From Thermoanaerobaculia bacterium (GTDB lineage Bacteria; Acidobacteriota; Thermoanaerobaculia; UBA5066): DNA of 64,000 nt. The position numbers and the translations under genes were made by a program. Location: positions 288,001 to 352,000 of the forward strand of contig CAWFJJ010000024.1 in the NCBI GenBank assembly GCA_963816185.1, read 5' to 3'. The notes beneath the pieces are model-generated. The model was not told the origin of the DNA. It was given only the letters and a program-made list of their open reading frames with translations, and did not search any database. Positions 1-64,000 of this stretch are shown here, piece after piece. Positions within the stretch are counted from its first letter, which is position 1, and each line of letters begins with the position of its first letter.

Positions 1-825
1 GTCGTCGACTCGAAGGTGCGCACGGAGCGGCTCGAGGGCCTCATGCAGGACGCACGCCGCATCCAGCAGTCGATCCTTCCGCGCGCCGTGCCGCGGGTGG
101 GAGACTTCGATCTCTACGGGCTCTCCCTTCCCGCCGACGCGGTCGGCGGCGATTTTTACGATTTTCTCCCGCTCGGCGACCTGAGCTTCGGCGCGGCGAT
201 CGCGGACGCCTCCGGCCACGGCCTCCTCGCGGCGCTTCTCGTTCGAGACATCTACGTCGGCCTGCGCATGGGCATCGGAAGCGACTTCAAGATCGCCCGC
301 ACGATCGAGCGGCTGAACCGCATCCTGAACAAGAGCCGCCTCACGACGAAGTTCGTCTCGCTCTTCTACGGCGAGTTCGAGACGAACGGCGACGTCGTCT
401 ACGTGAACGCCGGCCATCCGCCGCCTCTGCATCTGCACGCCGCGAGCGGCTCGTTCAGCGAGCTCGGGTCGACCGGGATGGTCCTGGGGCCCGCGCCCGA
501 TGCGGTTTACAGCCGCCGCGCGATTCACATGGAGAAAGGCGACGTGGTTCTCCTCCACACGGACGGCGTCCTCGAGGCGCACGACCCGAAAGGGCGCGAG
601 TTCGGCGCCGCGCGGCTGAAGCGCCTCCTGGCGCAGGCGCGGAGAGAGAGCGCTCGCGAGGTCGTCCAGCGGGTGGTCAACGCGGCGCGCTCGTGGTCGC
701 ACGGCGCGCCCGCCGAGGACGACATGACGGCGGTGGCAATCCGGCGGGATCCGGGGCGCTCCGGCGAGAGTGCGCGCGTCAGGCTGGAAGCGCCGGCTGG
801 CGGAACCACGCCGCCGTCCGGCTGA
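1..825 (+). CDS. PP2C/SpoIIE (RsbU-like) serine phosphatase, 5'-partial
   Basis: Motifs VGGDFYDF, IADASGHG, NAGHPPP, HTDGV, EDDMT; frame is open from base 1. Confidence 0.9.
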   Translation, partial: VVDSKVRTERLEGLMQDARRIQQSILPRAVPRVGDFDLYGLSLPADAVGGDFYDFLPLGDLSFGAAIADASGHGLLAALLVRDIYVGLRMGIGSDFKIARTIERLNRILNKSRLTTKFVSLFYGEFETNGDVVYVNAGHPPPLHLHAASGSFSELGSTGMVLGPAPDAVYSRRAIHMEKGDVVLLHTDGVLEAHDPKGREFGAARLKRLLAQARRESAREVVQRVVNAARSWSHGAPAEDDMTAVAIRRDPGRSGESARVRLEAPAGGTTPPSG

Positions 826-1723
826 GCCCGTCCGGAAGAGGTACGAGGGTCGTCAGGCCGAGAGCCGTGCGGCTTTTCGCCACGTCGAGAACGCTGCGCA
901 ACTGTTCGCCGCCCTTCGCCGGCCCGTGCCGCGCGGGACGCGACGTCCCGCACGCGGCGGCGACGAGATCGTAGAGACGGTTCACCGAAGTCTCGACGCC
1001 CGTCCCGACGTTGATCACGCCTGCGATCCTTCGCGCGGCAGCCGCGAGGTTGGCCTTGACGACGTCTCCTACGAAGACGAAGTCGCGCGACTGGTCGCCG
1101 CCGCCGTTGATGAGGCACTCCCCGCCTTCGAGGAGCTTCTTCATCCAGATGCCGATGACGCCGGCTTCGCCACGGCCGTCCTGGCGCGGCCCGTACACGT
1201 TCGCAAATCGCAGGGCGGTCACGACGAGAGGCGTTCCGTGCGCGAGACCGAAGAGGTACTTCTCGCCGGCCAGTTTCGCGACGCCGTAGGGGGAGACGGG
1301 ATTCGTGGGGTGATTCTCGTCCGCCGCGAAGCCTCGCGGGTCGCCGTAGATCGCGCCTCCGCTGGACGCGAAGACGATCTGAGCGGTGCCCGCTGCGAGC
1401 GCCGCCTGCGTGAGGCGGATCGTGCCGAGGACGTTGACCTCCGCGTCGAACACGGGATCCTCGACGGACTTCCTCACGTCGATTTGCGCGGCGTAATGGA
1501 GAATCGTATCCACGTGCGCGTCGCGAAGGAGTCCTTCGAGGTCGAAGCGTCGGATGTCACCTTCGACGAACCGGGCTCCTTTCGGGAGGCGGGAACGCTG
1601 GCCCGTCGAGAGATCGTCGAGGATGACGACGTTCTTGCCTTCGGCGAGGAAGGCATCTGCGAGATGGGAGCCGATGAAACCGGCTCCGCCGGTCACGAGG
1701 ACGGAACGAGTCTCGGGCATCAT
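779..1723 (-). CDS. NAD-dependent epimerase/dehydratase (UDP-glucose 4-epimerase-like)
   Basis: VTGGAGFIGSH, YGVAK (YxxxK), NVYGPRQ, RDFVFVGD; start placed at MMPETRS. Confidence 0.9.
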   Translation of the reverse strand: MMPETRSVLVTGGAGFIGSHLADAFLAEGKNVVILDDLSTGQRSRLPKGARFVEGDIRRFDLEGLLRDAHVDTILHYAAQIDVRKSVEDPVFDAEVNVLGTIRLTQAALAAGTAQIVFASSGGAIYGDPRGFAADENHPTNPVSPYGVAKLAGEKYLFGLAHGTPLVVTALRFANVYGPRQDGRGEAGVIGIWMKKLLEGGECLINGGGDQSRDFVFVGDVVKANLAAAARRIAGVINVGTGVETSVNRLYDLVAAACGTSRPARHGPAKGGEQLRSVLDVAKSRTALGLTTLVPLPDGLSRTAAWFRQPALPA

Positions 1724-1738
1724 GCGGCGGAGGATAGC

Positions 1739-2515
1739 GTGCCGCACCTCCATCCGCTCCCCGCGTCCTTCTATCGCCGTGACACGGCCCTCGTCGCCCG
1801 GGATCTTCTCGGCTGCCGCCTCGTCCGGCGATTCCCGGGCGGGAAAAGCCGAGCGGTCGTGATCGTCGAAACCGAGGCCTATCTCGGGGAGAAGGACCGC
1901 GCCGCGCACACCTGGAACGGCCGCCGGACGCCCCGCGTCGCCCCCATGTGGGGGCCGGGCGGGCACGCGTACGTCTACTTCGTCTACGGCATGCACTTCT
2001 GCATGAACGTCGTGACGCAAGAGGAAGGGACGCCGGAAGCAGTTCTGCTCAGAGCAGGGATTCCGGAAGAACTCCATTCTTCTGATATGCGGCGGCTGCT
2101 GATGCAGCCGCCGACGGGGCAGAAATCTGCGTCTCGAACGTCCGGAGTCAAGGGCGCGCTACCCGCGCCGCGAAGCGGTCTTCGACCCTTGACACCGGAC
2201 GTTCGAGGAATACGTTCCCCTGCTCGTCGGCCGCAGAGCGGCCGACGAATAGCAGAAATCTCTTCTCTTCTCCTCGCCTCCGGTCCCGCAAAGCTCTGCG
2301 CGTACCTTCAAATCACGGCCGCATTGTCCGGAGCTTCTCTCTCCGGTCCCGAGCTGATGATTTCCCGCGGCCCGCGCGCGCGCTTCGACGTGCTCGTGGG
2401 GCCGCGCGTCGGCGTGGACTACGCGGGAGAGGCCGCCGCGTGGCCGCTGCGCTTCGCGGTCGCGGGCTGCCCGGCCGTGACGCGGCGCGCTCTCCTCGGC
2501 CCCTTCGTGACCTGA
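1739..2515 (+). CDS. mpg: DNA-3-methyladenine glycosylase (MPG/AAG family) with in-frame palindromic insertion
   Basis: VARDLLG, IVETEAYLG, AYVYFVYGMHFCMNVVT, AVLLRA, GPAKLC, PRVGVDYA; GTG start at 1739. Confidence 0.9.
   Translation: MPHLHPLPASFYRRDTALVARDLLGCRLVRRFPGGKSRAVVIVETEAYLGEKDRAAHTWNGRRTPRVAPMWGPGGHAYVYFVYGMHFCMNVVTQEEGTPEAVLLRAGIPEELHSSDMRRLLMQPPTGQKSASRTSGVKGALPAPRSGLRPLTPDVRGIRSPARRPQSGRRIAEISSLLLASGPAKLCAYLQITAALSGASLSGPELMISRGPRARFDVLVGPRVGVDYAGEAAAWPLRFAVAGCPAVTRRALLGPFVT
2080..2257. repeat. Palindromic MITE/REP-like element inside mpg
   Basis: Imperfect terminal IR TTCTGATAT/ATAGCAGAA; 10-bp (2090-2113), 22-bp with 1 mismatch (2133-2154/2186-2207) and 11-bp (2224-2248) hairpins. 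Confidence 0.7.
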
Positions 2516-2516
2516 T

Positions 2517-4226
2517 CTAGAGCGTCTTGAGGTCGGCGAGGGAGGAAGCCGTCACGAGGCAGTTCTTGCCGCTGCGTTTCGCCTGGTAGAGGGCCTGGTC
2601 CGCGCGCTCGATGAGCGAGCGCTTGGTGCCGGCGTCCTCCGGGTAGCAGGAGAGACCGAGCGAGATCGTCATGGCGAGCGCGTGATCGAGCTGAGGGGCG
2701 ACGAAGAGACGTCCGGCCACGCGGTTTCGCAGCCGGTCTGCCACGACCCAGGCCTTCGCGGGCGTCGTTTCCGGAAAAATGAGCGCGAACTCCTCGCCGC
2801 CGTAACGTGCCACCGTGTCCATCTCCCGGACGCCCTTCGTCAGCTCGTCCACGAGCCCGCGGAGCACGAGATCGCCCACCGGGTGCCCCCAGCGGTCGTT
2901 GATCTTCTTGAAGTCGTCGATGTCGAGCATGATGAGCGCGAGCGGCTGCCCGCTGCGTTCGTGGCGGGCGAGCTCACGGGAAAGCGTCTCCTGGAAATAC
3001 CGGTGATTAAACGCTTCGGTGAGCGAATCGCGTACCGACATCTGCCGCGTCGCCTCGTACGCTTTTGCCGATTGGATGGCCGTAACGGCCTGGTTCGCGA
3101 AAATCTCGAGGGCCTGGACGTCCTCGAGGCGCGGGACGAGCCCGCCCCTCGGCTGGTCGACCTGCAGGGTTCCGACGACCTGATCGCCGGCCGTAAGCGG
3201 GACGAAAAGCAGGTCGTCCGGATGCCACGCGCCCGGTGCCGTGCTGCGCCGGCGGCGGTCGATCCGGCCGGAATTGTCGACGGACACGTCGCGGTCGAGG
3301 TGGCTCACGAAGTAGGACTTCGAGATCCGGAAATGCTCGCCGAACCATCGCGCGATCTCCTCACGCGGCACTTTTCGCGGCGGGGCACCCGGCGACGTTT
3401 CGTCGAATCCGACCTGTGCGCGGCGCTCGAAGACGTTCTCGACAGGATCGAACAGGGAAAGCACGACCACGCGATAGCCGAGGCTGCGGTGGACCGCCTG
3501 GACGATGCTCTGTACGAGGAGCTCGAGAGTCAGATGTGCCTTCAGCTCGTTGGAGACGTCGAGAATGCGCTGCAGCATCTCGGCCCGTCCCTGCAGACGT
3601 TCGTTTACGGTCTGCATCTGCCGTCTGAGGTTGCGGTCCTGAAGGGCCAGGGCCACGTGGTCGGACACGACCGAGAGCTCCTGGAGCGTCTGAGGCGTGA
3701 CGAGGGACGGGTCATCCGATTCGGCGATGAGAATGCCGGCAATGAGCGCGGGAGTCTGGAGAGGCAGGAAGACCTGATACGGAAAGCGGGGATTCAGGAC
3801 GAGGTCGCGGTCGGGTCCGCTTGCCACGCGGGGCATGGGTGAGGCCGGCAGGAAAGGCGATTCGAGGTCCTTTTGGGAGGCGAGCCAGTCGAGAAACGGC
3901 TGCCGTTCGAGCGTCACGTCGCCGCCGAAGGAGACGAGCGCCTGCCCGTCAAGATCCTCCTCGTACGAGACCACCGCCAAGGCTCGGATTGGCAGCGCCT
4001 GGCGAAGGGTGTCGAAGAGCCGCGCGAGGATCTCCTCTCCCGGAGCGACGCTGGATACGATCGCGGTGAGCTCGCGGAGCGTCGCGAGCTCGCGGTTCTT
4101 GCGCGACAGCTCGGCGGCGCCGGACCGAGCCCGCGCGAGCTTTCTCGTGACGACGATGACGGCCACGAGAAGACCCACGGCGATCACCGTGAACAGGACC
4201 GGGCGGAAGTCGAGAAGCGACGTCAC
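2517..4226 (-). CDS. Diguanylate cyclase (N-terminal TM, two GAF domains, GGDEF)
   Basis: DSLTEAFNHRYF, DIDDFKKINDRWGH, RxxD I-site (REMD), ARYGGEEF; GTG start overlaps the upstream TGA. Confidence 0.9.
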   Translation of the reverse strand: MTSLLDFRPVLFTVIAVGLLVAVIVVTRKLARARSGAAELSRKNRELATLRELTAIVSSVAPGEEILARLFDTLRQALPIRALAVVSYEEDLDGQALVSFGGDVTLERQPFLDWLASQKDLESPFLPASPMPRVASGPDRDLVLNPRFPYQVFLPLQTPALIAGILIAESDDPSLVTPQTLQELSVVSDHVALALQDRNLRRQMQTVNERLQGRAEMLQRILDVSNELKAHLTLELLVQSIVQAVHRSLGYRVVVLSLFDPVENVFERRAQVGFDETSPGAPPRKVPREEIARWFGEHFRISKSYFVSHLDRDVSVDNSGRIDRRRRSTAPGAWHPDDLLFVPLTAGDQVVGTLQVDQPRGGLVPRLEDVQALEIFANQAVTAIQSAKAYEATRQMSVRDSLTEAFNHRYFQETLSRELARHERSGQPLALIMLDIDDFKKINDRWGHPVGDLVLRGLVDELTKGVREMDTVARYGGEEFALIFPETTPAKAWVVADRLRNRVAGRLFVAPQLDHALAMTISLGLSCYPEDAGTKRSLIERADQALYQAKRSGKNCLVTASSLADLKTL

Positions 4227-5590
4227 TTGAAGGAAACGACGCCGCTCTTCGTGAGCTTGTGAAATACGCGCATCACTTCGTGCTCGGGAAACGGCGAGAT
4301 GCGGGCGATCGAGCGGACGTCCCACATGCCGTTGATGCGCGAGACGATGAACGCCTCGGACGGCGTGAACGGGAAGGACATGAGCTCCTCCATCGGTCTC
4401 GTGAGGATGGGGACCGCCCCGGCGGGGACCTTCGGAAGAACTTCGGAGCCGGCCGAAGAGTCGGTGGGAGCCGGAACGGGCCTGGCAGCGGGAGCGGACC
4501 CGGCGGAGGTTGCGCCGGGCGGGACAGGCGACGATGGCCGCGTCGCCGAGCCGGACGAGACGCCTGCGGCTGCTGGCCCCGGGGTCCTGACCGCCGGCGT
4601 CGCGGGCAGGGTGGCGGTCCTCACGCGGGGTGCGGTGGCGTCGGAACTGTCGCCGGACGCGCGCCGCGCGGCCGTTTCGCCGGATTCGGGCCGGCGCTTG
4701 AGGAACTGGTTGTACGTGGTCGGCACGGGCGTCCGCAGAGCGGGCGGAGCCAGCACGCCCTCGTCGAGTATCGGCGCCGGCGGCACCCCGTCGGGAATCG
4801 TATGCAGATCGCCGGACATCAGCGGATCGAACGAAGAAGAGTCCTCCTCCACGAGCTCGGCATCCTCGAACACGGGCTCCGACGTCGTCTCCTCCCGTTC
4901 CCCGATGAGCCTCACGTGGCCCGTGAGCATCAAGTCGTACATCAGCTTGGCGACGTGGAAATCGGGGTTGTGCGTCTCGAGTGCGATCTGGTCGATCGCG
5001 CGGTGGCCGTTCGCCGCGCTGAGGATCATTTTGTCGCGCTCTCCGAGATCTTCCTCGACGGGCATGACCACCGACGGAATGACGCGCATGGTGGGGACGC
5101 GCGTCCTGATGCGCTGCCACTCATCGTAGCGGCGCAGGCCCTCCATGACGATGCCCGTGACGTCCGAGGAGATCGGAACCATCGGAAGGGCCGGAATCTC
5201 CCCGTCGATGAACGCGAACGAGCCTTCGGTCCACAGGAAAATGTCGTAGATCGTCTCGGCGGCCTTCAGCCTCACGAGGTCCGCCAGCTCCTCTTCCTTG
5301 ATCGCCCCGATCATGACGAGAATCTTGCCGAGGAGAATCCGGGACTCCTGCTGGACCTCCAGCGCCCGGATGAGCTCCTCCTCGGTGATGAAGCCGAAAC
5401 CGACGAGAAAGCGCCCCAGATGCTCGCGCTCGAGCGTGGATGAAGAGGATGTGACGCGGCCTTTGTTGAAGTAGATCCGTTTCTCGCCAGGCGCCCCCCG
5501 GACGACGAGCGTCCCCGTCTTCAAGCCGGTCGAGAGCCACTGAAGCAGCTCCGACAACTGCATCGTGCGCAGATTTCCTGCGATGGCCAT
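4223..5590 (-). CDS. DUF4388 (PATAN-like) domain protein with Pro/Ala-rich linker
   Basis: GNLRTMQLSELLQWL..KTGTL..IYFNKG; LGKILV; WTEGSFAF. Confidence 0.8.
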   Translation of the reverse strand: MAIAGNLRTMQLSELLQWLSTGLKTGTLVVRGAPGEKRIYFNKGRVTSSSSTLEREHLGRFLVGFGFITEEELIRALEVQQESRILLGKILVMIGAIKEEELADLVRLKAAETIYDIFLWTEGSFAFIDGEIPALPMVPISSDVTGIVMEGLRRYDEWQRIRTRVPTMRVIPSVVMPVEEDLGERDKMILSAANGHRAIDQIALETHNPDFHVAKLMYDLMLTGHVRLIGEREETTSEPVFEDAELVEEDSSSFDPLMSGDLHTIPDGVPPAPILDEGVLAPPALRTPVPTTYNQFLKRRPESGETAARRASGDSSDATAPRVRTATLPATPAVRTPGPAAAGVSSGSATRPSSPVPPGATSAGSAPAARPVPAPTDSSAGSEVLPKVPAGAVPILTRPMEELMSFPFTPSEAFIVSRINGMWDVRSIARISPFPEHEVMRVFHKLTKSGVVSFK

Positions 5591-5631
5591 CCTACGCAAT
5601 TGTAGCGCGTAAGAGCCTGACCCGAGCGGCT

Positions 5632-6819
5632 TTACTCCATCGGAGGGTTATACGACGGAATCCCTGTGACGGCCTGCCCGAGAACGAGCGTGTGGATGTC
5701 GTGCGTGCCCTCGTACGTGAAAACCGACTCGATGTTCGCGAGATGCCGGAAGACCGGATACTCGCCGACGATTCCGTTCGCTCCGAGAATCTCTCGCGCA
5801 AGCTTCGCGCACTCGCGCGCGACCCAGACGTTGTTGCGTTTGACCATCGAGACGTGCTCGGGCTTCATCGTGCCGGCGTCTTTCATCCGGCCCAGCCTGA
5901 GGGCGAGCAGCTGCCCCTTCGTGATCTCCGTGATCATGAACGCGAACTTCGCCTGGACCATCTGATGCGAGGCGATCGGCCGGTCTTTGAACTGCTTGCG
6001 GCTCTTCGCGTAGTCGAGGGCGCATGTGTACGTGGCCATTGCGGAGCCGAGGCCGCCCCAAGCGATACCGTATCGAGCCTGCGTGAGGCAGGAAAGCGGT
6101 CCCTTGAGCCCTTCGACGCCCGGGAGGACGCTCGTTTCGGGCACGCGGACGTCCTCGAAGACGAGCTGCGACGTGACGGAGGCGCGGAGGGACATCTTCA
6201 TGCGGTGCTCGGGTGCCGTGAAGCCCTTCATTCCGCGTTCCACGAGAAATCCGCGCACGGGGCCGTTCACATCGCCGACCTTCGCCCACACGACGGCCAC
6301 GTCGGCGATCGAGCCATTCGTGATCCAGGACTTGGCGCCGTTCAGGACCCAGTCGTTCCCGTCTTTCCTGGCGACCGTGAGCATGCCTGACGGGTTCGAG
6401 CCGAAGTCGGGCTCGGTCAGGCCGAAGCACCCGATGCTCTCGCCCTTCGCGAGACTCGGGATCCAACGATCCTTCTGCTCCTTCGAGCCGTACGTGAAAA
6501 TCGGATACATGACAAGCGAAGACTGGACGGAGACGAACGAGCGGAGCCCGGAGTCGCCTCGCTCGAGCTCCTGCGCCATGAGGCCATAGGCGACGTTGTT
6601 CAGCCCCGGCAGCCCGTACTCGGCCATCGTGGATCCGAAGAGGTTCATCGCCGCCATCTTCGGGACGAGCTCCTTCGGGAAACGGCCCTCGTACGCGCAC
6701 TCCTCGATGATCGGGAGGACGTCTTCGTCCACGAACCCTCGCACGAGATCGCGCACGGCCCGCTCGTCCTCCGAGAACATGTCTTCCAGCCCTAGAAAAT
6801 CGACTCCGGAAAAGCTCAC
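5632..6819 (-). CDS. Acyl-CoA dehydrogenase (glutaryl-CoA dehydrogenase-like)
   Basis: ELERGDSGLRS, GCFGLTEPDFGSNP, WITNG, TYEGTHDIH. Confidence 0.9.
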   Translation of the reverse strand: MSFSGVDFLGLEDMFSEDERAVRDLVRGFVDEDVLPIIEECAYEGRFPKELVPKMAAMNLFGSTMAEYGLPGLNNVAYGLMAQELERGDSGLRSFVSVQSSLVMYPIFTYGSKEQKDRWIPSLAKGESIGCFGLTEPDFGSNPSGMLTVARKDGNDWVLNGAKSWITNGSIADVAVVWAKVGDVNGPVRGFLVERGMKGFTAPEHRMKMSLRASVTSQLVFEDVRVPETSVLPGVEGLKGPLSCLTQARYGIAWGGLGSAMATYTCALDYAKSRKQFKDRPIASHQMVQAKFAFMITEITKGQLLALRLGRMKDAGTMKPEHVSMVKRNNVWVARECAKLAREILGANGIVGEYPVFRHLANIESVFTYEGTHDIHTLVLGQAVTGIPSYNPPME

Positions 6820-6968
6820 AGGTCCTCCAGCGATGGAAGAGTACCGAAGAATTTCTTAGAAGGGTGAACGAGCGCGGTGTACTGGGCGCCGCCTCAACAC
6901 AACACGCGCGACGCTGCTTTCTTAACCTTCTAAGAAAAGGTGCTCTTCGAACAAGTCATAATCGCGAT

Positions 6969-7226
6969 ATGGCGACACCCGCGTGGAAGGTGGCGGCGGA
7001 CCTCTCCGAGGGCTACGTGACCCTCAACCCCGTCACGCTCAAGAAATACGAGAGGCACGAGGTCGAGTCTCTCGCGAAGGAGCTCGAGAAGCTCACACGC
7101 GATCTCCGCTCCCAGATCGTTCCGCAGGACGACGCCGAGGCGAGCCAGACTAAGAACCGCAAGCTCCTCCGCCTTTCGCAGGCGACCGTCGTCCTGAACA
7201 GCTGGCGGATCCGGATGCCGAAATAA
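6969..7226 (+). CDS. Small helical hypothetical protein
   Basis: ATG 6 nt after CATAAT, coding-like GC3, ends 3 nt before asnS. Confidence 0.65.
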   Translation: MATPAWKVAADLSEGYVTLNPVTLKKYERHEVESLAKELEKLTRDLRSQIVPQDDAEASQTKNRKLLRLSQATVVLNSWRIRMPK

Positions 7227-7229
7227 AGA

Positions 7230-8531
7230 GTGGACAGCTCACTTTCAATTTCTGATCTCGCGTCTCACGTCGGCGAGACCGTCACCCTCAAGGGCTGGCT
7301 CTACCATTGGAGGAAGGGCGGGAAGATCTGGTTCCTGGTCCTGCGCGACGGGAGCGGCTACCTCCAATGCGTCGTCTCGAAGGCCGACGTGCCCGAGGCG
7401 GTGTGGGCCGCCGCGACCGGTGCGACGCAGGAGTCCACGCTCGAGGTGACCGGCCTCGTGAAGGCCGACCCGCGCTCGCCGGGCGGCGTCGAGCTGGGCG
7501 TGATGGACGTGAAGGTGCTCGACCTCTGCCACGACTGGCCGATCACGCCGAAGGAGCACGGCGTCGACTTCCTCATGTCGCAGCGGCACCTCTGGTTGCG
7601 CTCCGCCAAGCAGGTGGCCGTCCTCAAAGTGCGAAGCGAGGTCGAGAGCGCGATCCACGACTTCTTCTACACGCGCGGCTACACGCGCGTCGATTCGCCG
7701 ATCCTGACCCCCGCGGCCTGCGAGGGCACGTCGAGTCTCTTCGAGACGCAGTACACGGAAGACGAGAAGGCCTACCTGTCGCAGTCCGGCCAGCTCTATC
7801 TCGAGCCGGCGGCGGCGGCGCTCGGAAAGGTCTACTGTTTCGGGCCCACGTTCCGCGCCGAGAAGTCCAAGACGCGGCGGCACCTGCGCGAGTTCTGGAT
7901 GGTCGAGCCGGAGGTCGCGTTTCTCGAGATCGACGGCCTCATGGACCTGGCCGAGGAGTTCGTCAAGGACCTCACGGCCCGCGTCCTCGATCGGCGGAAG
8001 GAAGACCTCAAGCGCCTCGAGCGCGATGTCGCGAAGCTCGAGCCCGTCATCTCGAAGAGGTTCCCGCGGATCTCCTACCGGGATGCCGTCGAGATCCTGC
8101 AGAAAAAGAATATGCCGGTGAAGTTCGGAGACGACCTGGGCGGCGACGAGGAGACGGCGCTCACCGAGGGCTTCGACACGCCCGCCATGGTCACGAGGTA
8201 CCCGACCTCGATCAAGGCGTTCTACATGCAGCCCGACCCGGCAGACCCGGACGTCGCCCTCTGCCTCGACATGCTCGCGCCCGAAGGCTATGGCGAGATC
8301 ATCGGCGGGTCGCAGCGCATCCACGACCACGACCTCCTGCTTTCGCGCATCCGCCAGCACGACCTGCCGCTCGAGGCGTTCCAGTGGTACCTCGATGTGA
8401 GGAAGTACGGCACGTTCCCGCATTCGGGCTTCGGCATGGGCCTCGAGCGCTTCGTCGCGTGGATGTGCGGCGTCCCGCACCTGCGCGAGTGCATCCCCTA
8501 CCCGCGGATGCTGTACCGGATCTATCCCTGA
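7230..8531 (+). CDS. asnS: Asparagine--tRNA ligase
   Basis: OB fold N-terminus; YLSQSGQLY, GPTFRAEKSKTRRHL, EIIGGSQR, HSGFGMGLER. Confidence 0.95.
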   Translation: MDSSLSISDLASHVGETVTLKGWLYHWRKGGKIWFLVLRDGSGYLQCVVSKADVPEAVWAAATGATQESTLEVTGLVKADPRSPGGVELGVMDVKVLDLCHDWPITPKEHGVDFLMSQRHLWLRSAKQVAVLKVRSEVESAIHDFFYTRGYTRVDSPILTPAACEGTSSLFETQYTEDEKAYLSQSGQLYLEPAAAALGKVYCFGPTFRAEKSKTRRHLREFWMVEPEVAFLEIDGLMDLAEEFVKDLTARVLDRRKEDLKRLERDVAKLEPVISKRFPRISYRDAVEILQKKNMPVKFGDDLGGDEETALTEGFDTPAMVTRYPTSIKAFYMQPDPADPDVALCLDMLAPEGYGEIIGGSQRIHDHDLLLSRIRQHDLPLEAFQWYLDVRKYGTFPHSGFGMGLERFVAWMCGVPHLRECIPYPRMLYRIYP

Positions 8532-8532
8532 G

Positions 8533-10704
8533 TCAGCGCGGAAGATCCATGAGCCAGATGTTCCCCGTCGTCTCGGCGTTTTCGTAGACGATCTGGTTGC
8601 CGCGGGGAGACCACGCCGGATAGCGAACGAAGGAGTTGCGGCTCGAGTAGTCGGTCAAGCGATGCTCGGGCCCGCCGTGCCGCGAGACCCAGTAGATGTT
8701 CCAGATGCCGTCTCGCTGACCCGCGAACGCGATGCGTTCGCCATCCGGCGACCAGCCATAGGGCCAGTCCAGCCCTTTCTCGTGCGTGAGGATGGTGGGC
8801 TCGCCGCCCGCCGCGGGGACGAGCGCGATATGCATGTCCGGCCCGCGGAGCAGCTCGACCGCAAGGAACTTGCCGTCACGTGACCAGCACGCCCAGCCGG
8901 CGCCCTCGCGGTCGAACGTCACCTGTCGCGGCGCTCCCCCGTCCAGCGGGACCACCCACGCATTGAGAACACCGGCCGCTGTCCGCGACGTGAACGTGAG
9001 GAGCCGTCCGTCGGGTGAGAGGCGGGCATCCGACAATTCGCCGTCGAGTGGAAGGAGCTGCTTCTCGCTCCGGTCGGCCAGTGTCATGGACAACAAAGCC
9101 GTCGAGCCATCCCGGATCCTCAGGAAGGCGATCCGCTCTCCGTCCGGGAACCAGTCAGCGCGGAAGCTCCCCGCCGGATCGTCGGTGAGTTGGCGGGTGT
9201 TCTGCCCGTCCACATCCATCACAAAGACGTCCGTCCTGGTGCCGGCGCGACACGACGTGAAGGCGATATGCGATCCGTCAGGTGAAAACGCCGGGTCGGT
9301 ATTGCGGTAGCCGGCGGCCCGCGTGAGGAGGACCGGCGCGCCGACCGGGGCCGCCGTCCGAGGGTCGACCGGCAACGACCAGATGTTGCTCACGCCCGAC
9401 AGGCCGGAGTAGGCGAGCGAAAAGCCGTCACGGGAAATCGCGATCTGCCGCAGCGAGGTCGTGCCCGCCGAGACGACGCGCTGCGGCTCGCTCCAGGGTT
9501 CACCCGCCGTCGACGGGACGCGAGCGCGCCAGAGCGTTGCGTTCAGCCAGGAGCCCGAGGTCGCCGTGAAATAGATCCAGTCGCCCCGAGGAGAGAACGC
9601 CGTCTCGTAGTAAACGGCCGCCGGTGCATTCCGTTCGCTCGAAATCCGCTGGAGGGACCCGTCGAGCGGCGAAACGCTCCAGAGTGCCGAGTTCTGAAAG
9701 GACCAGGTCGAGAAGACGACCGTCTTTCCGTCCGGCGAGAATGCCGGCGCGCCGTGGCCGCCCTCGGGCGAGCCCGGGCGAGTCAGCGGCACGGGCGTTC
9801 CGCCCGTCGCCGGTACGAGGAAGAGCGACGAAGGGGGAGCCGCCGCCGGACCCGCGGCCGAGACGTCCATCGGGGCGGCGGACTGGAAGGCGAGGGTCGC
9901 GCCGTCCGGCGACCACGCAGGTCGCGACCCGAACTCGGTCAGCCGGCGCGGCATGCCTCCGAGCGCCGGCACGAGCCAGATGCCCGGCCGGCTCCGAGAG
10001 GCGTATGCGATCTGGCGACCGTCGGGTGACCACGCGGGCTCGAGGTTGTCCCGGCCGTCCGCCGTGATCTGGATTTCGCGGCCGCCGGTGGCGAGCTGCC
10101 TCACGAAGATCTCGAAGCCGACGCCCCTGTCCGAGCAGTAGGCGATCTCGGCGCCATCCGGGGAAAAGCTCGGGAACTGATCGAGGCCGAGGGAATCCGT
10201 GATCTGGCGCGCTCCCGCCGGCGCCGCCGCCGGAACGGCGGCTGGAACCGCAGGGTGCCGCGCCGCTCGGAATCCGACGAAAAGCACAACGAGACCCACG
10301 GCTCCTGCAGCGAACCATATGAGTCGGGGCGGCAACCGGCCGGGCGCTGAAACGGACTCGCGGTCCGGCGGCGCTGGAGAGACCGCGGCATCCTGCGGGA
10401 CCTTGCGGACTTCGGCGATGAAGCGGTAGCCCTTCGTCGGAACGGTCTCGATGTATCGGGCTTCGCGAGCGGCGTCGCCCAAGGCGCGCCTGAGGTCGGC
10501 GATCACGCGCGTCATCGCACTCTCGGTGACGACGGTGTCCCGCCAGACGTGCTCGAGCAGCTCTCTCTTTTCGATCAAGCGGCCGGGGTTCTCCAGAAGG
10601 AAGAGGAGGACCTCGAAGGCCTTCGGCTCGAGCGCGAGAGGACGCCCGGCCTTGAGCACGCGGAAGGCCCGGGGATCCGCGCGGATGTCGTCGAACTCGT
10701 AGAT
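8533..10704 (-). CDS. Winged-helix (CadC/OmpR-type) DNA-binding domain + TM + TolB-like PD40 beta-propeller; start uncertain
   Basis: LEPKAFEVLLFL..IADLRRALGD..YIETVPTKGYRF; many W/F-SPDG repeats; in-frame YEFDDIR lies upstream of the first canonical start (10659). Confidence 0.85.
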   Translation of the reverse strand: MYEFDDIRADPRAFRVLKAGRPLALEPKAFEVLLFLLENPGRLIEKRELLEHVWRDTVVTESAMTRVIADLRRALGDAAREARYIETVPTKGYRFIAEVRKVPQDAAVSPAPPDRESVSAPGRLPPRLIWFAAGAVGLVVLFVGFRAARHPAVPAAVPAAAPAGARQITDSLGLDQFPSFSPDGAEIAYCSDRGVGFEIFVRQLATGGREIQITADGRDNLEPAWSPDGRQIAYASRSRPGIWLVPALGGMPRRLTEFGSRPAWSPDGATLAFQSAAPMDVSAAGPAAAPPSSLFLVPATGGTPVPLTRPGSPEGGHGAPAFSPDGKTVVFSTWSFQNSALWSVSPLDGSLQRISSERNAPAAVYYETAFSPRGDWIYFTATSGSWLNATLWRARVPSTAGEPWSEPQRVVSAGTTSLRQIAISRDGFSLAYSGLSGVSNIWSLPVDPRTAAPVGAPVLLTRAAGYRNTDPAFSPDGSHIAFTSCRAGTRTDVFVMDVDGQNTRQLTDDPAGSFRADWFPDGERIAFLRIRDGSTALLSMTLADRSEKQLLPLDGELSDARLSPDGRLLTFTSRTAAGVLNAWVVPLDGGAPRQVTFDREGAGWACWSRDGKFLAVELLRGPDMHIALVPAAGGEPTILTHEKGLDWPYGWSPDGERIAFAGQRDGIWNIYWVSRHGGPEHRLTDYSSRNSFVRYPAWSPRGNQIVYENAETTGNIWLMDLPR

Positions 10705-10838
10705 GAAGGAGATTTTACAGGCGGCGGGAGTTCCCTCAGGAGTTCATTCGAGAAAGACGCGAGATCAGGAGAGCGCCCTCAAGACCCGGCGCGTCCGGCC
10801 GCCGACCTTGCCTTCGGGCCACGAGCCCGGAGGTGACC

Positions 10839-11345
10839 ATGAACGGAAAGGCGGCTTCTGTCCTCGTTGCGGCTCTGGCTCTCGCGTCGCGGGCCTCTGC
10901 TGAGTCCCCGGTTCGGACGGCGTGGGCTCGACGCTCCTCCTTCGGGGTGGTCTTTGACAGGGCGCTGAGCCGTGCAGAGGAGAAGCTCGAATCGTCCGCG
11001 TGCCTGCTCGTTCTGACCGACTTTCGGGATGCGTCGGGCAGGGCGCTCGCCGAGAGGCTTTCCGAGACGGGACTCTCGGCTCCCGAGTTCCTCGCGCGGC
11101 TCGAATTTCGGGACGGCCGCAACGAGAGCCTCTGCCACCGTCTCCACGTCGACGCCTTCACGTCGGTCGGAGGCTCGACTGTCTGGACGTGCCCGGGAGG
11201 CAGTCTCAGCCTAACCGGCGACAACCTCCGGGCCGGCCCGAACACCCTCATCCATGAGATGCTCCACGCGCTCGGCCTCTCGGAAAATCCGCCGACGTCG
11301 CTGGAAATCACGCATCGCGTCGTCGAGCGCTGCGGACTCTGGTAA
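10839..11345 (+). CDS. Small secreted protein with HExxH zincin-like motif
   Basis: GGAGG before ATG; signal-like N-terminus; LIHEMLHALG. Confidence 0.7.
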   Translation: MNGKAASVLVAALALASRASAESPVRTAWARRSSFGVVFDRALSRAEEKLESSACLLVLTDFRDASGRALAERLSETGLSAPEFLARLEFRDGRNESLCHRLHVDAFTSVGGSTVWTCPGGSLSLTGDNLRAGPNTLIHEMLHALGLSENPPTSLEITHRVVERCGLW

Positions 11346-11386
11346 GGGGGCGTCGCGGCGCGACGTTGTCGTCTGACGTTCCGACC

Positions 11387-12805
11387 TCAGGCGGCCGGCG
11401 GGCGCCTCCGGTGCCAGTCCGTCTCCTTCTGATACGCCTTCGCGGCGGCAAGGCAGAGCGATTCGTTCCCGGCGGCCGCCATGAACGTGACACCGAGCGG
11501 GAGTCCCGCGTTGTCGAAGCCGCACGGGACGGCCGCGGCCGGCAGGCCGCAGAGATTTCCCGGGGCGCCGAGCGGATCCGCCGGGAGCGCGTACCACGTT
11601 TCGAGGTTCGCCTCGATCGGGCTCGCGGAGCTCGGGAAGCTCGGCCCGGCGAGGACGTCCACCTTCGTGAAGAGCTCCGCCATCGCGCGAATCGCAAGCG
11701 TGCGGCGCCGGAGCGCGTTGGCGTACTCGGCCCCGGAAATCGTCGTGCCGGGAAGGAGGCCGATCTTCGACAGAGGATCCACGAGGTCGAGGTGGCGCCC
11801 GCTCGCGATGAGGGGCTCGAATGTCGCAGCCGCTTCCGAGGCGAGGATCGTGAGGAGAACGGCATCGAACGGAAAGTCGGGCAACGCCACGGGCACGAGC
11901 CGGTGTCCCTTTGCTTCGAGCGCCTTCAGGGCGGCCGATGCGAGCGTCACTGCTTCCTTCTGGTATCCGTCCCAGGTCTTGTCCGGGAGGACGCCGATCC
12001 GGAGATGCTCGGGGGGGCGAGATCTCGTCCAGTTGCCGCGCAGAGTGGACGGATCGGCCGGATCTTCACCCGCGATCGCGTCGAGCACGGTCTCGAGGTC
12101 TTCGGCCGTTCGCGCGAGGGGGCCGATCTTGTCGAGCGTGAAGCAAAGAGGCATCGCGCCGTGCCGGCTGACGCGCCCGTACGTGGGCCTGAGGCCCGAG
12201 ATGCCGCAGTAGGTGGAGGGACAGACGATCGAGCCCCACGTCTCCGAGCCGAGCGCGAAGGGCACGAGGCCTGCCGCAACGGCGGCACCCGAGCCGCTCG
12301 AGGAGCCGCCCGTCCAGTGCTTCGGGTTCCAGGGGTTCTTCCCGGGCCCCTGCGCCGAGGCGGACGCAAATCGGTACCCCGCGCCGCCCGCGAGCTCGAC
12401 CATCGCGAGCTTCGCGACGAGGACGGCGCCGGCCTCCGCGAGTCGGGCGACCGCGGTCGCGTCGGCCTTGGGAACGCGATCCTTGAAAAGGGGAGAGCCC
12501 CACGTCGTTGCCACGCCTTTCGTGTCGAGCAGATCCTTCGCGGCATACGGGATGCCGTGCAACGGCTGGCGCGGGATGCCGGACTTCCGCTCCGCGTCGG
12601 CGCGCCGCGCGGCGGCAAGGGCGCTTTCTTCCATCAGGGTCGCAACGGCGTTGAGAGAGGGACCGATTCCGCGAAGGCGGGAGACGAAGAGGGACGTCAG
12701 CTCGACAGATGACGTCTTTCCCGCCGCCAAGGCTCCGGAAAGCTCGGCGACCGACGCAAACGCGAGATCGATTTCTTTCCCTTTCGAAGAATCTTTCGTG
12801 CCCAT
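11387..12805 (-). CDS. Amidase-signature family enzyme
   Basis: YAAKDL, GGSSSGS, GSETWGSI (Lys-cisSer-Ser triad). Confidence 0.9.
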   Translation of the reverse strand: MGTKDSSKGKEIDLAFASVAELSGALAAGKTSSVELTSLFVSRLRGIGPSLNAVATLMEESALAAARRADAERKSGIPRQPLHGIPYAAKDLLDTKGVATTWGSPLFKDRVPKADATAVARLAEAGAVLVAKLAMVELAGGAGYRFASASAQGPGKNPWNPKHWTGGSSSGSGAAVAAGLVPFALGSETWGSIVCPSTYCGISGLRPTYGRVSRHGAMPLCFTLDKIGPLARTAEDLETVLDAIAGEDPADPSTLRGNWTRSRPPEHLRIGVLPDKTWDGYQKEAVTLASAALKALEAKGHRLVPVALPDFPFDAVLLTILASEAAATFEPLIASGRHLDLVDPLSKIGLLPGTTISGAEYANALRRRTLAIRAMAELFTKVDVLAGPSFPSSASPIEANLETWYALPADPLGAPGNLCGLPAAAVPCGFDNAGLPLGVTFMAAAGNESLCLAAAKAYQKETDWHRRRPPAA

Positions 12806-12806
12806 C

Positions 12807-13130
12807 TTATCGGCGCCCTTCGGGCAGGAAAACCGTCGCCGGGTCGGTCTCGTACGGCAGGGCGACGCGGCGCGCGTCCGCGAGCGTCTTCTGCAGATCG
12901 CGCACGCCCCGCCTCACGTCGAGGCGCTGCTCCGCCGAGAGGGTCGCCGGCGTCGCGGACAACGCCGCTTCGACGAGCGCTTCGGTCCGCGCTTCGGATG
13001 TCTGCTGAGGAGACGAGGCCCCGTCTCCGGCCGCAGGCGCGGGCAGAATCGCGGCCGCCGCGGCGCCACCGATCGCCCTGGCCAGAGAACGCCGCGTGAG
13101 GCCTTCCTGACGCGTTATTGAATCGCTCAT
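12807..13130 (-). CDS. Small Tat-signal protein, putative amidase partner
   Basis: LTRRSLA followed by an Ala-rich h-region; stop lies 1 nt before the amidase ATG. Confidence 0.65.
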   Translation of the reverse strand: MSDSITRQEGLTRRSLARAIGGAAAAAILPAPAAGDGASSPQQTSEARTEALVEAALSATPATLSAEQRLDVRRGVRDLQKTLADARRVALPYETDPATVFLPEGRR

Positions 13131-13184
13131 AGCCGTATCCTATTCGAGCGGGGAATCCGACGGCCTCGGCGTTCGCGTCTCGCC

Positions 13185-13215
13185 AAAGAAAAAGGGGAGG
13201 CCCGAAGGCCTCCCC
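13185..13215 (-). terminator. Rho-independent terminator of the TonB-dependent receptor gene
   Basis: 9-bp stem GGGGAGGCC/GGCCTCCCC, UUCG loop on minus strand, followed by TTTTTCTTT. Confidence 0.9.
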
Positions 13216-13242
13216 ATCCCGTTGATGGAAAGCTGAAGGAAA

Positions 13243-16200
13243 CTAGAAGCTGAGTCGGGCCCCGAGCTTGAGGAGCCGCGGGCTGCTCCTCCAGGACACC
13301 AGGCCATAGTTCGGGTTCGCGCTCGTCGGGTTCGACACGACCGAGCAGTTCGATGCCGCGCTCACGCTGGGAGGGGGTGCGACCGTGCAGTCCTGGTTAT
13401 AACCGAGGATGTCCTGACGGTTCAGGAGGTTGTTCCCCTGGGCGATCAAGGTCACGGTCACCGCGCCGAACTTGATCGCGTAGGTAGCCGAGAGATTGAA
13501 GTCGTAGTCCCACGGGGTCCGGCCCGCGCTGCCGGCCGGGACGACCTGGTAGCCCTCGGCGCCGTAGCCGCTGTTGAAGTAGCCGAACTCGGACAGCGGC
13601 GATCCGGAACGCAGGTGGGCGCTGAGAGCGGCCGTCAGGCCGAAGGGCATCGTGTAGGTCCCGTCCAGCCGGAACTGATGCCGCCGGTCCAGGGCGAGGT
13701 TTCCGTAGGCGTTGTTCAGGAACAGCGGGTAGTCATAGTCGGCGTTGATGCCGGGGTCCGTCTGGCCGCCGCCGGGGTACGCGAACTCGGCGATCGAGGC
13801 CTCTCCGTTGTAGTTGCCGTACAGATGCGAGTAGAGGTAGCTGAACTGGGCCCACGCAACGTTCGAGATGCGGCTCTTGACCACGAACTCGACGCCGTGG
13901 AACTTCCGCTCGGCGGCCGGAATGGCCACGTTCGTCGTCTGGGGGCCGGTGCACTGCGACTGCGCCGAGTTTCCGCTGGCGTCGATGTAGTCGCGCCCGT
14001 CGCACGTGTGGACGCCCTGCCCCGTCGCGAAGGGGCTGCTGGAGCCGGGGTTGATGATGACGCACGTGTTGCCGTTGGCCTCGGGATAGCCCCCGTCGAA
14101 GTCGCACCGGTCCTCGATCGTCCGGCCGAGGTCCCGATACGTGTAGCGCACGGCCACCGAGAGCGACGTGTTGAGAGCCTTCTCGAAACCGAGCGCGTAC
14201 TCGTCCTGGTAGATCCCCTTCAGATTGTCCTGGAACGGCTCGGGGAAGAAGCCGCCCTGCGTGAAGGCCTGCTTGCCGATCGTCGGATCCTGCGCCAGCG
14301 CCGTCTGGCTGGTTCCGGGGTTGTAGTTGTAGGTGATGGCGTCGATCTTGCCGCCGTACGAGCGGACCGTGAGATCGGTCGGCAGGGCGTAGTAGAACCG
14401 GCCGTACGAGGCCGAGACCTTCGTCGAACCGTCCTTCGCCGGATCCCACGCGATGCCGATGCGGGGCTGCCACTCGTTCTTCAGGAAGAACTGCTGACCT
14501 CCCGTCTGGATGACCTTGCCGCTCGCGTCGACCGCCTGGTTGTTGTAGATCTTGGTTCCGTCGAACTGGCGGACGTCCTCCTGGTCGTACCGCAGGCCGA
14601 CGTGGACGGAGAGGTTCGGGAACACCTTCCACGCGTCCTGGAGGAAGGCGCCGGTCCTGTATACGCGGGGGCTCACCGTATTGCCGCCGGCCAGGAACGC
14701 GCTCTGGAGCGCCGTCTTGTCCGTCGTCAGCGTGTAGAACTCGTGCCCGTAGTAGAGCGGGGCACCCGCATTCGCGCCGGTGCAGACCTGCGCGTTGCAC
14801 GCGTAGATCCGGAGCCGCGAACCGCCGCTGTAGATGTCCGTGGACTCGGTCAGGTTGTTCTCGAAGTCCAGGCCCCCCTTGATCTCATGCGTTCCCAGGA
14901 AGAAGGTCGCGGCCCCCTTCACGGCGTCCCGCTTGGACTGGTTGAAGTCGCGGAACCCGCGGATGGAGCCGAAGCCGCCGGAGGCGGTGGGGTTGTCCAG
15001 GTTCTGGGTGTAATCGAGAACGGCCGGGGTGCTCGCCCCTTCGCCTGTAAGCGTGTAGCGGTCCTTGTGGCGGGAGTAGCGGACGTCGAAGAGGCCCGAC
15101 GTGCCGAAGAGCTGCGTGACCCCGACCGCGAAGTCGGTCGCGCCGATCTTGCGGGTGCCGTTCTGCGAGAGAGGGTTATCGGAGGTGAAGTTCCGTTGTG
15201 GGCCCGTGCGCACCTCCGGGTCGCCGAAGATCGTCCCGACGATCGTCGTGGAGTCGGTGGGCCGAGCCGTCAGCTTGCCGGAGAAGAGGTCCGCGTGGTA
15301 GGTGATCGGGAAGTTCTTGCCCGCGTTCGGCAGCCCGGTTCCGGCCAGCGTGAGCTGGTCGACGTCCTGGTTGACCCGGTTGTACGCGCCGAAGAACCAG
15401 AGGCGGTCCTTGATCGCATAGCCTCCGAGGTCGACGCCGAGATCCTGGACGTTCGCCTGCGAGGTGTCGACGCCGGCTGGAGGGCCGGTGTAGTTCTGGT
15501 CGGTCTCGGCGGTCCCTTTGCGGGCGGCCGTGAGGCTCTTCTCGTTGAAGTAGCCGAAGGCGTCGCCGTGGAACTCGTTGCCGCCCGACTTCGTGACGAC
15601 GTTGACGATGCCGCCCATGGCGCGGCCGTACTCGGCCTCGTAGCCGCCGGCCTTGATCTGGACCTCCTCGACGAACTCGGAGCTTATGGCCTTGCCCTGG
15701 AAGCCCCGGATGACGTTCGTCGTGTTGACGCCGTCCACGAGGTACTGGTTCTCGATGGACGTGGCCCCGTAGATCGAGAAGGCCATGGCGCGACCCTGTG
15801 TGTCGCCCGAGTCCATTCCCACGCCGGGGTTGATCTCCACAGCCTGGGCGTAATTCCGCCCGAGCGGGAGCTTCTGGACGACGTCCTGCCGGATGTTGAG
15901 GCCGTTCGCGGCGTCGTTCGTGTCGACGACGGGCGCCTCACCCGAGACGACGATCTCCTGCGTGACCGAGATCTCCATCCGGATCATCACGGAGGCCGTG
16001 GCGTCGAGGTTGACCTTTATGCCGTTCTTCTCGACCTTCTTGAAGCCCGAAAGAGAGGACGTCACGGTGTACGTGCCGGGAGGAATGACCGGGAAGCGGA
16101 AGCGGCCGGCGGAGTTCGTGACCGCCGACCGGGGGCCCTGGAGGCTGGGTGACTTGAGATCGACGGTCGCGCCGGGCAGCGGCGCGTCGTTTGCGTCGGT

Positions 16201-16314
16201 GACGGTGCCCTCGATGCCTCCGGTGGTCTGCGAATACGCGACGTTCGCCGTCAGACCGAGCACGGCGAGCGCAAGCACCATGAAAGTGCTCAGCCAACGT
16301 GATTTCATTTTCAA
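13243..16314 (-). CDS. TonB-dependent outer-membrane receptor (Oar-like, carboxypeptidase-regulatory N-domain)
   Basis: Signal peptide, LPGATV, ENQYLVDGV, AEYGRAMGGIVNVVTKSG, C-terminal LGARLSF; AGGAGG upstream. Confidence 0.9.
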   Translation of the reverse strand: MKMKSRWLSTFMVLALAVLGLTANVAYSQTTGGIEGTVTDANDAPLPGATVDLKSPSLQGPRSAVTNSAGRFRFPVIPPGTYTVTSSLSGFKKVEKNGIKVNLDATASVMIRMEISVTQEIVVSGEAPVVDTNDAANGLNIRQDVVQKLPLGRNYAQAVEINPGVGMDSGDTQGRAMAFSIYGATSIENQYLVDGVNTTNVIRGFQGKAISSEFVEEVQIKAGGYEAEYGRAMGGIVNVVTKSGGNEFHGDAFGYFNEKSLTAARKGTAETDQNYTGPPAGVDTSQANVQDLGVDLGGYAIKDRLWFFGAYNRVNQDVDQLTLAGTGLPNAGKNFPITYHADLFSGKLTARPTDSTTIVGTIFGDPEVRTGPQRNFTSDNPLSQNGTRKIGATDFAVGVTQLFGTSGLFDVRYSRHKDRYTLTGEGASTPAVLDYTQNLDNPTASGGFGSIRGFRDFNQSKRDAVKGAATFFLGTHEIKGGLDFENNLTESTDIYSGGSRLRIYACNAQVCTGANAGAPLYYGHEFYTLTTDKTALQSAFLAGGNTVSPRVYRTGAFLQDAWKVFPNLSVHVGLRYDQEDVRQFDGTKIYNNQAVDASGKVIQTGGQQFFLKNEWQPRIGIAWDPAKDGSTKVSASYGRFYYALPTDLTVRSYGGKIDAITYNYNPGTSQTALAQDPTIGKQAFTQGGFFPEPFQDNLKGIYQDEYALGFEKALNTSLSVAVRYTYRDLGRTIEDRCDFDGGYPEANGNTCVIINPGSSSPFATGQGVHTCDGRDYIDASGNSAQSQCTGPQTTNVAIPAAERKFHGVEFVVKSRISNVAWAQFSYLYSHLYGNYNGEASIAEFAYPGGGQTDPGINADYDYPLFLNNAYGNLALDRRHQFRLDGTYTMPFGLTAALSAHLRSGSPLSEFGYFNSGYGAEGYQVVPAGSAGRTPWDYDFNLSATYAIKFGAVTVTLIAQGNNLLNRQDILGYNQDCTVAPPPSVSAASNCSVVSNPTSANPNYGLVSWRSSPRLLKLGARLSF

Positions 16315-16522
16315 TCTACCTCCTGAATCGAAAAGAAATTGATCCCGACGTAAGAGTTCAAGGACGACGGAAGATCCCGGCTCCCTCCTTTCACGTTTTG
16401 GTTTGCTCTCCTGAAGCTCGATTCATGGTTCCTGTGTCCTCGCCCAGCGGAGGTTTTCTTGTGTCCGAAGCTCGCGTCACACATGCGCCTTCTTACGATG
16501 TGACGAAAGCCACAAAACCGGG

Positions 16523-16538
16523 TGCAATTCGGGTGCCT
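16523..16538 (-). promoter_or_regulatory. Sigma-54 (-24/-12) promoter for the TonB receptor
   Basis: Minus strand reads AGGCAC-CCGAA-TTGCA, matching TGGCAC-N5-TTGC with correct GG-N10-GC spacing, in an intergenic region. Confidence 0.65.
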
Positions 16539-16743
16539 TCTGGGCCGGAAGCCTACAAGACGTAAGACGCTGTAGTCAAAGGGAGAATCCGGGACCGGGC
16601 CTGTCGTGAAGGGGGTTCAATCCAAAATATTAGATTGAGATCCATTTGCAAGATGGGCTCCGGCACGGGACCCGCGTTCTCCTGCGAAGAATGGACATTG
16701 GCGGCCGGGAAACCCACGGAAGCCGATCGGCGTACAACGGACC

Positions 16744-17514
16744 ATGCGAAACAGAATCCGCGGCGTTGCCCCCCTGCTCTGTTTGCTGGCCGCTTCTCGA
16801 ATCGCCTTCGCCGTGACCGCCGAGGAGATCGTCGCGAGAAACGTCGAGGCGCGCGGCGGGGCGGCCGCGCTCGCCTCCCTGAAGAGCCTTCGACGGACCG
16901 GCCGGTACGTCCTGCCCGGCCGGAACCTCCTGATCACCCTCACCGAGGTGCGCGAGCGACCGGGCCGGATCCGCCAGGAGACCACGTACCAGGGCCTCAC
17001 GCAGATCCAGGCCTTCGACGGCGAGAAGGGCTGGCAGGTCCAGCCGTTCGAGGGCCGCAGGGACCCGGTCCTGATGTCCGAGGACGACACCAAGCCGTTC
17101 CGCCTCGCGGCGGACCTCGACGGGGCCTTCGTGAACGCGAAGGCGAAAGGCCACACGCTCGAATACATGGGCACCGAGGACGTGGACGGCACGCTCGCGC
17201 ACAAGCTGCGCGTCGGGCTGAAATGGGGAGGCGACGTGACGGTCTGGATCGACCCCGACACCTGGATGGTGATCCGCGACCTGCAGACGACGACGGTCCG
17301 GGGAGCCGAGCAGGAAACCGAGACCGATTACGGCGACTACGAGAAGGTGGGGAGCGTCTACGTCCCGATGAGCGAGGAGAGCGGGCCGCGGAACTCGCCG
17401 AGCGCCTCGCGGGCGAAGGCGATCTACGACAAGGCCGAGGCCAATGTCGCCGTCGCCCCAGACGCGTTCACGTTCCCGGCGAAGGCCGCCGCGCCGGCAG
17501 GAGCGGGCCGATGA
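16744..17514 (+). CDS. Secreted hypothetical protein (LolA-like/outer-membrane sorting fold)
   Basis: Signal peptide; EIVARNVEARGG..AFDGEKGW..YGDYEKVG pattern. Confidence 0.65.
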   Translation: MRNRIRGVAPLLCLLAASRIAFAVTAEEIVARNVEARGGAAALASLKSLRRTGRYVLPGRNLLITLTEVRERPGRIRQETTYQGLTQIQAFDGEKGWQVQPFEGRRDPVLMSEDDTKPFRLAADLDGAFVNAKAKGHTLEYMGTEDVDGTLAHKLRVGLKWGGDVTVWIDPDTWMVIRDLQTTTVRGAEQETETDYGDYEKVGSVYVPMSEESGPRNSPSASRAKAIYDKAEANVAVAPDAFTFPAKAAAPAGAGR

Positions 17515-20500
17515 GAGCCTCCGCCGCGCTCGTTCTCGCGTCGTCCCCTCGCCGCGACTGCCGCGCCGCCCGCCGTGGACTCCGGTGCGATCTCGGGCCT
17601 CGGCGCCCGCAACATCGGCTCGGCCGCGATGAGCGGCCGCATCGCCGCGGTGACGGGCCGCGTCGAAAACGACGGCAAGGTCACGCTCTTCGTCGGCTCC
17701 GCCTCGGGCGGCGTCTGGAAGTCGCTGGACGGCGGGACGACGTTCAAGCCGGTCTTCGACAAGCAGCCCGTTCAGTCCATCGGCGCGATCGCGCTCGATC
17801 CCTCCGACCCGAAGGTCGTCTGGGTCGGGACCGGCGAGACCTGGACGCGCAACTCCGTCTCGGTCGGAGACGGGATCTGGCGCTCCGGCGACGGCGGCGA
17901 GACCTGGACGCACATGGGTCTCCCGGAGTCCGAGCGCATCAACCGGATCCTCGTGAACCCGAGGAAGAGCGACGTCGTTTACGCGTGCGTGCCCGGTAAG
18001 CTCTGGTCGGACTCGCCGGACCGGGGCCTCTACAAGACGACGGACGGCGGGAAGAGCTGGGCGCTCGTCCTCAAGGGCGGCGAACCTCTCGACGGGCTGC
18101 TCCGGTCTCGCGATGGACCCGCGCAACCCGGATCGCCTCTTCGCGGGACTCTGGGACTTCCGAAGGAAGGGCTGGACGTTCCGGTCCGGGAGCGACGGGC
18201 CGACGGGACCCTCCGGGTCGGGCCTCTTCCTGACGGAAGACGGCGGCTCGACGTGGAAGAAGCTGGACGCGAAGTCGGCGCCCGGCCTGCCCGAAGGGCC
18301 GTGGGGTCGGCTCGACGTCGCGATCGCACCGTCTTCGCCCGACCGGGTCTACGCCGTGATCGAGAGCGTGAAGTCGGCGCTCTACCGCTCCGACGACGGG
18401 GGGAAGACGTGGGCGCGGAAAGACGACAGCCAGCGGATGGTCTGGAGGCCGTTCTACTTCTCGCGCCTCGTCGTCGACCCGACGAACCCCGATCGCATCT
18501 ACAAGCCGAACCTGACGCTCATCGCGTCCGAGGACGGCGGCGCGAGCTTCGGCGACGTGGGCGGCGGCACTCACGGGGACCACCACGACGTCTGGGTCAA
18601 CCCGAAGAACCCGAAGAACGTCGTGACGGGCGACGACGGCGGTCTGTGGATCTCGTACGACGGCGGAAACCGGTGGTGGAAGTGCAACAACCTGCCGGTC
18701 TCGCAGTTCTACCACGTGTCCGTCGACGACAAGGACCCGTACCAGGTGTACGGCGGCCTGCAGGACAACAGCTCGTGGGCCGGCGACTCGGCGTACCCGG
18801 GCGGCATCACGAACAGCCGCTGGGAGAACCTCTACAACAGCGACGGCTTCTGGGTCTTCGTGGACCCTCTCGACCCGAACTTCGTGTACGCGGAAGGCCA
18901 GGGCGGCTACATCGGCCGGATCGACCGGCGAACGCTCGCCGCGCGCGACATCCAGCCGAAGGCGGGTTTCCAGGAGAAGCTGCGCTGGAACTGGAACACG
19001 CCGATTCACGTCTCGCGCCTCGAGAAGGGCAAGCTCTACATCGGCTCGCAGTTCCTCTTCGTGACGAAGGACGGCGGGCAGTCATGGCAGCGGATCTCGC
19101 CCGACCTCACGACGAACGACCCCGAGAAGCAGAAACAGGAGCAGTCGGGAGGCATCACGGTCGACAACTCGGCCGCCGAGATGAACACGACGATCTACTC
19201 GATCTGCGAGAGCCCGCGCGACGGCAAGACGATCTGGGTCGGCACCGACGACGGCAACCTCCAGCTCACGCGCGACGGCGGAAAGGCATGGACGAACCTC
19301 GTGAAGAACGTCCCGGGCCTCCCGCCGGCGAGCTGGGTCTCCTGGGTCGAGGCCGGCCCGCACGCGGACGGCGACGCATACGCCGCGTTCGACCGCCACA
19401 CGTTCGGCGACATGACGCCGTGGGTCTACGCGACGCACGACTTCGGCAGGACCTGGGAGCGGATCGTCGGCCCGGCGTCGGGCGTCCGCGGCTGGGCATG
19501 GGTGATCAAGGAAGACCCCGTCCGGCCGGGCCTCCTCTACCTCGGGACGGAGTTCGGGCTCTTCATCTCGCTCGACGCCGGGAAGACGTGGGCGGAGTTC
19601 AAGGGCGGCAACTTCCCGTCCGTCGCCGTGCGGGACCTCGCCTTCGCCGCGCACGACAAGGACCTCGTCGTCGCGACGCACGGGCGCGGGATCTGGATCC
19701 TCGACGACCTCACGCCGCTGCGTGCGCTCACGCCGGAGATCGTCGGCAAGGACGTCGCGTTCCTGCCGTCGCGGCCCGTGATCCAGAAGCCGCGCGGCTC
19801 GGGCGGCTGGCCCGAGGGAGACGCCTCGTACGCGGGCCCGAACCCGCCGTCGGGCGCCGTCATTACGTATTACCAGAAGACGCGCCACACGTTCGGGCGC
19901 ATGAAGCTCGAGATCCTCGACGCCTCGGGCCGCGTCGTCGACACGCCGCCGGCGGGGAAGCGCAAGGGCATCAACCGCGTCGTGTGGTCGATGCAGGAGA
20001 AGCCGCCCCGCGTCCCGACGGCCGCGGCGGCCGCCGGCGCGTCGACCGGGCCGCGCGTCCTGCCCGGCACGTACACCGTGCGCCTCACGAAGGGCAAGGA
20101 CGTCGTCGAGACGCCGCTCGTCGTCGCGCTCGACCCGCGCGCGCCGTTCACGCTCGCGGACCGCAAGGCCCAGTACGACGAGGCGATGAAGGCGCACGCG
20201 CTCTTCGGGCGCATGAGCGACGTCGTGGACCGCCTGAACGGCTACCGGGCGCTCGCTGTCCGCGCGCGCGAAGGGGCTGCCGGCGGGCGACGCCGTCCGG
20301 AAGGACCTCGACGCGTTCGCGGCGAAGGCGGAGGCGATCCGCAAGGACGTCGTCGCCACGTCCGAGGGCGGCGCGATCACGGGCGAGGAGCGGCTGCGCG
20401 AGCACCTCGCCTACGTCTACGACGCGATCCTCTCGTACGAGGGCCGGCCCGGCGACTACCAGGTCGAGCGCGTGGCAGTCCTCGAGCGCGAGCTGAAGGA

Positions 20501-20703
20501 CGTCGAGGCGCGCGCGGCGGCGCTCGGCGAAGGCGGATCTCCCGGCGCTCAACGAGAAGCTGCGGGCGCGGAAGCTCGCGCCGATCGCCGAGGCGGCGGC
20601 GCGAAGCGAGGGCGAGCGGATCGCGGCGGCGCGGACGATCGAGGAGGCGTGGGCCGGCGCGCGCGAAGGCGCGGCCGCGACGCGAAGGGCCGAACGCGAC
20701 TGA
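17511..20703 (+). pseudogene. VPS10/BNR-repeat glycosyl hydrolase-like protein, broken by about 4 single-base frameshifts
   Basis: SGRIAAV, repeated S/TxDGGxTW Asp-boxes, GGLQDN, ATHGRGIWILDD; frame changes near 17545, 18080, 20270 and 20525; ATGA overlap with the upstream gene. Confidence 0.8.
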
Positions 20704-20716
20704 CCGGCACGGGACT

Positions 20717-21311
20717 CTAGCGCTTGCCCACGGCGAGCCAAGGCATGCCGCGGTAGGAATCCGCCACCACCCAAGCGCCGGCCGTCAGCGCCCAAGAGAC
20801 GACGAACTCCGTCCATTGGGAGGCGTCGGGGCCTGCCGCCACGATGGGGATCCACACAAGCAGCGTGAACAGTCCCAGCTCCAGCGCCGAGAGCGTAGCG
20901 GCCAGCCGTGGATACACACCGATGAGCACGCCTACGCCCGCCGCGATGAAAGCGAAGCCGGTGAAGTACGCCCAGGCCAGATGCCCTGGCAGCCAGCCAG
21001 GCACCATCCCAACGGTCCTTTCGAGATAGGTGAAGTGGGCTACGCCGAAGGGGGTAGATGAGCAGAAGGCGGGAAGCGACGACGGCTGTGCGCTGCCAGA
21101 GTAGGCCTGTGCCGGATACCAGAGAGACGAAGACGCAGAGATAGGCTAGTGCCTCGCGAGCGGGAAAACCCTTGGGCACCCCCGTCCATATCGGGGTGAA
21201 ATCGCCTTTGATCAGGCCCGAGATTCCGAGTGCGATCATGGTCGCTGCAAAGACCGCATGGCCCAAGCTTGCGATGCCGATCGCCCTTGCTCCGGCGCTA
21301 TTCCTGCTCAT
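20717..21311 (-). pseudogene. DoxX-like membrane protein, frameshifted and probably internally deleted
   Basis: N-part (..ASRLLLIY) and C-part ([26 protein letters not shown]) are in different frames, joined at a C5 run near 21050. Confidence 0.65.
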
Positions 21312-21455
21312 TCGATTCTCTTGGCCGGATCTTCGCGCAGGTTCCTATCTGCAGCCAGGGGCGGGTGGGCAGATCTGGGCGCGATCGCTTCCGAGGTAGA
21401 CTTGGCGTGCTCGGCGGCTCGCACGCGCGGGGGCCGGTCCCTCTAACGCTACTCA

Positions 21456-22820
21456 ATGAAAAGCTCTTCTTCTCCCTTGCTCCCGTCCGTGGGCATCGTT
21501 TCGCTCGGCTGCCCGAAGAACCTCGTCGACACCGAGGTCATGCTGGGCCATCTCCAGCGCGAAGGCTTGACGCTGACGGATCCGGAGAAGGCGCGTGTCG
21601 TCATCGTGAACACGTGCGGCTTCATCGACTCGGCCAAGGAGGAGTCCGTCGGGGCGATCCTCCGCGAGGTGCGCCGGAAGGAGGCGGGGGAGATCGACCG
21701 GGTCGTCGTGGCGGGCTGCATGGTGCAGAAGTACGGGAAAGAGCTCGCCGCGGAAATTCCCGAAGTGGACCACTTCATCGGTCTCGACGAGCTGGAGAAA
21801 GCGCCCGCTGCCGCGCTGGGCCTGCCGTCGCTGCCGCGCTTCGCCGACAAGCCGCTCGCCACGCGTCTCTACGACGAGCTCTCGCCGCGCGTCCTGACCC
21901 ACCGCAGGGGCTACGCATACCTGAAAGTGGCCGAGGGCTGCAACAACCCCTGCACGTTCTGCACGATTCCCCAGATGCGCGGCTTCATGCGCTCGCGGAC
22001 CGTCGCGTCGCTCGTGAAGGAGGCTCAGGGACTCGAGGCGCAGGGTGTCAAGGAGCTGGTACTCATCTCACAGGACACGACGCGCTACGGCGAGGACCTC
22101 GGCCTCGGCCGAATGGGCCTCGCGCAGCTCGTCAAGGCGCTCCTCGCCGAGACGGGCTTCCCCTGGGTGCGGTTTCTGTATGCGTACCCGAAGACGCTGC
22201 ACGACAGCGTCGTGGACGTCATGGCCGAGAACCCTCGATTCCTGCCCTACGTCGACATGCCGCTCCAGCACGTGTCGCGGAGGATCCTCGCAGCCATGAA
22301 ACGCGGAGGCGATGCCGCGAGCTATCTCCGACGATTCGAAGAAATCCGAAGAATCGTGCCCGAGATCGCCCTGCGCTCGACGTTCATCGTCGGCTTTCCC
22401 GGGGAGGAAGAGAGGGATTTCTTAGAAGTGGAAGAGTTTCTCGAGGCCGTGCGCTTCGACAACGTGGGCGTCTTCACGTACTCCCCGGAGCCCGGCTCGG
22501 GTGCGGGGCCTCTCGGGGACCCCATTCCATTCGAAGAAAAATCTTCGCGACGCGATCGTCTGATGGAAGTCCAGCAGAAGATCTCCCTTTCCAAGAACCG
22601 CGCGAAGCGCGGCAAGTCTTTCGATGCCCTGCTCGAAGGCCCCAGCGAGGAGACCGAAATGCTTCTCGAAGCCCGGATCCCCGGGCAGGCCCCCGAAATC
22701 GACGGCCGAGTCCTCGTCAACGAGGTGCCCGAGGGATGGGCTCCGCGCATCGGGGAGATCGTGCGGGTGACGATCACCGAAGCACACCCCTACGACCTCG
22801 TGGGCAGGATCGTCGCTTAA
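21456..22820 (+). CDS. rimO: Ribosomal protein S12 methylthiotransferase
   Basis: SLGCPKNLVD, NTCGFI, radical-SAM CNNPCTFC, APEIDG, TRAM domain. Confidence 0.95.
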   Translation: MKSSSSPLLPSVGIVSLGCPKNLVDTEVMLGHLQREGLTLTDPEKARVVIVNTCGFIDSAKEESVGAILREVRRKEAGEIDRVVVAGCMVQKYGKELAAEIPEVDHFIGLDELEKAPAAALGLPSLPRFADKPLATRLYDELSPRVLTHRRGYAYLKVAEGCNNPCTFCTIPQMRGFMRSRTVASLVKEAQGLEAQGVKELVLISQDTTRYGEDLGLGRMGLAQLVKALLAETGFPWVRFLYAYPKTLHDSVVDVMAENPRFLPYVDMPLQHVSRRILAAMKRGGDAASYLRRFEEIRRIVPEIALRSTFIVGFPGEEERDFLEVEEFLEAVRFDNVGVFTYSPEPGSGAGPLGDPIPFEEKSSRRDRLMEVQQKISLSKNRAKRGKSFDALLEGPSEETEMLLEARIPGQAPEIDGRVLVNEVPEGWAPRIGEIVRVTITEAHPYDLVGRIVA

Positions 22821-22832
22821 GATCTCCCGCCG

Positions 22833-23777
22833 TTGCAGGTCATCAAGGATCCTTTCCGTCCCGTCGACCTCCCTCGCGGAGGCGTCGTGACCGTCGGAAA
22901 CTTCGACGGTGTGCATCTCGGCCACCAGTTGATGCTCCGGGAGGTCGCAAGACGCGCGGGCGACCTCGGCGCGCCCGCCGTGGTCGTGACGTTCGAGCCG
23001 CACCCGATCAAGGTCCTCCACCCCGAGCGCGCGCCCCGGATGATCCAGACCCTGAGGCAGCGCGAGGAGGCGATCGAGGCCTGCGGGATCGACGCGCTCA
23101 TCCTCGTGCCGTTCACCCGGGACTTCTCGCTCACGCCGGCGGAGGATTTCATCCGGGAGCTTCTCGTGAAACGCCTCGCCGCGCGCGAGGTCCTCGTCGG
23201 GGAGCACTTCATGTTCGGGCGGGAGCGGGGCGGAAACATGGGGGTCCTCCGGCGAATCGGCGACGCCTCGGGCTTCAAGGTGACGCCCGTCGCCGACGTC
23301 AAGGACGATGCGGCAACGATCTCGTCCTCCCGCATCCGAAACGCGCTCGCCGCGGGAGACGTCGCCTCGGCGAGCGCGCTGCTCGGGCGCGCGTACGCGA
23401 TGGACGGCCTGATCGCCAAGGGCGATCGCATGGGTCGCAAGATCGGGTTTCCGACGATGAACCTGAAGAGTGACAACGAGCTGTACCCGAAGGACGGGGT
23501 TTATTTCACGTCCGTGAGGATCGCGTCGTTCGAAAGGACCTTCCCGTGCGTGACGAACATCGGACGCCGGCCCACCGTCTACGAGGACTACGCGACCACG
23601 ATCGAGTCGTACATCCTCGACTTCTCGTCGGACGTCTACGGCGAGCGCGTGCGCCTGTCCTTCTTCGACCGCGTCCGTGACGAGCGGACGTTTCCGTCCA
23701 TGCTGGACCTGACGGCGCAGATCAAACGGGACGTGGAGGCGACGCGCCTCTACTTCCTGAAGCACCCCCTGCCGTGA
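22833..23777 (+). CDS. ribF: Bifunctional riboflavin kinase/FAD synthetase
   Basis: GNFDGVHLGH, TFEPHP, ISSSRIR, GRKIGFPTMN, NIGRRPT. Confidence 0.95.
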   Translation: MQVIKDPFRPVDLPRGGVVTVGNFDGVHLGHQLMLREVARRAGDLGAPAVVVTFEPHPIKVLHPERAPRMIQTLRQREEAIEACGIDALILVPFTRDFSLTPAEDFIRELLVKRLAAREVLVGEHFMFGRERGGNMGVLRRIGDASGFKVTPVADVKDDAATISSSRIRNALAAGDVASASALLGRAYAMDGLIAKGDRMGRKIGFPTMNLKSDNELYPKDGVYFTSVRIASFERTFPCVTNIGRRPTVYEDYATTIESYILDFSSDVYGERVRLSFFDRVRDERTFPSMLDLTAQIKRDVEATRLYFLKHPLP

Positions 23778-24676
23778 GCGCCGAGACCGCGGTCAGGGCC
23801 GTCGCCGCCGTTCTCGCCCTCCTTCTCTCGGGCCGGGTTTCGAATCGAGCCGCGGCGCTCGCCCTGGGCGTCCTCGCAGCATTCGCGGTCTTCGGAGCGA
23901 GGATCGCGGTCCTGCCCGGCTCCGCGTGGGCCGCGCTGGTGACCGCGTGTCTCGTCGCGCTCCTCGCGCTCGGGGCCGCCCGCTCGTGGTCGGCGATAAC
24001 CGGGGACGGCCTCACGGCCGGCGCGCTGATCGCGGGAGGCGCCGCCTGCGCCGCCGTGTTCGCGGGGCGGCACCTGCCGGGTTGGCAGGCGGCCGCGCTC
24101 GTGTCCATCGTCGTGGCCGCCGTGTCGGCGTTCGCGGCGGAGGCCACGCGCGCGAGCGCGGAGGCCGGCTGGAGGGAAGGCGTCGCCTGGGCGAGCGCCG
24201 GTCTCGCGCCTCCGGTACTCGCCGCGGCGTTCGCGGGGCTCTTCGCCGGGATTCCGCGCCGCCTCGAGCCCCTCGTCGTGGCCGCGGCGCTCGCCACGGG
24301 CGTCCTCGTCTGGATCCCGGCGCTCCTCGCCGAGCGCGCGCGCGTCTCGCGTGAGCTCGCCGAGGAGGTGACGCTCGGCCTGCTTTCCGTGGAGGATGCG
24401 GTCGCGTTACGGCTCCCGTGGACGCGCGGGTTCGAGAAGCGCTTCGGTCGCCCGGACGAGCGTCGCGAATACGTCAGGAGCGCGCTCCTTCTCGCCGTCG
24501 CACGCCACCAGCAGAGGCACCGCTCGGGTGAGGCCGAGCGCCTGAGACAGCTCGAGGTGCTCACGTTCCGAACGCGGCTCCGAAGGACCCAGGACGCGCG
24601 GGCCGCGCGATTTCGCGTGCGCGAATCCGGCGAGTTCGGGGAGGCGCGGTCTCCCGATCCTCCGGGCGGCCCTTAG
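23774..24676 (+). CDS. Multi-pass membrane hypothetical protein
   Basis: Several hydrophobic helices, charged C-terminal tail; GTGA overlap with ribF. Confidence 0.65.
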   Translation: MSAETAVRAVAAVLALLLSGRVSNRAAALALGVLAAFAVFGARIAVLPGSAWAALVTACLVALLALGAARSWSAITGDGLTAGALIAGGAACAAVFAGRHLPGWQAAALVSIVVAAVSAFAAEATRASAEAGWREGVAWASAGLAPPVLAAAFAGLFAGIPRRLEPLVVAAALATGVLVWIPALLAERARVSRELAEEVTLGLLSVEDAVALRLPWTRGFEKRFGRPDERREYVRSALLLAVARHQQRHRSGEAERLRQLEVLTFRTRLRRTQDARAARFRVRESGEFGEARSPDPPGGP

Positions 24677-24715
24677 TCGACGAAAGCGCCCGAGGAACGG
24701 ATACTTTGCGCTTCG

Positions 24716-26746
24716 TCAAGGGGCTCCGGGCACGTCCGCCTGGAGGAATGCGCCATCCCCGGTCCGCTGCCCGGGCGCGCCGCCGTCGTTCACCACCGCG
24801 TAGCAGAGGAACGGGCTCGAACCCGATGTCCTCGTGACCAGGGCGTACGCGTTCTGGAGGTCGTAGCCCGTGAGGACGGCGTTGAGCTGGACGAAGCCCC
24901 CCGGCGGTACGGTCAGCGTGTTCGGCGGGGCGATCGTCAGCCCCGTCGTCCCGTCGAAGAAATCGATCCGGAACGTGTCGGTGCCGCCGACGAGGCCCGT
25001 GTTCACGACCGCCAGATTCGTCCGGTTGTCGGGGTTCTGCTGCAGGCCGTAGATCCACGCCCGCTCGGTCGCTCGGGAGGCCGAAGGGATACCTTCCGAA
25101 AAGAGGCCGAAGCGGCCGCCGCCGCCCGCGATCGACGTCCGGGCGCCCATGGTGACGCCCCGAAGATCCCCCGTCGTGTCGACGGCGACGAGCGGCCCCG
25201 CGAAGACCGGGCCTGGCGCGTCCGTGACCGCGCCCCGATCCCGGAGGACCTGCACGAAGCCCGGCAGGATCTGCTGTTCGCCGCTCTCCAGCTTGATCAG
25301 CAGGCTCGCGGAACCGCCCCTGAGAGCGGAGGAGAAGTACGTGAGCTGCACGCCATGCTGGGAGGCCGAGAAGTTCGTGAGGACGAGCTCCGTGGAGAAA
25401 GAGCCCGTCTCGACGAGAGCGGGGAGGGTGAGGCTGGCGACCGGCGCTTCCGGTGCGACGGGAACCGGAGCGATGAAAGAGCCGTCCGAGGTCGCCTGGT
25501 CGTTGATGACCCCGTACGCATAGAAAGGCGCCGTTCCGGCGATCCGCTCCACCATCACATAGCCGTTCGTGAGATCGAGCTGGTCCGTCGCGAGGACTCC
25601 GGAGATCTGGCTGAAACCGCCCGGAGGGAGGGCGATCGCCGGCAGAACCCGGGACACGCTGCTTCCCTTCTCTCCCGAGAAGACCGTCAGGCGTAGCGTG
25701 ATGGTGCCGTCGGAGGGGCCCCCGGCGTTCAGGACGGCCACGTTCGAGCGGTCCGTGTCCGTTTGCCTCAAGCCGGCGATCATGACGGGAGACGAGAGAA
25801 GACGGCTCGATAGGAGTCCGGGGTAGGAGAGGCCGGCGCGGCCGCCGGCGACGGCGCTCGTCGTCCGCACGGTCGCCGTTCCGGCGTCCGGGGACGAGAG
25901 GCCGGTGAACGTGATCCTCAGCGTCCCGCCGCGGTTGCCGGAGGCGCCGACCGGAATCCCGAGGCCCTTCAGAAACTCGATGACGTCCGGCACGATCTTC
26001 TGTCGCCCCGCCTGGAGCGAGTCCGGGGCCGTTCCGCTCGAGCCGCCGAACGCGGCGGTGTAGGCGTACGTGATGGAGGCGTCCGTCGCGCCCCGGTTCG
26101 TGAGCGTCAGCTCGGACGTGAAGAACGAACCGTTGAGTCCTGAGGACGAGAGGACGATCGGCACCGTGACGCCGGGCGAAGGATTGCCCACGGTGAGATC
26201 CAGGCGGGAGAGGGACACGTCGACACGCCCGTCGAACGTGCAGCCGCTGCAGCCGGGTCCCACCGAGATGACGAGGTTCCGGTACGTGTAGCTCTCGAGG
26301 GAAGCACCGGAAGGCGTACTCGAAAGAACTGTCTGGCCGGTGCCCGTCGCCGGGACCCCGAGAGCGATCGCCTGGTGCAAGATCTGTGACGCGTCGTTGA
26401 CGTCCGTGACAAGAGATCCCGATTTCGCCACGAGAGCGCCGAACCCCGCTTCGGAATGCGCGGCGACGTTGAAGAGATTCGGCAGGCTCGTGTTCGGACC
26501 GCCCGAGTCGCGCAGCGCGACGAGAAGCGGCGCGATCGAGGAGTGAGCCGCGGCCAGGTCGTTGAGAACCTCGGTTGGCAGAATCGCGCTTGCGGCTACG
26601 TACGAAGCCGCGGCCGGGCTCGAGCCGGAGGGCAGCGTCATCGTGCCGTACGTGACCGTGACGCCGACGGGCACCGTGACGGCCCAGGCGGCCGAGGGGA
26701 TCGCGATCGCGAGTGTGAATACTGGAGCGGCAAGACGAAGTGACAT
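24716..26746 (-). CDS. Secreted protein with repeated beta-sandwich modules
   Basis: AGGAG RBS, signal peptide, repeats FFTSELTLTN / RSNVAVLN / FSTELVLTN / RTNLAVVN. Confidence 0.75.
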   Translation of the reverse strand: MSLRLAAPVFTLAIAIPSAAWAVTVPVGVTVTYGTMTLPSGSSPAAASYVAASAILPTEVLNDLAAAHSSIAPLLVALRDSGGPNTSLPNLFNVAAHSEAGFGALVAKSGSLVTDVNDASQILHQAIALGVPATGTGQTVLSSTPSGASLESYTYRNLVISVGPGCSGCTFDGRVDVSLSRLDLTVGNPSPGVTVPIVLSSSGLNGSFFTSELTLTNRGATDASITYAYTAAFGGSSGTAPDSLQAGRQKIVPDVIEFLKGLGIPVGASGNRGGTLRITFTGLSSPDAGTATVRTTSAVAGGRAGLSYPGLLSSRLLSSPVMIAGLRQTDTDRSNVAVLNAGGPSDGTITLRLTVFSGEKGSSVSRVLPAIALPPGGFSQISGVLATDQLDLTNGYVMVERIAGTAPFYAYGVINDQATSDGSFIAPVPVAPEAPVASLTLPALVETGSFSTELVLTNFSASQHGVQLTYFSSALRGGSASLLIKLESGEQQILPGFVQVLRDRGAVTDAPGPVFAGPLVAVDTTGDLRGVTMGARTSIAGGGGRFGLFSEGIPSASRATERAWIYGLQQNPDNRTNLAVVNTGLVGGTDTFRIDFFDGTTGLTIAPPNTLTVPPGGFVQLNAVLTGYDLQNAYALVTRTSGSSPFLCYAVVNDGGAPGQRTGDGAFLQADVPGAP

Positions 26747-26806
26747 GGGGTGACTCCTACCGTTGCGGAGTGCCTCGGGGCCTCCGATTCCCACGCCTTT
26801 CCTTCC

Positions 26807-28171
26807 TCATGCGCGAGGGCCGTCGGCGTCCCAGAGCGTCGTGTCGGCGAACGATTCGAGGACGGGCCGAATGAGCTTCGCGTCCCCGACCGCGGCGAGA
26901 ATGCCGGTCGAGGGATCGAAGAAGTCCGCCGCGACCTGGCAGGCCTCCTGGCGCGTCACGTCTCGCACGCGGTCCCGCCACGTGATCCATTCGTCGTCGG
27001 GCAGAGAGTGAAGAAGGCGCGCGATCTCGTCCTGCACGACGCCGCCGGGCGTTTCGCGCGGAATCGGGAAGCTGCCGAGAAGGTATTTCCGCGCGCGCTC
27101 GTGCTCCTCCTCGTCGGGCCCCTCGTCGGCGAAAGCGCGAATCAGGTCGAAGAGGCCCGTGAACGCCTCGCGCGTCACCTCGGTCCGGCAGTCGATCGAA
27201 GCGCCGAACTGTCCCCCCGCGACGCGCGCGGCCAGCGACGAGTACGCGCCGTACGTCAGGCTGCGCTCTTCGCGCAGGACGTGGAAGAGACGCGAGGAGG
27301 CGCCGCCCCCGAGCGCCTGGTTCGCGACGAGGGCCGCCGGAAAGCGCGGGCTCCGGCGTTGGAGCGCGGCCCGCGCGTAGAGGAGGTTCGTCTGCACGGA
27401 GCCCGGCCGGTGCACGAGATGGATCGAGAAGCCGTCGACGTGCGGCGGCGGCGGAACGGAGGGGGCCGGAACACCGGTTCCGGCGGGAAGACCCTCGAAG
27501 GCACGGGCACCCGCCCGGAGCAGGGCGTCGGGATCCGCCGCGCCCGCGAGGATGAGCGTGGCCCCCTCGAGCGAAAAGCGGCTCGCCGCGAAGTCGGCGA
27601 CGCTGTCTCGGGTGAGCGCCTCGAGACCTTTTTCCGTCGAGGTGAGGCGCCCGTACGGGTGACCGGGGTAGAGCCGGTCGAGGAGGCGCTCGCGCGCGAG
27701 GAAGTCGGGCTCGGAGCGCTGCTCGGCGAGCACGTCGATCTGGCGTCTGCGGTTCTTCTCGAACTCGTCCTCGGGGAACGCCGACTCCGTCAGGATCTCG
27801 GCGAGAAGGGCGAGGCCCGCGTCGAGATCCTTCTCGAGAATGGAGAGGCGCGCGACCGACGAATCGCTGCCCGCGGAGACCTCGACGTTCGCCGCGAGGT
27901 CGTCGATCGCCTCGGCGAGGGCGCGCGCGTCGCGCCTGCGCGTCCCGCCGAGAAACGTCTCGCCGGCGATCTCGGCCATGCCTTCGCGTCCCTCAGGATC
28001 GGCGGCGCTGCCCGCGCCCGGGAAGAGCACCGACACCGCCACCGTGGGGCGTCGGCCCCAGCGCGCGGCGCGCAGCGCGAGAGAGTTCGCGAGACGCGCG
28101 CCCGTGAAGGAAGGCAGGAGGAAGGGCAGCGGAGGCAAGGGCGGCGGGGGCAGGCGTCGCGAGGCCGTCAC
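26807..28171 (-). CDS. M16 peptidase, non-catalytic subunit
   Basis: GAGSAADP..GMAEI without HxxEH; LGGGASSRLF..REERSLTYG. Confidence 0.85.
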   Translation of the reverse strand: MTASRRLPPPPLPPLPFLLPSFTGARLANSLALRAARWGRRPTVAVSVLFPGAGSAADPEGREGMAEIAGETFLGGTRRRDARALAEAIDDLAANVEVSAGSDSSVARLSILEKDLDAGLALLAEILTESAFPEDEFEKNRRRQIDVLAEQRSEPDFLARERLLDRLYPGHPYGRLTSTEKGLEALTRDSVADFAASRFSLEGATLILAGAADPDALLRAGARAFEGLPAGTGVPAPSVPPPPHVDGFSIHLVHRPGSVQTNLLYARAALQRRSPRFPAALVANQALGGGASSRLFHVLREERSLTYGAYSSLAARVAGGQFGASIDCRTEVTREAFTGLFDLIRAFADEGPDEEEHERARKYLLGSFPIPRETPGGVVQDEIARLLHSLPDDEWITWRDRVRDVTRQEACQVAADFFDPSTGILAAVGDAKLIRPVLESFADTTLWDADGPRA

Positions 28172-29460
28172 GCGGCGTCCCTCGACTCACCGGGCTCGCT
28201 CGGCACGACCGTCACCACGGAGCGGCGTGACGCGACGAGGAGCCGAGCCGCCGCGTCGCGGACCGTGGCCGCGTCCAGCGCGAGGACCGCCTCGACATCC
28301 TGGGGGAAGAGACCCGGATCGCCGTCGTAAAGGCCGTACTCGGAAAGCAGAAAGGCGATCGACTGCGTCGTCTGCGTCGCGCGCACGGCGGTCGACAGAA
28401 GAAGCCGGCGCGCCCGTTCCATCTCGCGCGGCGTGGGCCCGTCCGCAGCGAAGCGCTCGAGATCGCCGAGGATCTCCGCCTCGAGGCGCTCGAGCGTCAC
28501 GCCGGGGCGCGCGAGAGAGAAGATGCGGAAGAGCGAAGGGCCGCGGCGCTCGTCGAGTGACATCGAGAGCGAGAGCGCCAGCGATTCGTCTTTCACGAGC
28601 CGGCGCCAGAGCCGTCCCGTCTCACCGGCTGCGAGGATGCGTTCCACGACGGAGAGCGCGAAGAGATCGGGATGCCGCCTCTCCGGTACCTTGAAGTTGA
28701 CGTGCAGCGCCGGCATCGCCGCGTGTCCGTCGTCGACTCTCTGCCGCCTTTCGCCGGAAGGTGCTGGCTCCGTGAACGCGAAGCGCGCCGGCGTCTCGCG
28801 CGGGGAAACCTCCTGGAAGGCCTTCTTCACGCGGCGGAAGGCGTCGGCGGGCTCGACGTCCCCCACGACCGCGAGAAGCGCGTTGGCGGGAGCGTAGTAG
28901 CGGCGGTAGAAGTCCCGTGCGTCGTCGAGCGATGCCGCCTGAAGGTCCTCCATCGATCCGATCACGGGGTGCTTGTAGGGGAATTCGTCGTAGGCGAGCG
29001 CGTCGGCGGTCTCGAACGACGAGGCGTACGGCTGGTTGTCCACGCGCAGGCGCTTTTCTTCCTTCACCGCCTCGCGCTGGTTGTCGAGCTTCTCCTGCGT
29101 GAGGACGAGGGCACGCATCCGGTCGGCTTCGAGGAAGAGCGCGAGGTCGAGGGATTCGGCCGGCAGGGTCTCGAAATAGTTCGTCCGGTCCTCGGACGTC
29201 GTCCCGTTCATCGAGCCGCCGGCCTCGGCGACGAGACGAAAGTGGTCTCCCTTGCCGACGTTCTCCGAGCCCTCGAACATGAGGTGCTCGAAGAGGTGCG
29301 CGAAGCCGGTCTTGCCGGGCGGCTCGACCCGGCTTCCGACGTCGTACGTCACGTCGACCGTCACGAGCGGAATTCCGCGCTGAGGCGACACGACGACCGT
29401 GAGGCCGTTCGCGAGGCGCTCGACGTGAAACGGAACTTCGAGATCGAGGGAAGAAGAGAT
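28168..29460 (-). CDS. M16 peptidase, catalytic subunit (probable ATC start)
   Basis: LANGLTVVV, GFAHLFEHLMF (HxxEH), DRTNYFE; AGGAGG 5 nt before an in-frame ATC. Confidence 0.85.
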   Translation of the reverse strand: MSSSLDLEVPFHVERLANGLTVVVSPQRGIPLVTVDVTYDVGSRVEPPGKTGFAHLFEHLMFEGSENVGKGDHFRLVAEAGGSMNGTTSEDRTNYFETLPAESLDLALFLEADRMRALVLTQEKLDNQREAVKEEKRLRVDNQPYASSFETADALAYDEFPYKHPVIGSMEDLQAASLDDARDFYRRYYAPANALLAVVGDVEPADAFRRVKKAFQEVSPRETPARFAFTEPAPSGERRQRVDDGHAAMPALHVNFKVPERRHPDLFALSVVERILAAGETGRLWRRLVKDESLALSLSMSLDERRGPSLFRIFSLARPGVTLERLEAEILGDLERFAADGPTPREMERARRLLLSTAVRATQTTQSIAFLLSEYGLYDGDPGLFPQDVEAVLALDAATVRDAAARLLVASRRSVVTVVPSEPGESRDAA

Positions 29461-29511
29461 GGCGTCCTCCTGGGGGAACCCCTCACCAGACGGGCTCGTA
29501 ATATAACGATT

Positions 29512-30552
29512 GTGTTGAGGCGACGTGCTCTTGCGTTTGCGATCCTCGCCGCCGGCGTCGCTTCCGCCGTGCGCGGAGAGGATGTTCCCGCACAAACGGG
29601 AGCCGGCGCGCCGAAATTCCGTTTCGAAGCGGTCCTTCACGACTACGAGCCGGTCTCGGACCGGCACGAACGGCTCGCGGAGTTCTTCTACGGCGCCCTC
29701 ACGGCTGATTGGACGCGCGGGGATTTCGCGGCGAAAGCCGAAGTGCGCGGACGAGACGGGCGCTTCCGCCCCTATTACGACGGCTCGGTCTGGCTCGAAG
29801 AGGGGTGGGCGTCCGTCGCGACCCCGATCGGCTCGATCAGCGCCGGAAAGATTCCGCGCGACTTCGGCGTCGCGGACGAGTCGTTCATCGGGACGCTTTT
29901 TTCGGTGAACGGCGTCACGCGGAATCCGGACTGGGGGGCGGGCCTCGCGGGCGAAAAGCGGTGGGGCTACGACACGTTCGGCTGGAGCGCGCGCTATTAC
30001 GGCCAGAACGACCACGTGAGCTGGGAAGAGGACGGACGCAACGTGGAGTCGGACGCGACACGCGTCCTGCGCGACGGCCTGGAGGCGCGTGTCTCCTACC
30101 TTCTGAACCGGGGCCTCTGGACGCTCAAGCCGGGGCTCTCCGCCGCGTCTTCCCGGCTCGACGAGCGCGACGGGCCCGCCTCGTTCCGCCGGACCGACGC
30201 CGCGCTCGATCTGACCGCGACGCTCGGGCCGCTGGCGCTCCTTTTCGAGGGTTTCACGCGGTCGGGTGAGCGTTGCGCAGGGGGAGCGGCGTGCCGGCTC
30301 GGCTACGACGACGCGACGGCGGCCCTCGTGGGGTTTCGCGCGGAATTTCCAACCGTCACGTATCGCTATCTCTATTCGGTGTGGCGGTACCGCGGGGCCG
30401 ATGCCACCGAACAGCTTCATCAACCCGGGATCGTCTGGATGCCGCGAAAGGGTCTTCTCGCGACGATCGAGTACAGTGCGCGGCTCATGACGACGGTCTC
30501 GGGCACCGAGGTCGTCAAGGCCTTCCAGCTCGGGCTCTCGGTGGCATTTTGA
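29512..30552 (+). CDS. Putative outer-membrane beta-barrel protein
   Basis: Signal peptide, amphipathic aromatic strands, C-terminal FQLGLSVAF. Confidence 0.7.
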   Translation: MLRRRALAFAILAAGVASAVRGEDVPAQTGAGAPKFRFEAVLHDYEPVSDRHERLAEFFYGALTADWTRGDFAAKAEVRGRDGRFRPYYDGSVWLEEGWASVATPIGSISAGKIPRDFGVADESFIGTLFSVNGVTRNPDWGAGLAGEKRWGYDTFGWSARYYGQNDHVSWEEDGRNVESDATRVLRDGLEARVSYLLNRGLWTLKPGLSAASSRLDERDGPASFRRTDAALDLTATLGPLALLFEGFTRSGERCAGGAACRLGYDDATAALVGFRAEFPTVTYRYLYSVWRYRGADATEQLHQPGIVWMPRKGLLATIEYSARLMTTVSGTEVVKAFQLGLSVAF

Positions 30553-30610
30553 AATCCGCCGCCTTCGACTCTCTCCCGCAATTCCCATTTCACCGGCTCT
30601 CGAGGAGCTC

Positions 30611-31933
30611 ATGAAAAGACGAGTCCTGATCATCGGAATCGCCGTCGTCCTCGTCGCGCTCGCGGCGGTCCTGCTGCTCTCGCGCCGCGGGTCGGCCGAG
30701 GCGAAATTCCGGAAGGCGAAGATCGACAAAGGAGAAGTCGTCGCCACGGTGACGGCCACGGGAACGCTCTCCGCGGTGACGACCGTGCAAGTGGGCAGTC
30801 AGGTGTCCGGCATCATCGCGAAGCTCCACGTCGACTTCAATTCCCAGGTGAGGAAAGGGCAGCTCCTGGCGGAGCTCGACCCGACGCCGTTCCAACAGAC
30901 CGTGGATCAGCGCCGCGCGGATCTCGAGAAGGCGAAGGTGGAGCTCCGGAACGCGGAGATCTCGCTCACGCGCTCGAAGAGTCTGAACGCGCAACAGCTT
31001 CTTGCGCAGTCTGACCTCGATGCCGCGCAGACGGCGCGGGATTCGGCCGCGGCCTCGGTCTCTCAGGCGCAGGCGGCGTTGAAGCAGGCAGAGACGAACC
31101 TGTCGTACACGAAGATCACGTCGCCCATCGACGGCGTCGTCGTGAGCCGGCAGTACGACGTCGGCCAGACGGTTGCCGCGTCGTTCCAGGCGCCGGTTCT
31201 CTTCACGATCGCGCAAGACCTCACGAAGATGCAGGTGCTCACGAACATCGACGAGGCGGACGTGGGCCGGATCCGGGAAGGCCAGGTCGCGAGCTTCTCG
31301 GTCGACGCCTTTCCGGACGTCAACTTCAAGGGGACGGTCGCGCAGATACGTCTGTCGCCTCAGACGGTGCAGAACGTCGTCACCTACCCCGTCATGCTGG
31401 ACGTGCCGAACGCCGACTTGAAACTCAAGCCGGGCATGACCGCGAACGTCCAGGTTCCCGTCGAGGTCCGCAAGGACGTCCTCCGCGTGCCGAACGCGGC
31501 TCTGCGCTTCCGCCCGGACAACGCCGATCTCGTTCCTGAAGCGAGAGGAGGCAAAGCGAAGGCCGCGGCTCCCGCGGGGTCGGCGTCGTCCGCGCAGTCT
31601 TCCGCGCCGGCCGCTCCGGAAACGGGGCAGCCCGGCGGCCGGCCCGGTGCGGGAGGTCGCGGGCCGGGGGGGGCCGGCGGCCGCGCGGGCGGAGGCGGAG
31701 GGACGGGCGTGCGGCCGGGTGGGTTCAGCACCGGCACGCTCTACGTCGAGGTTCCGAACACGAACGGGAAGCTGAGGCCCGTCACGGTGAAGACGCTGAT
31801 CACAGACGGCAATCTGACCGCGATTCAGTCGAACGACCTCAAGGAGGGCGACGAGATCATCGTGGGCCTCGCGACGGCCCGCGCGGGAGTGCCGGGGAAC
31901 GGCGCGCCGGGCGGCGGGCGCCGGCCCTTCTGA
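30611..31933 (+). CDS. Efflux periplasmic adaptor subunit (MacA-like)
   Basis: VQVGSQVSG, ITSPIDGVV, GQTVAASFQAP, LKPGMTA. Confidence 0.92.
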   Translation: MKRRVLIIGIAVVLVALAAVLLLSRRGSAEAKFRKAKIDKGEVVATVTATGTLSAVTTVQVGSQVSGIIAKLHVDFNSQVRKGQLLAELDPTPFQQTVDQRRADLEKAKVELRNAEISLTRSKSLNAQQLLAQSDLDAAQTARDSAAASVSQAQAALKQAETNLSYTKITSPIDGVVVSRQYDVGQTVAASFQAPVLFTIAQDLTKMQVLTNIDEADVGRIREGQVASFSVDAFPDVNFKGTVAQIRLSPQTVQNVVTYPVMLDVPNADLKLKPGMTANVQVPVEVRKDVLRVPNAALRFRPDNADLVPEARGGKAKAAAPAGSASSAQSSAPAAPETGQPGGRPGAGGRGPGGAGGRAGGGGGTGVRPGGFSTGTLYVEVPNTNGKLRPVTVKTLITDGNLTAIQSNDLKEGDEIIVGLATARAGVPGNGAPGGGRRPF

Positions 31934-31946
31934 GGAAGTGCGGCTC

Positions 31947-32693
31947 ATGGCGCGTCCCGTCATCGAACTGGAGAACCTCACACGCATCTACCGGATGGGC
32001 GAGTCGGAAGTGCATGCGCTCGACGGAATCACGCTGCAGGTTCTGCCGGGCGAATTCCTTGCGGTCATGGGTCCGTCCGGCTCGGGCAAGTCCACGTTCA
32101 TGAACATCGTGGGCTGTCTCGACCGGCCCACCTCCGGCAGTTACGTCCTCGAGGGAGTCGACGTCTCGGGCCTCGACCGCGACGAGCGCGCGAGCATCCG
32201 GAACGACAAGATCGGGTTCGTATTCCAGAATTTCAACCTGCTCTCGCGGACGAACGCCCTCGAGAACGTCGAGCTTCCGCTCCTGTATTCGAAGAAGTCG
32301 AAGATCACCGAGGAGGAGGCACGCAGCAAGGCGTTGAAGTGTCTCGAGCGCGTGGGCCTCGGGGACCGGTGGGATCACACCTCGGCCCAGCTCTCGGGGG
32401 GGCAGCAGCAGCGCGTCGCGATCGCGCGCAGCCTCGTGAACGATCCGGCGATTCTTCTCGCGGACGAGCCCACGGGAAACCTCGACTCGAAAACCTCGAT
32501 CGAGGTCATGGCGATCTTTCAGGACCTGAACGACGAGGGAAAGACCGTCGTCCTCATCACGCACGAGCAGGACATTTCCGAATACGCGAGGCGCATCGTC
32601 ACCTTTCGCGACGGAAAGGTTCTCTCCGACGTCCCCGTGACGCAGCGGCGGCAGGCTGTCCGCGCGGCGGCCCTGGAAGGAGCTACACCATGA
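31947..32693 (+). CDS. ABC transporter ATP-binding protein (MacB/LolD family)
   Basis: [33 protein letters not shown]. Confidence 0.95.
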
Positions 32694-33916
32694 CGAAGAC
32701 CGGGAACATCCTGAAGGTCGCGTTCCGGGCGCTCTCGCGCAACAAGCTGCGCTCTCTGCTGACGGCGCTCGGCATCATCATCGGAGTCGCGTGCGTGGTC
32801 GCGACGATCGGAATCGGCGAGGGAGCCCGGCTGCAGGCCGAGAACCAGCTCAAGTCGCTGGGCACGAACTTCCTCATGATCTTTCCCGGCACGACGACGT
32901 CCTCCGGGGCGAGGGCCGGGTGGGGCTCGAACTCGAAACTTTCGAGCGACGACGTGGAGGCGCTCAGGCGCGAGGTGGAGACCGTCGCGTACGTGTCGGC
33001 GACGATCCGCACGGTCGCGCAGGTCATCTATGGCAACCAGAACTGGTCGACGTCGATCCAGGGCGGCGAGGTCGACTGGCCTCTCATCCGCTCCTGGAAC
33101 GTCGAGGAAGGCCAGTTCTTCACCGATCAGGACAACCGGTCCGCGAGCAAGGTGTGCGTGCTCGGCCAGACCGTGAAGACGAACCTCTTCGGCGACGAGG
33201 ACCCGATCGGCAAGACGATCCGCATCAAGAACATCCCGTTCAAGGTCGTGGGAGTCCTCGAGTCCAAGGGAGGGTCCACGATGGGGCAGGACCAGGACGA
33301 CCTCGTCATCGCCCCGTACGAGACCGTGCGCAAGAAGATCATGGGGACGACCGCCGTCGGAGCGATCCTCGCGTCCGCGGCCTCGAACGAGCTCGTCCCG
33401 CGGGCGCAGGAGGAGATCACCGCGTTGCTGCGCCAGCGGCACCGCATCAACAAGGCCGCCGGCCAGGACGACGACTTCATGATCCGCTCGCAGACGGAGA
33501 TGCTTCAGCAGGCCGAGGAGCAGAGCCGCACGATGAGCGCGCTCCTGTGGTCGATCGCGGGCGTCTCGCTGCTCGTGGGCGGCATCGGCATCATGAACAT
33601 CATGCTCGTCTCGGTGACGGAGCGGACACGCGAGATCGGCGTACGCATGGCGATCGGGGCGAAGGGCAGCGACATCCGTGCGCAGTTCCTCGTCGAGGCG
33701 GTCGTCCTCGCGATCACGGGCGGAGCGGTCGGGATCGGCTTCGGCATCGGAATCCAGCGGACGGTGGCGCGATTCGCCGGCTGGCCCGTCTCGGTCCAGC
33801 CGCAGGCCATCTGGCTCGCATTCGTGTTCTCGGCTCTCGTCGGGATCACGTTCGGCTTCTATCCGGCGCTGAAAGCAAGCCGGCTGGATCCCATCGAGGC
33901 CCTGCGGTACGAGTGA
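32690..33916 (+). CDS. ABC transporter permease (MacB-like)
   Basis: RSLLTALGIIIGV, GGIGIMNIMLVSVTERTREIG, LDPIEALRYE. Confidence 0.95.
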   Translation: MTKTGNILKVAFRALSRNKLRSLLTALGIIIGVACVVATIGIGEGARLQAENQLKSLGTNFLMIFPGTTTSSGARAGWGSNSKLSSDDVEALRREVETVAYVSATIRTVAQVIYGNQNWSTSIQGGEVDWPLIRSWNVEEGQFFTDQDNRSASKVCVLGQTVKTNLFGDEDPIGKTIRIKNIPFKVVGVLESKGGSTMGQDQDDLVIAPYETVRKKIMGTTAVGAILASAASNELVPRAQEEITALLRQRHRINKAAGQDDDFMIRSQTEMLQQAEEQSRTMSALLWSIAGVSLLVGGIGIMNIMLVSVTERTREIGVRMAIGAKGSDIRAQFLVEAVVLAITGGAVGIGFGIGIQRTVARFAGWPVSVQPQAIWLAFVFSALVGITFGFYPALKASRLDPIEALRYE

Positions 33917-33943
33917 CCCGCAAACCGCGTTAACCTCTCTCCA

Positions 33944-36580
33944 GTGAGCCCGGAGATCTCAGGCGCGAGTTCCGACGATTCCGGTCCCGTCCGCTCGGGT
34001 GATGCCCCGGCCCTTCGGGATGCCGGCACCTGGAACCCGCGGCGCTCGCTCGTGGCGCGGCTGCTCTGGTACGTCGTCCCGGTCGCGCTCGTTCCGGCGG
34101 CCGTGTACTGGGTCATCGTCGACCGCATCGCCGCTGCGCAGCAGGAGAGCCTGCTCCAGACTCTCATCACCGACGCGCGCCGCCACGAGGCCCGGACGCT
34201 CTCCGAAGATGCGGCCGACCGCGTCCGGGCGATCACGAACGCGGCCGGCGAGGTGATCACGATCGTCCGCCGGGCCGCCGAAGAGTCGCGGCGAGCGCTG
34301 GCGGAGGGGCCGGACCCGACGCTTCCGGCGGAAACGCTCGTCGACGAGCCCGGCGGCTTGCTCCGCACACCGGGAAACGGCGTGAGCGCCGCGATCGTAA
34401 GCCGTGAGCGCGGGCTCGTCCCCGAGGCGCGGCGGGACCTCGCCGCGACGCGCCGCCTCGAGGCCCCGTTCGTCGTCCTCGGACTCGGCCCCGTGGACCT
34501 GTCGGCCCTCGCGATCCGGACCGCTTCCGGCGTTCTTCGCATCGTGCCCGGTCTCGACGTGAAACCGGGCGGAAAGGCGATCGTAGACCCGCGGTTCCAC
34601 TTCCCGAGCAACTCGGCCGTCCCGCTCGCCGACGGGACCGGCGGAGCCGGATCGCCTCCCGTCGTCTGGACCTCCGTGTACGAAGACACGTATGCCGGAA
34701 ACGGGAAAATCGTGTCGGCCGTGGCTCTCGTGAAGGGAACGAACGGCCGGCTGCTCGGAGAGGTCGGCGTGGACTGGGTCTTCCCGCGGATGTTTCAGGG
34801 ATCGCAGGACCCGACACGGCCCGACGACGTCGAATTGGTATTCGCGGCGGACGGACGTGCGGTCGTCGTCGCGCCGGGGAACCGGTTCCCCGCCGAGCAG
34901 ATTCGAGAGCTCGGCGCGCTCGCGGCGGGGTGGGGAACCGAAACGTTCGAGACGAAGGTCGGCGAGCAGACATTCCTGGTGGCCGCGCGTCACGTGCCCG
35001 ACCTCGGATGGACGTACGCGAAGATCACGCCGCGAGCCGCCGTCGAGAAGAAAGTCGCGGACCAGCTTCTTCCCATCTTCGCCGAGTCGCTCCGCAAGCG
35101 CAACGAAGTGCGCCTCCTCTACGTCGCCCTCGTCGGGCTGTTCGCCGCGGCCGTCGTCGTGGCGACGCGCCGGGCCCTCGCGCCCCTGCGCCGCGTGGCG
35201 CGCGCCGCCGATGCGGTCGCCGTCGGACGGCCGTCGCCTCATCTCGCAGAGAGCGGCCAGCTCGACGAGGTCGGCCGTCTTTCCCGGGCCGTGACGGACC
35301 TCGATCGACGCGTGCGCTGGCGGATCGCTTCCATGGAGGGCGTTCACCGACTCGCGCAGGCGGCCGCCCTCATGACGCGTCCGGAGGAGACGTTCCAACA
35401 GCTCACGCGGCAGATCGCGGCACTCGTCGGCGCCACGAAGGCCTGGATCTGCCTCTGGGAGCCCGAGACCCGCTCCCTCGTGCTGACGCCGCCGGGCTTC
35501 GGAGTGCCCGACGAAGCCCTCCGCGGCCGGCACGTCGGCCTGAACGAACCGAGCCTCGCGATCCTCTGCTACCGGACCGGCGAGACGTGCCTGCAGAACG
35601 ACGTGGCGTCCGACCCGAGGATCTCGAAGAAGATCCTCGAGGCGCTCGGCGTCCAGAAGAACATCGTCTTCGCATCGCTCAAGGCCGAGGTCGGGATCCT
35701 CGGGGTCCTCGCGGTGGCCGACAAGCCCGGCGGCTTCGACGCGGAGGACCAATCGGCGATCGACGGATATGCCGGCGAAGCCGCGCTGCTCCTCCGAAAC
35801 GCGCGCCTTTACGAAGAGCTGCAGCGCAGCTACGAAAGGCTCAGGGACGCTCAGCGCAACCGTGATTACTTTCTCCAGAACATCAACCACGAGCTCCGGA
35901 CGCCTCTCACGGCCATTCTCGGGTGGAGCGAGGTCCTCGCGGAGGACCGGCCTGACCGGGAGACCATGCGGATCGCCGTGGACCAGATCAACCGGTCGAC
36001 CCAGTTTCTTCTCGCGCTCATCTCCGATCTCCTCGACCTGTCGCGCTTCGAGGAGGGCCGGACGCGCCTCGAGCCGGAGGAAGTGGACCTCGGCCCGCTC
36101 GTGACGGACTCCGTCGAGCCCGTCTCCGTCATGGCCGAGGCCAAGGGCATCCGGATGACGCTCGCCGTGCCTCCTCGAAAGACGTTCGTTCGCCTCGACC
36201 CGCTTCGTGTCCGCCAGGTGCTGTGGAATCTCGTACACAACGCCGTGAAATTCACGCCGAAAGGCGGCGAAATCCGCGTCGAGGCCGGAGCCGACGAACG
36301 CGGCGTCACGTTCTCGATCGCCGACAACGGCGTCGGCATCGACGCGAAGGACCTGCCCCTCATCTTCGAGCGCTTCCGGCAGATCGACGGATCTTCGACG
36401 CGCGCCTACCGCGGCATGGGCATCGGGCTCGCGCTCGCGAAGGCCTTCGTCGAGCTGCACGGCGGGACGATCCGGGTGGACAGCCAGCCCGGCCAGGGCA
36501 CGACGTTCCGCATCCGCCTGCCGCGGATCGCGAGCGGCGCCACGGCGGCGGCGGAGCCCCTTCAGGGGACGCTGCTCTGA
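33944..36580 (+). CDS. Membrane sensor histidine kinase (Cache-like, HAMP, GAF, HisKA, HATPase)
   Basis: NHELRTPL, NLVHNAVKFT, DNGVGI, GMGIGLA; two TM segments. Confidence 0.92.
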   Translation: MSPEISGASSDDSGPVRSGDAPALRDAGTWNPRRSLVARLLWYVVPVALVPAAVYWVIVDRIAAAQQESLLQTLITDARRHEARTLSEDAADRVRAITNAAGEVITIVRRAAEESRRALAEGPDPTLPAETLVDEPGGLLRTPGNGVSAAIVSRERGLVPEARRDLAATRRLEAPFVVLGLGPVDLSALAIRTASGVLRIVPGLDVKPGGKAIVDPRFHFPSNSAVPLADGTGGAGSPPVVWTSVYEDTYAGNGKIVSAVALVKGTNGRLLGEVGVDWVFPRMFQGSQDPTRPDDVELVFAADGRAVVVAPGNRFPAEQIRELGALAAGWGTETFETKVGEQTFLVAARHVPDLGWTYAKITPRAAVEKKVADQLLPIFAESLRKRNEVRLLYVALVGLFAAAVVVATRRALAPLRRVARAADAVAVGRPSPHLAESGQLDEVGRLSRAVTDLDRRVRWRIASMEGVHRLAQAAALMTRPEETFQQLTRQIAALVGATKAWICLWEPETRSLVLTPPGFGVPDEALRGRHVGLNEPSLAILCYRTGETCLQNDVASDPRISKKILEALGVQKNIVFASLKAEVGILGVLAVADKPGGFDAEDQSAIDGYAGEAALLLRNARLYEELQRSYERLRDAQRNRDYFLQNINHELRTPLTAILGWSEVLAEDRPDRETMRIAVDQINRSTQFLLALISDLLDLSRFEEGRTRLEPEEVDLGPLVTDSVEPVSVMAEAKGIRMTLAVPPRKTFVRLDPLRVRQVLWNLVHNAVKFTPKGGEIRVEAGADERGVTFSIADNGVGIDAKDLPLIFERFRQIDGSSTRAYRGMGIGLALAKAFVELHGGTIRVDSQPGQGTTFRIRLPRIASGATAAAEPLQGTLL

Positions 36581-36602
36581 CGGCCCTCCGGCGAAAGCGG
36601 CC

Positions 36603-38813
36603 TCACGCGGCCGGCGGCCGGGCCTTGAGGCGGTGCGCTTCCGCGGCCTTCGGGTGACCTAGGCGCTGCTCGATGTCGGCGAGCCTCTCGTGAGCGCGTG
36701 CGACGGAGCTCCGCGCCCACGCGTTCGCCGGGTCGCTCGACGCCACCGCCTGGCGCAGCTCCAAGGCGCGCGTGTACAGCGCGCGTCCCGTGGCGAGGTC
36801 TCCTGAGTCGACCGCCAGCGATCCGAGCGAGCCGACGCTGAAGGAAAGGTCCATCCGGGCTTCCGAGGAGAGAGGGTTCTCGGCCACGCGAGCCTCGTCG
36901 AGCGTCGTCGCTTCCTGGTAGAGCGGCCGCGCACCCGCGAGGTCTCCCGTCTCGTGAAGAAGCGCGCCGAGCAGCTTGTCCGACAGGGCGAGGCTCCGCC
37001 GATCGGACGGGGTGGCCGCCGGCCCGGCCGCCAGGCGCGCGAACAGCTCGTGCTCCCGCCGCCGGAGCGCGAGCGCCTCGGCGAACTCCTTGCGCTCGCG
37101 GTGGTACGTCGCGGAGGCCTCGAGGCTCCGCGCGAGCCCCCGCTGGAACGCGGGGGATGACGGATCTTTTTCGAAGAGTGCCGTGCAGATCTGGAGCGCT
37201 CGCGCGAGCGCCGCGGACGTGTCCGGATCCGACGACTCGAGGAGATACGCGAAAGCATTCAGCTGCGCCGCGAGCGACTCGAGGTCTTCCGGGGCCGCAT
37301 CCCGCGACGCGGTGAGACCTTCCAGGAGGGCGATCGCCGCCCGCCGGCTGCGGAGCGCTCCCGCCCGATCCCCGAGATTCGTGTTCGCGCCGCCCTGGAT
37401 GTCGGCGAGGCGGGCGTAGCCGGCGGCGACCTCGCGCGCGAGCGCGGGATCCGGACCGGCCTCCTTCGCGAGGGAATCGAGATAGTGGAGCGAGGTCGAG
37501 ACGAGCGTCGCGCGCGCCTTCGTGGAGCCCGGCAGCGTCTCGATCTGGTCGTGGAGATCGAACAGCACGGTCTTCGCGAGAGCGCGCACCTCCTCGAAGC
37601 GCCGCCGCGCGACCGCCTCGCTTGCTCGCGCGCGCGCCGCCTGCCAGAGCGCGACTCCGGCTCCGGTCACGAGCGACGCGGCGATGAGGCCCGCGGCGGC
37701 GACGCCGGCCCGGTGGCGCCGCAGGAACTTGCCGAGCCGGTAGCCGAGCGTGTCGGGCCGGGCGAGGACGGGCTTCCCATCGAGGTAGCGGCGCAGGTCG
37801 TCCGCGAGCTGCTCGACGGTCGCATAGCGCCTCTCGAGCTCCTTCGCGAGCGCCTTGCGCAGAATCGTGTCGAGGTCCGCCCCGAGGACAGGCTCCGTCG
37901 TCGCGGGATCCTGATCGACGACGGCGCGCTCGAGCTCGCCCGACGCGCCTGTTTTCAGGCGGTAAGGCAGGGCTCCGGTCAGGAGCCGATAGAGGACGAC
38001 GCCGAGGGAGTAGACGTCGGTCGCGGTCGTGATGCGGTCGCCGCGCACCTGCTCGGGGCTCGCGTATTCGGGCGTCAGGAGTCGGTGCACGGTCGCCGTG
38101 CGCTCCTCCGAGGGCACGTCGAGGAGCTTCGCGAGCCCGAAGTCGAGGAGCTTCGGCGTCCCGTCTTTCGTCACGAGGATGTTTCCGGGCTTGATGTCGC
38201 GGTGGACGACGAGGCTCTGGTGGGCGAACTGCACGGCGGCGCAGACGTCCAGGAAGAGCCGGATCCGCGCCGTGCGCGGGAGGTTCCGGCGCTCCGCGAA
38301 GTCGAGGAGGTGCTCGCCCTCGACGACCTCCATCGCGAACCACGGGAGTCCGTCCTCCGTCGTCCCGCCGTCGTAGAGGCGCGCGATGTTCGGATGCTCG
38401 AGGGCGGAGAGGATCCGCCGCTCCATGTGGAACCGTGCGAGGAGGAGCTCCGACCCGAGCTCCCATCGGGCCACCTTCAGCGCGGCGCGGTTCGCGAAGC
38501 CCTCGCCGCGCCGGACGCCGAGGTACACCGCACCCATGCCGCCGCGTCCCAGCGTGCCGCGAATCTCGTACGGTCCGATCCGCGGCGGCGCGGCCGCGCC
38601 GCGCGCGCGCTCTTCGTCGAGACTCGCTGCGGCCTCGCAGACGACGCCCTCGAGACGGCCCGGCTTCTCAGCCGCGAGAAGCGACTCGACGTCGCGCCGG
38701 AGGGCGTCGTCCTCCCCGCACGCGGCCACGACGAACGCGGCACGTTCGCTCTCGGGGCGCTCGAGGGCCGCAAAGAAGGCGTCCCGTGCCTTGCGGAAAC
38801 GGACGTCCGTCAC
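36603..38813 (-). CDS. Hanks-type Ser/Thr protein kinase with TM and TPR-like C-terminus
   Basis: LGRGGMGAVY, VHRDIKPGN, DFGLAK, TPEYASPEQ, DVYSLG. Confidence 0.92.
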   Translation of the reverse strand: MTDVRFRKARDAFFAALERPESERAAFVVAACGEDDALRRDVESLLAAEKPGRLEGVVCEAAASLDEERARGAAAPPRIGPYEIRGTLGRGGMGAVYLGVRRGEGFANRAALKVARWELGSELLLARFHMERRILSALEHPNIARLYDGGTTEDGLPWFAMEVVEGEHLLDFAERRNLPRTARIRLFLDVCAAVQFAHQSLVVHRDIKPGNILVTKDGTPKLLDFGLAKLLDVPSEERTATVHRLLTPEYASPEQVRGDRITTATDVYSLGVVLYRLLTGALPYRLKTGASGELERAVVDQDPATTEPVLGADLDTILRKALAKELERRYATVEQLADDLRRYLDGKPVLARPDTLGYRLGKFLRRHRAGVAAAGLIAASLVTGAGVALWQAARARASEAVARRRFEEVRALAKTVLFDLHDQIETLPGSTKARATLVSTSLHYLDSLAKEAGPDPALAREVAAGYARLADIQGGANTNLGDRAGALRSRRAAIALLEGLTASRDAAPEDLESLAAQLNAFAYLLESSDPDTSAALARALQICTALFEKDPSSPAFQRGLARSLEASATYHRERKEFAEALALRRREHELFARLAAGPAATPSDRRSLALSDKLLGALLHETGDLAGARPLYQEATTLDEARVAENPLSSEARMDLSFSVGSLGSLAVDSGDLATGRALYTRALELRQAVASSDPANAWARSSVARAHERLADIEQRLGHPKAAEAHRLKARPPAA

Positions 38814-39412
38814 GCGGGCCTCGCCATCTCCCTGTGGAGCCAGGCCTCGGCGTGCCGCCACTCGCGGCTCACGGTCGCGTGCGAGACGTTGAGGACCTCG
38901 GCGGACTCCTCGATCGTGAGCCCCGCGAAGAGCCGAAGCTCGACGAGGCGGGACTGCCTCTCGTCGAGCGACGCGAGCTTCGAGAGCGCGCGGTCGAGGT
39001 CGAGGAGGTCGAGGCTCCTCGGGAGCGTCGCGGCTGCGGCCGCCGCGGGGTCATCGAGGCCGAGAAGAGTCCGGGCCGAGCCCCGCTTCTCGGCGTTGCG
39101 CGCCCGCGCGTGCTCGACGAGGACCTGACGCATCGCGCGCGCGGCGACCCCGAAGAAGTGGGCGCGGTTCTTCCAGTCGACCGAGGCGCTCCCGACGAGC
39201 TTCAGGTAGGCCTCGTGGACGAGGGCCGTCGGCTGGAGCGTGTGGCCTTCGCGCTCGTTCCTCAGGTAGGCGCCGGCGCGCCGCCTGAGCTCGTCGTAGA
39301 CGAGGGGCAGGAGCTTCTCGAGCGCTCCCTGGTCCCCGGCGCTCCACCGCCGGAGGAGCCGCGTGACCTCTCCGTCTGGAGGGACGGCCGGGTCGTCGGG
39401 GAGTCGTCCCAT
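38810..39412 (-). CDS. ECF sigma factor of the kinase-associated type
   Basis: VYDELRR, HTLQPTALVHEAYLKL, RAHFF, TVSREW. Confidence 0.9.
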   Translation of the reverse strand: MGRLPDDPAVPPDGEVTRLLRRWSAGDQGALEKLLPLVYDELRRRAGAYLRNEREGHTLQPTALVHEAYLKLVGSASVDWKNRAHFFGVAARAMRQVLVEHARARNAEKRGSARTLLGLDDPAAAAAATLPRSLDLLDLDRALSKLASLDERQSRLVELRLFAGLTIEESAEVLNVSHATVSREWRHAEAWLHREMARPA

Positions 39413-39475
39413 GAGGTGAAGTGAGACCGATTCTCGCATTTCTCACCGGGGAGGAAGCCGCCCCAGGAGACCCTT

Positions 39476-42130
39476 ATGCGAAATCGCCTCGCGCTCGCCG
39501 CCGCCGTGACGCTCCTCACGCCCGCCGCGCACGTCCTCGCGCAGTCTCCGGCGTCCGCGTACACGTGGACGGTTCCCGGGACCGTGAACGTCTCCGGCCT
39601 CAACGGGACGAAGTTCGTCTCGGACCTCGCGATCACGAACCCCGGCGCGGCGCCCGCCGTTGCGATCCTCTCGCTGGTGCCCGCCAACGGGACGGGGCAG
39701 TCCCTCCAGCTTCTCGCCCCGGGCCAGACGCTCGTCGTGCGCAACGTCCTCCAGCAGCTCTGGGGAGCGAGCGGCGCGGCGGCGACCATCGTCACTTCCA
39801 CGGGACCGCTCTTGATCCGGGCGCGGACCTACAACACGGCGGCGTCGGGGACATACGGTGTTGCGCTTCCTGTCATCGCGGACGACCGGTTCCTGTTTCC
39901 CGGTGTTTCGGCCGACAGCCTCTGGATCGCGCAGTCGGCGGACGGTTCGACGGGCTACCGAACGAACGTCGCCGTCGTCTTCCCGGATGCGGATGGCGGC
40001 GACGCGACGGTGACGGTGTACGACGCGAACGGCAACGTCGCCGGCTCGCAGGACTTCTCGATGAGCTCGGCGGGCTTCCAGCAGTTCGCGGTGGGCGCGT
40101 TCGCCGGCGCGGTCGCCGTCGGGCGCGCACGGATCGCCGTGACGCGCGGCCGCGCGACGGCGTATGCCGTCGTGGTCGACAACGTCACGGGCGATTCGTC
40201 GCTGTTCGCATTCGAGGACCTGCCCGCGGGGCGGCAGGACGTCCTCGTCAACGGCGTGGCGCGCGCCGGCGGACGCAACAACACGTTCTTCCGGACGGAC
40301 GCGCGGATCTACAACCCTTCGGGCGCCGATGTGTCCGTGGCTGTGGCGTTCCACGCGAACCAGAACGCGAACCCGAGCCCGGCCACCGCGACTTTCGACG
40401 TGCCGGCGGGGCAGGTCCTGGACGTCGTGGACGTCCTTCAGGCGCTCCTCGGTCTTCCCGTCGGTTCCGCCGGGGCCCTGCGCTTCACGTCAGATGCTCC
40501 TGTCGCGATCCTCTGCCGGACGAGCAACGTCGACCCGAGCAGCGCGAAACCCGGCACGTTCGGGGCGCAGCAGAGGCCGACGCCCGTGCTCTCGTTCCTG
40601 TCGTCGGCCGACGCGGGGGCGGTCGTGACGGGGGTGCGACAGGGCACCGACTTCCGGACGAACGTCGGCTTCGCAGCGGGTGCGGACGGCGCGAGCTGGT
40701 CGCTCGCCCTGAAGAACTCCTCGGGAGCCGTCGTCGGGAACGCGTCGGGCTCGCTCGGGCCCTGGGGCTGGACGCAGCCGAACGTGCAGGACCTTTTCCC
40801 CACGACGACGATCCCCGACGACGCGATGCTGCAGGTAAACGTGACGTTGGGCAGCATGGATGTCTTCGACTCGTCCATCGACAACTCCTCGGGCGATCCC
40901 GTGGTCACGCCGATCATGCCGCTGCCCGTCTCAATTTCCTCCTCGGCCATGATCGGCCCGGCGGGCGGCTCGGTTCAGTCGAGCGACGGCCGCCTGAAGC
41001 TGAAGATCCCCGCGGGCGCGCTCGCGTCACCGACGGCGTTCACGGTCACGCCCTCCACGAACGGGGCGCCGGGAGGTCTCGGGTCCGGCTACCAGATTTC
41101 GCCGGGTGGCGTCGCGTTCGCACGGCCGGTCCGGCTCGTTTTCGCGTACTCGTACGACGACCAGAACGGCTCGGACCCCGGTTCGCTCGGAATCGCCTGG
41201 AACGGCGGTTCGGCGTGGTACACGGGAACGAACAGCGCGATCGACACCAAGGCGCGAACCGTCACGCTCGAGATTCCCGCCCTCGAGCTCGCGCTGCGCT
41301 CCGACGGAGGACGCGCACCCCTCGCGGCCGTGGACGTGTACAGCCCGTACGTTGCGCTCACGATGACGGGCCCCTCGATCGTCCTTCAAGGCGGGGGCGC
41401 GGACTTCACCGCGACGAGGGTGCAGCTCACGCCGCAGAGCACGGACGTCCTGCGCCTTGCGCCGGGTGCGCCGGTGGAATCTTTCGGCTACACCTGGTCC
41501 GCGGCCGCCGGGACTTTCGGGGCCGCCGGCTCCGGCGCAACCGGTCATTACACCGCGCCCGGATGCCCGCCTCCGGAACCGGTCGAGATCAAAGTCGACG
41601 TCCACGACGCGGCCTCGGGAGGCCCGATCGGCGTCCTGACGAAGAGCGTGCGGATCCTCTGGAAGGACTGGAAGTACATCATCACGGAGGCCGTTGCCGA
41701 CGCCGAGACGTGCTCCCTCGGATTCGCCTTGAACTACAGCTCCCAGGCCGAGGCGACGTTCTCGCTGGATGCGAACGGCGCCGCGACCGGGGTCACGACG
41801 CGGACCGTGTTCGTCACCAACAGCGTCACGGTCTGTCCCGGAACGCCCCTCTGCTCAGCGAAGCAGTCCGACCCGGACCCCGTGAAGATCACCAGCCTCA
41901 CGGTCGGGTACCTCAGGGGTGACCTCGTTTTCACCGCGGAGTTCACCCATATGAGCGGCACGGACCTCACGATCACGTGCAAGGATGGAACCGGCCAGAC
42001 GAAGCATCATTCGCCGGGAGTAGACGACTCGTCTCTCGGCGTGCCCGTCGACGCCTACGCGGGCGGGCAGAACGCGACGTCGAACGGCGAGGTCACCGAG
42101 GAGTTCCATCCCGTGCGGGGAGGCTGCTGA
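39476..42130 (+). CDS. Large secreted protein with beta-sandwich repeats and a ZU5-like domain
   Basis: Signal peptide; FVSDLAITN / YRTNVAV / FRTDARIYN / FRTNVG; IGPAGG..LKIPAGAL. Confidence 0.75.
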   Translation: MRNRLALAAAVTLLTPAAHVLAQSPASAYTWTVPGTVNVSGLNGTKFVSDLAITNPGAAPAVAILSLVPANGTGQSLQLLAPGQTLVVRNVLQQLWGASGAAATIVTSTGPLLIRARTYNTAASGTYGVALPVIADDRFLFPGVSADSLWIAQSADGSTGYRTNVAVVFPDADGGDATVTVYDANGNVAGSQDFSMSSAGFQQFAVGAFAGAVAVGRARIAVTRGRATAYAVVVDNVTGDSSLFAFEDLPAGRQDVLVNGVARAGGRNNTFFRTDARIYNPSGADVSVAVAFHANQNANPSPATATFDVPAGQVLDVVDVLQALLGLPVGSAGALRFTSDAPVAILCRTSNVDPSSAKPGTFGAQQRPTPVLSFLSSADAGAVVTGVRQGTDFRTNVGFAAGADGASWSLALKNSSGAVVGNASGSLGPWGWTQPNVQDLFPTTTIPDDAMLQVNVTLGSMDVFDSSIDNSSGDPVVTPIMPLPVSISSSAMIGPAGGSVQSSDGRLKLKIPAGALASPTAFTVTPSTNGAPGGLGSGYQISPGGVAFARPVRLVFAYSYDDQNGSDPGSLGIAWNGGSAWYTGTNSAIDTKARTVTLEIPALELALRSDGGRAPLAAVDVYSPYVALTMTGPSIVLQGGGADFTATRVQLTPQSTDVLRLAPGAPVESFGYTWSAAAGTFGAAGSGATGHYTAPGCPPPEPVEIKVDVHDAASGGPIGVLTKSVRILWKDWKYIITEAVADAETCSLGFALNYSSQAEATFSLDANGAATGVTTRTVFVTNSVTVCPGTPLCSAKQSDPDPVKITSLTVGYLRGDLVFTAEFTHMSGTDLTITCKDGTGQTKHHSPGVDDSSLGVPVDAYAGGQNATSNGEVTEEFHPVRGGC

Positions 42131-42225
42131 CAAGGTTTCCGGCGGCTGGAACGAGTCTCTTCGACGCCTTCGTGCCTGACATAGAATCGGCCTCGTGACG
42201 CTTTTCACAAGCGTCAGGGGTACCC

Positions 42226-42911
<686 letters not shown>

Positions 42912-42915
<4 letters not shown>

Positions 42916-44657
42916 GCGCGACTCTCGCCAAGCCCCCCGTCCCGTCCTCCATTTCGTTCGGCCCGGTCCTCGAGCAGAACCTCGGCGGCCGCGTGACCGT
43001 CGAGCCGCGTCCGGCGTTCGACATCCCGACGCTCGTCACGGATGCGGCGACGCTGAAGGAGGCCGCTCTTTTCCTCAGGGACGACCCTTCGACGGCGTAC
43101 GACCTCTTCCTCGACCTCGCCTCCGTCGACCGCTCGAAGCTCCCGGGCGATCAGGCTCCCAAAGACGGAACCCGCTTCCAGGCGAACTACATCCTCTACT
43201 CGACGAAGCGGAACGAGCACCTCAGGCTGCGCGTGAACCTGCCCGCGAAGGACCCGGCCGCACCCTCTCTCGTCGGCGTCTGGCCCGCCGCGAACTGGTT
43301 CGAGCGCGAGGCCTGGGACCTCATGGGGATCCGCTTCGACGGCCACCCGAACCTCCAGCGCCTTCTCACGCACAACGGGTTCGTCGGCCACGCGCTGCGC
43401 AAGGACTACGACAAGAAACAGCGCTGGCTCTGCACCGAGGAGGACCTCCTCCAGACGGAGCTCGCCGCGAAGACGGACGACCCGGCCGACATGTTCGAGA
43501 CGATGACGCTGAACTTCGGGCCGTCCCACCCGGCGACGCACGGCACGCTCCGCGTCGTGATGCGCGTGGACGGCGAGAAGATCGTCGCGGCCGAGTCCGA
43601 GTGCGGATACCTGCACCGCTGCTTCGAGGGAATGTCCGAGACGCATACGTGGGTGCAGGTCGTGCCGTACACCGACCGGCTCAACTACTGCTCGCCCATG
43701 ATCAACGGCAACGGCTACGTGCGCGCCGTCGAGCAGATGCTCGGCGTCGAGGTCCCGCCGCGCGCGAAGGCCGCGCGCACGGTGCTGAACGAGTTCTCGA
43801 GGATCATGGACCATCTCGTCTGCATCGCGGCGAACCTCGTCGACATCGGCGCGCTCACGAACTACTGGTACGCGTACCAGCCGCGCGAGGAGATCTACGG
43901 CCTTCTCGAGGCCTGCTGCGGCGCGCGCCTCACGTCCTCGTACGCGCGCATCGGCGGGCTCGCGAAGGACGTGCCGGAGAACTTCGTCGAGTGGTCGCGG
44001 TCGCTCCTGCCCACGATCCGCGACCGGATGGCCGACGTCGACCGCCTCGTCACGAAGAACAAGATCGTCTGGAACAGGTTGCGCGGCACGGGCGTCGTCT
44101 CGAAGGAGCAGGCTCTCGCCTGGGGCTTCACGGGGCCGTGCCTGAGGGCTTCCGGCGTCGCGTACGACGTCCGCAAGGACAAGCCGTACGAGATGTACGG
44201 CGACGTGGACTTCGACGTCCCGATCTCGACGGACGGCGACAACTTCGCGCGCTACCTCGTGAGGATGGAGGAGATGCGGCAGTCGATGCGGATCATCGAG
44301 CAGCTCGTCGCGCGGTTCCCGAAGGGGCCGATCAACTCGGACGACTACCGCGTCATCCTGCCGCCCAAGGAGATGGTCTACAACGAGATGGAGGCGCTCA
44401 TCTACCACTTCAAGCTCGTCTTCGAGGGCGTGAAGGTGCCGCCGGGGGAGATCTACTCGTACACCGAGGGCGGCAACGGCGAGCTGGGCTTCTCGCTCGT
44501 ATCGGACGGCAGCGGCTTCCCCTACCGGATCAAGGTGAGGCCGCCGTGCTTCCCGCTCTTCGCGGCGTTCGAGAAGATCATCAAGGGCAGCATGGTGTCC
44601 GACGCCGTCGCCACGCTCGGCTTGCTGAACATCATCGCCGGCGAGCTGGACCGGTAG
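42912..44657 (+). CDS. nuoCD: NADH-quinone oxidoreductase fused subunit C/D
   Basis: [19 protein letters not shown] then [27 protein letters not shown]. Confidence 0.93.
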
Positions 44658-44668
44658 GCAGGTAGCAC

Positions 44669-45331
44669 ATGGCCGCACGCGTCGTCACCGTCAACGCTCC
44701 AGCCCCCACGCTCCTCGAGAGTCTCTATCTCCCGGAGATCTTCAAGGGCCTCGCGCGCACGCTCTCTCACCTCGTGAAGAACCTCGCGAACATCAAGGGC
44801 ATGCCGACGATCCAGTACCCCGAGATGCGCCGGAACTACTCCGGGCGCTTCCGCGGGCGCCACATCCTGAAGACGCGCGAGGACGGCACGCTCAAGTGCG
44901 TGGCCTGCTACATGTGCGAGACGGCGTGCCCGGCCGAGTGCATTTACATCGAGGCGGGCGAGCACCCGGTCCTCGCGTACGAGAAGTACCCGACGAAGTT
45001 CGAGATCGACATGCTGCGGTGCGTCTTCTGCGGATACTGCGTGGACGCGTGCCCGAAGGACGCGATCTGGATGACGAAGGACTACGAGCTGTCCTTCTTC
45101 GACCGCAAGAGCGCCGTCCTCGGCATCCCCGAGCTCACGGAAAAACCGTCCGACACTGGCCCGGACGGCCCCGGCTACGGCTACCGGCCGTACGAGGGCG
45201 AGAACCCCATGAAGAAGGCGGGGGAGTTCGAGCCCTCGGGCCTCGCGCTCCTGCCGGCCCTCGCGGAGCGCGGCCTGGCGATCAACCGCATGCCGCCCCC
45301 GCCGCCGCCGCCGCCGGCGAAGGCGGGCTGA
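44669..45331 (+). CDS. nuoI: NADH-quinone oxidoreductase subunit I
   Basis: TIQYPE, RFRGRH, two CxxCxxCxxxCP motifs. Confidence 0.93.
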   Translation: MAARVVTVNAPAPTLLESLYLPEIFKGLARTLSHLVKNLANIKGMPTIQYPEMRRNYSGRFRGRHILKTREDGTLKCVACYMCETACPAECIYIEAGEHPVLAYEKYPTKFEIDMLRCVFCGYCVDACPKDAIWMTKDYELSFFDRKSAVLGIPELTEKPSDTGPDGPGYGYRPYEGENPMKKAGEFEPSGLALLPALAERGLAINRMPPPPPPPPAKAG

Positions 45332-45342
45332 GGGCGCACCAA

Positions 45343-45438
45343 AGTGCCCAGATGTCTCCACCACGCGGTGGGCACATCTGCACATTTGCGGAAGAGTGCC
45401 CAAATGTGTCCGCCGTTGCCGTCTAATACTAGTTAGGC
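45343..45438 (+). other. attI-like integron recombination site (no adjacent integrase)
   Basis: GTCTAAT-ACTA-GTTAGGC simple site at 45421-45438; 12/13 direct repeats at 45343 and 45395; GTTAGGC complements the GCCTAAC that ends cassette 1. Confidence 0.6.
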
Positions 45439-45447
45439 TGCGCAACG

Positions 45448-45975
45448 ATGGCCGAAGCCCTCCTTCTCTCAAAGCTTCAGGTGGCGCGGCGGCAACTCGA
45501 GGCAACCGTCGGACTCTTTTTCCGGGACGGCGACCCCGTTGCAATCCATACCCTCACAGCAGCGGCGTACGAAGTACTACATGACCTCACCAAGATCTCC
45601 GGGCAGCACGCGATGCTCAAGGCCCGGGTCGAAGAGGTAGTCAAGCCCGAGCATGTCAAGGCGTTCCGGCTCAAGCTGAACGAGGCTGAAAACTTTTTCA
45701 AGCATGCGGCTCGTGACCCGGCCGCCCTCCTGCGGTTCTACCCCGGTCAAACCGAAATCCTCCTGTTCGACGCCGTCAGAACGTATCGCCTCATCTCGGG
45801 CAAGCCGGCCCCCCTTCTCACGGCGTTCGAGTACTGGTGCGTTCTTCACGCCCCCGATCTTTTCTTGCCGCTGGCGGGCGCCGCCGCTTTTCAAGGCCTC
45901 TTTCCAAGCCTCCTTTCAATGTCCCGCTCGGAGTTCCTCGAATCTCTCCTTCCAGGTCTCCCTGTGAATGGCTGA
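45448..45975 (+). CDS. Cassette 1: hypothetical HEPN-like protein (last codons displaced by IS481)
   Basis: Starts 9 nt after GTTAGGC; helical, with NFFKH motif; lower GC than flanks. Confidence 0.7.
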   Translation: MAEALLLSKLQVARRQLEATVGLFFRDGDPVAIHTLTAAAYEVLHDLTKISGQHAMLKARVEEVVKPEHVKAFRLKLNEAENFFKHAARDPAALLRFYPGQTEILLFDAVRTYRLISGKPAPLLTAFEYWCVLHAPDLFLPLAGAAAFQGLFPSLLSMSRSEFLESLLPGLPVNG

Positions 45976-47375
45976 ACGGTCGGGCACATAGGTAACACTT
46001 TAGTCCAGGCACATGGGTAACACTTATCAACAGTTACCTCGTCGTCGTCGTGCTGTGGAGATCGTGGAAATCTTCTTGCGTAGAGCTCTCAGCCCCGCGC
46101 CCAGTGCGGCCGCCGCGATGCCAAGGCCGGTGTTCATAGAAGGCTGCATAGAGTTTCTTGTCGCGCTCGTCGAAGCGCCCCAGCAGTAGCGAACCGAAGT
46201 ACAGGTTCCAGATGCCGTCGTCGACCTCCTCGAGCCCGACGTACTCGTCGATCAGGGGGTGGCTGACGCTGAGCCAGCCCGTCTTCCAGCGGATCCCGCC
46301 GTTGCGGCTGACGCGCCTGACCTCGAAGTGGCCCGGGTACTCGATGGGTGCGAGCTTGGACGGGAACGTGCGCAGTGAAGGACGGTAAAGATCGGCGGGC
46401 CGTTTCATGCCGATGCTTTCGTGGGGCCGCTCGGTGTTGAACTCCAGCTGGAAGGCGTCGAAGCGTTTCTGCTGGCCTCTGAGGTCGCGCCCCACGGGGT
46501 GAGTCGTCGCCCGCTTGAGCGTGCGATGCATCCTCTCGTGCGAGCCGTTCTGCTCGGGGTGGGCCGGCTGCGTGAGCTCGGGCCTGATTCCCAGCTTGAT
46601 CCACCACACCGAGAGGCGCGAGAGCCGCCCCAGGCCCGTCGACGCAAACGGAACCCCGTTGTCGCTTCGGATCGCATCGGGCAATCCATGTTCGCGAAAC
46701 AGCCGTTCGAAGCTTTTCTTCACGCCGTCCGCCTTCGTCGAGAGCAGCCCTCTGCACCCGATGAGGTATCGGCTATAGAGGTCGCTCACCGTCAGCGGGT
46801 AGCAGTAGATCCCGTCGCCCGTCAGGAACTCGCCCTTGAAGTCCGTGGCCCACAGCGCATTCGCCTTCTCAGCCACCGTCATCGGACGTCCCGGATGCCC
46901 GACGGGCCGTCTGCGGCGCCGCGCCTTCACGAGCCCGTGTCTCTTGAGAATCGCCGCCACCGTGCTTCGTGCCGGCCAGCTCGTCTCCTGGTCGCGCGTC
47001 GCCAGCACGTGGACGATCTTCTTCGGGCCCCAGTCGGGGTGTTTGCGTCGAAACTCAGTGATGGCCGACTCGACATCCCCAGCGGTCTGATTCGGGTGCC
47101 AGTGCGGCCGGCGCACCTGGTCCTCGAGCCCTGCCACACCTTCCGCCTCGAATCTCTCGATCCACTTGTAGAGCGTCTTGCGGCTCACGCCGTGCCGCTC
47201 GGCCAGAAACCTCACCGTGAAAAGCCCGCTTCGATAATCCACCAGGCTCTGCATCCTCTCGGCCACGGGTGTCGTCTCCTTCCAGGGCATCGGGCGTTTC
47301 TCCTCCCGCCCGAACTCTGCCCTGTGTCACCCATGTGCCTGGACCGTTCTGTAACCCATGTGCCCGGACTGAACC
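45973..47375 (-). mobile_element. IS481-family insertion sequence
   Basis: Two GGCACATRGGTAACA-like repeats at each end in inverted orientation; GGC on both flanks (45970-72, 47376-78). Confidence 0.85.
46034..47290 (-). CDS. IS481-family DDE transposase
   Basis: MPWKE start, HTH, WATDFKG, RSDNGVPF, QNGSHERMHRTLK, RPHE. Confidence 0.93.
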   Translation of the reverse strand: MPWKETTPVAERMQSLVDYRSGLFTVRFLAERHGVSRKTLYKWIERFEAEGVAGLEDQVRRPHWHPNQTAGDVESAITEFRRKHPDWGPKKIVHVLATRDQETSWPARSTVAAILKRHGLVKARRRRRPVGHPGRPMTVAEKANALWATDFKGEFLTGDGIYCYPLTVSDLYSRYLIGCRGLLSTKADGVKKSFERLFREHGLPDAIRSDNGVPFASTGLGRLSRLSVWWIKLGIRPELTQPAHPEQNGSHERMHRTLKRATTHPVGRDLRGQQKRFDAFQLEFNTERPHESIGMKRPADLYRPSLRTFPSKLAPIEYPGHFEVRRVSRNGGIRWKTGWLSVSHPLIDEYVGLEEVDDGIWNLYFGSLLLGRFDERDKKLYAAFYEHRPWHRGGRTGRGAESSTQEDFHDLHSTTTTR

Positions 47376-47412
47376 GGCAGCGCAGCCTAACAACGCGCTG
47401 CAGCGGACTTCC

Positions 47413-47707
47413 ATGAGAAGGCCGGTTGTTGTCAAGAGAGGGCGGAATCGCCGGTGGGAATCCCTGGGCTCGAGTGTGTCGCCGCGCTTCCATTCGCACT
47501 CGTATGGGCCGCGTCTTGTCGGCCTGGTGCATGAGGGGGTCTAGTCCGCAAGGGCGCTGCAATCTCGCTACCGGTGTTCCGCCCCGGGCCGAAGTCCGTG
47601 GGGACCGGAGTCCGCTGCGCAGTCGCCCTGACGGGGCGTTGACTCGAATTTGGGATAGCCACGATTGAACGCGTCCTCTCGCTGGTTCCTTTCTTTTTTG
47701 CCCTGTG
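47413..47707 (-). ncRNA. Predicted bridge/seekRNA of element A (ends approximate)
   Basis: Internal loop between stems 47552-60/47619-28 and 47571-75/47604-08 carries target-matching 10-mers. Confidence 0.8.
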
Positions 47708-48874
47708 TCAGGCCGCTGCGGCCGTGCCGTGAGGCGCAGGGGCCTTGCGTAGCGGCTCGTAGACCTCCGCGGTCCGCCACAGCCGATGCAGCAACACCGC
47801 GAGTTTTCGTGCGATGGCAATGACCGCCCGTTTCTTCGCATTGCGCTCTCCTCGGGCTGACAGCGCCAGGCCGGATCGTCTGAGGTCGCAGTCCGGCCCG
47901 AATGGCCCGAGGACGTACTGCGCCGACTGAACCAGAAGCCGGCGCAGGAAGTGGTCCCCCTCTTTCGTGATGCGCAGCTGCGGGTCCGAATCACCGCTCT
48001 GACTTCGCGAAGGTACGAGCCCAAGGTACGCCCCGACGGCCCGGCTCTTCCGGAATCGACCCGGATCCTCCAGCGTCAGGACGTAGGCCAGCGCCACGAT
48101 CGGGCCCACTCCTCCCACCTGCCTCAGCAACGCCGTCTCCGGGTACTTCTTCTTCCCCAGTTCTAAGATGCGCTTGTCGAGCGCCAGGATCTGTCTGGAC
48201 ACGACTTCGATCGTCGTCAGGACGTTCGACAACGCTTCGCGTACCTCCTCGGGAATCTCGCCCACCGCCTGGATGGAGAACGTCCGGGTCGAGCACTTCC
48301 TCAGGCGGTGTCCCGTCGCTTTGACCGCCCCGCGGACGTGGTTGACGAGCTGCGTCCGCGTCCTCACCAGCACATCGCGCGAGCGCAGGACGGCCATGTC
48401 CTGTGCGACGCTCTCGGGACGGTGCTCCACGGGGTACAGAAGCTTCGGGTCCAGCCGGGCGATCCGGGCCAGGGCCTCGGCATCCACACGGTCCTGCTTC
48501 CCACGGTTCTGGTAGATCAGCCGGGTCTTTCGGGGGTTGGCCACCAGCACCTCGTGCCCTAGCTCTTTCAGAAGGCGGCTCACCCACGGGGAATGCGTTC
48601 CCACCTCCAGCGCGATTCGCATTCCCACCGGCCCTTCGAAACGCTTCCGGATCCCTTCCAGAGTCGTCTGGGCCCTTCCACGCTCGACGACCATCCCATC
48701 TTCATCGAGCACGCAAAAATGGCTCGTCCGATCCCCCAGGTCTATTCCGACGGTCCACGTCGGACAAAAAGCCGGAAGGACGTTCACCACTTTGCCCGAC
48801 GTCAATCTCGCCGTCCCATCACTCCTCGTCGCCGTCCTCTCGCTCCCGCTCGTCCCGGTGCTACGCTTCCTCAC
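47708..48874 (-). CDS. IS110-family DEDD recombinase A
   Basis: VGIDLG, ALEVG, KQDRVDA, GVGPIVA, YLGLVP..SQSG, ARKLA. Confidence 0.93.
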   Translation of the reverse strand: MRKRSTGTSGSERTATRSDGTARLTSGKVVNVLPAFCPTWTVGIDLGDRTSHFCVLDEDGMVVERGRAQTTLEGIRKRFEGPVGMRIALEVGTHSPWVSRLLKELGHEVLVANPRKTRLIYQNRGKQDRVDAEALARIARLDPKLLYPVEHRPESVAQDMAVLRSRDVLVRTRTQLVNHVRGAVKATGHRLRKCSTRTFSIQAVGEIPEEVREALSNVLTTIEVVSRQILALDKRILELGKKKYPETALLRQVGGVGPIVALAYVLTLEDPGRFRKSRAVGAYLGLVPSRSQSGDSDPQLRITKEGDHFLRRLLVQSAQYVLGPFGPDCDLRRSGLALSARGERNAKKRAVIAIARKLAVLLHRLWRTAEVYEPLRKAPAPHGTAAAA

Positions 48875-48990
48875 GGCCGGTCTCCCTTCTGGGCCTCGAG
48901 CCCGCAATGTCCTTGCAGCGAATTTTCCGACTGCGCCGGGGAGACCGGCCTTCTCATCCCATCTCGCTACGCTCGCCGCTGAGCTTGCCC

Positions 48991-49204
48991 ATGAAGATTC
49001 CTGTCAAGCCCCTCGCTGAATAATTTCTTGCTTGCGCCGCACGAAACAGCCGGCCACTCGTCCATTCGGGGTCAGAGCCCCACGTATCACTTCAGCGGAT
49101 GGCGCCCCAAACGATATCCCGGGCTCTGCGGCCCAATGCTCAGCAGCAGGGTCATCCACCCGATTCTCGGCAAGATTTGCGGCGTGCTTTTCCTTTCTTC
49201 GTCT
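48991..49204 (-). ncRNA. Predicted bridge/seekRNA of element B (ends approximate)
   Basis: Target loop 49097-49157 and donor-like loop 49057-49089, with matches to the flanks and the circle junction. Confidence 0.72.
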
Positions 49205-50308
49205 TCAGCGGCTCTTTGCCGCTTGAGGTTTCAGTCGATAGATCCGGGCATCCTTTACCGCCGTGCGCGGCTCGTGGGCTTTCAGCATCGATCGATCAAA
49301 GCTCGTCTTGTCTCGAAGCATCGCGTAAAGAACCCGACAGAGACGATGCGCCACGGCGGTGACAGCGCGGCGTGTCCCCAGGCGCAACGTGAGAGTTCTC
49401 AGAAACGGATTCAGTGGGCTGCTTTGCCGCCTGGCCGTGTGAGCCGCCTGCACGAGCATGGCCCGCAGCTCGGGCGAACCCGTCCTGGTGATGTGGCCCT
49501 GGCGGTTCGTTTCGCCCGACTGGTAGGTTTGCGGGACGAGCCCCGCGTAGCTCGCCGCATGCTTGGCGGTCGGAAAGCGCGTGGCGTCTGAGAAGACAGC
49601 GATTGCCGTCAGCGCCACGATCTCCCCGACTCCTGGAACGGTTTTGAGTCTCTCGAGGTCTTCGCCGAAGGCGGCGTGCTGGCTTTCGAGGCTCTTCTCG
49701 CACGCGTTCTTCTGCTCGAGGGCAGTCTGCCAGGCGCGGTGGTGAAGCTCGACGTAGCTCCTTACCTGCGGATGTGGAACCAGGGCCCCAAGAAGGCGCT
49801 GCCACGCGCGAAGGGTCCCGAGATGCTGGCGGCTGAGCTCGGAGAGCCCCGCGCTCCGGAGCATCTTTTTCGCCGCGTTGATCTGCGCCGTCCCGAGACG
49901 CACGAAATGGCGGCGCCTCGAGAGGGTATTTCTAAGGTGCTCGATCTTCTCCGGCGGCACATGCACGATCGACCGGTAGATTCCACGCCGCAGGCCTTCG
50001 CACAGTTCAACGGCGTCTCTCGTGTCGCTTTTCTGCCGGGGCCGATGGGCTTTGATCCTGACCTCTCGCGCATCCACCACGACGGGTGAAAGCCCCAGCT
50101 CACTGAGCTTTCGCGCCGCAAAAAACGCCATCGTCCCCGATTCGAGAGCCACCAGCGTCGAGGCGCGAAGCTTGAAACGTAGCCGCAACGAGGAAAACCC
50201 TTCCACAGAGGTCGGCACCTCGCCTCGTCCCAGCTCCTCTCCCCGCTCGTTCTGAATCATGAAAACGCTCGACTTGCTGTGAACGTCCAGTCCCACATAA
50301 GATTTCAT
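49205..50308 (-). CDS. IS110-family DEDD recombinase B
   Basis: YVGLDVH, ALESG, KSDTRDA, VPGVG, YAGLVP..YQSG; GGGAGG RBS. Confidence 0.93.
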   Translation of the reverse strand: MKSYVGLDVHSKSSVFMIQNERGEELGRGEVPTSVEGFSSLRLRFKLRASTLVALESGTMAFFAARKLSELGLSPVVVDAREVRIKAHRPRQKSDTRDAVELCEGLRRGIYRSIVHVPPEKIEHLRNTLSRRRHFVRLGTAQINAAKKMLRSAGLSELSRQHLGTLRAWQRLLGALVPHPQVRSYVELHHRAWQTALEQKNACEKSLESQHAAFGEDLERLKTVPGVGEIVALTAIAVFSDATRFPTAKHAASYAGLVPQTYQSGETNRQGHITRTGSPELRAMLVQAAHTARRQSSPLNPFLRTLTLRLGTRRAVTAVAHRLCRVLYAMLRDKTSFDRSMLKAHEPRTAVKDARIYRLKPQAAKSR

Positions 50309-50470
50309 CGGGCTGTCCTCCCTTGCTTGGGGCACCTCCTCGGAGGTTGACCCCGTTAAACTTGTGGCCCGATTCTTCGGTGACCACGTCGGCGAGGACA
50401 GCCCTTTTCTCGTCTTCATTGAAACGATATCGTTAGACGCCGGAAGGTAAAGCAGAGCTAGAATCTCCTC

Positions 50471-50692
50471 ATGTCGCTCGAACTGACCGCCGTCTTTCAG
50501 CAGGTGCCTGAAGGCTTCATCGCCTTTATCGAGGAGCTTCCGGGTGCGAACTCGCAGGGAGCCACGCTCGAGGAGGCCCGTTCAAACCTGCACGAGGCGG
50601 TAACGCTGGTTCTCGAGGCTAATCGCGCCCTCAGCGAGCAGGCGCTCGCGAACGCCTCGGTCATTAGGGAGCGTTTCAAGATCTCGGCGTGA
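50471..50692 (+). CDS. hicB: Cassette 2: HicB-family antitoxin (short, no DNA-binding domain)
   Basis: ELPGANSQGATLEEARSNLHEA. Confidence 0.88.
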   Translation: MSLELTAVFQQVPEGFIAFIEELPGANSQGATLEEARSNLHEAVTLVLEANRALSEQALANASVIRERFKISA

Positions 50693-50880
50693 AGCGCGCC
50701 GAGCTCATTCGTCACCTCGAACGCCATGGCTGCCAGCTCCTTCGCGAAGGCGGCTCGCATACCGTGTACGTCAATCGGCCCGAGCGCAAGGTATCTACCA
50801 TTCCCCGGCATCGCGAGCTCAACGAATTCCTTGCCGTCAAGATCTGCAAGGACCTCGGCGTCCCGAAGCCCGGCGTCTAA
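50689..50880 (+). CDS. hicA: Cassette 2: HicA-family mRNA interferase
   Basis: LLREGGSH..IPRH..ICKDLG; stop codon lies within GTCTAAC of attC2. Confidence 0.9.
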   Translation: MKRAELIRHLERHGCQLLREGGSHTVYVNRPERKVSTIPRHRELNEFLAVKICKDLGVPKPGV

Positions 50881-50918
50881 CAACGCGCTGCAGCGGACTC
50901 GTCGTCAGTCGCTGCGCT
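50875..50918 (+). other. attC2, left arm only (truncated)
   Basis: GTCTAACAACGCGCTGCAGCGGACTCG is nearly identical to the attC1 left arm; no GCTGAGC..GTTRRRY follows. Confidence 0.75.
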
Positions 50919-50975
50919 TAACTCGCTGCAATCTCTCTCCCAGGATCGCTCAAACCCAGATGGAGGTCGAAGACC

Positions 50976-53009
50976 ATGAGCCGGACCCATCGAGCGTTGA
51001 ACAATTGGATTGTGTTGGCTACGGTAATGGTGGTGGCAAGATACAGCAATACGTCGCAGGCTGCACCGCCAGTGGTGCCGGAGAGGGCATTACGCATCCA
51101 TGGCCCGTTCACAGTGGGCGCTGCGGACCTGAATCCGGCGAACGGTGGCGCTCCGACCAGCCCCAATGCCCCGAGGCCGTCGGGCGGCGGCACGCATCAC
51201 CATCCCGACGACGGGACCGGAGAGCCTCCCGGTCCTCAGACCCCTCCGGCGACGTCCGCGTTCGTCGATGTCGCGGGGTTGGGGGGCATCGACCCCGGGA
51301 TTGCGGCGGGTGACCGCTACGTCCTCGTCTGCGACAACGCGACCGGGCTGGCCTTCTACGACAAGACCGGGAAGCTGCTGGGTCCGAAGTCTCCCGGCTC
51401 CCCGTTTGCAAATCCCTTCTCGGTGTTCTCGCTGTTCTCTCAAGTAAAGGCGGACATCGACCCGCAGTTGAACTATCCCCCGGGTCTCCCACCCGGCTTC
51501 AACGTCGCCCACGGCAATGGCATCAGCGCCTATGGCGACGTCCGGGTGATGTTCGATCCATATCGCAAGCGGTTCTGGATCTACGCCATGGCGAAGAACG
51601 AGATCCCCACCGACTCGCCAAGTGTCATCAAGTTCCCGGCCATCAAGATGGCTCGGCGGGACAAGGCGGCCGTCGCGGTCTCGCTCACGGAGGACCCCCG
51701 GGACGGCTTCCTCACCTACTGGTGGAACAATACGGTTCACAACGGCGAGTCCAACGTGCCAGCGGGCGGCCCCGATCCGGTGTTCAAGACCTCGGGCGAG
51801 GGCGCCGACTATCCGAGCCTCGGGATCTCGCCCAAGTATTTCCTGGCGACGATCGGGGTGAACCGGAGGGATCCCACCTTCCAGACCAAAACGGACAAGC
51901 AGGTTAAAGCCTGGCTAGCCTGCCAGACCACATTCGTGGCGGACGGCCAGACCTTCGACTATTGCGGCCCGTTCTACATCCACATGATGGTAGTCGACGC
52001 CGAAGCCCTGGTCGGCGCATGCAAGGGCGGCAAGCCGGGCAAGCCATGCGCAGACGGGCGGTCGTTCGGGCTGTTCGTGAACGCCCGGAATTTCGTGACG
52101 GATCGGACCGACAGCGGGGACTTCTACACGAACATGGCGAGGGGCGTGAAGCCCGTCGTCATGCACGGTCTGCCGCCGACCGACCACGCAACAGACGCCT
52201 ATTTCGCGAACAACTTCATTGAGAGGGGCGGCGACCCGGCAACGAAGGCCAAGCTCGCGGACCTCAAGGCGAAGGTCAAGGATCTCCAGCGCCAGATTGC
52301 CGATGCCCCGCCCGCCCGGGCGGCCGACCTCTCGGCAAAGATCCTGGAGAAGGACGTCGAGATCCTCAAGCTGGAGAAGGAGCTCGGGCCGAAGTACTAC
52401 GTGGTCCTGTGGTCCCTCGAGGGAAACAGCCTGACCCCGGCCGCGTATCCGATCCGGCCTTTTGCGATCGACGGGTACAACGACTGGAAATTCGTCCTGA
52501 ACGCCTGCTTCAGGAAAGGGAACCTGTATGCCGCGTTCCAGGACTGCTTCCATGATCCCGATGGGAATTGTCTGCAGGCGATCCGAGCCATCCGCGTCAA
52601 CACCCTGAGCGGCAAGACGGAGGTCGACCGCACCTTCGGGCTGAACAATCCGATCGATGACAAGCCCACCGACCGCTTCTCCTACGAATTCCCTGCGATC
52701 GAGGCGAACAAGCACGGGGATATGGTGCTCGTCTACGCCCGCTCGTCCGCGACCCTCAAGAGGTCCCAGGAGGTACGTTTCAGCGTGTGGTACCACAATG
52801 AGTCGGATATCCGCCCCAGCCGGCTTCTCCATGCCGGCGAGGCGCCCTATTCGGCAACCGAATTCGGGAGAGGTACCGATACGGCAGGGATCAGCGTCGA
52901 CCCATCCGATGACGAGTCGATCTGGATTGCGCAGATCTTCGCGGCCAAGGAGGGGTCGGGGAATGGAACGAATCGGATCGCGTTCGGCAAGGTCTTCGGG
53001 ATGCCGTAA
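50976..53009 (+). CDS. Secreted hypothetical protein (probable beta-propeller) with coiled-coil insert
   Basis: GGAGG RBS; 677-aa ORF with coding-like GC3; DPGIAAG, FDPYRKRFW, DYPSLG. Confidence 0.75.
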   Translation: MSRTHRALNNWIVLATVMVVARYSNTSQAAPPVVPERALRIHGPFTVGAADLNPANGGAPTSPNAPRPSGGGTHHHPDDGTGEPPGPQTPPATSAFVDVAGLGGIDPGIAAGDRYVLVCDNATGLAFYDKTGKLLGPKSPGSPFANPFSVFSLFSQVKADIDPQLNYPPGLPPGFNVAHGNGISAYGDVRVMFDPYRKRFWIYAMAKNEIPTDSPSVIKFPAIKMARRDKAAVAVSLTEDPRDGFLTYWWNNTVHNGESNVPAGGPDPVFKTSGEGADYPSLGISPKYFLATIGVNRRDPTFQTKTDKQVKAWLACQTTFVADGQTFDYCGPFYIHMMVVDAEALVGACKGGKPGKPCADGRSFGLFVNARNFVTDRTDSGDFYTNMARGVKPVVMHGLPPTDHATDAYFANNFIERGGDPATKAKLADLKAKVKDLQRQIADAPPARAADLSAKILEKDVEILKLEKELGPKYYVVLWSLEGNSLTPAAYPIRPFAIDGYNDWKFVLNACFRKGNLYAAFQDCFHDPDGNCLQAIRAIRVNTLSGKTEVDRTFGLNNPIDDKPTDRFSYEFPAIEANKHGDMVLVYARSSATLKRSQEVRFSVWYHNESDIRPSRLLHAGEAPYSATEFGRGTDTAGISVDPSDDESIWIAQIFAAKEGSGNGTNRIAFGKVFGMP

Positions 53010-53061
53010 TGAATGTGTCCCATGCGGAACCCGCCAAGCGGCGGACTCCGCCGAGGCCGTC

Positions 53062-53940
53062 GTGACACGCGCACGTGTGCAACCCGTCCTGGTGACGGGA
53101 GCCACCGGCCGAGTCGGGCGCGCGGTGGTCGCCGAACTGCTGGGCATGGGCGTGCCGGTGCGCGCGCTCACGCGCCGACCGGCGACGGCAGGGCTGCCGG
53201 CGACCGTCGAGGTCGTGGCGGGCGACCTCACCGTGCCCGACTCGCTCGACTCGGTGCTGCAGGGCGTAGGTGCGGTCTTCCTCCTCTGGACCGCGCCGCC
53301 GGGCACCGCTCCTGCCGTCGTCGAGCGTCTCGCGTCGCACACGCGGCGCGTCGTCTTTCTCTCCTCGCCGCACCAGACACCGCACCCGTTCTTCCAGCAG
53401 CCGAACCCCATGGCTCGCTTCCACGCCGAAGTCGAGCGCCTGATCGCGGCCGCCGGACTCCAGTCGACGTTCATCCGGCCCGGGATGTTCGCATCGAACG
53501 CGCAGTTCTGGTGGGGGTCCGCGATCCGTGACGGCGACGTCGTCCGGTGGCCCTACGGCGCGGCCGAGACGGCACCGATCGACGAGCGCGACATCGCGGC
53601 CGTGGCGGCGCGCGCCCTGTTTGGGGACGGGCACACGGGCGGCGATTACGTCCTCACGGGCCCCGAGTCGCTGAGCCAGGCGGAGCAGGTGAGCGTGATC
53701 GGGGCCGCCCTCGGGCGCCGGATCCGGTTCGAGGAACTATCGCCCGAAGAGTTCCGGCGTGAGACGGCGGGTCGCTGGCCGGGTCCGGTCGTGGACATGC
53801 TGCTCGCCGCGTGGGGTGCGACGATCGGACGCCCGGCGTTCGTGACTTCCACCGTGTCCGACGTCGTCGGATCGCCGCCGCGGACTTTTCGCCAGTGGGT
53901 CGCCGATCACGCCGACGCGTTTCGGGGCCCCAGACCATGA
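53062..53940 (+). CDS. NmrA-like NAD(P)H-binding protein
   Basis: VLVTGATGRVG, IRPGMFASN, IDERDIAAVA, LTGPESLS. Confidence 0.88.
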   Translation: MTRARVQPVLVTGATGRVGRAVVAELLGMGVPVRALTRRPATAGLPATVEVVAGDLTVPDSLDSVLQGVGAVFLLWTAPPGTAPAVVERLASHTRRVVFLSSPHQTPHPFFQQPNPMARFHAEVERLIAAAGLQSTFIRPGMFASNAQFWWGSAIRDGDVVRWPYGAAETAPIDERDIAAVAARALFGDGHTGGDYVLTGPESLSQAEQVSVIGAALGRRIRFEELSPEEFRRETAGRWPGPVVDMLLAAWGATIGRPAFVTSTVSDVVGSPPRTFRQWVADHADAFRGPRP

Positions 53941-53956
53941 CTCCCGGCTTGCGGGG

Positions 53957-54934
53957 ATGAACCGCATGAAGGCAATCGTCCGTCACGGCTACGGCCCACC
54001 GGACGTCCTCCGGTGCGAGGACGTCGAGAAGCCGGGCGCCGGGAACGACGAAGTCCTGATCCGGGTTCGCGCGGCCTCTCTCAATCCGCTCGACTGGCAT
54101 TACATGAGGGGCTCGCCGTACATCGTTCGCGCCATGACAGGACTGCGCGAACCAAAGGTCCCACGCCTCGGGGCGGACCTCGCCGGTCAGGTCGAGGCGG
54201 TCGGCAGGAGCGTGACGCGGTTCAAGCCGGGCGACGAGGTTTACGGCGCGGGCGCGGGCGCCTTCGCCGAGTACGCGTGTGCCCGCGAGAACAGAGTCGC
54301 GCCGAAACCCTCCAACCTCTCGTTCGAGCAGGCGGCGGCCGTGCCGGTGGCGGGGTGCACCGCCCTCCAGGCCCTTCGGGAAAAGGGGCGGATTCAGCCG
54401 GGGCAGAAGGTCTTGGTCAACGGCGCGGCGGGAGGCGTGGGGACGTTCGCCGTGCAGATCGCCGGGTCCTTCGGCGCGGACGTGACCGGAGTGTGCAGCA
54501 CGAGAAACGCCGACATGGTCCGATCCATCGGCGCGGGCCATGTCGTCGATTACACCCGCGAGGATTTCACCGAGGGCGACCGGCCATACGACCTGATTCT
54601 CGATTGCATGGGGAACCACCCCTTCTCGGCCTTGAGGCGCGCCATGAGTCCGGCGGGGATCTACGTCGTGGTCGGGGGGTCCGACACCGGATGGATGGGC
54701 GGCCTGGCCCTCGATCTCCTGAGGACCGCGCGGTCCCGGTTTATGAACCGGAAGTTCGTCGTGATGCTGGCGCGGGTCGACGGCGCGAGTCTCGCCGTTC
54801 TGACCGAGCTGATCGAGGCGAAGAAGGTCACACCCGTCATCGACAGGTCCTACGCGTTGAGCGAAGTCCCCGAAGGTATACGCTATCTGGAAGAGGGGCA
54901 CGCCCGGGGGAAAGTCGTCATCACCGTGACGTGA
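53957..54934 (+). CDS. MDR-family oxidoreductase (quinone reductase/alcohol dehydrogenase-like)
   Basis: ASLNPLDW, VNGAAGGVG, GHARGKVVI. Confidence 0.9.
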   Translation: MNRMKAIVRHGYGPPDVLRCEDVEKPGAGNDEVLIRVRAASLNPLDWHYMRGSPYIVRAMTGLREPKVPRLGADLAGQVEAVGRSVTRFKPGDEVYGAGAGAFAEYACARENRVAPKPSNLSFEQAAAVPVAGCTALQALREKGRIQPGQKVLVNGAAGGVGTFAVQIAGSFGADVTGVCSTRNADMVRSIGAGHVVDYTREDFTEGDRPYDLILDCMGNHPFSALRRAMSPAGIYVVVGGSDTGWMGGLALDLLRTARSRFMNRKFVVMLARVDGASLAVLTELIEAKKVTPVIDRSYALSEVPEGIRYLEEGHARGKVVITVT

Positions 54935-55055
54935 TCGGCAACCAAGGTTTCGCCGGGTTCGGCGCCCGTCTTGCTCGGTACGGGGAGCATCTGCTGGGCG
55001 GAATCGATCTCCGTGCGCTGGGCTATGCTGACCGGCAACGCTTCGGAGGGAATCG

Positions 55056-55442
55056 ATGCCACCGACACGCAAGAACGGCAAGATCTGCTATCTCGAGATT
55101 CCCGCGTTCGACGTTCATCGCTCGATCGACTTCTACCGAACGGTCTTCGGCTGGAAGATCAGGCAGCGCACGGACGGCCGCACGGCCTTCGACGACGCCG
55201 TCGGCGAAGTCAGCGGCACGTGGGTGACCGGCCGGCCACCCTCCCGGGAACCGGGTCTGCTTCTCTACGTCATGGTCGACAGCGTCGAAGCGACCGCCGA
55301 AGCGGTCATCGCGAACGGGGGCGAGATCGTGCAGCCGATCGGTGCGGACGCACCCGAGGTCACGGCCCGGTTTCGTGATCCTGCAGGCAACGTCATCGGT
55401 CTGTACCAGGAACCCGGCAAGTCGGCGTCGGAGGCACCGTGA
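55056..55442 (+). CDS. VOC/glyoxalase family protein
   Basis: ICYLEIPA..FYRTVFGW..FRDPAGNVIGL. Confidence 0.88.
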   Translation: MPPTRKNGKICYLEIPAFDVHRSIDFYRTVFGWKIRQRTDGRTAFDDAVGEVSGTWVTGRPPSREPGLLLYVMVDSVEATAEAVIANGGEIVQPIGADAPEVTARFRDPAGNVIGLYQEPGKSASEAP

Positions 55443-55786
55443 TCGTTCCGGCCGTGTTGGTTCATTGCGGCTTCGGTCTGCTCCTGACGGTGTTCTCGCT
55501 GCCTCTCGTGTTTCGTCTCGTCCCCATGAACCGCGCCTACGGCATCCGGATACCGGAGGCCTTCGGCTCCGACGCCCGCTGGTACGACATCAATGCTTAT
55601 GGTGGCCGCCTCTTCTTCGTCTACGGTGTCCTTTTGACAAGTCTCGGTTTCCTCGCCCGCGACCTCGCGCCCGCCAAGACCAGCCTCTGGTCCCCCGTCT
55701 TCATCGTCGGGCCGCTCCTCGTGGCGCTTGCCCTTCTCCCTCCCATCCGTTCTTACGCCCGCCGTCGCGTTCAGCAGGGGCCTTGA
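55439..55786 (+). CDS. SdpI/YhfL-like membrane protein
   Basis: PMNRAYGIRIP..WYDINAYGGR; three TM segments. Confidence 0.75.
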   Translation: MIVPAVLVHCGFGLLLTVFSLPLVFRLVPMNRAYGIRIPEAFGSDARWYDINAYGGRLFFVYGVLLTSLGFLARDLAPAKTSLWSPVFIVGPLLVALALLPPIRSYARRRVQQGP

Positions 55787-55802
55787 TACCGACTCCCTTC
55801 GG

Positions 55803-56396
55803 ATGAACGTCGCCTTCGGAATGAAAGCCCATTCGGGCTGGGCGGCCCTGATCGTCGTCGGAAAACGTGGCGGCGACGTCGCCGTGGTCGACCGGCGCCG
55901 CATCGAACTCGTGGACGAGGGGTGGGCCAGGCAGCCATATCACGCGGCCGAGAGCCTGAAGCCGGACGCGGCGCGGGATCTCGTGACGCGCGGCGTCGAG
56001 GCGGCGCACCGGATCGCAGTCAGGGAGATGCAGGCGGCCGTGAAGCGGGAGCGGGATCGCGGCAACGAGGTCAGGGCCTGCGCCGTGCTCGTCGTCGATC
56101 CCATGCCCGATTGGAGCGTCGAGGAGATCCTCGCTGTGCATTTCCGGATGCACAAAGCCGAAGGCGTCCTGTTTCGCGGGGCGCTGGCCGGCGCCGCCGA
56201 GGCGTGCAGGCTGACGTTGGTCGCGATCCCGGAGAAGCTCCTGATGAAGCATGCCGAGAAGGCGCTCGGGACTCCCGCGAGCGGCCTCGCGAAGAACCTC
56301 GCCGCGCTCGGCAAGGCCGTGGGCCCTCCCTGGGGGAAAGATCAGAAGGACGCCGCGCTTGCCGCCCTGGTCGCGCTACGGGGCCGCTCGAGATAA
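55803..56396 (+). CDS. Conserved hypothetical protein
   Basis: AHSGWAA, QPYHAAE, GPPWGKDQK; co-oriented with the cluster. Confidence 0.7.
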   Translation: MNVAFGMKAHSGWAALIVVGKRGGDVAVVDRRRIELVDEGWARQPYHAAESLKPDAARDLVTRGVEAAHRIAVREMQAAVKRERDRGNEVRACAVLVVDPMPDWSVEEILAVHFRMHKAEGVLFRGALAGAAEACRLTLVAIPEKLLMKHAEKALGTPASGLAKNLAALGKAVGPPWGKDQKDAALAALVALRGRSR

Positions 56397-56423
56397 CGGA
56401 ATTCGTCGCGGCGAAGCCCGCGT

Positions 56424-58152
56424 CTACCGCGTGCCCGGCTTGTCGCCGATGAGGACGTGAGGCTGGACGTAGCTCGTCAGCCGCGAGACCTCGTCCGTGA
56501 GCGCTGTGGAGAAGACCTGCGCGCCGGCGCGCACCTTGAGCGTCGCGACGTAGGTGAAGATCTTGCCGGCGATGGCGCCGAGCTCGGACTCTGGGATGTC
56601 GAGCGGCGCACGCTCGGTCATGACTTTCGAGACCTTGCCGTTGGGCGTCGCGGTGACCGCCGTGAAGAGGACAGCGCCCCTCGCTCGGCCGCCCTTCGGC
56701 ACGAGCGTGAGCTTGTCGAACGGGATCTTGAACTCGAGGGGTACGAGCCACAGCTTTCCCGACTTCTTCGGGGTCCCGATCTGGAGCGAGGCGCGGAGCG
56801 GGTTGACGACGTGCGGGATGTGGGCTCCCGAGAGCACCGCATCGGCGACCTTCTGCTCCGGCGTCCTCTCGATGACGTCCCGCCGCGTTCTCACGCGCGC
56901 GCCGGGCCGATCGACGGTGACCCTGAGCGACCTCGGCGCTCCGGGCTTCGTGTCGGGACTCTCGTAGCCGAGCGAGTAATACGCCGTCCAGTCCGCCTCG
57001 AGCCCTTTCAACGCGACCGCGAGATTGTTGCGGCCCTGAATCGTCGCCCCTCCGGTCTCCTCGGCGAGGAAGCCCATCGCGGTCTGCATGTCGAGCGAGC
57101 CGATGCCGCTGTCGATCCTTCCGCTGAAGCCTCCATTGGTTTCCGGGGAGAGCGAATCGTCGAATCCGAGGCCTGCCGCGTCGATCGTGACGATCGAGAC
57201 GCCGGCGACGTTCGCTGAGGACGCGATGTCCTTGAGCGCCTCGCTGCGATCCCACTGCGTCCAGACGAGATCGTTGACCGGCCCGCCCGCCATGGCGGAT
57301 CCGGGTGACCTCCTGCCGCTCGAACCCGCGTTTTGCATTCCATACTGGAGATAGTCGAAGAGGTCGCGCGCCGGGTGAGGGGTCAGGCGCTCGGTCACGA
57401 AAAAGAGCACCTTGCGACCTTCTACGCCTGCCAGGGAGGAAAGGGCGACGCGCACGGCTTCGGCCGTGGAGTCGAGATCCGCGGCTTGCGCGTCGGCCCA
57501 CGCCTTCACGGAAGTGATGGCCGAGTCGAGGAGCACCTGCTGGGTCCGCGGATCGGCGGAAAAGGCCTGATCGATCTCTCGAATCAGGAGGGTGCGCTCG
57601 CGGACAGGAACGCTGCCGAGCGTGGCTTCCTTCCCGAGCTCGGTCAGCATCGTACCGAGGAGGGGCACCTCGTTGATGAACGGCCCCCGGATGCGCAGCG
57701 ACCGGTCCCACGTCACGAGCTGGACTTCCACGTTCGGCCCGACCACGGTCGAGAGGTACTCCTTCAGGCTCGATCAGCGCACGATTCCGGTTGATCGAGG
57801 TGAGGTGGAGCTCGTCGAGAAAGACGATCAGGTGCGCGCGGGCGGCGGCGGGCGGGGCCGCCTCGACCGGCACGATCGTCGGTTCAGGCGTCTGCCCGTG
57901 CTCGAGCACCGGCGGAGGTGGAGGAAGAGGGTTGCGCACGAACGAGAAGTTCGTGATCGGCTGGACCTTTCCGTCCTGCCGAATCTCGAAGTCCGCCGCG
58001 GTGAGATCCGTAATGGGCTTTCCCGACGAGTCCGTCACGACGACGTCGACGTTCGTCACCGAGACGCTCACCGAACGCGAGACCGAGCCCGTCTGCGCGG
58101 CAAGAGGAAGTGCGAGGGCGATGGCGCCCGCGCAGGAAAAGGCTGATCTCAT
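56424..58152 (-). pseudogene. VWFA-related (Acidobacterial type) domain protein with one frameshift
   Basis: VDVVVTD..PITDL..DF; GRKVLFF; LAEETGG; YYSLGY; frame change near 57772. Confidence 0.8.
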
Positions 58153-58162
58153 CTCCGCGAGG

Positions 58163-58615
58163 CTACCAGACGAGGCGGGCTCCCAGGCGAAGCTGGTAGG
58201 GCCGCCCGGACGCGTCGAGGGGCAGGAAGCTGCCCGCGGCGCGGGGGCGCGTTTCTCCGAGACCCTGGCTCGCGTCGGGCGGGATGGCCTTGAGGTGGAT
58301 CTCGTTCACCTCGATCGCGGCCTTCAGGTGCACCTGCCCCTCGGGCGTGGGATCGCCGAGCGTGAACAGCGAATCGGGATCGCCTGGCTCGTGAAGCAGG
58401 CGCTTCTCCTCGGGCAGCCCCGAGAGGTCGAGGACGGGGAGAGGAAGGAGCGTGAGGGAGAAGAGGCGGAATCGCTCGACGAGAGGCGGGCGCGGCGAAG
58501 GGGCTGGCGCATCTGGCGCGTTCGGGGGCGTCGACGGCGGCGTTGACGGCTCGGCCCCACCGGCCGCTGCCGCCGGGATCAGAGCGAAGACGAGGACCCA
58601 CGCGCGCCTCGACAT
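58163..58615 (-). CDS. Secreted hypothetical protein
   Basis: Signal-like N-terminus; ends YQLRLGARLVW. Confidence 0.55.
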   Translation of the reverse strand: MSRRAWVLVFALIPAAAAGGAEPSTPPSTPPNAPDAPAPSPRPPLVERFRLFSLTLLPLPVLDLSGLPEEKRLLHEPGDPDSLFTLGDPTPEGQVHLKAAIEVNEIHLKAIPPDASQGLGETRPRAAGSFLPLDASGRPYQLRLGARLVW

Positions 58616-58673
58616 GTCCCGATCGCAAATTATCCGCCCGATTCCGCCGGGCGGCTGGAATTTCGAGGGACCC

Positions 58674-59456
58674 TCAGTGGAGGTAGGAGCCGCCGTTCAG
58701 GGGAATGGCGATGCCGTTCGCGTACGAGCCGAGAGGAGACACGAGGTAAAGCACGGCGTTCGCGACGTCGACAGTCGAGGCGACGCGGCCGAGCGGGATC
58801 TGGGAGAGGACCTCGGCCGCCTGTGGGCCGTCCAGCGATTCGCGGACCGCCTCGGTGCGCACCCAGCCGGGGCAGATCGAGTTCGCCGTGATCCCATGCG
58901 GCCCCTCGTTGCGCGCGAGGCAGCGGGCGAGATTCACCAGGCCAGCCTTCGAGACGGCGTAGTCCGGATGGTCCGTTTCGGCCCGGAACGCCGAGCGCGA
59001 GGAGATCATCACGATTCGTCCCCAGCCCTTCTCGCGCATCGCGGGCAAGGCGAGGAAGCTCATGTGCGCGGCCGCCTCGAGGTTCACGGACATCGTCTCC
59101 CTCCACCGCGCGAGCCACGCTGCGTCGTCCGTCTCCTCGAACGGGTTCTTCCGGTAGAAGCCCGCGTTGTTCACGAGGATCGAAGGGGCGCCGAGCCCGG
59201 CGACGACCTCGCGGTAAAGCCGGCGCCTCTCGTCCTCCGACGCGACGTCGGCCTGAACGAGGAGCGGTGTCGCATGCCCGGCCGCGGTGATCGATGCGGC
59301 GACGGCACGCGCCGCATCGCGCGACTTCCCGTAGTGGAGCGCGACGTGCGCGTTCGCCGCCGCGAGCCGCCGCGCGATCGCCGCGCCGATGCCGCGCGAG
59401 GCGCCCGTCACGAGGGCGACCCGGCCCTCGAGGTCCACGGTCACGCCGGCCGTCAC
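58674..59456 (-). CDS. SDR-family oxidoreductase
   Basis: TGASRGIG, NNAG, YAVSK, ICPG. Confidence 0.92.
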   Translation of the reverse strand: MTAGVTVDLEGRVALVTGASRGIGAAIARRLAAANAHVALHYGKSRDAARAVAASITAAGHATPLLVQADVASEDERRRLYREVVAGLGAPSILVNNAGFYRKNPFEETDDAAWLARWRETMSVNLEAAAHMSFLALPAMREKGWGRIVMISSRSAFRAETDHPDYAVSKAGLVNLARCLARNEGPHGITANSICPGWVRTEAVRESLDGPQAAEVLSQIPLGRVASTVDVANAVLYLVSPLGSYANGIAIPLNGGSYLH

Positions 59457-60322
59457 GTCAGCAGGCCCTCGCGACGCTTGCGGGCGCGCACGAGCGCGCC
59501 GATTGCGCCGACGAACTCACCGTGAGGGAGGAAGCGAGCGCGGGCGCCGCCGACCGACGTCGCGAACGCGAGGATGTCCTTCAGGGCGACGTTGCGAAGG
59601 AGCGTGGATCCCGCGTACACGACGTCGAGAGGACCGAGCGTCGCCTCCTGCTTCGAGAGGGCCGCGGCGAGGAGCGCGACGTTCTCGCCGACGAGACCCG
59701 TGATTGCGTGCGCGATGTCGCGTGAGTCGCGGGAGGACACGCGGCCGAGGTTCGACGCCGTGAGGTCGCCTTGGAGCGGGATTTCGCCCGTCGCGTAGAG
59801 ATCCCGCACGAGAAGGTCGATGCGCCGCCGGTCCCCCTGGCCCGCGAGCGCCGTGAGCGCGTCGTGGTCGACCTGGCCGAGGAGGAGCTGTCCGAATCCG
59901 CGGAGGGTGCCGCCGCCGAGGCCGGTGCCGCCCGCACGGGCCACCTTGCCTTCCTGTCCGACGCGCAGGATCGAGGTTCCCGTTCCAAGGCTCACGAGCA
60001 GGTGGGGCATCGTCGGGACGAAGTCGGCCCGCGCCAGGAGAACGCGTTCGCCCTCGCCCCAGGCCTCGAACTCGTCCGTGAGCGCGATCTCTCTCGCGCT
60101 CCTGAAGGCATTTTGCAGGCGGCCCGAGCCTGCGCCCGTGGCCGCAAGAGAGGCGTTCGGGTGTCGGCCCAGAAAAGCCGAAAGCGCGGCCACGTCGCCG
60201 CTCGGGCACACGAGCGTCTGATACGTGCCGGGGTCGTCGAGCACCGCGCCTTCCGCCACGACGACGGCCTTCGCGAGCGTGGCGCCGACGTCGAGGCCCG
60301 CTTCTTCGCGATCGGGCGCCAT
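59453..60322 (-). CDS. Type II (CoaW/fumble-like) pantothenate kinase
   Basis: GLDVGATLAK, TGAG, DEF, SLGTGTS, GGTGLGGGT, DLLVRDLY, ASNLG, GAIGA. Confidence 0.78.
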   Translation of the reverse strand: MAPDREEAGLDVGATLAKAVVVAEGAVLDDPGTYQTLVCPSGDVAALSAFLGRHPNASLAATGAGSGRLQNAFRSAREIALTDEFEAWGEGERVLLARADFVPTMPHLLVSLGTGTSILRVGQEGKVARAGGTGLGGGTLRGFGQLLLGQVDHDALTALAGQGDRRRIDLLVRDLYATGEIPLQGDLTASNLGRVSSRDSRDIAHAITGLVGENVALLAAALSKQEATLGPLDVVYAGSTLLRNVALKDILAFATSVGGARARFLPHGEFVGAIGALVRARKRREGLLT

Positions 60323-61155
60323 CAGGACTTTCGCGGCGCCGCCGCCGGCAGGTTCAGGGTTGAGAGGACGCGCGACGCGATCTCCGTGTAGCCGTTGGGA
60401 CCCGGGTGGAAACGGTCCGGCGAGAGGCGGTCCGGCCGCTCGTCGAAGAGGTCGGCGGTCGGCACGACGCTCGCGCCGGAGACCGAATAGCTCGCCTCCT
60501 CGAGGGCCACATTCCACTTCAGGAGCGTCTCTTTCGCCGTGCGCCTGTCGAAGGTCTCGGGGAACGGGTTGTAGAGGCCGAGGAGCCTGATGGGCGCGGA
60601 GCCGTTCGCTTTGCGGACGAGGAAAAGAATTCTGAGAAGGTTGATAGAAGAATCTTTGAGGGCCGTCGCGGTCGGGTCGGTGGCCGGCTCGCCCGCGCCC
60701 AGCGCCGCCGGGATCGAGTGACTCAGATCGTTGCCGGATATCGACATCAGGATGAGCTGAGCGCTCGCAAGGCGGTGCTGAACTTCCGGCTCTTCTACTT
60801 TTCTAAGCAAATCTTTCGTCTCTATTCCGTCTACTCCCAGATTCTCCACGATGACCGTACGTCCCTCTTTCCGCAGCGCCGCCGCGACGCGCTCCGGGTA
60901 TCCGCCGCTCCCCGCGGTATCGCCCGCGCCCCGCGTGAGAGAGTCGCCGAGCGCGACGATGTGGAAGGCACCCTCCGCCGTGGCGGGCGCCGCGAGGGGG
61001 GCCGGCGTCGGAACGGGAGTCGCGGAAGGATCGACCGGCTCGCCGAGGCGGCCCTGCAGCGCCGCGGTGAAGCCCGCGGCGAAGACGGCCGTGACCGCGA
61101 GACCGAGCGCGGCCGGGAGGAACCACAGGAGGAGGCGGCGGCCGGTGAGCGTCAC
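60322..61155 (-). CDS. SGNH/GDSL hydrolase, membrane anchored
   Basis: ALGDSLT, SGND, GLYNPF, DRFHP. Confidence 0.88.
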   Translation of the reverse strand: MTLTGRRLLLWFLPAALGLAVTAVFAAGFTAALQGRLGEPVDPSATPVPTPAPLAAPATAEGAFHIVALGDSLTRGAGDTAGSGGYPERVAAALRKEGRTVIVENLGVDGIETKDLLRKVEEPEVQHRLASAQLILMSISGNDLSHSIPAALGAGEPATDPTATALKDSSINLLRILFLVRKANGSAPIRLLGLYNPFPETFDRRTAKETLLKWNVALEEASYSVSGASVVPTADLFDERPDRLSPDRFHPGPNGYTEIASRVLSTLNLPAAAPRKS

Positions 61156-61208
61156 GGGGGCGTATTGTGCCGGAACCAAGAACCGGTTCTTGACGCATGG
61201 CGTACAAC

Positions 61209-61949
61209 ATGGTCGTGAGCGCCGCAGACGTCGTCCTGTCCGCCGAAGGGCTCGCGAAGCGCTATGGCGACCGGGACGTCGTCTCGGACGTCTCCTTCGC
61301 GCTCCGCCGCGGCGAGGTGTTCGGGTTCCTCGGGCCGAACGGCGCCGGAAAAACGACGACGATCCGCATGCTCGTCGGCCTCGTGAAGCCGACGCGGGGC
61401 CGAGTCGTCATCGACGGGCACGATCTCGGGCAGCAGTTCGAGGCCGCGATGCGCCGCGTCGGCTGCATCGTTGAGACGCCCGACCTCTACAAGTTCCTGA
61501 CGGGGCGGGAGAACCTCGAGCACTTCGCGCGCATGCTGGGAGACGGGGCGGCGGGTCGCATCGACACCCTCGCGGCGCTCGTGCACATGGACGGCCGCCT
61601 CGACGGCGTCGTGCGCACGTACTCGCTCGGCATGCGCCAGCGCGTCGGGATCGCGCAGGCCCTCCTGTCCGACCCGGCCGTCCTGATCCTCGACGAGCCG
61701 ACGAACGGCCTCGACCCGGCGGGCATCCGCGAGATGCGCGAGCTCGTGCGCCGGCTCGCGGGTGAGCACGGCCTCGCGGTCTTCGTCTCGAGCCACCTGC
61801 TGTCCGAAGTCGAGAAGATGGTGGACCGCATCGCGATCGTTCACCGCGGTCGCACGCTCGCGGCGGGGACGCTCGGCGAGCTGACGGACGGCGGCAGGCG
61901 CGGGCTCGAGGACCTCTTCCTCGAGCTGACGGGCGGGGAGACGGTGTGA
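61209..61949 (+). CDS. ABC transporter ATP-binding protein
   Basis: GPNGAGKTT, YSLGMRQR, LDEPTNGLD, SSH; start may be 61197-61215. Confidence 0.92.
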   Translation: MVVSAADVVLSAEGLAKRYGDRDVVSDVSFALRRGEVFGFLGPNGAGKTTTIRMLVGLVKPTRGRVVIDGHDLGQQFEAAMRRVGCIVETPDLYKFLTGRENLEHFARMLGDGAAGRIDTLAALVHMDGRLDGVVRTYSLGMRQRVGIAQALLSDPAVLILDEPTNGLDPAGIREMRELVRRLAGEHGLAVFVSSHLLSEVEKMVDRIAIVHRGRTLAAGTLGELTDGGRRGLEDLFLELTGGETV

Positions 61950-61971
61950 GCGGCCGCGGCCGGAGAGCGCG

Positions 61972-62979
61972 ATGAGGGTGATGCTGGGGCTGGTCGAGAA
62001 CGAGTGTTTGAAGATTCTTAGAAGGAAGAGATTCAGGATCGTCTTGATCGTCCTGGCCGCGCTCTTGTGTCTCGTGGTCTTTGCCCAGTACCGGCAGCAG
62101 CAGAACCAGCGCAAGGAACATCCGGAGCGCGACTGGAAGGCGCAGGTCGAGAAAAGGGCATCGGACCTCGAGCGGCAAATGAACCAGAGGCGGGGTATCC
62201 CGGAACAGTGGAAACGGTGGATGCGCTACGAGGCTGGAAGACTTCGTTATTACCTTTCCAAGAATCTTAATCCGAATTCCTTGTCCGGCCCGATGTTCAC
62301 GCGCGGGTTCGCGGGCGTCGGGAGCGTGCTCCTGATCCCGCTCCTCATCGCCGTCTTCGGAGCCGATCTCGTCTCGTCGGAGTTCGCGGAGGGCACGATC
62401 ACGTTGCTCCTCACGCGGCCCGTGACCCGCTGGAAAGTGCTCCTTTCGAAGGTCGTCGCGATGATGCTCTTCACGTCGTTGACGCTCCTCGCAGCGTTCC
62501 TTCTCGCGTGGGGCATCTCGGGGGCCGCGTTCGGCTGGTCGGGGTGGGGCGCTCCGATCCTGACGGGCTTCCGCCTGTCGGGCTCCTCGGCTTCGGCCGC
62601 CTTCGACCTGAGGGGCGTGCGTATCGTTCCGCTGTGGCAGGACATGTTCGCCGCGTGGGGCCTCGCCTGGTTCTCGGCCCTCGCGGTCGGGTCGATCACG
62701 CTGCTTTTGTCGGTCGTCTTCCGGTCGGCCGCGGCGGCGATGGGCACGATGATGGCGACGCTCGTGGGCGGCACGATCCTCTCGCGCGTCGCCTCCGATT
62801 GGGACGGCGCAAAGTGGTTCTTCGTGACGAACCTGCCGCTGCCCGACTTCTACGCGGGCCTCCCGACGCCGTTCGAGGGGATGACGCTCGCCTTCTCGGT
62901 GTGGGTCCTTCTCTCGTGGGCCGTCGCGTCGCTCGCGGCCGCTTTCCTGCTGTTCACGACCCGCGACGTGACGGCGTAG
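61972..62979 (+). CDS. ABC-2 type permease
   Basis: ENECLK, SEFAEGTITLLLTRPVTRWKVLLSK, FTTRDV. Confidence 0.88.
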   Translation: MRVMLGLVENECLKILRRKRFRIVLIVLAALLCLVVFAQYRQQQNQRKEHPERDWKAQVEKRASDLERQMNQRRGIPEQWKRWMRYEAGRLRYYLSKNLNPNSLSGPMFTRGFAGVGSVLLIPLLIAVFGADLVSSEFAEGTITLLLTRPVTRWKVLLSKVVAMMLFTSLTLLAAFLLAWGISGAAFGWSGWGAPILTGFRLSGSSASAAFDLRGVRIVPLWQDMFAAWGLAWFSALAVGSITLLLSVVFRSAAAAMGTMMATLVGGTILSRVASDWDGAKWFFVTNLPLPDFYAGLPTPFEGMTLAFSVWVLLSWAVASLAAAFLLFTTRDVTA

Positions 62980-63316
62980 CCCGGGGAGCGGGCGTCGGTC
63001 GAGGTGTCGGCGTGCGGGCTTTCGTCCGCTGTTTCACGTAGCCGGGCCAGCCGTGCGTGACGAGCTGGGAGGCGGCGCCCTCCGCCTCGGCCTTCGTATC
63101 GTAGGGGCCCGCGAAGAGCATCGTGAGCGCCGGGCCGTCGGCGCGTGCGAGCGGCTCCGTCATGACCGGAAAGCCCGCCTTTCGGATGGACTCGACCATC
63201 TGCCTGAGGAACGAGGAGTCGGCGAAGGCCGCGAGCTGCACGACCCAGTCTGCTCGCGCCGCCTCGACGGAGGCGAGCAGGGCGGCAAGGACAATGCCGC
63301 GAAGGAGCGGCCTCAT
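62954..63316 (-). CDS. SPOR-domain protein
   Basis: Signal peptide; WVVQLAAF..AGPYDTKAEAE. Confidence 0.75.
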   Translation of the reverse strand: MRPLLRGIVLAALLASVEAARADWVVQLAAFADSSFLRQMVESIRKAGFPVMTEPLARADGPALTMLFAGPYDTKAEAEGAASQLVTHGWPGYVKQRTKARTPTPRPTPAPRATPSRRGS

Positions 63317-63372
63317 CTCTCGATCGTAGCACCCGGCCGAGCACCGCTCGCCGAGCCTAGAATGGCGCCTTC

Positions 63373-64000
63373 GTGAGCGACTCCTCCGCTTCCTCCGTCC
63401 TGAACGCGATGCTCGAGGAATTCGGCGACAACGCCCCGTTTGCGCTCGAGCTCTACGCGCAGTACCGGCTCGAGCCGGCCTCGGTGGGGGAGTACTGGAA
63501 GCAGGCGTTCCAGGAGATCGAGGAACGCGTCCCGCACGCGATGACAGGCCGGGCCCTGCGTCCGCTCGAGCTCGTCTCCGAGCTCCCGCCAGCCGAGACC
63601 GCCGCAACCGCTCCCGCTGTCTCGCCTGCCGGCCCCGCGCGTCCTCCCGCGTCCGGGCCGCGCGCCGGCGAGCAGGCCGTCGCCATCTCCGGCGGCGCCG
63701 CCACGATCGTGAGGAACATGGAGGCGTCGCTCGGCGTTCCAACCGCCGTCACGAACCGCGTCATCCCCGTCAAGACGATGGAGGAGAACCGCCGCATCCT
63801 GAACCGGCACCGCGAGGCGCTGGGCCTCTCGAAGGTCTCCTTCACGCACTTCGTCGCGTGGGCGATCGTGCGCGCGCTCGAGAAGCACCCGGGGATGAAC
63901 GACGCGTACGGCGAGGCCGGGGGCAAGCCCGTGCGCATCCGCAAGGCGGCCGTGAACCTCGGCATCGCGATCGACATCACGAAGAAGGACGGATCGCGGA
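63373..64000 (+). CDS. sucA: 2-oxoglutarate dehydrogenase E1 with N-terminal acyltransferase-like domain (Kgd type), 3'-partial
   Basis: FGDN..LYAQY..PASV..W; NMEASLGVPTA; KVSFTHFVAWAI; VNLGIAID. Confidence 0.85.
   Translation, partial: MSDSSASSVLNAMLEEFGDNAPFALELYAQYRLEPASVGEYWKQAFQEIEERVPHAMTGRALRPLELVSELPPAETAATAPAVSPAGPARPPASGPRAGEQAVAISGGAATIVRNMEASLGVPTAVTNRVIPVKTMEENRRILNRHREALGLSKVSFTHFVAWAIVRALEKHPGMNDAYGEAGGKPVRIRKAAVNLGIAIDITKKDGSR

Follow-up and report, generated by a model that had tools for sequence, protein, structure and literature searches.

The window analyzed here is a stretch of 64,000 nt of contig CAWFJJ010000024.1, from the soil Acidobacteriota genome of Thermoanaerobaculia bacterium GCA_963816185.1, and all positions given without a contig name are counted along it. 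Two insertion sequences, hereafter A and B, lie within one 60-nt attC-like repeat and split it into three fragments, with an IS481-like element on one side and a toxin-antitoxin cassette on the other:

45981..47367, minus strand: IS481-like element (Pfam rve, HTH_32 and LZ_Tnp_IS481; copies and inverted repeats found; boundaries approximate)
47385..47409, plus strand: attC fragment 1, ending at the insertion point of A and comprising R'' (GCCTAAC), spacer, L'' and a further 5 nt
47410..48964, minus strand: element A, an IS1111-type insertion sequence of 1555 bp; its low end is the right end and its high end the left end
47410..47707, minus strand: non-coding region of A downstream of the transposase gene, a predicted seekRNA/bridge-RNA gene
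47708..48805, minus strand: transposase gene of A (Pfam DEDD_Tnp_IS110 7.8e-20, Transposase_20 1.9e-18)
48965..48987, plus strand: attC fragment 2, comprising the central part and L'
48988..50426, minus strand: element B, an IS1111-type insertion sequence of 1439 bp with 6 full copies in the genome at 99-100% identity
49205..50308, minus strand: transposase gene of B, 367 aa, with an ATG at 50308 after GGGAGG (Pfam Transposase_20 5.2e-24, DEDD_Tnp_IS110 1.1e-13)
50427..50438, plus strand: attC fragment 3, comprising the remaining spacer and R' (GTTAGAC)
50471..50880, plus strand: toxin-antitoxin cassette hicB-hicA, downstream of the interrupted attC (Pfam HicA_toxin 6.7e-12)
50872..50930, plus strand: degenerate next attC (nhmmer E 0.0043, profile positions 2-38)

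The IS481-like element stops 17 nt short of the R'' of the interrupted site. In the hicBA cassette, the HicB-like and UPF0150 matches fall under the Pfam curated cut-off. The degenerate site beyond it has a conserved left half and an unrecognisable right half, with the hicA stop codon inside its R''.

The initial annotation held that removing 47410-48964 and 48988-50426 joins the three fragments into a 60-nt attC, and both the fragments and the elements were found at these coordinates. The rejoined sequence, obtained by joining the fragments by coordinates in a script, scored as attC-like when searched with an nhmmer profile made from 16 uninterrupted attC-like repeats of the same genome: it attains 70.9 bits (E 2e-24), with uninterrupted sites of this genome reaching up to 66 bits against the same profile. 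Two further copies of B, at C25:608486 and C25:610468, are preceded by an intact left half of attC that reads unbroken across the point at which A is inserted in the window, and thus confirm the reconstruction without any deletion. A is inserted after nt 25 of the 60-nt site, on the inner side of L'', and B after nt 48, in the spacer between L' and R', which places the insertion points 23 bp apart; both elements are antisense to the cassettes, and both deletions obey the same end rule, in that 3 nt separate the subterminal repeat from the low end, and 7 nt from the high one. These particulars agree with what had been proposed. The one amendment concerns the boundary of A, which can be drawn in more than one way within 2 nt, CT being common to the flank and the element end; that of B is ambiguous by 1 nt (G). 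The stacking of the two elements also proved to recur, since at C24:735 kb a second doubly occupied attC holds a full B together with a 72-nt remnant of A. An exact-pattern search of the window (CTAAC...GTTAG) returned no uninterrupted site, and hence a profile search is needed to find such sites.

Both elements were assigned to the IS1111 type, in agreement with the initial annotation, on the combined basis of a DEDD/IS110 transposase, subterminal repeats, 7/3-nt extensions and a downstream non-coding region. The DEDD_Tnp_IS110 (N-terminal) and Transposase_20 (C-terminal) domains score above the Pfam curated cut-offs in A and in B. The subterminal repeats are perfect in both elements, spanning 14 bp in A (47413-47426 and 48944-48957) and 7 bp in B (48991-48997 and 50413-50419), and in each case the 7-nt extension lies on the side of the transposase start and the 3-nt extension on the other. 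The longer non-coding region is the one downstream of the transposase gene, with 298 nt against about 160 nt upstream in A, and 217 nt against 118 nt in B. The open frame of the A transposase extends to 48907, and its start was placed near 48787-48805, as the probable one, because relatives align only from residue 50. For IS1111 elements, PMC11187229 gives subterminal repeats of usually 11-13 bp, 7/3-bp extensions and a non-coding region downstream of the transposase gene; the range of repeat lengths is quoted elsewhere as 7-17 bp (PMC11208160), at the low end of which B falls. An Rfam search returned no relevant family match; Rfam contains no family for attC.

The flanks of other copies were tabulated, as had been suggested, and show A and B each fixed at its own attC sub-site. 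All 6 full copies of B in this genome sit between the same two attC motifs, at the L'-R' spacer position, and the 8 copies found in 5 other genomes share the same right flank class (8/8) and, where the left end is present, the same left flank class (7/7). The right flank AGTCCGCTG adjoins A in 8/8 congeneric copies as well as in the window copy. In genome G016, the left extension of the B copy is 8 nt long and repeats exactly the 8 nt with which its own right flank begins; target sequence is therefore able to enter the element. The same copy hints at strand exchange over up to 8 nt, not over a 2-nt core. A scan of the phylum recovered two distant relatives of B that are truncated or decayed and have no right end; one of them lies in G194, an unpublished genome on which none of the present conclusions depends.

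Insertion into attC is known for this family. IS1111 elements that insert site-specifically into attC, near its 5' end and antisense to the cassettes, are described in PMC3001079, and the group (ISPst6, ISPa21, ISKpn4, ISPa25, ISUnCu1; Tetu & Holmes 2008, Post & Hall 2009) shares attC specificity and antisense orientation with A and B. For ISKpn4 the insertion point appears as ...TTGAA*CGAATTGTTAG in a review table (PMC13604230). Reading the orientation of that table together with PMC3001079, we infer that the known point, common to ISKpn4, ISPst6 and ISPa25, falls in the R''-L'' spacer. The known group uses one common insertion point, by this reading in the R''-L'' spacer, whereas A and B are inserted elsewhere, B in a position that mirrors the known point on the other arm of the hairpin. 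The sub-sites of A and B are both distinct from the published one, a point absent from the initial annotation, and a literature search, mostly outside subscription journals, turned up no account of IS1111 elements that use further sub-sites of attC. The hosts differ as well: the known elements reside in Pseudomonas or in clinical integrons, and A and B in Thermoanaerobaculia (Acidobacteriota).

The transposases of A and B are only 29% identical to each other, and closer relatives of each occupy targets other than attC. Relatives of A at 58-60% identity were found in non-attC targets in both of the 2 cases examined, and among relatives of B at about 55-62% identity with both ends present, attC-like flanks were found in 0/59. 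The attC specificity consequently appears to have arisen separately in each lineage, and the initial claim that two divergent lineages converged on one attC is upheld by these comparisons. A and/or B could instead belong inside a monophyletic IS1111-attC group (ISPst6, ISPa21, ISKpn4, ISPa25), with one ancestral specialisation and a later shift of sub-site, and the antisense orientation that A and B share with that group (PMC3001079) speaks for such a descent. We consider this unlikely. The most diverged known pair cited in PMC11187229 is 46% identical, so that at most one of A and B, at their much lower mutual identity, can lie within the range of the group, and the nearer relatives of both use other targets, as described above. 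In a tblastn search of both transposases against 72,556 plasmid records, from which the known IS1111-attC elements are possibly absent, identity stayed below 36% among the matches listed.

The favored interpretation is that A and B are separate IS1111-type insertion sequences, each inserted by its DEDD transposase at its own position in attC and guided there by an RNA from its non-coding region, and we regard it as very probable. The region downstream of the transposase gene would most likely yield a seekRNA or bridge-type RNA with an internal loop carrying two guide segments. At the right target flank the 5' segment would pair with one strand, and at the left flank the 3' segment would pair with the other, continuing into the element's own left end. 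A would thereby be programmed for the inner side of L'' and B for the spacer between L' and R'. Given that the sites lie apart and the guides do not overlap, insertion of one element spares the target of the other, and the two can stack. The RNA is presumably made and presumably guides recombination, and the circular-intermediate mechanism probably applies. The predicted guide segments are the following:

47608..47618, minus strand: A 5' guide, 11 nt, complementary to right target flank and core on the element-sense strand
47562..47571, minus strand: A 3' guide, same sense as the left target flank and core, running on for 4 nt into the left end of the element
49136..49147, minus strand: B 5' guide, complementary to the right target flank (L' region) on the element-sense strand
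49108..49119, minus strand: B 3' guide, same sense as the left flank (spacer beside R') and core, into the element's left end

The running of the 3' segments into the left end of the element is a feature that we take to resemble the handshake pairing of the IS621 structures. The non-coding region of A matches its own site over 11 nt, a length attained by 1 of 1000 shuffles, and that of B over 9 nt (19 of 1000 shuffles). When each region was compared with the site of the other element, the matches were at chance level (897 and 359 of 1000 shuffles). Within a conserved scaffold, the segments keep fixed positions that lie some 100-210 nt away from the element end, and they match both strands. In both elements the sequence matches of the predicted RNA follow the order given for IS1111 seekRNAs in PMC11187229, the top-strand match lying 5' of the bottom-strand one and overlapping it at the insertion point. 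In an alifold consensus both A guide segments fall within a loop closed by a conserved stem; single-sequence folds of the A and B non-coding regions are no stabler than shuffles (z -0.15 and +0.09). In the RNA run X20, only 5% of the sampled words were present.

The proposal of the initial annotation that both elements are programmed by RNA guides draws its support from guide-target covariation across genomes, in counts that stand for few events, not many independent ones, since kin share ancestry: of the 8 B copies from other genomes, 7 have a 5' guide 9-mer that fits its target at 9/9 positions, and the fit is 8/9, with one mismatch, in L054 and in all 6 copies of this genome. Four variants of this segment (GAGCUU, GAACUC, GAACGC and GAGCGC) each track one target variant, and of the two variants of the B 3' guide (GAUAU, GAUAC), GAUAC occurs only in the two copies with target GATAC. 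The A 5' guide matches in 11/11 positions in the window copy and in 7 congeneric copies with a complete right flank, and in 10/10 of the available nucleotides in G019. The same scaffold is present in G029 and G031, whose elements have 58-60% amino acid identity to A, with a different 5' segment; their right flank, which is likewise different and is not attC, is matched by this segment over 10 nt without a break. Variants of the A 3' guide track their own left flanks in G020 (9/9) and G021 (7/9), and the match is poor in G011a (5/9), G011b and G015 (6/9 each) and G031 (5/9); the A 3' segment may therefore tolerate mismatches or contribute little.

The target might also be chosen by proteins or by the shape of the hairpin, with no RNA, the matches in the non-coding regions being by-products such as junction copies. 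The 3' segments do match the left junction as well, that is, flank plus element end, so that they are possible junction relics, and the G016 copy of B provides an instance of target sequence entering the element. Such an origin is nonetheless quite improbable for segments that stand at fixed scaffold positions, match both strands, arranged as described for the seekRNAs of IS1111 elements (PMC11187229), and are replaced as units where the target differs. Moreover, seven IS110/IS1111 elements have been demonstrated experimentally to be RNA-guided, according to a table in PMC13604230, and the seekRNAs of ISKpn4 and ISPst6 are experimental demonstrations described in PMC11187229.

The consensus cores of attC are RYYYAAC for R'' and GTTRRRY for R', and both motifs were found in the 60-nt site. 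Folding with DNA parameters predicts a bottom-strand hairpin with an R box, an unpaired spacer, an L box and two bulged bases on the '' arm, and paired changes between L'' and L' occur among the 16 sites. The profile has 32 matches in the genome at E below 0.01, spread over 10 contigs; the sites follow one another at 0.5-1 kb in a single orientation and are separated by small genes, for example hicBA. The same repeat was found in genomes G011, G008 and G007, in arrays located 0.8-9 kb downstream of an intI passing the TIGR02249 cut-off, and relatives of A or B sit within these intI-adjacent arrays. In the present assembly, which is 94.9% complete, no intI above the cut-off was found; several arrays lie at contig ends, and intI may be unassembled. 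The attC label here accordingly rests on sequence, predicted fold and congeners, and these indicate that the 60-nt repeat in this genome is an integron attC. Clusters lacking an integrase, with two or more attC sites but no intI nearby, are termed CALIN (Cury et al. 2016, PMC4889954). The window contains one interrupted full site and one degenerate half-site, and other clusters of the genome contain 4-6 sites.

A repeat that is scattered over at least 10 contigs of a genome with no intI above the cut-off, and is targeted by elements whose relatives, for A and for B alike, target short palindromes, might be taken for a REP-like palindromic repeat, A and B then being REP-targeting IS1111 elements like ISPa11. 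This is very unlikely in view of the attC core motifs in R'' and R', of the predicted fold with R box, unpaired spacer and bulged L box, of the 0.5-1 kb spacing of the sites in one orientation with small genes between them and of the three congeners, in which the repeat first appears no more than about 1 kb from a bona fide intI and continues as an array. REP- and palindrome-targeting IS1111 elements such as ISPa11 do share the anatomy and the two-segment seekRNA logic of A and B, and short palindromes are also where the closest kin of A and B lie once the attC-targeting sets are set aside; the targets of A and B differ in being integron recombination sites, which bear on cassette mobility.

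The possibility of misassembly raised by the initial annotation was examined with contigs from public runs, which bridge the junction from A through the 23 bp to B: X2 record 15, of 1634 nt, extends over 48726-50359 with 5 differences, taking in the inside of A, the 23 bp and most of B, and X1 record 3 (1601 nt) covers 47387-48987 with 1 difference, taking in the left attC arm, all of A and the boundary of B. Since the public runs may include the window's own sample, these contigs constitute independent assembly, not independent sampling. Although A, B and attC are all repeats at whose ends many public-run contigs break, and contigs exist in which the right end of A is followed by an uninterrupted right attC half (which fits the C2 remnant), an assembly chimera of separate repeats is hardly credible when both records bridge the junctions and the doubly hit attC at C24:735 kb is not identical to that of the window. 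Contig joints that skip A were considered as evidence of excision and rejected, because their short side, of only 18-23 nt, is attC sequence common to many sites.

Among RNA-guided systems, the bridge recombinases IS621 and ISCro4 of the IS110 group (structures 8wt6 and 9t56) have the DEDD recombinase, the Transposase_20 domain and the left and right guide loop seen or predicted in A and B, but their sequence similarity is remote (E 1e-6 to 7e-9, C-terminal part only), and IS621, unlike A and B, encodes its RNA upstream of the transposase gene and has subterminal repeats of 2-3 bp (PMC11208160). Group IIC-attC introns are another mobile class that homes to attC in antisense orientation (PMC3001079); they differ in being retroelements with a ribozyme and without a recombinase of the A/B type. 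The known IS1111 mechanism is left unchanged by A and B, and its range is extended: attC is attacked at more than the one described sub-site, here in environmental chromosomal integrons of Acidobacteriota. An attC split in this manner is presumably no longer usable by IntI, and such insertions would weld neighbouring cassettes and fragment arrays, which may help explain the scattered integrase-less clusters of this genome. Tetu and Holmes reportedly described, in 2008, attC arrays with multiple IS copies and decayed remnants.

A broader reading, offered tentatively and with some doubt, is that attC can be entered at three or more places (in the spacer between R'' and L'', on the inner side of L'' and in the L'-R' spacer) that have been colonised independently by guide rewriting, with guides tracking species-specific attC sites and A and B forming an orthogonal pair. 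If this were true, a running contest between integrons and RNA-guided insertion sequences would be readable in Thermoanaerobaculia from guide-target pairs, and A and B would be natural, mutually orthogonal recombinase-RNA systems side by side on one 60-bp site; as matters stand they are a candidate pair for orthogonality tests, with differing targets established so far. Together, four right-guide and two left-guide variants of B, and one complete retargeting and several left-guide variants of A, make up a natural guide-target data set, from whose pairs one can see the positions that are read and the mismatches that the systems tolerate.

Two IS1111-type elements, here termed A and B, interrupt a single attC site (R''-spacer-L''-centre-L'-spacer-R').

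Anatomy of the doubly interrupted attC (window coordinates)
47385-47409: attC-like left arm
47410-48964, minus-strand reading frame: element A, 1555 bp
48965-48987: attC middle piece, 23 bp
48988-50426, minus-strand reading frame: element B, 1439 bp
50427-50438: attC right end

The three attC fragments were rejoined by coordinates and scored with a profile derived from 16 repeats of this genome (G000), all uninterrupted. In agreement with the initial annotation, which had read the fragments as one attC, the rejoined 60-nt site scores 70.9 bits (E 2e-24) against this profile. With DNA parameters, its bottom strand is predicted to form a hairpin in which the R and L boxes are paired, the spacer is left unpaired and two bases bulge out on the '' arm. 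Across the aligned full sites (n=16), L'' and L' show paired changes. A profile search of G000 returned 40 matches at E up to 1 (32 at E <0.01, on 10 contigs), mostly clustered at 0.5-1 kb spacing in a single orientation. An IS481-like element precedes the interrupted site, ending 17 nt before R''. Downstream come a hicB-hicA pair and then a degenerate attC, the R'' of which overlaps the stop codon of hicA.

Each element carries a single long frame matching DEDD_Tnp_IS110 and Transposase_20, all above the curated Pfam cut-offs; translation likely starts at the ATG at 50308 in B and at a TTG or GTG near 48787-48805 in A. The subterminal repeats are perfect (14 bp in A, 7 bp in B), and a long non-coding region lies 3' of tnp in both (298 nt in A, 217 nt in B). 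Subterminal repeats with 7/3-nt extensions and a long non-coding region downstream of tnp are given as marks of the IS1111 family in PMC11187229. The boundaries are ambiguous by CT for A and by G for B, which constitute shared "core" positions. The common end rule and the divergence of the transposases, both proposed earlier, are evident: in A and B alike the repeat lies 7 nt from the end on the tnp-start side and 3 nt from the opposite end, and the proteins share 29% identity across 349 residues.

The assembly was checked against contigs of four public sequencing runs from one study. One contig (X2 record 15) joins 239 nt of A, across the 23 bp, to 1372 nt of B, another (X1 record 3) bridges the left arm, the whole of A and the 23 bp, and a third (X4 record 26) ends 29 nt into B. 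The first two together cover the left arm, A, the 23 bp and most of B, and misassembly, which would have undone the proposed arrangement, is unlikely. In a further contig (X4 record 31), which covers the hicB side (window 50426-50772, with 8 differences in 347 nt), the L' sequence ahead of it is uninterrupted; the contig represents a B-free allele of a related strain and provides a natural empty B site.

Site specificity was assessed across copies of both elements. In G000, B is present in six full copies (99-100% identity) as well as in fragments, and from these near-identical sequences B looks to have been recently active in this genome. All six full copies are bounded by the same two motifs, L' on one side and spacer plus R' on the other. 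Their left halves vary: two are fully intact, one has a degraded R'', one is a bare half-site and two lie behind A or an A remnant. The bare half-site, which holds the B copy at C25:393112-394551, lacks a recognisable left arm and comprises 13 nt on the L' side and 12 nt from the spacer and R', and therefore about 25 nt suffices as a B target. Outside G000, B was found in 8 copies in five genomes (two in G007, one each in G016 and G009, and two in each of two MAGs), with the same right flank class in 8/8 and the same left flank class in the 7/7 whose left end lies in the sequence examined. Element A is present in G000 as two full copies and two remnants of its left end (119 and 72 nt). The second full copy (C7:315-1869) is interrupted in tnp by an in-frame TGA, and both its right end and the adjoining flank are altered, so that G000 may have no intact A other than the one in the window. 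Congeneric genomes contribute eight further copies of A in seven genomes (83-87% amino acid identity), with an identical right flank throughout. This retention of flank classes within G000 and in other genomes bears out the suggestion that A and B target different sub-sites of one attC family, and the antisense orientation first noted for the window pair extends to every copy of both. In the B copy on contig C122 of G016 (L040/L050), the left extension is 8 nt long instead of the usual 7 and is identical to the 8 nt with which the copy's right target flank begins; this suggests either that sequence from the target can take the place of the terminal extension or that exchange involves a region longer than a dinucleotide core.

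Candidate guide segments matching the target were located in both non-coding regions. In A, an 11-nt right guide (47608-47618) is complementary to the right flank, the core and 1 nt more, and a left guide (47562-47571), about 40 nt beyond it in element orientation, reads the left flank and core in sense (8 nt) and runs on into the first 4 nt of A's left end, for 10 nt in all. This order and overlap follow the description of IS1111 seekRNAs in PMC11187229. B has the same layout, with a 12-nt segment (49136-49147) facing the L' side and a second segment (49108-49119) whose match takes in the final 5 nt of the left flank and extends through the core into the first nucleotides at B's left end. Dinucleotide shuffles equalled A's 11-mer in 1/1000 cases and B's 9-mer in 19/1000, and by the same control the non-coding region of each element matched the other's site at chance level. 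An alifold consensus of 12 sequences places both A segments in a predicted loop closed by a conserved stem.

The strongest evidence for these putative guides is their covariation with the target, as read from sequence comparison, which is unusually clear here for a natural system; the counts that follow represent few evolutionary events among kin rather than many independent trials. The 9-nt right guide of B equals its target in 7/8 copies outside G000; L054 matches at 8/9, as do all six G000 copies. The guide's four variants each occur alongside a matching target variant, and a GAUAC left guide is confined to the two copies flanked by GATAC. In A, neither the right guide nor the right flank varies within the genus; they match at 11/11 in the window copy and the seven congeneric copies with a complete flank, and at 10/10 available positions in G019. 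Two A relatives from another family (G029/G031, 58-60% amino acid identity) retain the scaffold with a different segment, 10 contiguous nt of which match their likewise different right flank. The left guide of A varies within the genus, tracking the flank exactly in G020 (9/9), partly in G021 (7/9) and poorly in G011a, G011b, G015 and, in the other family, G031 (5-6 of 9).

Among known attC-targeting elements, ISPa21 and ISPst6 are reported in PMC3001079 to lie near the 5' end of attC, antisense to cassettes, and to form a monophyletic subgroup. PMC11187229 assigns ISKpn4, ISPst6 and ISPa25 one common site, and the target table of a 2026 review (PMC13604230) puts their insertion point 6 nt from a GTTAG. 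Read in element orientation, which we infer, this point would correspond to the R''-L'' spacer. A inserts after nt 25 and B after nt 48, and therefore both occupy positions other than this spacer, with B mirroring the known point on the opposite hairpin arm. The aadA attC sequence also fits the R''-L'' spacer as the known insertion point. A literature search, covering a minority of subscription journals, returned no description of IS1111 elements at either sub-site. A and B reveal no new mechanism but widen the range of a known phenomenon, adding two new sub-sites, two new lineages and one new phylum.

The more distant relatives of both elements bear on the origin of this specificity. The G029/G031 relatives of A target a GC-rich palindrome that lacks attC cores and lies far from intI in these genomes. 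Relatives of B at 55-62% identity are numerous in metagenomes; 59 of 80 aligned loci have an ATGAAG-type repeat pair at IS-like spacing, and 0/59 of these have attC-like flanks, the commonest targets being short palindromes of the type ...GCCC|CGGGG.... Many (L082-L107 and others) sit mid-way in short perfect palindromes of the type CAACTTGCCC|CGGGGCAAGTTG, with stems differing between copies. Judged from these sequences, the wider clade of B appears to be a large family whose members target hairpins, and its loci offer a rich potential set for guide-target covariation. Since A and B are so divergent, the simplest reading would be that attC specificity was acquired separately in the two lineages, and the non-attC targets of both sets of relatives agree with the independent convergence proposed initially. 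That the two can stack in one attC is substantiated by a second doubly hit site at C24:735 kb, an independent event in which a 72-nt A remnant, itself cut by a further IS, precedes an attC segment differing from the window's and then a full B. A search of 25 genus genomes with both proteins found A in nine and B in four, both together only in G000; of 29 searched for B, four contain it.

No integron integrase above the TIGR02249 cut-off was found in G000 (94.9% complete, 30 contigs); intI above this cut-off occurs in 31/41 genomes of the order searched (29/39 without the unpublished G025 and G030) and in 17/24 congeners. In G011, G008 and G007, the same attC repeat forms arrays beginning about 0.8-1.6 kb from intI and extending up to 9 kb, co-oriented with it and containing relatives of A or B. 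At these loci (G011:C1:1104000-1118000, G008:C13:562000-571164 and G007:C2:417000-430500; L066-L068) intI lies upstream of the array, unlike in class 1 integrons, a layout that we take to resemble "inverted integrase" chromosomal integrons.

In the window, A would part the two hairpin arms and B would part R', where IntI cuts, from the remainder; folding and recombination of the site should therefore be lost, with the hicBA cassette tied to the sequence upstream of it. As the assembly has no intI, this loss of attC function can have no present effect, barring an integrase hidden in a gap. Other insertion sequences also adjoin these sites. The IS481-like element, with the next 17 nt and the attC left arm, occurs at least four times at 99% identity (window 45981-47409; G000 C24:740735-742111, C25:606545-607976 and C25:611931-613310), which points either to a preference of this IS for the end of the cassette immediately before attC or to copying of a cassette that carries it; the window copy is flanked by a possible CTGAAC duplication. 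In the intI-adjacent array on contig C13 of G008 (L067), a 1.25-kb element with IS3-like frames (567082-568330) lies in the centre of another attC, a few nt from A's insertion position and with an apparent CTC duplication, and is a third kind of IS at the same hairpin.

What the first reader, a model, noticed from the sequence alone, without database searches (positions are those of the whole stretch)
47552..47628. Element A bridge/seekRNA target loop readable from sequence, with apparent handshake bases
Seen: on the minus strand, stems 47619-28/47552-60 and 47604-08/47571-75 enclose a 10x10 internal loop. One side, GCAGCGGACU, equals the left flank 47400-47409 (10/10, ending in the CT core). 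The other side corresponds to ATCTCGCTAC (47562-71), identical to the post-insertion junction 48961-70, which is 2 element bases + CT core + 6 target bases. A weaker donor-like match, CTTCCAT (47487-93), equals the circle junction CT-TCCAT. Known: IS621 bridge RNA uses LTG/RTG guides around a CT core plus handshake bases that favour the product. Inference: this is the same mechanism in a downstream IS1111-type NCR.
Basis: partly seen in the sequence, partly recalled or inferred. Interest (0 to 1): 0.78.

Follow-up and report, generated by a model that had tools for sequence, protein, structure and literature searches.

The report
Bridge RNA of an IS1111-type element
A mobile element in a soil bacterium carries, just after its transposase gene, a folded guide RNA whose loops spell out the DNA it inserts into and its own ends, which is the known RNA-guided "bridge/seekRNA" mechanism seen here in a new branch of the family.

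Summary
Element A (window 47410-48962, transposase on the minus strand) is an IS1111-type insertion sequence sitting in a REP-like palindromic repeat. An uninterrupted paralogous site elsewhere in the genome fixes its ends and the duplicated CT core.

The 3' non-coding region folds into a closed three-way junction. One arm carries a 10x10 internal loop:
- The 5' side equals left target plus core.
- The 3' side equals right target plus core plus the first two element bases.

The same RNA follows the transposase gene in 95 of 98 related loci. In those relatives both guides change together with different flanks (0 of 20000 and 0 of 10000 permutations reach the observed match). The stems covary, and so does the donor guide AUGGA-AG with the element's right end. 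The two "handshake" bases follow the donor's terminal dinucleotide in all four element types where it is not AT.

No RNA, protein binding or transposition was shown.

This is a new member of a known kind (IS1111 seekRNA / IS110-family bridge RNA). The modest new points are handshake covariation in this group and the donor guides sitting in a multiloop.

The parts
47410..48962 (-). Element A, an IS1111-type insertion sequence (1553 bp, plus one copy of the CT core at 47408-47409 or 48963-48964).
   Evidence: An uninterrupted paralogous site at G000 C25:611925 and a second exact empty site at C29:452123. Contigs in runs X1 and X20 join 47407 to 48963, skipping 1555 bases, but with only 22-23 nt on the shorter side, so they are other REP copies.
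47708..48874 (-). Transposase gene. The likely GTG start at 48874 lines up with the ATG of relatives. The ORF is open from 48907.
   Evidence: PF01548 (E 7.8e-20) and PF02371 (E 1.9e-18). NF033542 'IS110 family RNA-guided transposase', 216 bits against a cut-off of 140. The GLVPSRSQSG motif is in the translation.
48944..48957 (.). Subterminal inverted repeat at the transposase-proximal end, followed by the 5-nt terminal extension 48958-48962.
   Evidence: A 14-nt exact inverted repeat with 47413-47426. The core ATGAGAAGGCC is shared by 22 of the 31 relatives examined in the calls on genome loci.
47413..47426 (.). Subterminal inverted repeat at the NCR end, with the 3-nt terminal extension 47410-47412.
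47430..47435 (-). Outward-facing TTGACA (-35-like), 20 nt from the element end. It is a candidate half of a circle-junction promoter.
   Evidence: TTGAC lies within the last 40 nt of 76 of 78 related right ends, 19-20 nt from the end in 70 of them. No complete sigma-70-like promoter was found in the integrated element. The function is inferred from PMC11187229 section 14.
47470..47654 (-). Structured bridge/seekRNA core. P0 (47635-47647 with 47470-47483) closes a three-way junction.
   Evidence: Covariance model hit at 47474-47641 on the minus strand, 127 bits, the only hit in the window. Duplex energies of cognate versus non-cognate arms for helix P0: 1 of 5000 permutations.
47619..47628 (-). 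P2 5' strand. It pairs with 47552-47560 and is the outer stem of the target-binding loop.
   Evidence: RNAalifold. On 93 distinct rows, 98.7% of cells are paired and 6 of 9 pairs change on both sides.
47609..47618 (-). Left target guide (8 nt) plus core (CU).
   Evidence: Identical to + strand 47400-47409. Guide-flank match in relatives is 6.69 of 8 cognate against 4.38 non-cognate. The replication gives 6.40 against 4.06, with 0 of 10000 permutations.
47571..47608 (-). P3 stem-loop between the two guides. Its base pairs are 47604-47608 with 47571-47575.
   Evidence: P3 cognate versus non-cognate: 1 of 5000.
47566..47571 (-). Right target guide (GUAGCG).
   Evidence: Equals the minus strand of 48965-48970. 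The in-register match in relatives is 5.12 of 8 against 2.21, with 0 of 20000 permutations.
47564..47565 (-). Core positions of the right guide (AG).
   Evidence: Relative L028 has AA here, AA in the donor guide, UU in the left guide and AA at both DNA junctions.
47562..47563 (-). Handshake dinucleotide (AU), equal to the first two bases of the element (48961-48962 on the + strand).
   Evidence: 49 distinct RNA types: AT/AT 36, AA/AA 2, GT/GT 2, GT/AT 6 (wobble-compatible), AC/AT 2, TT/AT 1. The AA and GT types have AT-type nearest neighbours.
47532..47541 (-). Junction strand between P1 and P4 (GACCCCCUCA). It is the candidate left donor guide and is weak in this copy.
   Evidence: Across 41 distinct pairs, the match to the reverse complement of the left terminal extension is 0.79 cognate against 0.65 non-cognate, with 0 of 10000 permutations. 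L047 and L090 match fully. In the window only 4 of 5 positions match in the common register.
47495..47531 (-). P4 (47527-47531 with 47495-47499) and the P5 hairpin inside it.
   Evidence: P4 is invariant. On the 93-row alignment it is 100% paired with 2 of 4 pairs changing on both sides. P5 cognate versus non-cognate: 0 of 5000.
47487..47493 (-). Right donor guide (AUGGA, 47489-47493) plus core (AG, 47487-47488).
   Evidence: Of 77 loci: RNA UGGA with DNA end GGA 62, UAGA with AGA 13, UAGG with AGA 1, UGGA with AGA 1.
47375..47409 (.). Left half of the REP-like target repeat (target left arm plus CT).
   Evidence: Repeat copies are listed. The genome holds 2 exact, 12 within 1 mismatch and 21 within 2 mismatches of the 16-nt target.
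48963..48987 (.). Right half of the REP-like target repeat, cut at 48988 by a second element.
   Evidence: Loose ends at 48987 continue as the REP arm in runs X1 and X20.

Best explanation
Element A is an IS1111-type insertion sequence whose 3' non-coding region encodes a bridge RNA (seekRNA) of about 185-205 nt.

Structure: the RNA closes on itself through helix P0. One arm (P1-P2, internal loop, P3) is the target-binding loop.

Target recognition:
- The 5' side of the loop (left target guide plus CU) pairs with the strand complementary to window + 47400-47409.
- The 3' side (right target guide plus AG) pairs with the + strand at 48963-48970.
- Both strands of a REP-like repeat are therefore read on either side of a CT core.
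- The next two bases (AU) cannot pair with the target. They can pair with the incoming donor strand after the first strand exchange, so they favour the product (handshake).

Donor recognition: the two single strands of the three-way junction on either side of P4-P5 read the element's own joined ends. AUGGA-AG reads the right end plus core. A C-rich stretch reads the left terminal extension.

The DEDD/Tnp transposase would carry out recombination at the core.

Shown here: the anatomy, the element ends, and the covariation of stems, both target guides, the core, the right donor guide and the handshake bases.

Inferred from published relatives: that the RNA is made, probably from a promoter formed at the circle junction; that it binds the transposase; and the chemistry.

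My odds are about 0.9 for the target loop, 0.65 for the donor guides and 0.6 for a working handshake.
For: - Exact 10/10 matches of both loop sides to the junctions.
- Uninterrupted paralogous sites fix the ends and the duplicated CT.
- Pfam and NCBIfam transposase domains.
- The 14-bp subterminal repeats are shared with relatives.
- First test, 16 related elements of 46-100% protein identity. The left guide matches 6.69 of 8 cognate against 4.38 non-cognate. The right guide matches 5.12 of 8 against 2.21. With 13 representatives, 0 of 20000 permutations reach the observed sum.
- A covariance model built from those 16 finds the RNA downstream of the gene in 95 of 98 further sources; it is missing in L074, L094 and L107.
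- Replication on 45 distinct loop types not used to build the model. The left guide matches 6.40 of 8 against 4.06, with 0 of 10000 permutations.
- Stems: 96.4% of cells are paired, 10 of 17 pairs change on both sides, and 0 of 500 shuffles reach this. Slid controls give 24-52% paired.
- P0, P2, P3 and P5 cognate arms pair better than non-cognate arms (1, 0, 1 and 0 of 5000 permutations).
- A core variant is consistent in the three RNA core positions examined (both target guides and the right donor guide) and at both junctions (L028).
- Right donor guide: 75 of 77 identical to the element end, 1 wobble-compatible, 1 discordant.
- Handshake: 40 of 49 types identical, 6 wobble-compatible, 3 mismatched at the second base. 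All 4 types whose donor does not start with AT are matched, and their nearest neighbours are AT types.
- The order of the guides (the top-strand match lies 5' of the bottom-strand match, relative to the transposase) is as published for IS1111 seekRNAs (PMC11187229 section 9).
- The pairing scheme is that of IS621 (PMC11208158, passages read).
Against: - There is no direct evidence of an RNA. The one RNA-library run holds only contigs of 85-95% relatives, and DNA carry-over is not excluded.
- Folding energy is not better than shuffles.
- No Rfam family matches.
- Misfits among relatives:
  - The right guide of L009 differs from its flank at 3 of 6 positions.
  - The left guide of L026 does not match its right flank (4 of 8), where the flank repeats part of its own NCR.
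  - L025 has a discordant core.
  - L040 has a discordant right end.
- Within the window's own close family (82-88% identity) the left guide, the handshake bases and the donor ends never vary. The copy at hand therefore contributes no covariation itself, apart from the right-guide change in L008.
- The left donor guide is weak in this copy (4 of 5), and donor ends vary little overall.
- The two bases after the donor-guide core (CG) do not match the target, so the window shows no handshake on the donor side.
- Related sequences are not independent, so the permutation counts overstate significance.
- In one search the left boundary was chosen among 6 offsets to maximise the right-guide match, which inflates that one figure. 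One search did not do this.
Confidence: 0.88

Rival explanations
1. The target loop is real, but donor recognition is by protein binding to the long subterminal inverted repeats. On this view AUGGA-AG, the C-rich junction strand and the AU 'handshake' are conserved scaffold, not guides.
For: - The donor ends and these RNA positions are nearly invariant: 36 of 49 types are AT/AT, and 62 of 77 are GGA with UGGA.
- The short 82-nt seekRNA of ISEc11 sufficed for transposition, and the authors consider the IS1111 mechanism possibly different from IS110 (PMC11187229 sections 10 and 14).
- The left donor guide fits poorly in the window.
- 3 of 49 handshake types mismatch.
Against: - Where the donor does vary, the RNA follows. 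The G/A change at the right end is followed in 13 of 15 loci exactly and in 1 more by wobble. AA and GT left ends are followed in 4 of 4 types. L047 and L090 have fully matching left donor strands. The core variant L028 also changes in the donor guide.
- The nearest neighbours of the variants are of the common type.
Confidence: 0.2
2. The guides act as single-stranded DNA of the element end, as in IS200/IS605, and not as RNA.
For: Covariation cannot tell RNA from DNA of the same strand. No transcript was shown. No promoter or terminator was found in the integrated element.
Against: - The transposase belongs to the family named RNA-guided by NCBIfam.
- It is related, distantly, to IS621, whose RNA complex is solved.
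- IS1111 NCR RNAs co-purify with their transposases (PMC11187229 abstract and section 9).
- G-U pairs occur in the stems on this strand only (GU or UG in 6 of 17 pairs).
- The structure lies 45-240 nt inside the end, not at the cleavage site.
Confidence: 0.03
3. The matches are chance, or a relic of REP sequence carried inside the NCR, and have no function.
For: The target is a palindromic repeat with many genomic copies. G+C-rich sequence gives many short matches.
Against: - The two halves are separated by a hairpin, and the right half is in reverse-complement orientation relative to the REP, so the NCR is not a REP copy.
- The expected number of matches is 0.30 and 0.05 per window.
- Relatives with unrelated, non-REP flanks show the same relation.
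Confidence: 0.01

Closest known systems
seekRNAs of the IS1111-family elements ISEc11, ISPa11, ISKpn4 and ISPst6 (Siddiquee et al. 2024, PMC11187229; outline and sections 6, 9, 10, 13, 14 read)
   Same: - A DEDD transposase with the GL-P----SG motif.
- A long NCR downstream of the gene.
- Subterminal inverted repeats with short terminal extensions.
- Two short target matches in one folded RNA, with the top-strand match 5' of the bottom-strand match.
- Natural retargeting among relatives.
- Co-transcription from a junction promoter is proposed there, and a conserved -35 box is seen here.
   Different: - The transposase is at most about 35% identical to any IS110-family gene in the plasmid collection. 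No direct comparison with those four elements was possible.
- The host is an uncultured soil Thermoanaerobaculia lineage.
- The ORF is 354-388 aa against 330-350.
- Here the donor-end matches and a handshake dinucleotide are also traced, which that paper does not describe in the sections I read.
IS621 bridge RNA (Durrant et al. 2024, PMC11208160, passages read; Hiraizumi et al. 2024, PMC11208158, passages read)
   Same: - The left guide equals the top-strand left target plus core.
- The right guide pairs with the top-strand right target.
- A CT core.
- A handshake dinucleotide 3' of the right guide pairs with donor positions 6-7 and not with the target.
- The same layout is repeated for the donor.
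   Different: - The RNA lies downstream of the gene.
- The whole recombination module is inverted relative to the transposase: the CT strand is the strand opposite to the gene.
- The donor guides lie in the strands of a three-way junction, not in a second internal loop. Durrant et al. noted this for many IS1111 orthologues.
- The subterminal repeats are long.
- The protein is only distantly related (phmmer E 1e-6).
REP-targeting IS110/IS1111 elements such as ISPpu9, ISPpu10 and ISPa11 (PMC12288879, search-listing abstract only; Tobes and Pareja 2006, seen only as a reference entry)
   Same: Orientation-specific insertion at one position of a repetitive extragenic palindrome, with several unoccupied copies in the host genome.
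   Different: The repeat family and the phylum differ. Here two different elements occupy two positions of the same repeat copy.

Membership tests
IS1111 group of the IS110 family | DEDD (RuvC-like) N-terminal domain plus the PF02371 C-terminal domain | tested here: met
   PF01548 E 7.8e-20 and PF02371 E 1.9e-18. NF033542 at 216 bits against a cut-off of 140.
IS1111 group of the IS110 family | The longer non-coding region lies downstream of the transposase gene | tested here: met
   298 nt downstream (47410-47707) against 88 nt upstream of the GTG at 48874.
IS1111 group of the IS110 family | Subterminal inverted repeats of 7-17 bp with short terminal extensions | tested here: met
   A 14-bp exact repeat, 5 nt from one end and 3 nt from the other.
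IS1111 group of the IS110 family | The C-terminal motif GL-P----S(t)G | tested here: met
   GLVPSRSQSG is in the ORF translation. The motif is as given in PMC11187229 section 6.
IS1111 group of the IS110 family | Transposase of 330-350 aa | tested here: inconclusive
   The homologous part is 354 aa. It is 388 aa from the likely GTG start and 399 aa from the first start of the ORF.
IS1111 group of the IS110 family | Site- and orientation-specific insertion with only the core dinucleotide repeated | tested here: met
   An empty paralogous site. The same position of the repeat is occupied in copies C7 and C2 and in relatives L007 and L009.
seekRNA / bridge RNA | Two guide segments on the two sides of one internal loop, complementary to opposite strands of the target either side of the core | tested here: met
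seekRNA / bridge RNA | The guides covary with the target across relatives | tested here: met
   0 of 20000 permutations and 0 of 10000 permutations.
seekRNA / bridge RNA | A conserved secondary structure supported by compensatory changes | tested here: met
seekRNA / bridge RNA | Donor-binding guides for the joined element ends | tested here: inconclusive
   The right donor guide is met (75 of 77 identical). The left donor guide is supported across the family (0 of 10000 permutations) but is weak in this copy (4 of 5).
seekRNA / bridge RNA | Handshake bases that pair with the non-cognate DNA after strand exchange | tested here: met
   For the target loop, 40 of 49 types are identical and 4 of 4 non-AT donor types are matched. 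On the donor side there is no match in the window. Across the family, G goes with target G in 14 of 15 types, while C is unspecific.
seekRNA / bridge RNA | The RNA is expressed, binds the transposase and is required for transposition | not testable with these tools
   Only contigs of relatives in one RNA library.
seekRNA / bridge RNA | A match to a curated RNA family model | tested here: not met
   No Rfam 15 family at E <= 1 on 47410-47707. The only row is asX2 at 49844-49972, E 0.73. I do not know whether Rfam holds a bridge-RNA family.

The most novel reading that the evidence does not exclude
The handshake principle found in IS621 also operates in the IS1111 branch. The dinucleotide 3' of the right target guide tracks the donor's terminal dinucleotide through at least three independent changes. 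This happens in an RNA whose recombination module is inverted relative to the transposase gene and whose donor guides are the single strands of a three-way junction. A donor-side handshake exists only in lineages that carry G at the first position after the donor-guide core. If so, this clade (over 590 metagenomic relatives, soil Acidobacteriota) gives explicit programming rules for a second, structurally distinct class of bridge recombinases.
Probability: 0.55. Interest if true: 0.45.

Novelty: new member of a known kind. Interest (0 to 1): 0.35.

Why it matters
It confirms that guide, core and handshake positions of an RNA-guided recombinase can be read directly from a single genomic copy.

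It also adds a well-populated, previously uncharacterised clade of IS1111-type elements, with a full comparative model of its RNA:
- a closed three-way junction;
- a target loop;
- junction-strand donor guides;
- a programmable core.

For biology, it shows REP-like repeats of an uncultured soil lineage acting as landing pads for at least two different RNA-guided elements.

For engineering, the natural variants give ready-made test cases for rules so far established only for IS621. These variants are the core AA, the handshake dinucleotides AA and GU, and the altered donor ends.

It does not change the understanding of the mechanism.

Tried and rejected
- **Rfam scan** of 46000-51000: nothing relevant.
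- **Folding energy as evidence:** not better than shuffles.
- **Plain RNAalifold on the longer alignment A2:** it recovered only P2 and P4. P0, P1, P3 and P5 were therefore tested by duplex energy of cognate against non-cognate arms. P1 is weak (175 of 5000).
- **Fixed-register comparison of the left guide:** it failed because the 5' loop side differs in length by 1-2 nt between relatives. It was replaced by a sliding comparison with the same procedure for the controls.
- **Regex parsing of the metagenome loci:** it mis-placed many left ends. It was replaced by a covariance-model alignment.
- **Other left-donor-guide candidates in the window:** CCCAU at about 47505 and AUCCCA at about 47655. 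Both were rejected because they do not follow the donor ends in relatives (reading).
- **Promoter and terminator scan** of the integrated element: none found.
- **Read laying:**
  - The joints that skip 1555 bases have only 22-23 nt on the shorter side, so they are other REP copies and not evidence of excision.
  - The RNA-library contigs are of relatives (85-95% identity) and do not show transcription of this copy.
  - No habitat claim is made from the small-share runs.
- **Plasmid collection:** no close named relative; the best is 35% identity.
- **Figures and supplements** of the two 2024 papers (Extended Data Fig. 10c and Supplementary Table 5 of PMC11208160; Supplementary Figs 6-9 of PMC11187229) were not seen. 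They may already show IS1111 donor loops or handshake-like bases.
- **Literature search** for 'handshake' plus 'IS1111': it found 4 papers. In the passages I read of three of them handshake guides are described only for IS621 and IS110-group orthologues. The fourth (bioRxiv 10.64898/2026.01.12.699009) was seen as a listing only.

Full report
**1. What is in the window**

The minus strand of 47708-48907 is an open frame. Its product carries the two domains of IS110-family transposases, PF01548 and PF02371. It scores 216 bits on NCBIfam NF033542, 'IS110 family RNA-guided transposase', against a cut-off of 140. The likely start is the GTG at 48874, which lines up with the ATG of relatives.

Exact 14-bp inverted repeats lie at 48944-48957 and 47413-47426. 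They sit 5 nt and 3 nt inside the ends.

The ends themselves are fixed by the host genome. Contig C25 holds the same surroundings without the element, reading straight from 47409 into 48965. C29 holds a second exact empty site. The filled site therefore has CT at both junctions (47408-47409 and 48963-48964).

The element is 1553 bp, with 298 nt of non-coding DNA downstream of the gene and 88 nt upstream. All of these are features of the IS1111 group as described in PMC11187229 section 6 and in PMC11208160 (passages).

**2. The target**

The target is a REP-like palindromic repeat. The 16-nt site occurs in the 5.09-Mb assembly as follows:

| Mismatches allowed | Sites |
|---|---|
| 0 | 2 |
| 1 or fewer | 12 |
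| 2 or fewer | 21 |

A degenerate second copy of the element (C7) and a 117-nt end fragment (C2) sit at the same position of other repeat copies. The C7 copy is 99% identical, but its gene is broken and its last bases are replaced.

**3. The observation**

- The outer stem is 47619-47628 with 47552-47560, with one bulged A.
- The inner stem is 47604-47608 with 47571-47575.
- Both stems appear in the MFE folds, and they enclose a 10x10 loop.
- The 5' side (47618..47609) is identical to + strand 47400-47409.
- + strand 47562-47571 is identical to 48961-48970. This 10-mer reaches one base into the inner stem.

Both 10-mers are rarer than chance allows: 3 found against 0.30 expected, and 2 found against 0.05 expected. 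Folding energy by itself is not significant (z -1.60 and -0.15).

**4. Fit to the published pairing rules**

Take the window + strand as the 'top' strand. The target then reads left target (8 nt), CT, right target (6 nt). The 5' loop side equals left target plus core, so it pairs with the bottom strand. The 3' loop side is the reverse complement of right target plus core, so it pairs with the top strand.

The next two RNA bases (AU) are the reverse complement of the last two donor bases before the core, not of the target's own bases. This is exactly the IS621 scheme of left guide, right guide and handshake guide (PMC11208158, passages).

Relative to the transposase gene the module is inverted. 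This reproduces the 'top-strand match 5' of bottom-strand match' order reported for IS1111 seekRNAs (PMC11187229 section 9).

**5. Relatives and covariation of the target guides**

- A scan of species-representative genomes gave 6 loci of 82-87% identity from Thermoanaerobaculia and Acidobacteriota MAGs.
- A search of 401 genomes of the phylum found the protein in 26 of them and gave 30 loci.
- 22 of the 31 loci examined carry the same subterminal repeat core ATGAGAAGGCC, with unrelated flanks.

I took 16 distinct elements, aligned their NCRs and compared guides with flanks. The left boundary was set by the AG|AT (or AA|AT) junction motif, and the same sliding procedure was used for the controls.

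| Guide | Cognate match | Non-cognate match |
|---|---|---|
| Left guide | 6.69 of 8 | 4.38 |
| Right guide | 5.12 of 8 | 2.21 |

With one representative for each of 13 families, 0 of 20000 permutations reached the observed sum.

Misfits:
- L009: the right guide differs from the flank at 3 of 6 positions.
- L026: the left guide matches 4 of 8, and its right flank repeats part of its own NCR.
- L025: discordant core.

Within the window's own close family only L008 varies. Two right-guide bases change, and the flank has the same two changes.

**6. Replication**

A protein-profile scan of metagenome contigs found 593 relatives, of which 80 were fetched. A covariance model built from the 16 sequences found the RNA downstream of the gene in 95 of 98 sources not used to build it. 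It gave exactly one hit in the window, at 47474-47641 on the minus strand.

Of the 95 rows, 57 had both flanks, giving 45 distinct 5'-loop types. The left guide matched 6.40 of 8 against 4.06, with 0 of 10000 permutations.

The right-guide figure of that call (4.40 of 6 against 1.61) is inflated, because I placed the left boundary by the best of six offsets.

One row (L019) comes from genome G152, which is flagged unpublished. No claim depends on it.

**7. Structure**

RNAalifold on the 16 sequences gives P2, the base of P3, and P4. 9 of 17 pairs show compensatory changes.

On the 93 distinct rows of the model alignment:
- 96.4% of cells pair, against a shuffled mean of 88.1% and 24-52% in slid controls.
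- 10 of 17 pairs change on both sides, and 0 of 500 shuffles reach this.
- This alignment is fitted to the model and leans towards it.

Helices with variable spacing were tested by duplex energy of cognate against non-cognate arms, with 10 family representatives:

| Helix | Permutations reaching the observed value (of 5000) |
|---|---|
| P0 | 1 |
| P1 | 175 |
| P2 | 0 |
| P3 | 1 |
| P5 | 0 |

The picture is a closed three-way junction. P0 joins the 5' and 3' ends. One arm is P1-P2, the target loop and P3. The other arm is P4-P5. [quoted passage not shown]

**8. Donor side**

The 3' junction strand reads AAUGGA-AG.

The G/A polymorphism of the element end is followed by the RNA across 77 loci:

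| RNA | DNA end | Loci |
|---|---|---|
| UGGA | GGA | 62 |
| UAGA | AGA | 13 |
| UAGG | AGA | 1 |
| UGGA | AGA | 1 (L040) |

L040's sister copy, L018, has GGA.

L028 has core AA instead of AG at both junctions and in both the right target guide and the right donor guide, with UU in the left target guide.

The 5' junction strand (47532-47541 in the window) matches the reverse complement of the left terminal extension better in cognate than in non-cognate pairs (0.79 against 0.65, 41 distinct pairs, 0 of 10000 permutations). There are full matches where the extension is unusual (L047, L090). In the window itself the fit is only 4 of 5, so the left donor guide of this copy remains tentative.

**9. 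Handshake bases**

In 56 of 61 rows the left end could be placed with at least 5 of 8 matches; 5 rows were dropped. These rows give 49 distinct RNA types:

| RNA handshake | First two element bases | Types | Comment |
|---|---|---|---|
| AT | AT | 36 | identical |
| AA | AA | 2 | identical |
| GT | GT | 2 | identical |
| GT | AT | 6 | G-T wobble possible |
| AC | AT | 2 | mismatch |
| TT | AT | 1 | mismatch |

The two AA types are 63% identical to each other, and their nearest neighbours (66% and 74%) are AT types. The nearest neighbour of L071 (GT) is an AT type at 62%. At least three changes therefore look independent.

In 0 of 60 types does the handshake dinucleotide equal the target's own two bases.

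On the donor side, the first base after the core is G in 15 types, and the target then has G in 14 of them. C, found in 44 types, goes with any base. The window has C, so no donor-side handshake is seen here.

Relatedness inflates all of these counts.

**10. Expression**

No sigma-70-like promoter or intrinsic terminator lies in the integrated element.

An outward-facing TTGAC(A) sits 19-20 nt from the element end in 70 of 78 related right ends, and within the last 40 nt in 76 of 78. It lies at 47430-47435 in the window. This fits the published idea that gene and RNA are co-transcribed from a promoter completed when the ends are joined (PMC11187229 section 14). The -10 half would have to span the junction; I did not evaluate it.

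Sequencing runs gave no usable evidence of transcription.

**11. Comparison and novelty**

The transposase is only distantly similar to the solved IS621 and ISCro4 proteins (E 1e-6 and 2e-6). It is at most about 35% identical to IS110-family genes on plasmids.

The mechanism class is known. seekRNAs of IS1111 elements have been shown experimentally (PMC11187229), and bridge RNAs were predicted in the right end of 93% of IS1111 elements (PMC11208160).

What I did not find in print is handshake covariation for the IS1111 group. The search 'handshake' plus 'IS1111' gave 4 papers. I read passages of three of them, and figures and supplements were not seen.

This is a new member of a known kind, with a useful comparative model of the RNA. 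Interest is moderate to low.

Noticed in passing
window 48988-50425 (minus strand); guide-like matches at 49138-49144 and 49109-49118: A second IS110-family element lies 25 nt from Element A, in the other arm of the same REP copy and in the same orientation. Its transposase is at 49205-50419 (404 aa, PF01548 and PF02371, NF033542 at 226 bits). Its 217-nt downstream NCR holds a 7-nt match to its right flank and a 10-nt match to its left junction, including element bases. It has a TTGACA near its end. The covariance model R1 does not hit it.
   Followed up: partly
window 46034-47375: An IS481-like transposase (HTH_32, rve, LZ_Tnp_IS481; 418 aa, minus strand) ends about 35 nt from the REP. The same trio minus Element A (IS481-like element, REP, second IS110 element) is repeated at G000 C25 near 611,900. 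The whole block is therefore itself duplicated.
   Followed up: partly
L002 (G000 C7:317-1863): A second copy of Element A, 99% identical, is decayed. The transposase is found in two pieces with one TGA. The last nine bases of element end, core and first flank base are replaced by 12 unrelated bases before the REP arm resumes.
   Followed up: partly
L003 (G000 C2:10074-10190): A solitary 117-nt piece of the transposase-proximal end of Element A (96% identical) sits at the usual position of another REP copy. The rest of the element is missing.
   Followed up: no
L028 (G209 C34): A natural core variant. It has AA instead of AG at both junctions, in the right target guide and in the right donor guide, with UU in the left target guide.
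   Followed up: yes
L026 (G266 C38): The right flank of this relative repeats 27 nt of its own NCR, and its left guide does not match that flank. It may be a tandem or nested insertion, or an assembly artefact near a contig end.
   Followed up: no
L018 and L040 (G112 C1): Two copies of one element with identical RNA differ in the third base from the right end (GGA against AGA). One copy therefore mismatches its own donor guide.
   Followed up: no
A4 alignment, two columns after the donor-guide core: The first base after the donor-guide core is G in 15 distinct types, and 14 of those have G as the first target base beyond the core. C (44 types) shows no preference. This may be a lineage-restricted donor-side handshake.
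   Followed up: partly
window 50890-50899 and G000-wide: The REP-like repeat family (about 55 nt, imperfect palindrome) is dispersed over many contigs. 21 copies lie within 2 mismatches of Element A's 16-nt target.
   Followed up: partly
window 49844-49972 (minus strand): A weak Rfam match to asX2 (21.4 bits against a gathering score of 70, E 0.73) lies inside the second transposase gene. It is most likely chance.
   Followed up: no

Follow-up and report, generated by a model that had tools for sequence, protein, structure and literature searches.

The locus examined here raises the question of whether an insertion sequence lodged in an attC-like repeat of an Acidobacteriota genome carries an RNA that guides its own insertion, and, if so, which DNA such an RNA reads. 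Within the window, i.e. the whole stretch of 64,000 nucleotides that was analysed, an IS110-family element of the IS1111 type (element B) occupies positions 48988-50426 (1439 bp), with its transposase gene on the minus strand. The evidence presented below makes it very probable that element B is an IS1111-type IS110-family element with an attC-targeting two-loop guide RNA. RNA-guided insertion sequences of this kind are known already, and element B joins them as a new and distant member.

The bounds of the element were derived from empty attC-like sites of the same genome and from six full copies. The empty repeats read GCTGAGCTTG directly followed by ATATCGTTAG, and occupied sites have an insert between these halves; the inserted DNA is therefore 48988-50426, with an ambiguity of one base because a G precedes both junctions. 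Comparison of occupied and empty sites identifies the left target half, GCTGAGCTTG (48978-48987, plus strand), as the L' arm of the attC-like repeat, and the right target half as ATATC, followed by the R' core GTTAGAC (50427-50438, plus strand). The genome contains six full copies with 99.4-100% identity and, in addition, three remnants. The inner flanks are the same in all six copies (...GCCGCTGAGCTTG to the left in the window and ATATC(G/C)TTAG(G/A)C to the right), while the outer flanks differ, and the copies therefore represent separate insertions. Their guides are identical.

The host repeats have the layout GCCTAAC...GCTGCAGCGG...CCGCTGAGC...GTTAGGC at many sites of the genome. Like integron attC sites, they possess inverse cores (R'' RYYYAAC and R' GTTRRRY) and paired L''/L' arms, and form arrays between small cassettes. 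The best match to the integron integrase model TIGR02249 in the element's own assembly, which is 94.9% complete, scored 74 bits against a cut-off of 265; since no integron integrase exceeds the cut-off, the repeats are named 'attC-like'. Together with copies of element B and of a second insertion sequence, element A, they cluster in several arrays, on contigs C24 (732-741 kb), C25 (605-612 kb), C29 (443-453 kb), C2 and C7. The arrays could be attC clusters that lack an integrase; alternatively, the integrase could have remained unassembled.

The transposase (P0001) is encoded at 49205-50308 on the minus strand, consists of 367 aa followed by a stop codon, and its gene is preceded by a Shine-Dalgarno-like sequence, AGGGAGGA. 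As expected of an IS110-family (DEDD) transposase, the protein contains an N-terminal DEDD_Tnp_IS110 domain (PF01548, DEDD/RuvC-like, 1.1e-13) and a C-terminal Transposase_20 domain (PF02371, 5.2e-24), both above the Pfam cut-offs, and matches the NCBIfam model NF033542, 'IS110 family RNA-guided transposase', with 226 bits against a cut-off of 140. The motif GL-P----S(T)G in the C-terminal domain has been described as a mark of the IS1111 group (PMC11187229), and P0001 carries it as GLVPQTYQSG. The transposase of IS5075 aligns with residues 5-338 (24.6% identity, E 1e-8) and the ISEc11 family over residues 45-340, while the similarity to IS621 (E 2.7e-8) and ISCro4 (7e-9) is confined to the C-terminal domain, residues 211-341. 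P0001 has 367 aa, against the 330-350 aa expected of IS1111 transposases. In a plasmid collection, the highest listed identity was 32.7%, and the best matches among the 5000 best-scoring records remained below 60%; a transposase search of 401 genomes of the phylum, including the element's own, returned four genomes at E <= 1e-60.

The ends of the element are also of the IS1111 kind. The subterminal inverted repeat ATGAAGA (48991-48997) has its partner TCTTCAT at 50413-50419; these repeats lie 3 and 7 bases from the ends, and their length of 7 bp is at the lower limit of the 7-17 bp given for the IS1111 group (PMC11208160). In the relatives L035 and L036 the repeats measure 11 and 12 bp, respectively. 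The non-coding region (NCR) between the stop codon (49205-49207) and the element end (48988) comprises 217 nt, compared with 118 nt upstream of the coding sequence, which is the arrangement of the IS1111 group.

A first-pass annotation of this DNA had placed a compact two-loop guide RNA in the 3' NCR, built on the stems GGATG/CATCC (49097-49101/49153-49157), GGGC/GCCC (49121-49124/49131-49134) and GGGG/CCCC (49068-49071/49078-49081). All three stems are present, and the proposed structure is supported by the comparison of 12 sequences. The modelled RNA (a bridge RNA or seekRNA; alignment A2, model R1) is 115 nt long, is located at 49052-49166 on the minus strand, and consists of a target-binding loop followed by a donor loop. 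The target-binding loop (49096-49162) is enclosed by an outer stem (49153-49162/49096-49104) and an inner CCC/GGG stem (49148-49151/49105-49108); helix 1 of this loop comprises 13 pairs, five of them changed on both sides, with 97.4% of the cells paired. Inside it stands the hairpin GGGC-CGCAGA-GCCC (49121-49134), preceded by a near-invariant linker U at 49135. One G-C pair of this hairpin (pair 34/45) is replaced by A-U in 4 of the 12 sequences, and the sole polymorphism of the six copies within the modelled RNA (49129) falls in its loop. The hairpin of the second loop, GGGG-CUCUGA-CCCC (49068-49081), has a stem that is invariant in 12/12 sequences and a loop that differs in sequence and length.

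When a hand-set structure of 21 pairs was evaluated on the 12-sequence alignment, 96.4% of the cells paired, against 35-51% with the partners slid by 1-3 columns; two-sided (compensatory) changes were found in 6 of the 21 stem pairs, and neither the pairing nor the covariation score was reached in any of 500 shuffles. Three stem positions contain G:U, where the opposite strand would have A:C; the RNA therefore lies on the minus strand, in the sense of the transposase gene. Comparative analysis thus shows the 3' NCR to encode a predicted RNA of about 115 nt with two internal loops. The minimum free energy of the whole NCR, calculated for the single sequence, was no better than that of shuffled sequences (z 0.02 for the minus and -0.87 for the plus strand), a search of positions 44000-53000 against Rfam 15 with E up to 1 produced only a chance miRNA match, and a promoter scan inside element B found none upstream of the RNA. 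A 'terminator-like' site in the element proved to be the loop 1 hairpin followed by the U-rich bases discussed below as handshake-like. Four sequencing runs, all represented by contigs, were examined (X1, X2, X19 and X20, the last two from RNA libraries). Contigs of X19 about 95% alike cover 49035-49250 and nothing beyond it, and such contigs cannot show transcription; no joints were found in the four contig-only runs, which is evidence neither for nor against a circle or an empty site.

Model R1 found nothing in the element's own genome beyond the six copies and matched 4 of 151 genomes of the class, its own included, all belonging to one genus. Two scans, the first of species genomes and the second of metagenomes, supplied the relatives for comparison. 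The close relatives have transposases of 83-95% identity and all reside in attC-like repeats; the distant ones are L035 (57% protein identity), L036 (52%) and L041 (31%). Read in the orientation of the transposase, the RNA region is alignable throughout. L059 is truncated by a contig end on its 5' side, and so are L036, L032 and L033 on their 3' side. Left untabulated were L030, L038 and L026 (rearranged in the RNA or the element), L034, L037 and L039 (cut), L058 (5' end of the RNA cut), and L025, L027, L028, L040 and L042-L050 (<=34% identity or fragments); model R1 gave no match on L025, L027, L040 and L042. No usable RNA was found, even unfiltered, in L062 (G291, 56% identity) or in L063 (G159, 47% identity, with stops), and in the latter the whole target loop has apparently been lost from 1064-1122, while the hairpin of the donor loop is kept.

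The matches between the NCR and the insertion site that the first-pass annotation gave hold. The sequence AAACGATATC at 49109-49118 is identical to the junction at 50422-50431, and these are its only two matches in the 64-kb window (0.01 expected; none of 100 shuffles had two); CAATGCTCAGC at 49134-49144 corresponds in reverse complement to the left flank, GCTGAGCTTG (48978-48987), apart from one extra base. In terms of the RNA, the 5' arm of loop 1, GCUGAGCAU (49136-49144, minus strand), runs in the same sense as the left target on the window strand, GCTGAGCT, extended by the T of TG (8/9); its pairing partner would be the opposite strand. The 3' arm, GAUAU-CG (49112-49118, minus strand), would pair with (C/T)G-ATATC of the window strand, i.e. 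with the junction dinucleotide and the right target. Two guide segments thus occupy one internal loop and match opposite target strands on either side of the insertion point, as in bridge RNAs and seekRNAs.

Covariation of guides and targets was evaluated on 13 site rows, the six own copies being counted once. The 5' arm of loop 1 and the flank match at 112 of 117 positions, compared with a mean of 97.8 in shuffles, of which 1 in 20000 was as good; for distinct guide/target pairs, 59 of 63 positions match, and 24 of 5040 permutations were as good. The rows are kin, and the shuffle counts overstate their independence. Five variants of the 5' arm occur among the close relatives and follow the flank, at three positions of the arm. 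The fit is complete (9/9) in nine rows, where guide and flank both read GAGC-TT (L017 twice, L029), GAAC-TC (L018, L021, L057), GAGC-GC (L020, L023) or GAAC-GC (L019). It is 8/9 in three rows, namely at the six sites of element B (guide GAGC-AT, flank GAGC-TT) and in L022 and L024 (guide GAAC-GC, flank GAAC-TC), and 7/9 in L031 (guide GAGC-TA, flank GAAC-TC). In L020 and L023, flank and 3' arm change in step, the latter from GAUAU-CG to GAUAC-CG; in L033 an arm with GAUAC stands at a GATAT site, a further imperfect fit. Both arms of loop 1 therefore covary with the flanks, as proposed for a loop that reads the target on both strands, and the loop sequences do change at other targets; the outcome that the first-pass annotation had named as refuting, unchanged loops in homologs with other targets, was thus not observed.

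The dinucleotide at the junction differs between the two sides of the element. On the transposase-proximal side, which is the right side on the window strand, CG is present in all ten distinct elements with the left end present. On the distal (left) side, CG is found in 9 of the 18 tabulated site rows (L018-L024, L031, L057), and TG at the six sites of element B, the two of L017 and that of L029, which are all nine sites of this clade. To read the T/C position, the 5' arm has U at the TG sites (own, both of L017, L029), C in eight of the nine CG-site rows and A in L031, and only the G of the 3' arm needs a G:T wobble at TG sites. CG, seen on both sides of nine relatives, is thus the common dinucleotide among the relatives at sequence level, in agreement with the CG-like core proposed earlier, while we infer that TG belongs to the cognate target of the element B lineage, GCTGAGCT-TG-ATATC, located in the spacer that separates L' from R' in an attC-like repeat.

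The earlier proposal went further and took the RNA to be built for GCTGAGCT-CG-ATATC, with the TG sites tolerated as near-cognate through wobble and a bulged base. The CG of the 3' arm with its wobble at TG sites, the half of the site rows with CG on both sides, and the preference of IS621 for matched cores (described in PMC11208160) all speak for such a design; yet every site of the clade is TG, and the 5' arm has U precisely where the CG-site rows have C, which makes it improbable. Own-genome attC-like sites of the CG type without element B point the same way, weakly, as these sites differ elsewhere too. Nor does the extra base behave as a bulge: this U (column 32) is present in 11 of 12 aligned RNAs, the exception being L036, where the automatic alignment is offset, and it lies between guide and hairpin, at the place of the one-base U linker of IS621 (as described in PMC11208158), so that it is most likely a linker. 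The guides had also been called imperfect. This applies to one target-loop mismatch, A opposite A at the junction-adjacent target base, and not to the extra base; the mismatch occurs in all six copies, whose guides are identical, and at least five insertions therefore happened with it.

In the cognate-TG reading, the element would carry C where the target has T, the two bases being read separately by the 5' arms, with U in loop 1 and C in loop 2, and the G of both 3' arms would pair with C and wobble with T. In IS621, the first core base is described as flexible and read by the RNA, and the second as fixed and read by the protein (PMC11208158). An IS621-style account of strand survival at unequal junction bases was tried and failed to reproduce TG on the left and CG on the right.

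The second loop is situated where a donor-binding loop should be. As claimed in the first-pass annotation, CGTATCA at 49083-49089 and CGTCCAT at 49059-49065 each match one half of the junction of the element's own ends in 6 of 7 positions. On the minus strand these are the 5' arm UGAUA-CG, corresponding to the window-right element end TGAAA-CG, and the 3' arm AUGGA-CG, corresponding to the other end, which in transposase orientation reads ATGGG-CG. Of 20000 mononucleotide shuffles applied to the NCR, 454 (2.3%) had both 6/7 matches in the right order and 10-40 nt apart, so that taken alone the match is only weakly significant; relatives with 52-57% protein identity add support. Within the close family, the donor-loop arms and the element ends are invariant. 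Changes appear in distant relatives: in L035, AUGGA becomes AUAGA alongside the end ATGGG becoming ATAGG, i.e. one covarying position with the same junction-adjacent mismatch; in L059, the 3' arm AUAGGA-CG matches the DNA at the predicted 3' end 8/8, the inverted-repeat partner and the 5' end not having been located; and in L041, the 3' arm matches 5/5, with the junction dinucleotide being AG on one side. Donor-loop covariation thus comes from three or four distant, partly incomplete loci. These sequence comparisons in part show that loop 2 may read the joined element ends as loop 1 reads the target.

In element B, L035, L036 and L041 alike, the 5' arm of loop 2 has a mismatch at the second base counted from the junction, and the mismatched base is always the complement of the expected one (U for A in element B; A for U in the other three). 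This mismatch may be built in. One possible role would be to block pairing of the donor arm with the handshake-like bases of loop 1, which match the same DNA on the other strand; another would be to bias the reaction towards insertion over excision.

Each 3' arm is followed by three bases that match the other DNA partner, and by analogy with IS621, where such bases are named handshake guides (PMC11208158, PMC13626964), they may have the same function. In loop 1 these are UUU (49109-49111, minus strand), which can pair with the AAA ending the element (50422-50424) and not with the target; the 10/10 identity of this segment to the junction arises because these three bases match the element end. 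The corresponding bases are UAU in L036 (DNA TAT, 3/3), UGU in L035 (DNA TAT, one G:T wobble), UCU in the L019 group (DNA TTT, 2/3) and AUA in L041 (DNA GAT, 0/3). In loop 2, the bases AGU (49056-49058, minus strand) match the junction-adjacent bases of the target and not those of the donor. Among the relatives, RNAs with AGU agree with targets beginning AG and those with CGU with targets beginning CG, while L022 and L024 disagree (RNA CGU, DNA AG); the agreement is 2/3 in L035 (GCU, DNA GCG) and 1/2 in L059 (CUG, DNA CG), and in L036 (CUU), where the flank is missing, the bases agree only with the element's own 5' arm. For the first of them, 11 of the 13 rows show agreement with the flank, a score reached in 669 of 20000 shuffles.

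These observations bear on whether the second loop is a guide at all. Should loop 1 be the sole guide, the protein would recognise the ends via the subterminal inverted repeats, loop 2 would be a scaffold and its 6/7 matches would be fortuitous. A short seekRNA with the target matches is reported to be sufficient for the movement of ISEc11, and in the account of Siddiquee et al. the recognition of the ends and the role of the long form were left open (PMC11187229); moreover, the loop 2 arms are constant across the close family, with one mismatch in each. We nevertheless consider a sole guide in loop 1 unlikely, as the 3' arm of loop 2 changes with the element end in L035 and fits it 8/8 in L059, the base right after this arm follows the target in most rows, and loop 2 mirrors the layout of loop 1: an arm, a U, a hairpin, a two-base linker, an arm ending in CG, and three bases. 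That the matches have no RNA function and are a relic at the DNA level, such as an attC-like piece captured inside the element, is hardly credible even though the host repeats are themselves palindromic, since the target halves lie in opposite senses, parted by a hairpin with a compensatory change, and covary with the flanks in relatives, where a captured fragment would not track new targets.

The following course can be proposed by analogy. Element B would excise as a circle with the predicted junction ...CATTGAAA-CG-CCCATGAAG... (...TTGAAA-CG-CCCATG...), containing one CG. A -35-like TTGACA is located near the 3' end of the element (49002-49007, minus strand) and TTCAAT at 50418-50423 on the same strand; by counting on the sequence, the two would be 17 bp apart once the ends are joined with one CG, creating a promoter-like arrangement reading into the transposase gene and the downstream RNA. 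TTGACA near the element end is also found in L035 and L036, and the 17-bp count is repeated in L035; L041 does not fit (21 bp). As the handshake-like bases of loop 1 match the element end and those of loop 2 the target, the new pairs would form only after strand exchange. It is conceivable, though on balance doubtful, that two features of this RNA, the unshared junction dinucleotide and the recurrent donor mismatch, represent undescribed rules of IS1111-type bridge RNAs. As to the former, the target may keep its T and the element its C, as seen at all nine sites, each read by its own 5' arm, and the strands may cross at or after the single invariant G; if so, the G of both 3' arms may shift between wobble and Watson-Crick pairing on exchange, acting as a fourth handshake base.

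Among the closest described systems are the attC-targeting ISKpn4 and ISPst6, for which seekRNAs were shown by Siddiquee et al. in 2024 (PMC11187229). Their targets are given as ...TTGAA*CGAATTGTTAG and ...TTGAA*CGCATTGTTAG, i.e. TTGAA*CG(A/C)ATTGTTAG, in Table 1 of a 2026 review (PMC13604230). As described for the seekRNAs of ISKpn4, ISPst6 and ISPa25, the RNA of element B lies in the NCR downstream of the gene for the transposase, within an element with subterminal inverted repeats, and the match to the transposase-sense strand is 5' of the match to the other strand (PMC11187229); the target is likewise just before the attC GTTAG core, with insertion beside CG (PMC13604230). Compared by description, element B differs from these three in that its junction is 5 bases from GTTAG and not 4, its target has TG, its host belongs to the Acidobacteriota and its transposase is very distant.

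Seen from the RNA, the arrangement equals that of IS621, where the 5' arm is directed to the bottom strand and the 3' arm to the top strand (PMC11208158); relative to the transposase gene it is reversed, as in IS1111-type seekRNAs (PMC11187229). As in the published account of IS621, there are two loops, the target loop coming first, with arms for opposite strands around a hairpin (PMC11208160, PMC11208158), a U linker of one base after the 5' arm and handshake bases directly 3' of the 3' arm (PMC11208158), a flexible first and a fixed second junction base, and natural non-canonical donor-guide pairs (PMC11208158, PMC13626964). In contrast to IS621 as it is described there, the RNA of element B is 3' of the gene, with the whole frame inverted relative to the transposase, the junction is (C/T)G and not CT, three handshake bases agree and not two, the inverted repeats are longer, and the proteins resemble each other in the C-terminal domain only. 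For 93.0% of the IS1111 elements of ISfinder, a bridge RNA having a target loop and a donor loop has been predicted in the right end (PMC11208160); Durrant et al. present predicted bridge RNAs of ISCARN28, ISAzs32 and ISPa11 of the IS1111 group (Fig. 6 and Extended Data Fig. 10c of that paper).

Element B is one of three insertion sequences in 4.5 kb. Element A, a second IS1111-type element (47409-48962, transposase 47708-48907, minus strand), shares the attC-like repeat of element B, having its insertion point about 25 bp further left; its subterminal repeats measure 13 bp (ATGAGAAGGCCGG) and its junction dinucleotide is CT. Its 3' NCR contains GCAGCGGACT (~47609-47618), in the sense of its left target plus CT, and GTAGCGAG (~47564-47571), complementary to CT plus its right target, after which comes AU, a match to the end of element A itself. 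In layout this agrees with element B, but the RNA is a different one and was missed by model R1. Directly left of this repeat lies an IS481-family element (46034-47290, minus strand; HTH_32, rve and LZ_Tnp_IS481 domains) with inverted repeats at ~45985-46030 and 47320-47375. On the other side of element B, 50471-50880 encodes a HicB-like antitoxin of 73 aa and a HicA toxin of 63 aa with a 4-base overlap, a cassette between two attC-like repeats. The repeat after hicA (50876-50930) starts like the others (GTCTAACAACGCGCTGCAGCGGACT) and ends without a GTTRRRY core; it could be a last attC-like site that has degenerated or been truncated. Copies of element B in tandem orientation about 0.5 kb apart, in neighbouring attC-like repeats, are found in L017 (1-536 and 1062-2545) and in the element's own genome (C25, 608486-611906); recombination between such copies could delete or mobilise the intervening cassette.

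Element B extends the attC-targeting RNA-guided insertion sequences beyond clinical Proteobacteria to a soil or sediment lineage of Acidobacteriota. Its family provides a natural series of reprogrammed guides, with five guide variants and three target variants in one element family, and such series are the type of evidence used to define programmable positions. For annotation, RNAs of this kind are findable from the element's own flanks. The seekRNA study, as published, left the recognition of IS1111 ends and the long form of the RNA open (PMC11187229), and the present comparison suggests that handshake guides, so far characterised for IS621, occur also in the IS1111 type.
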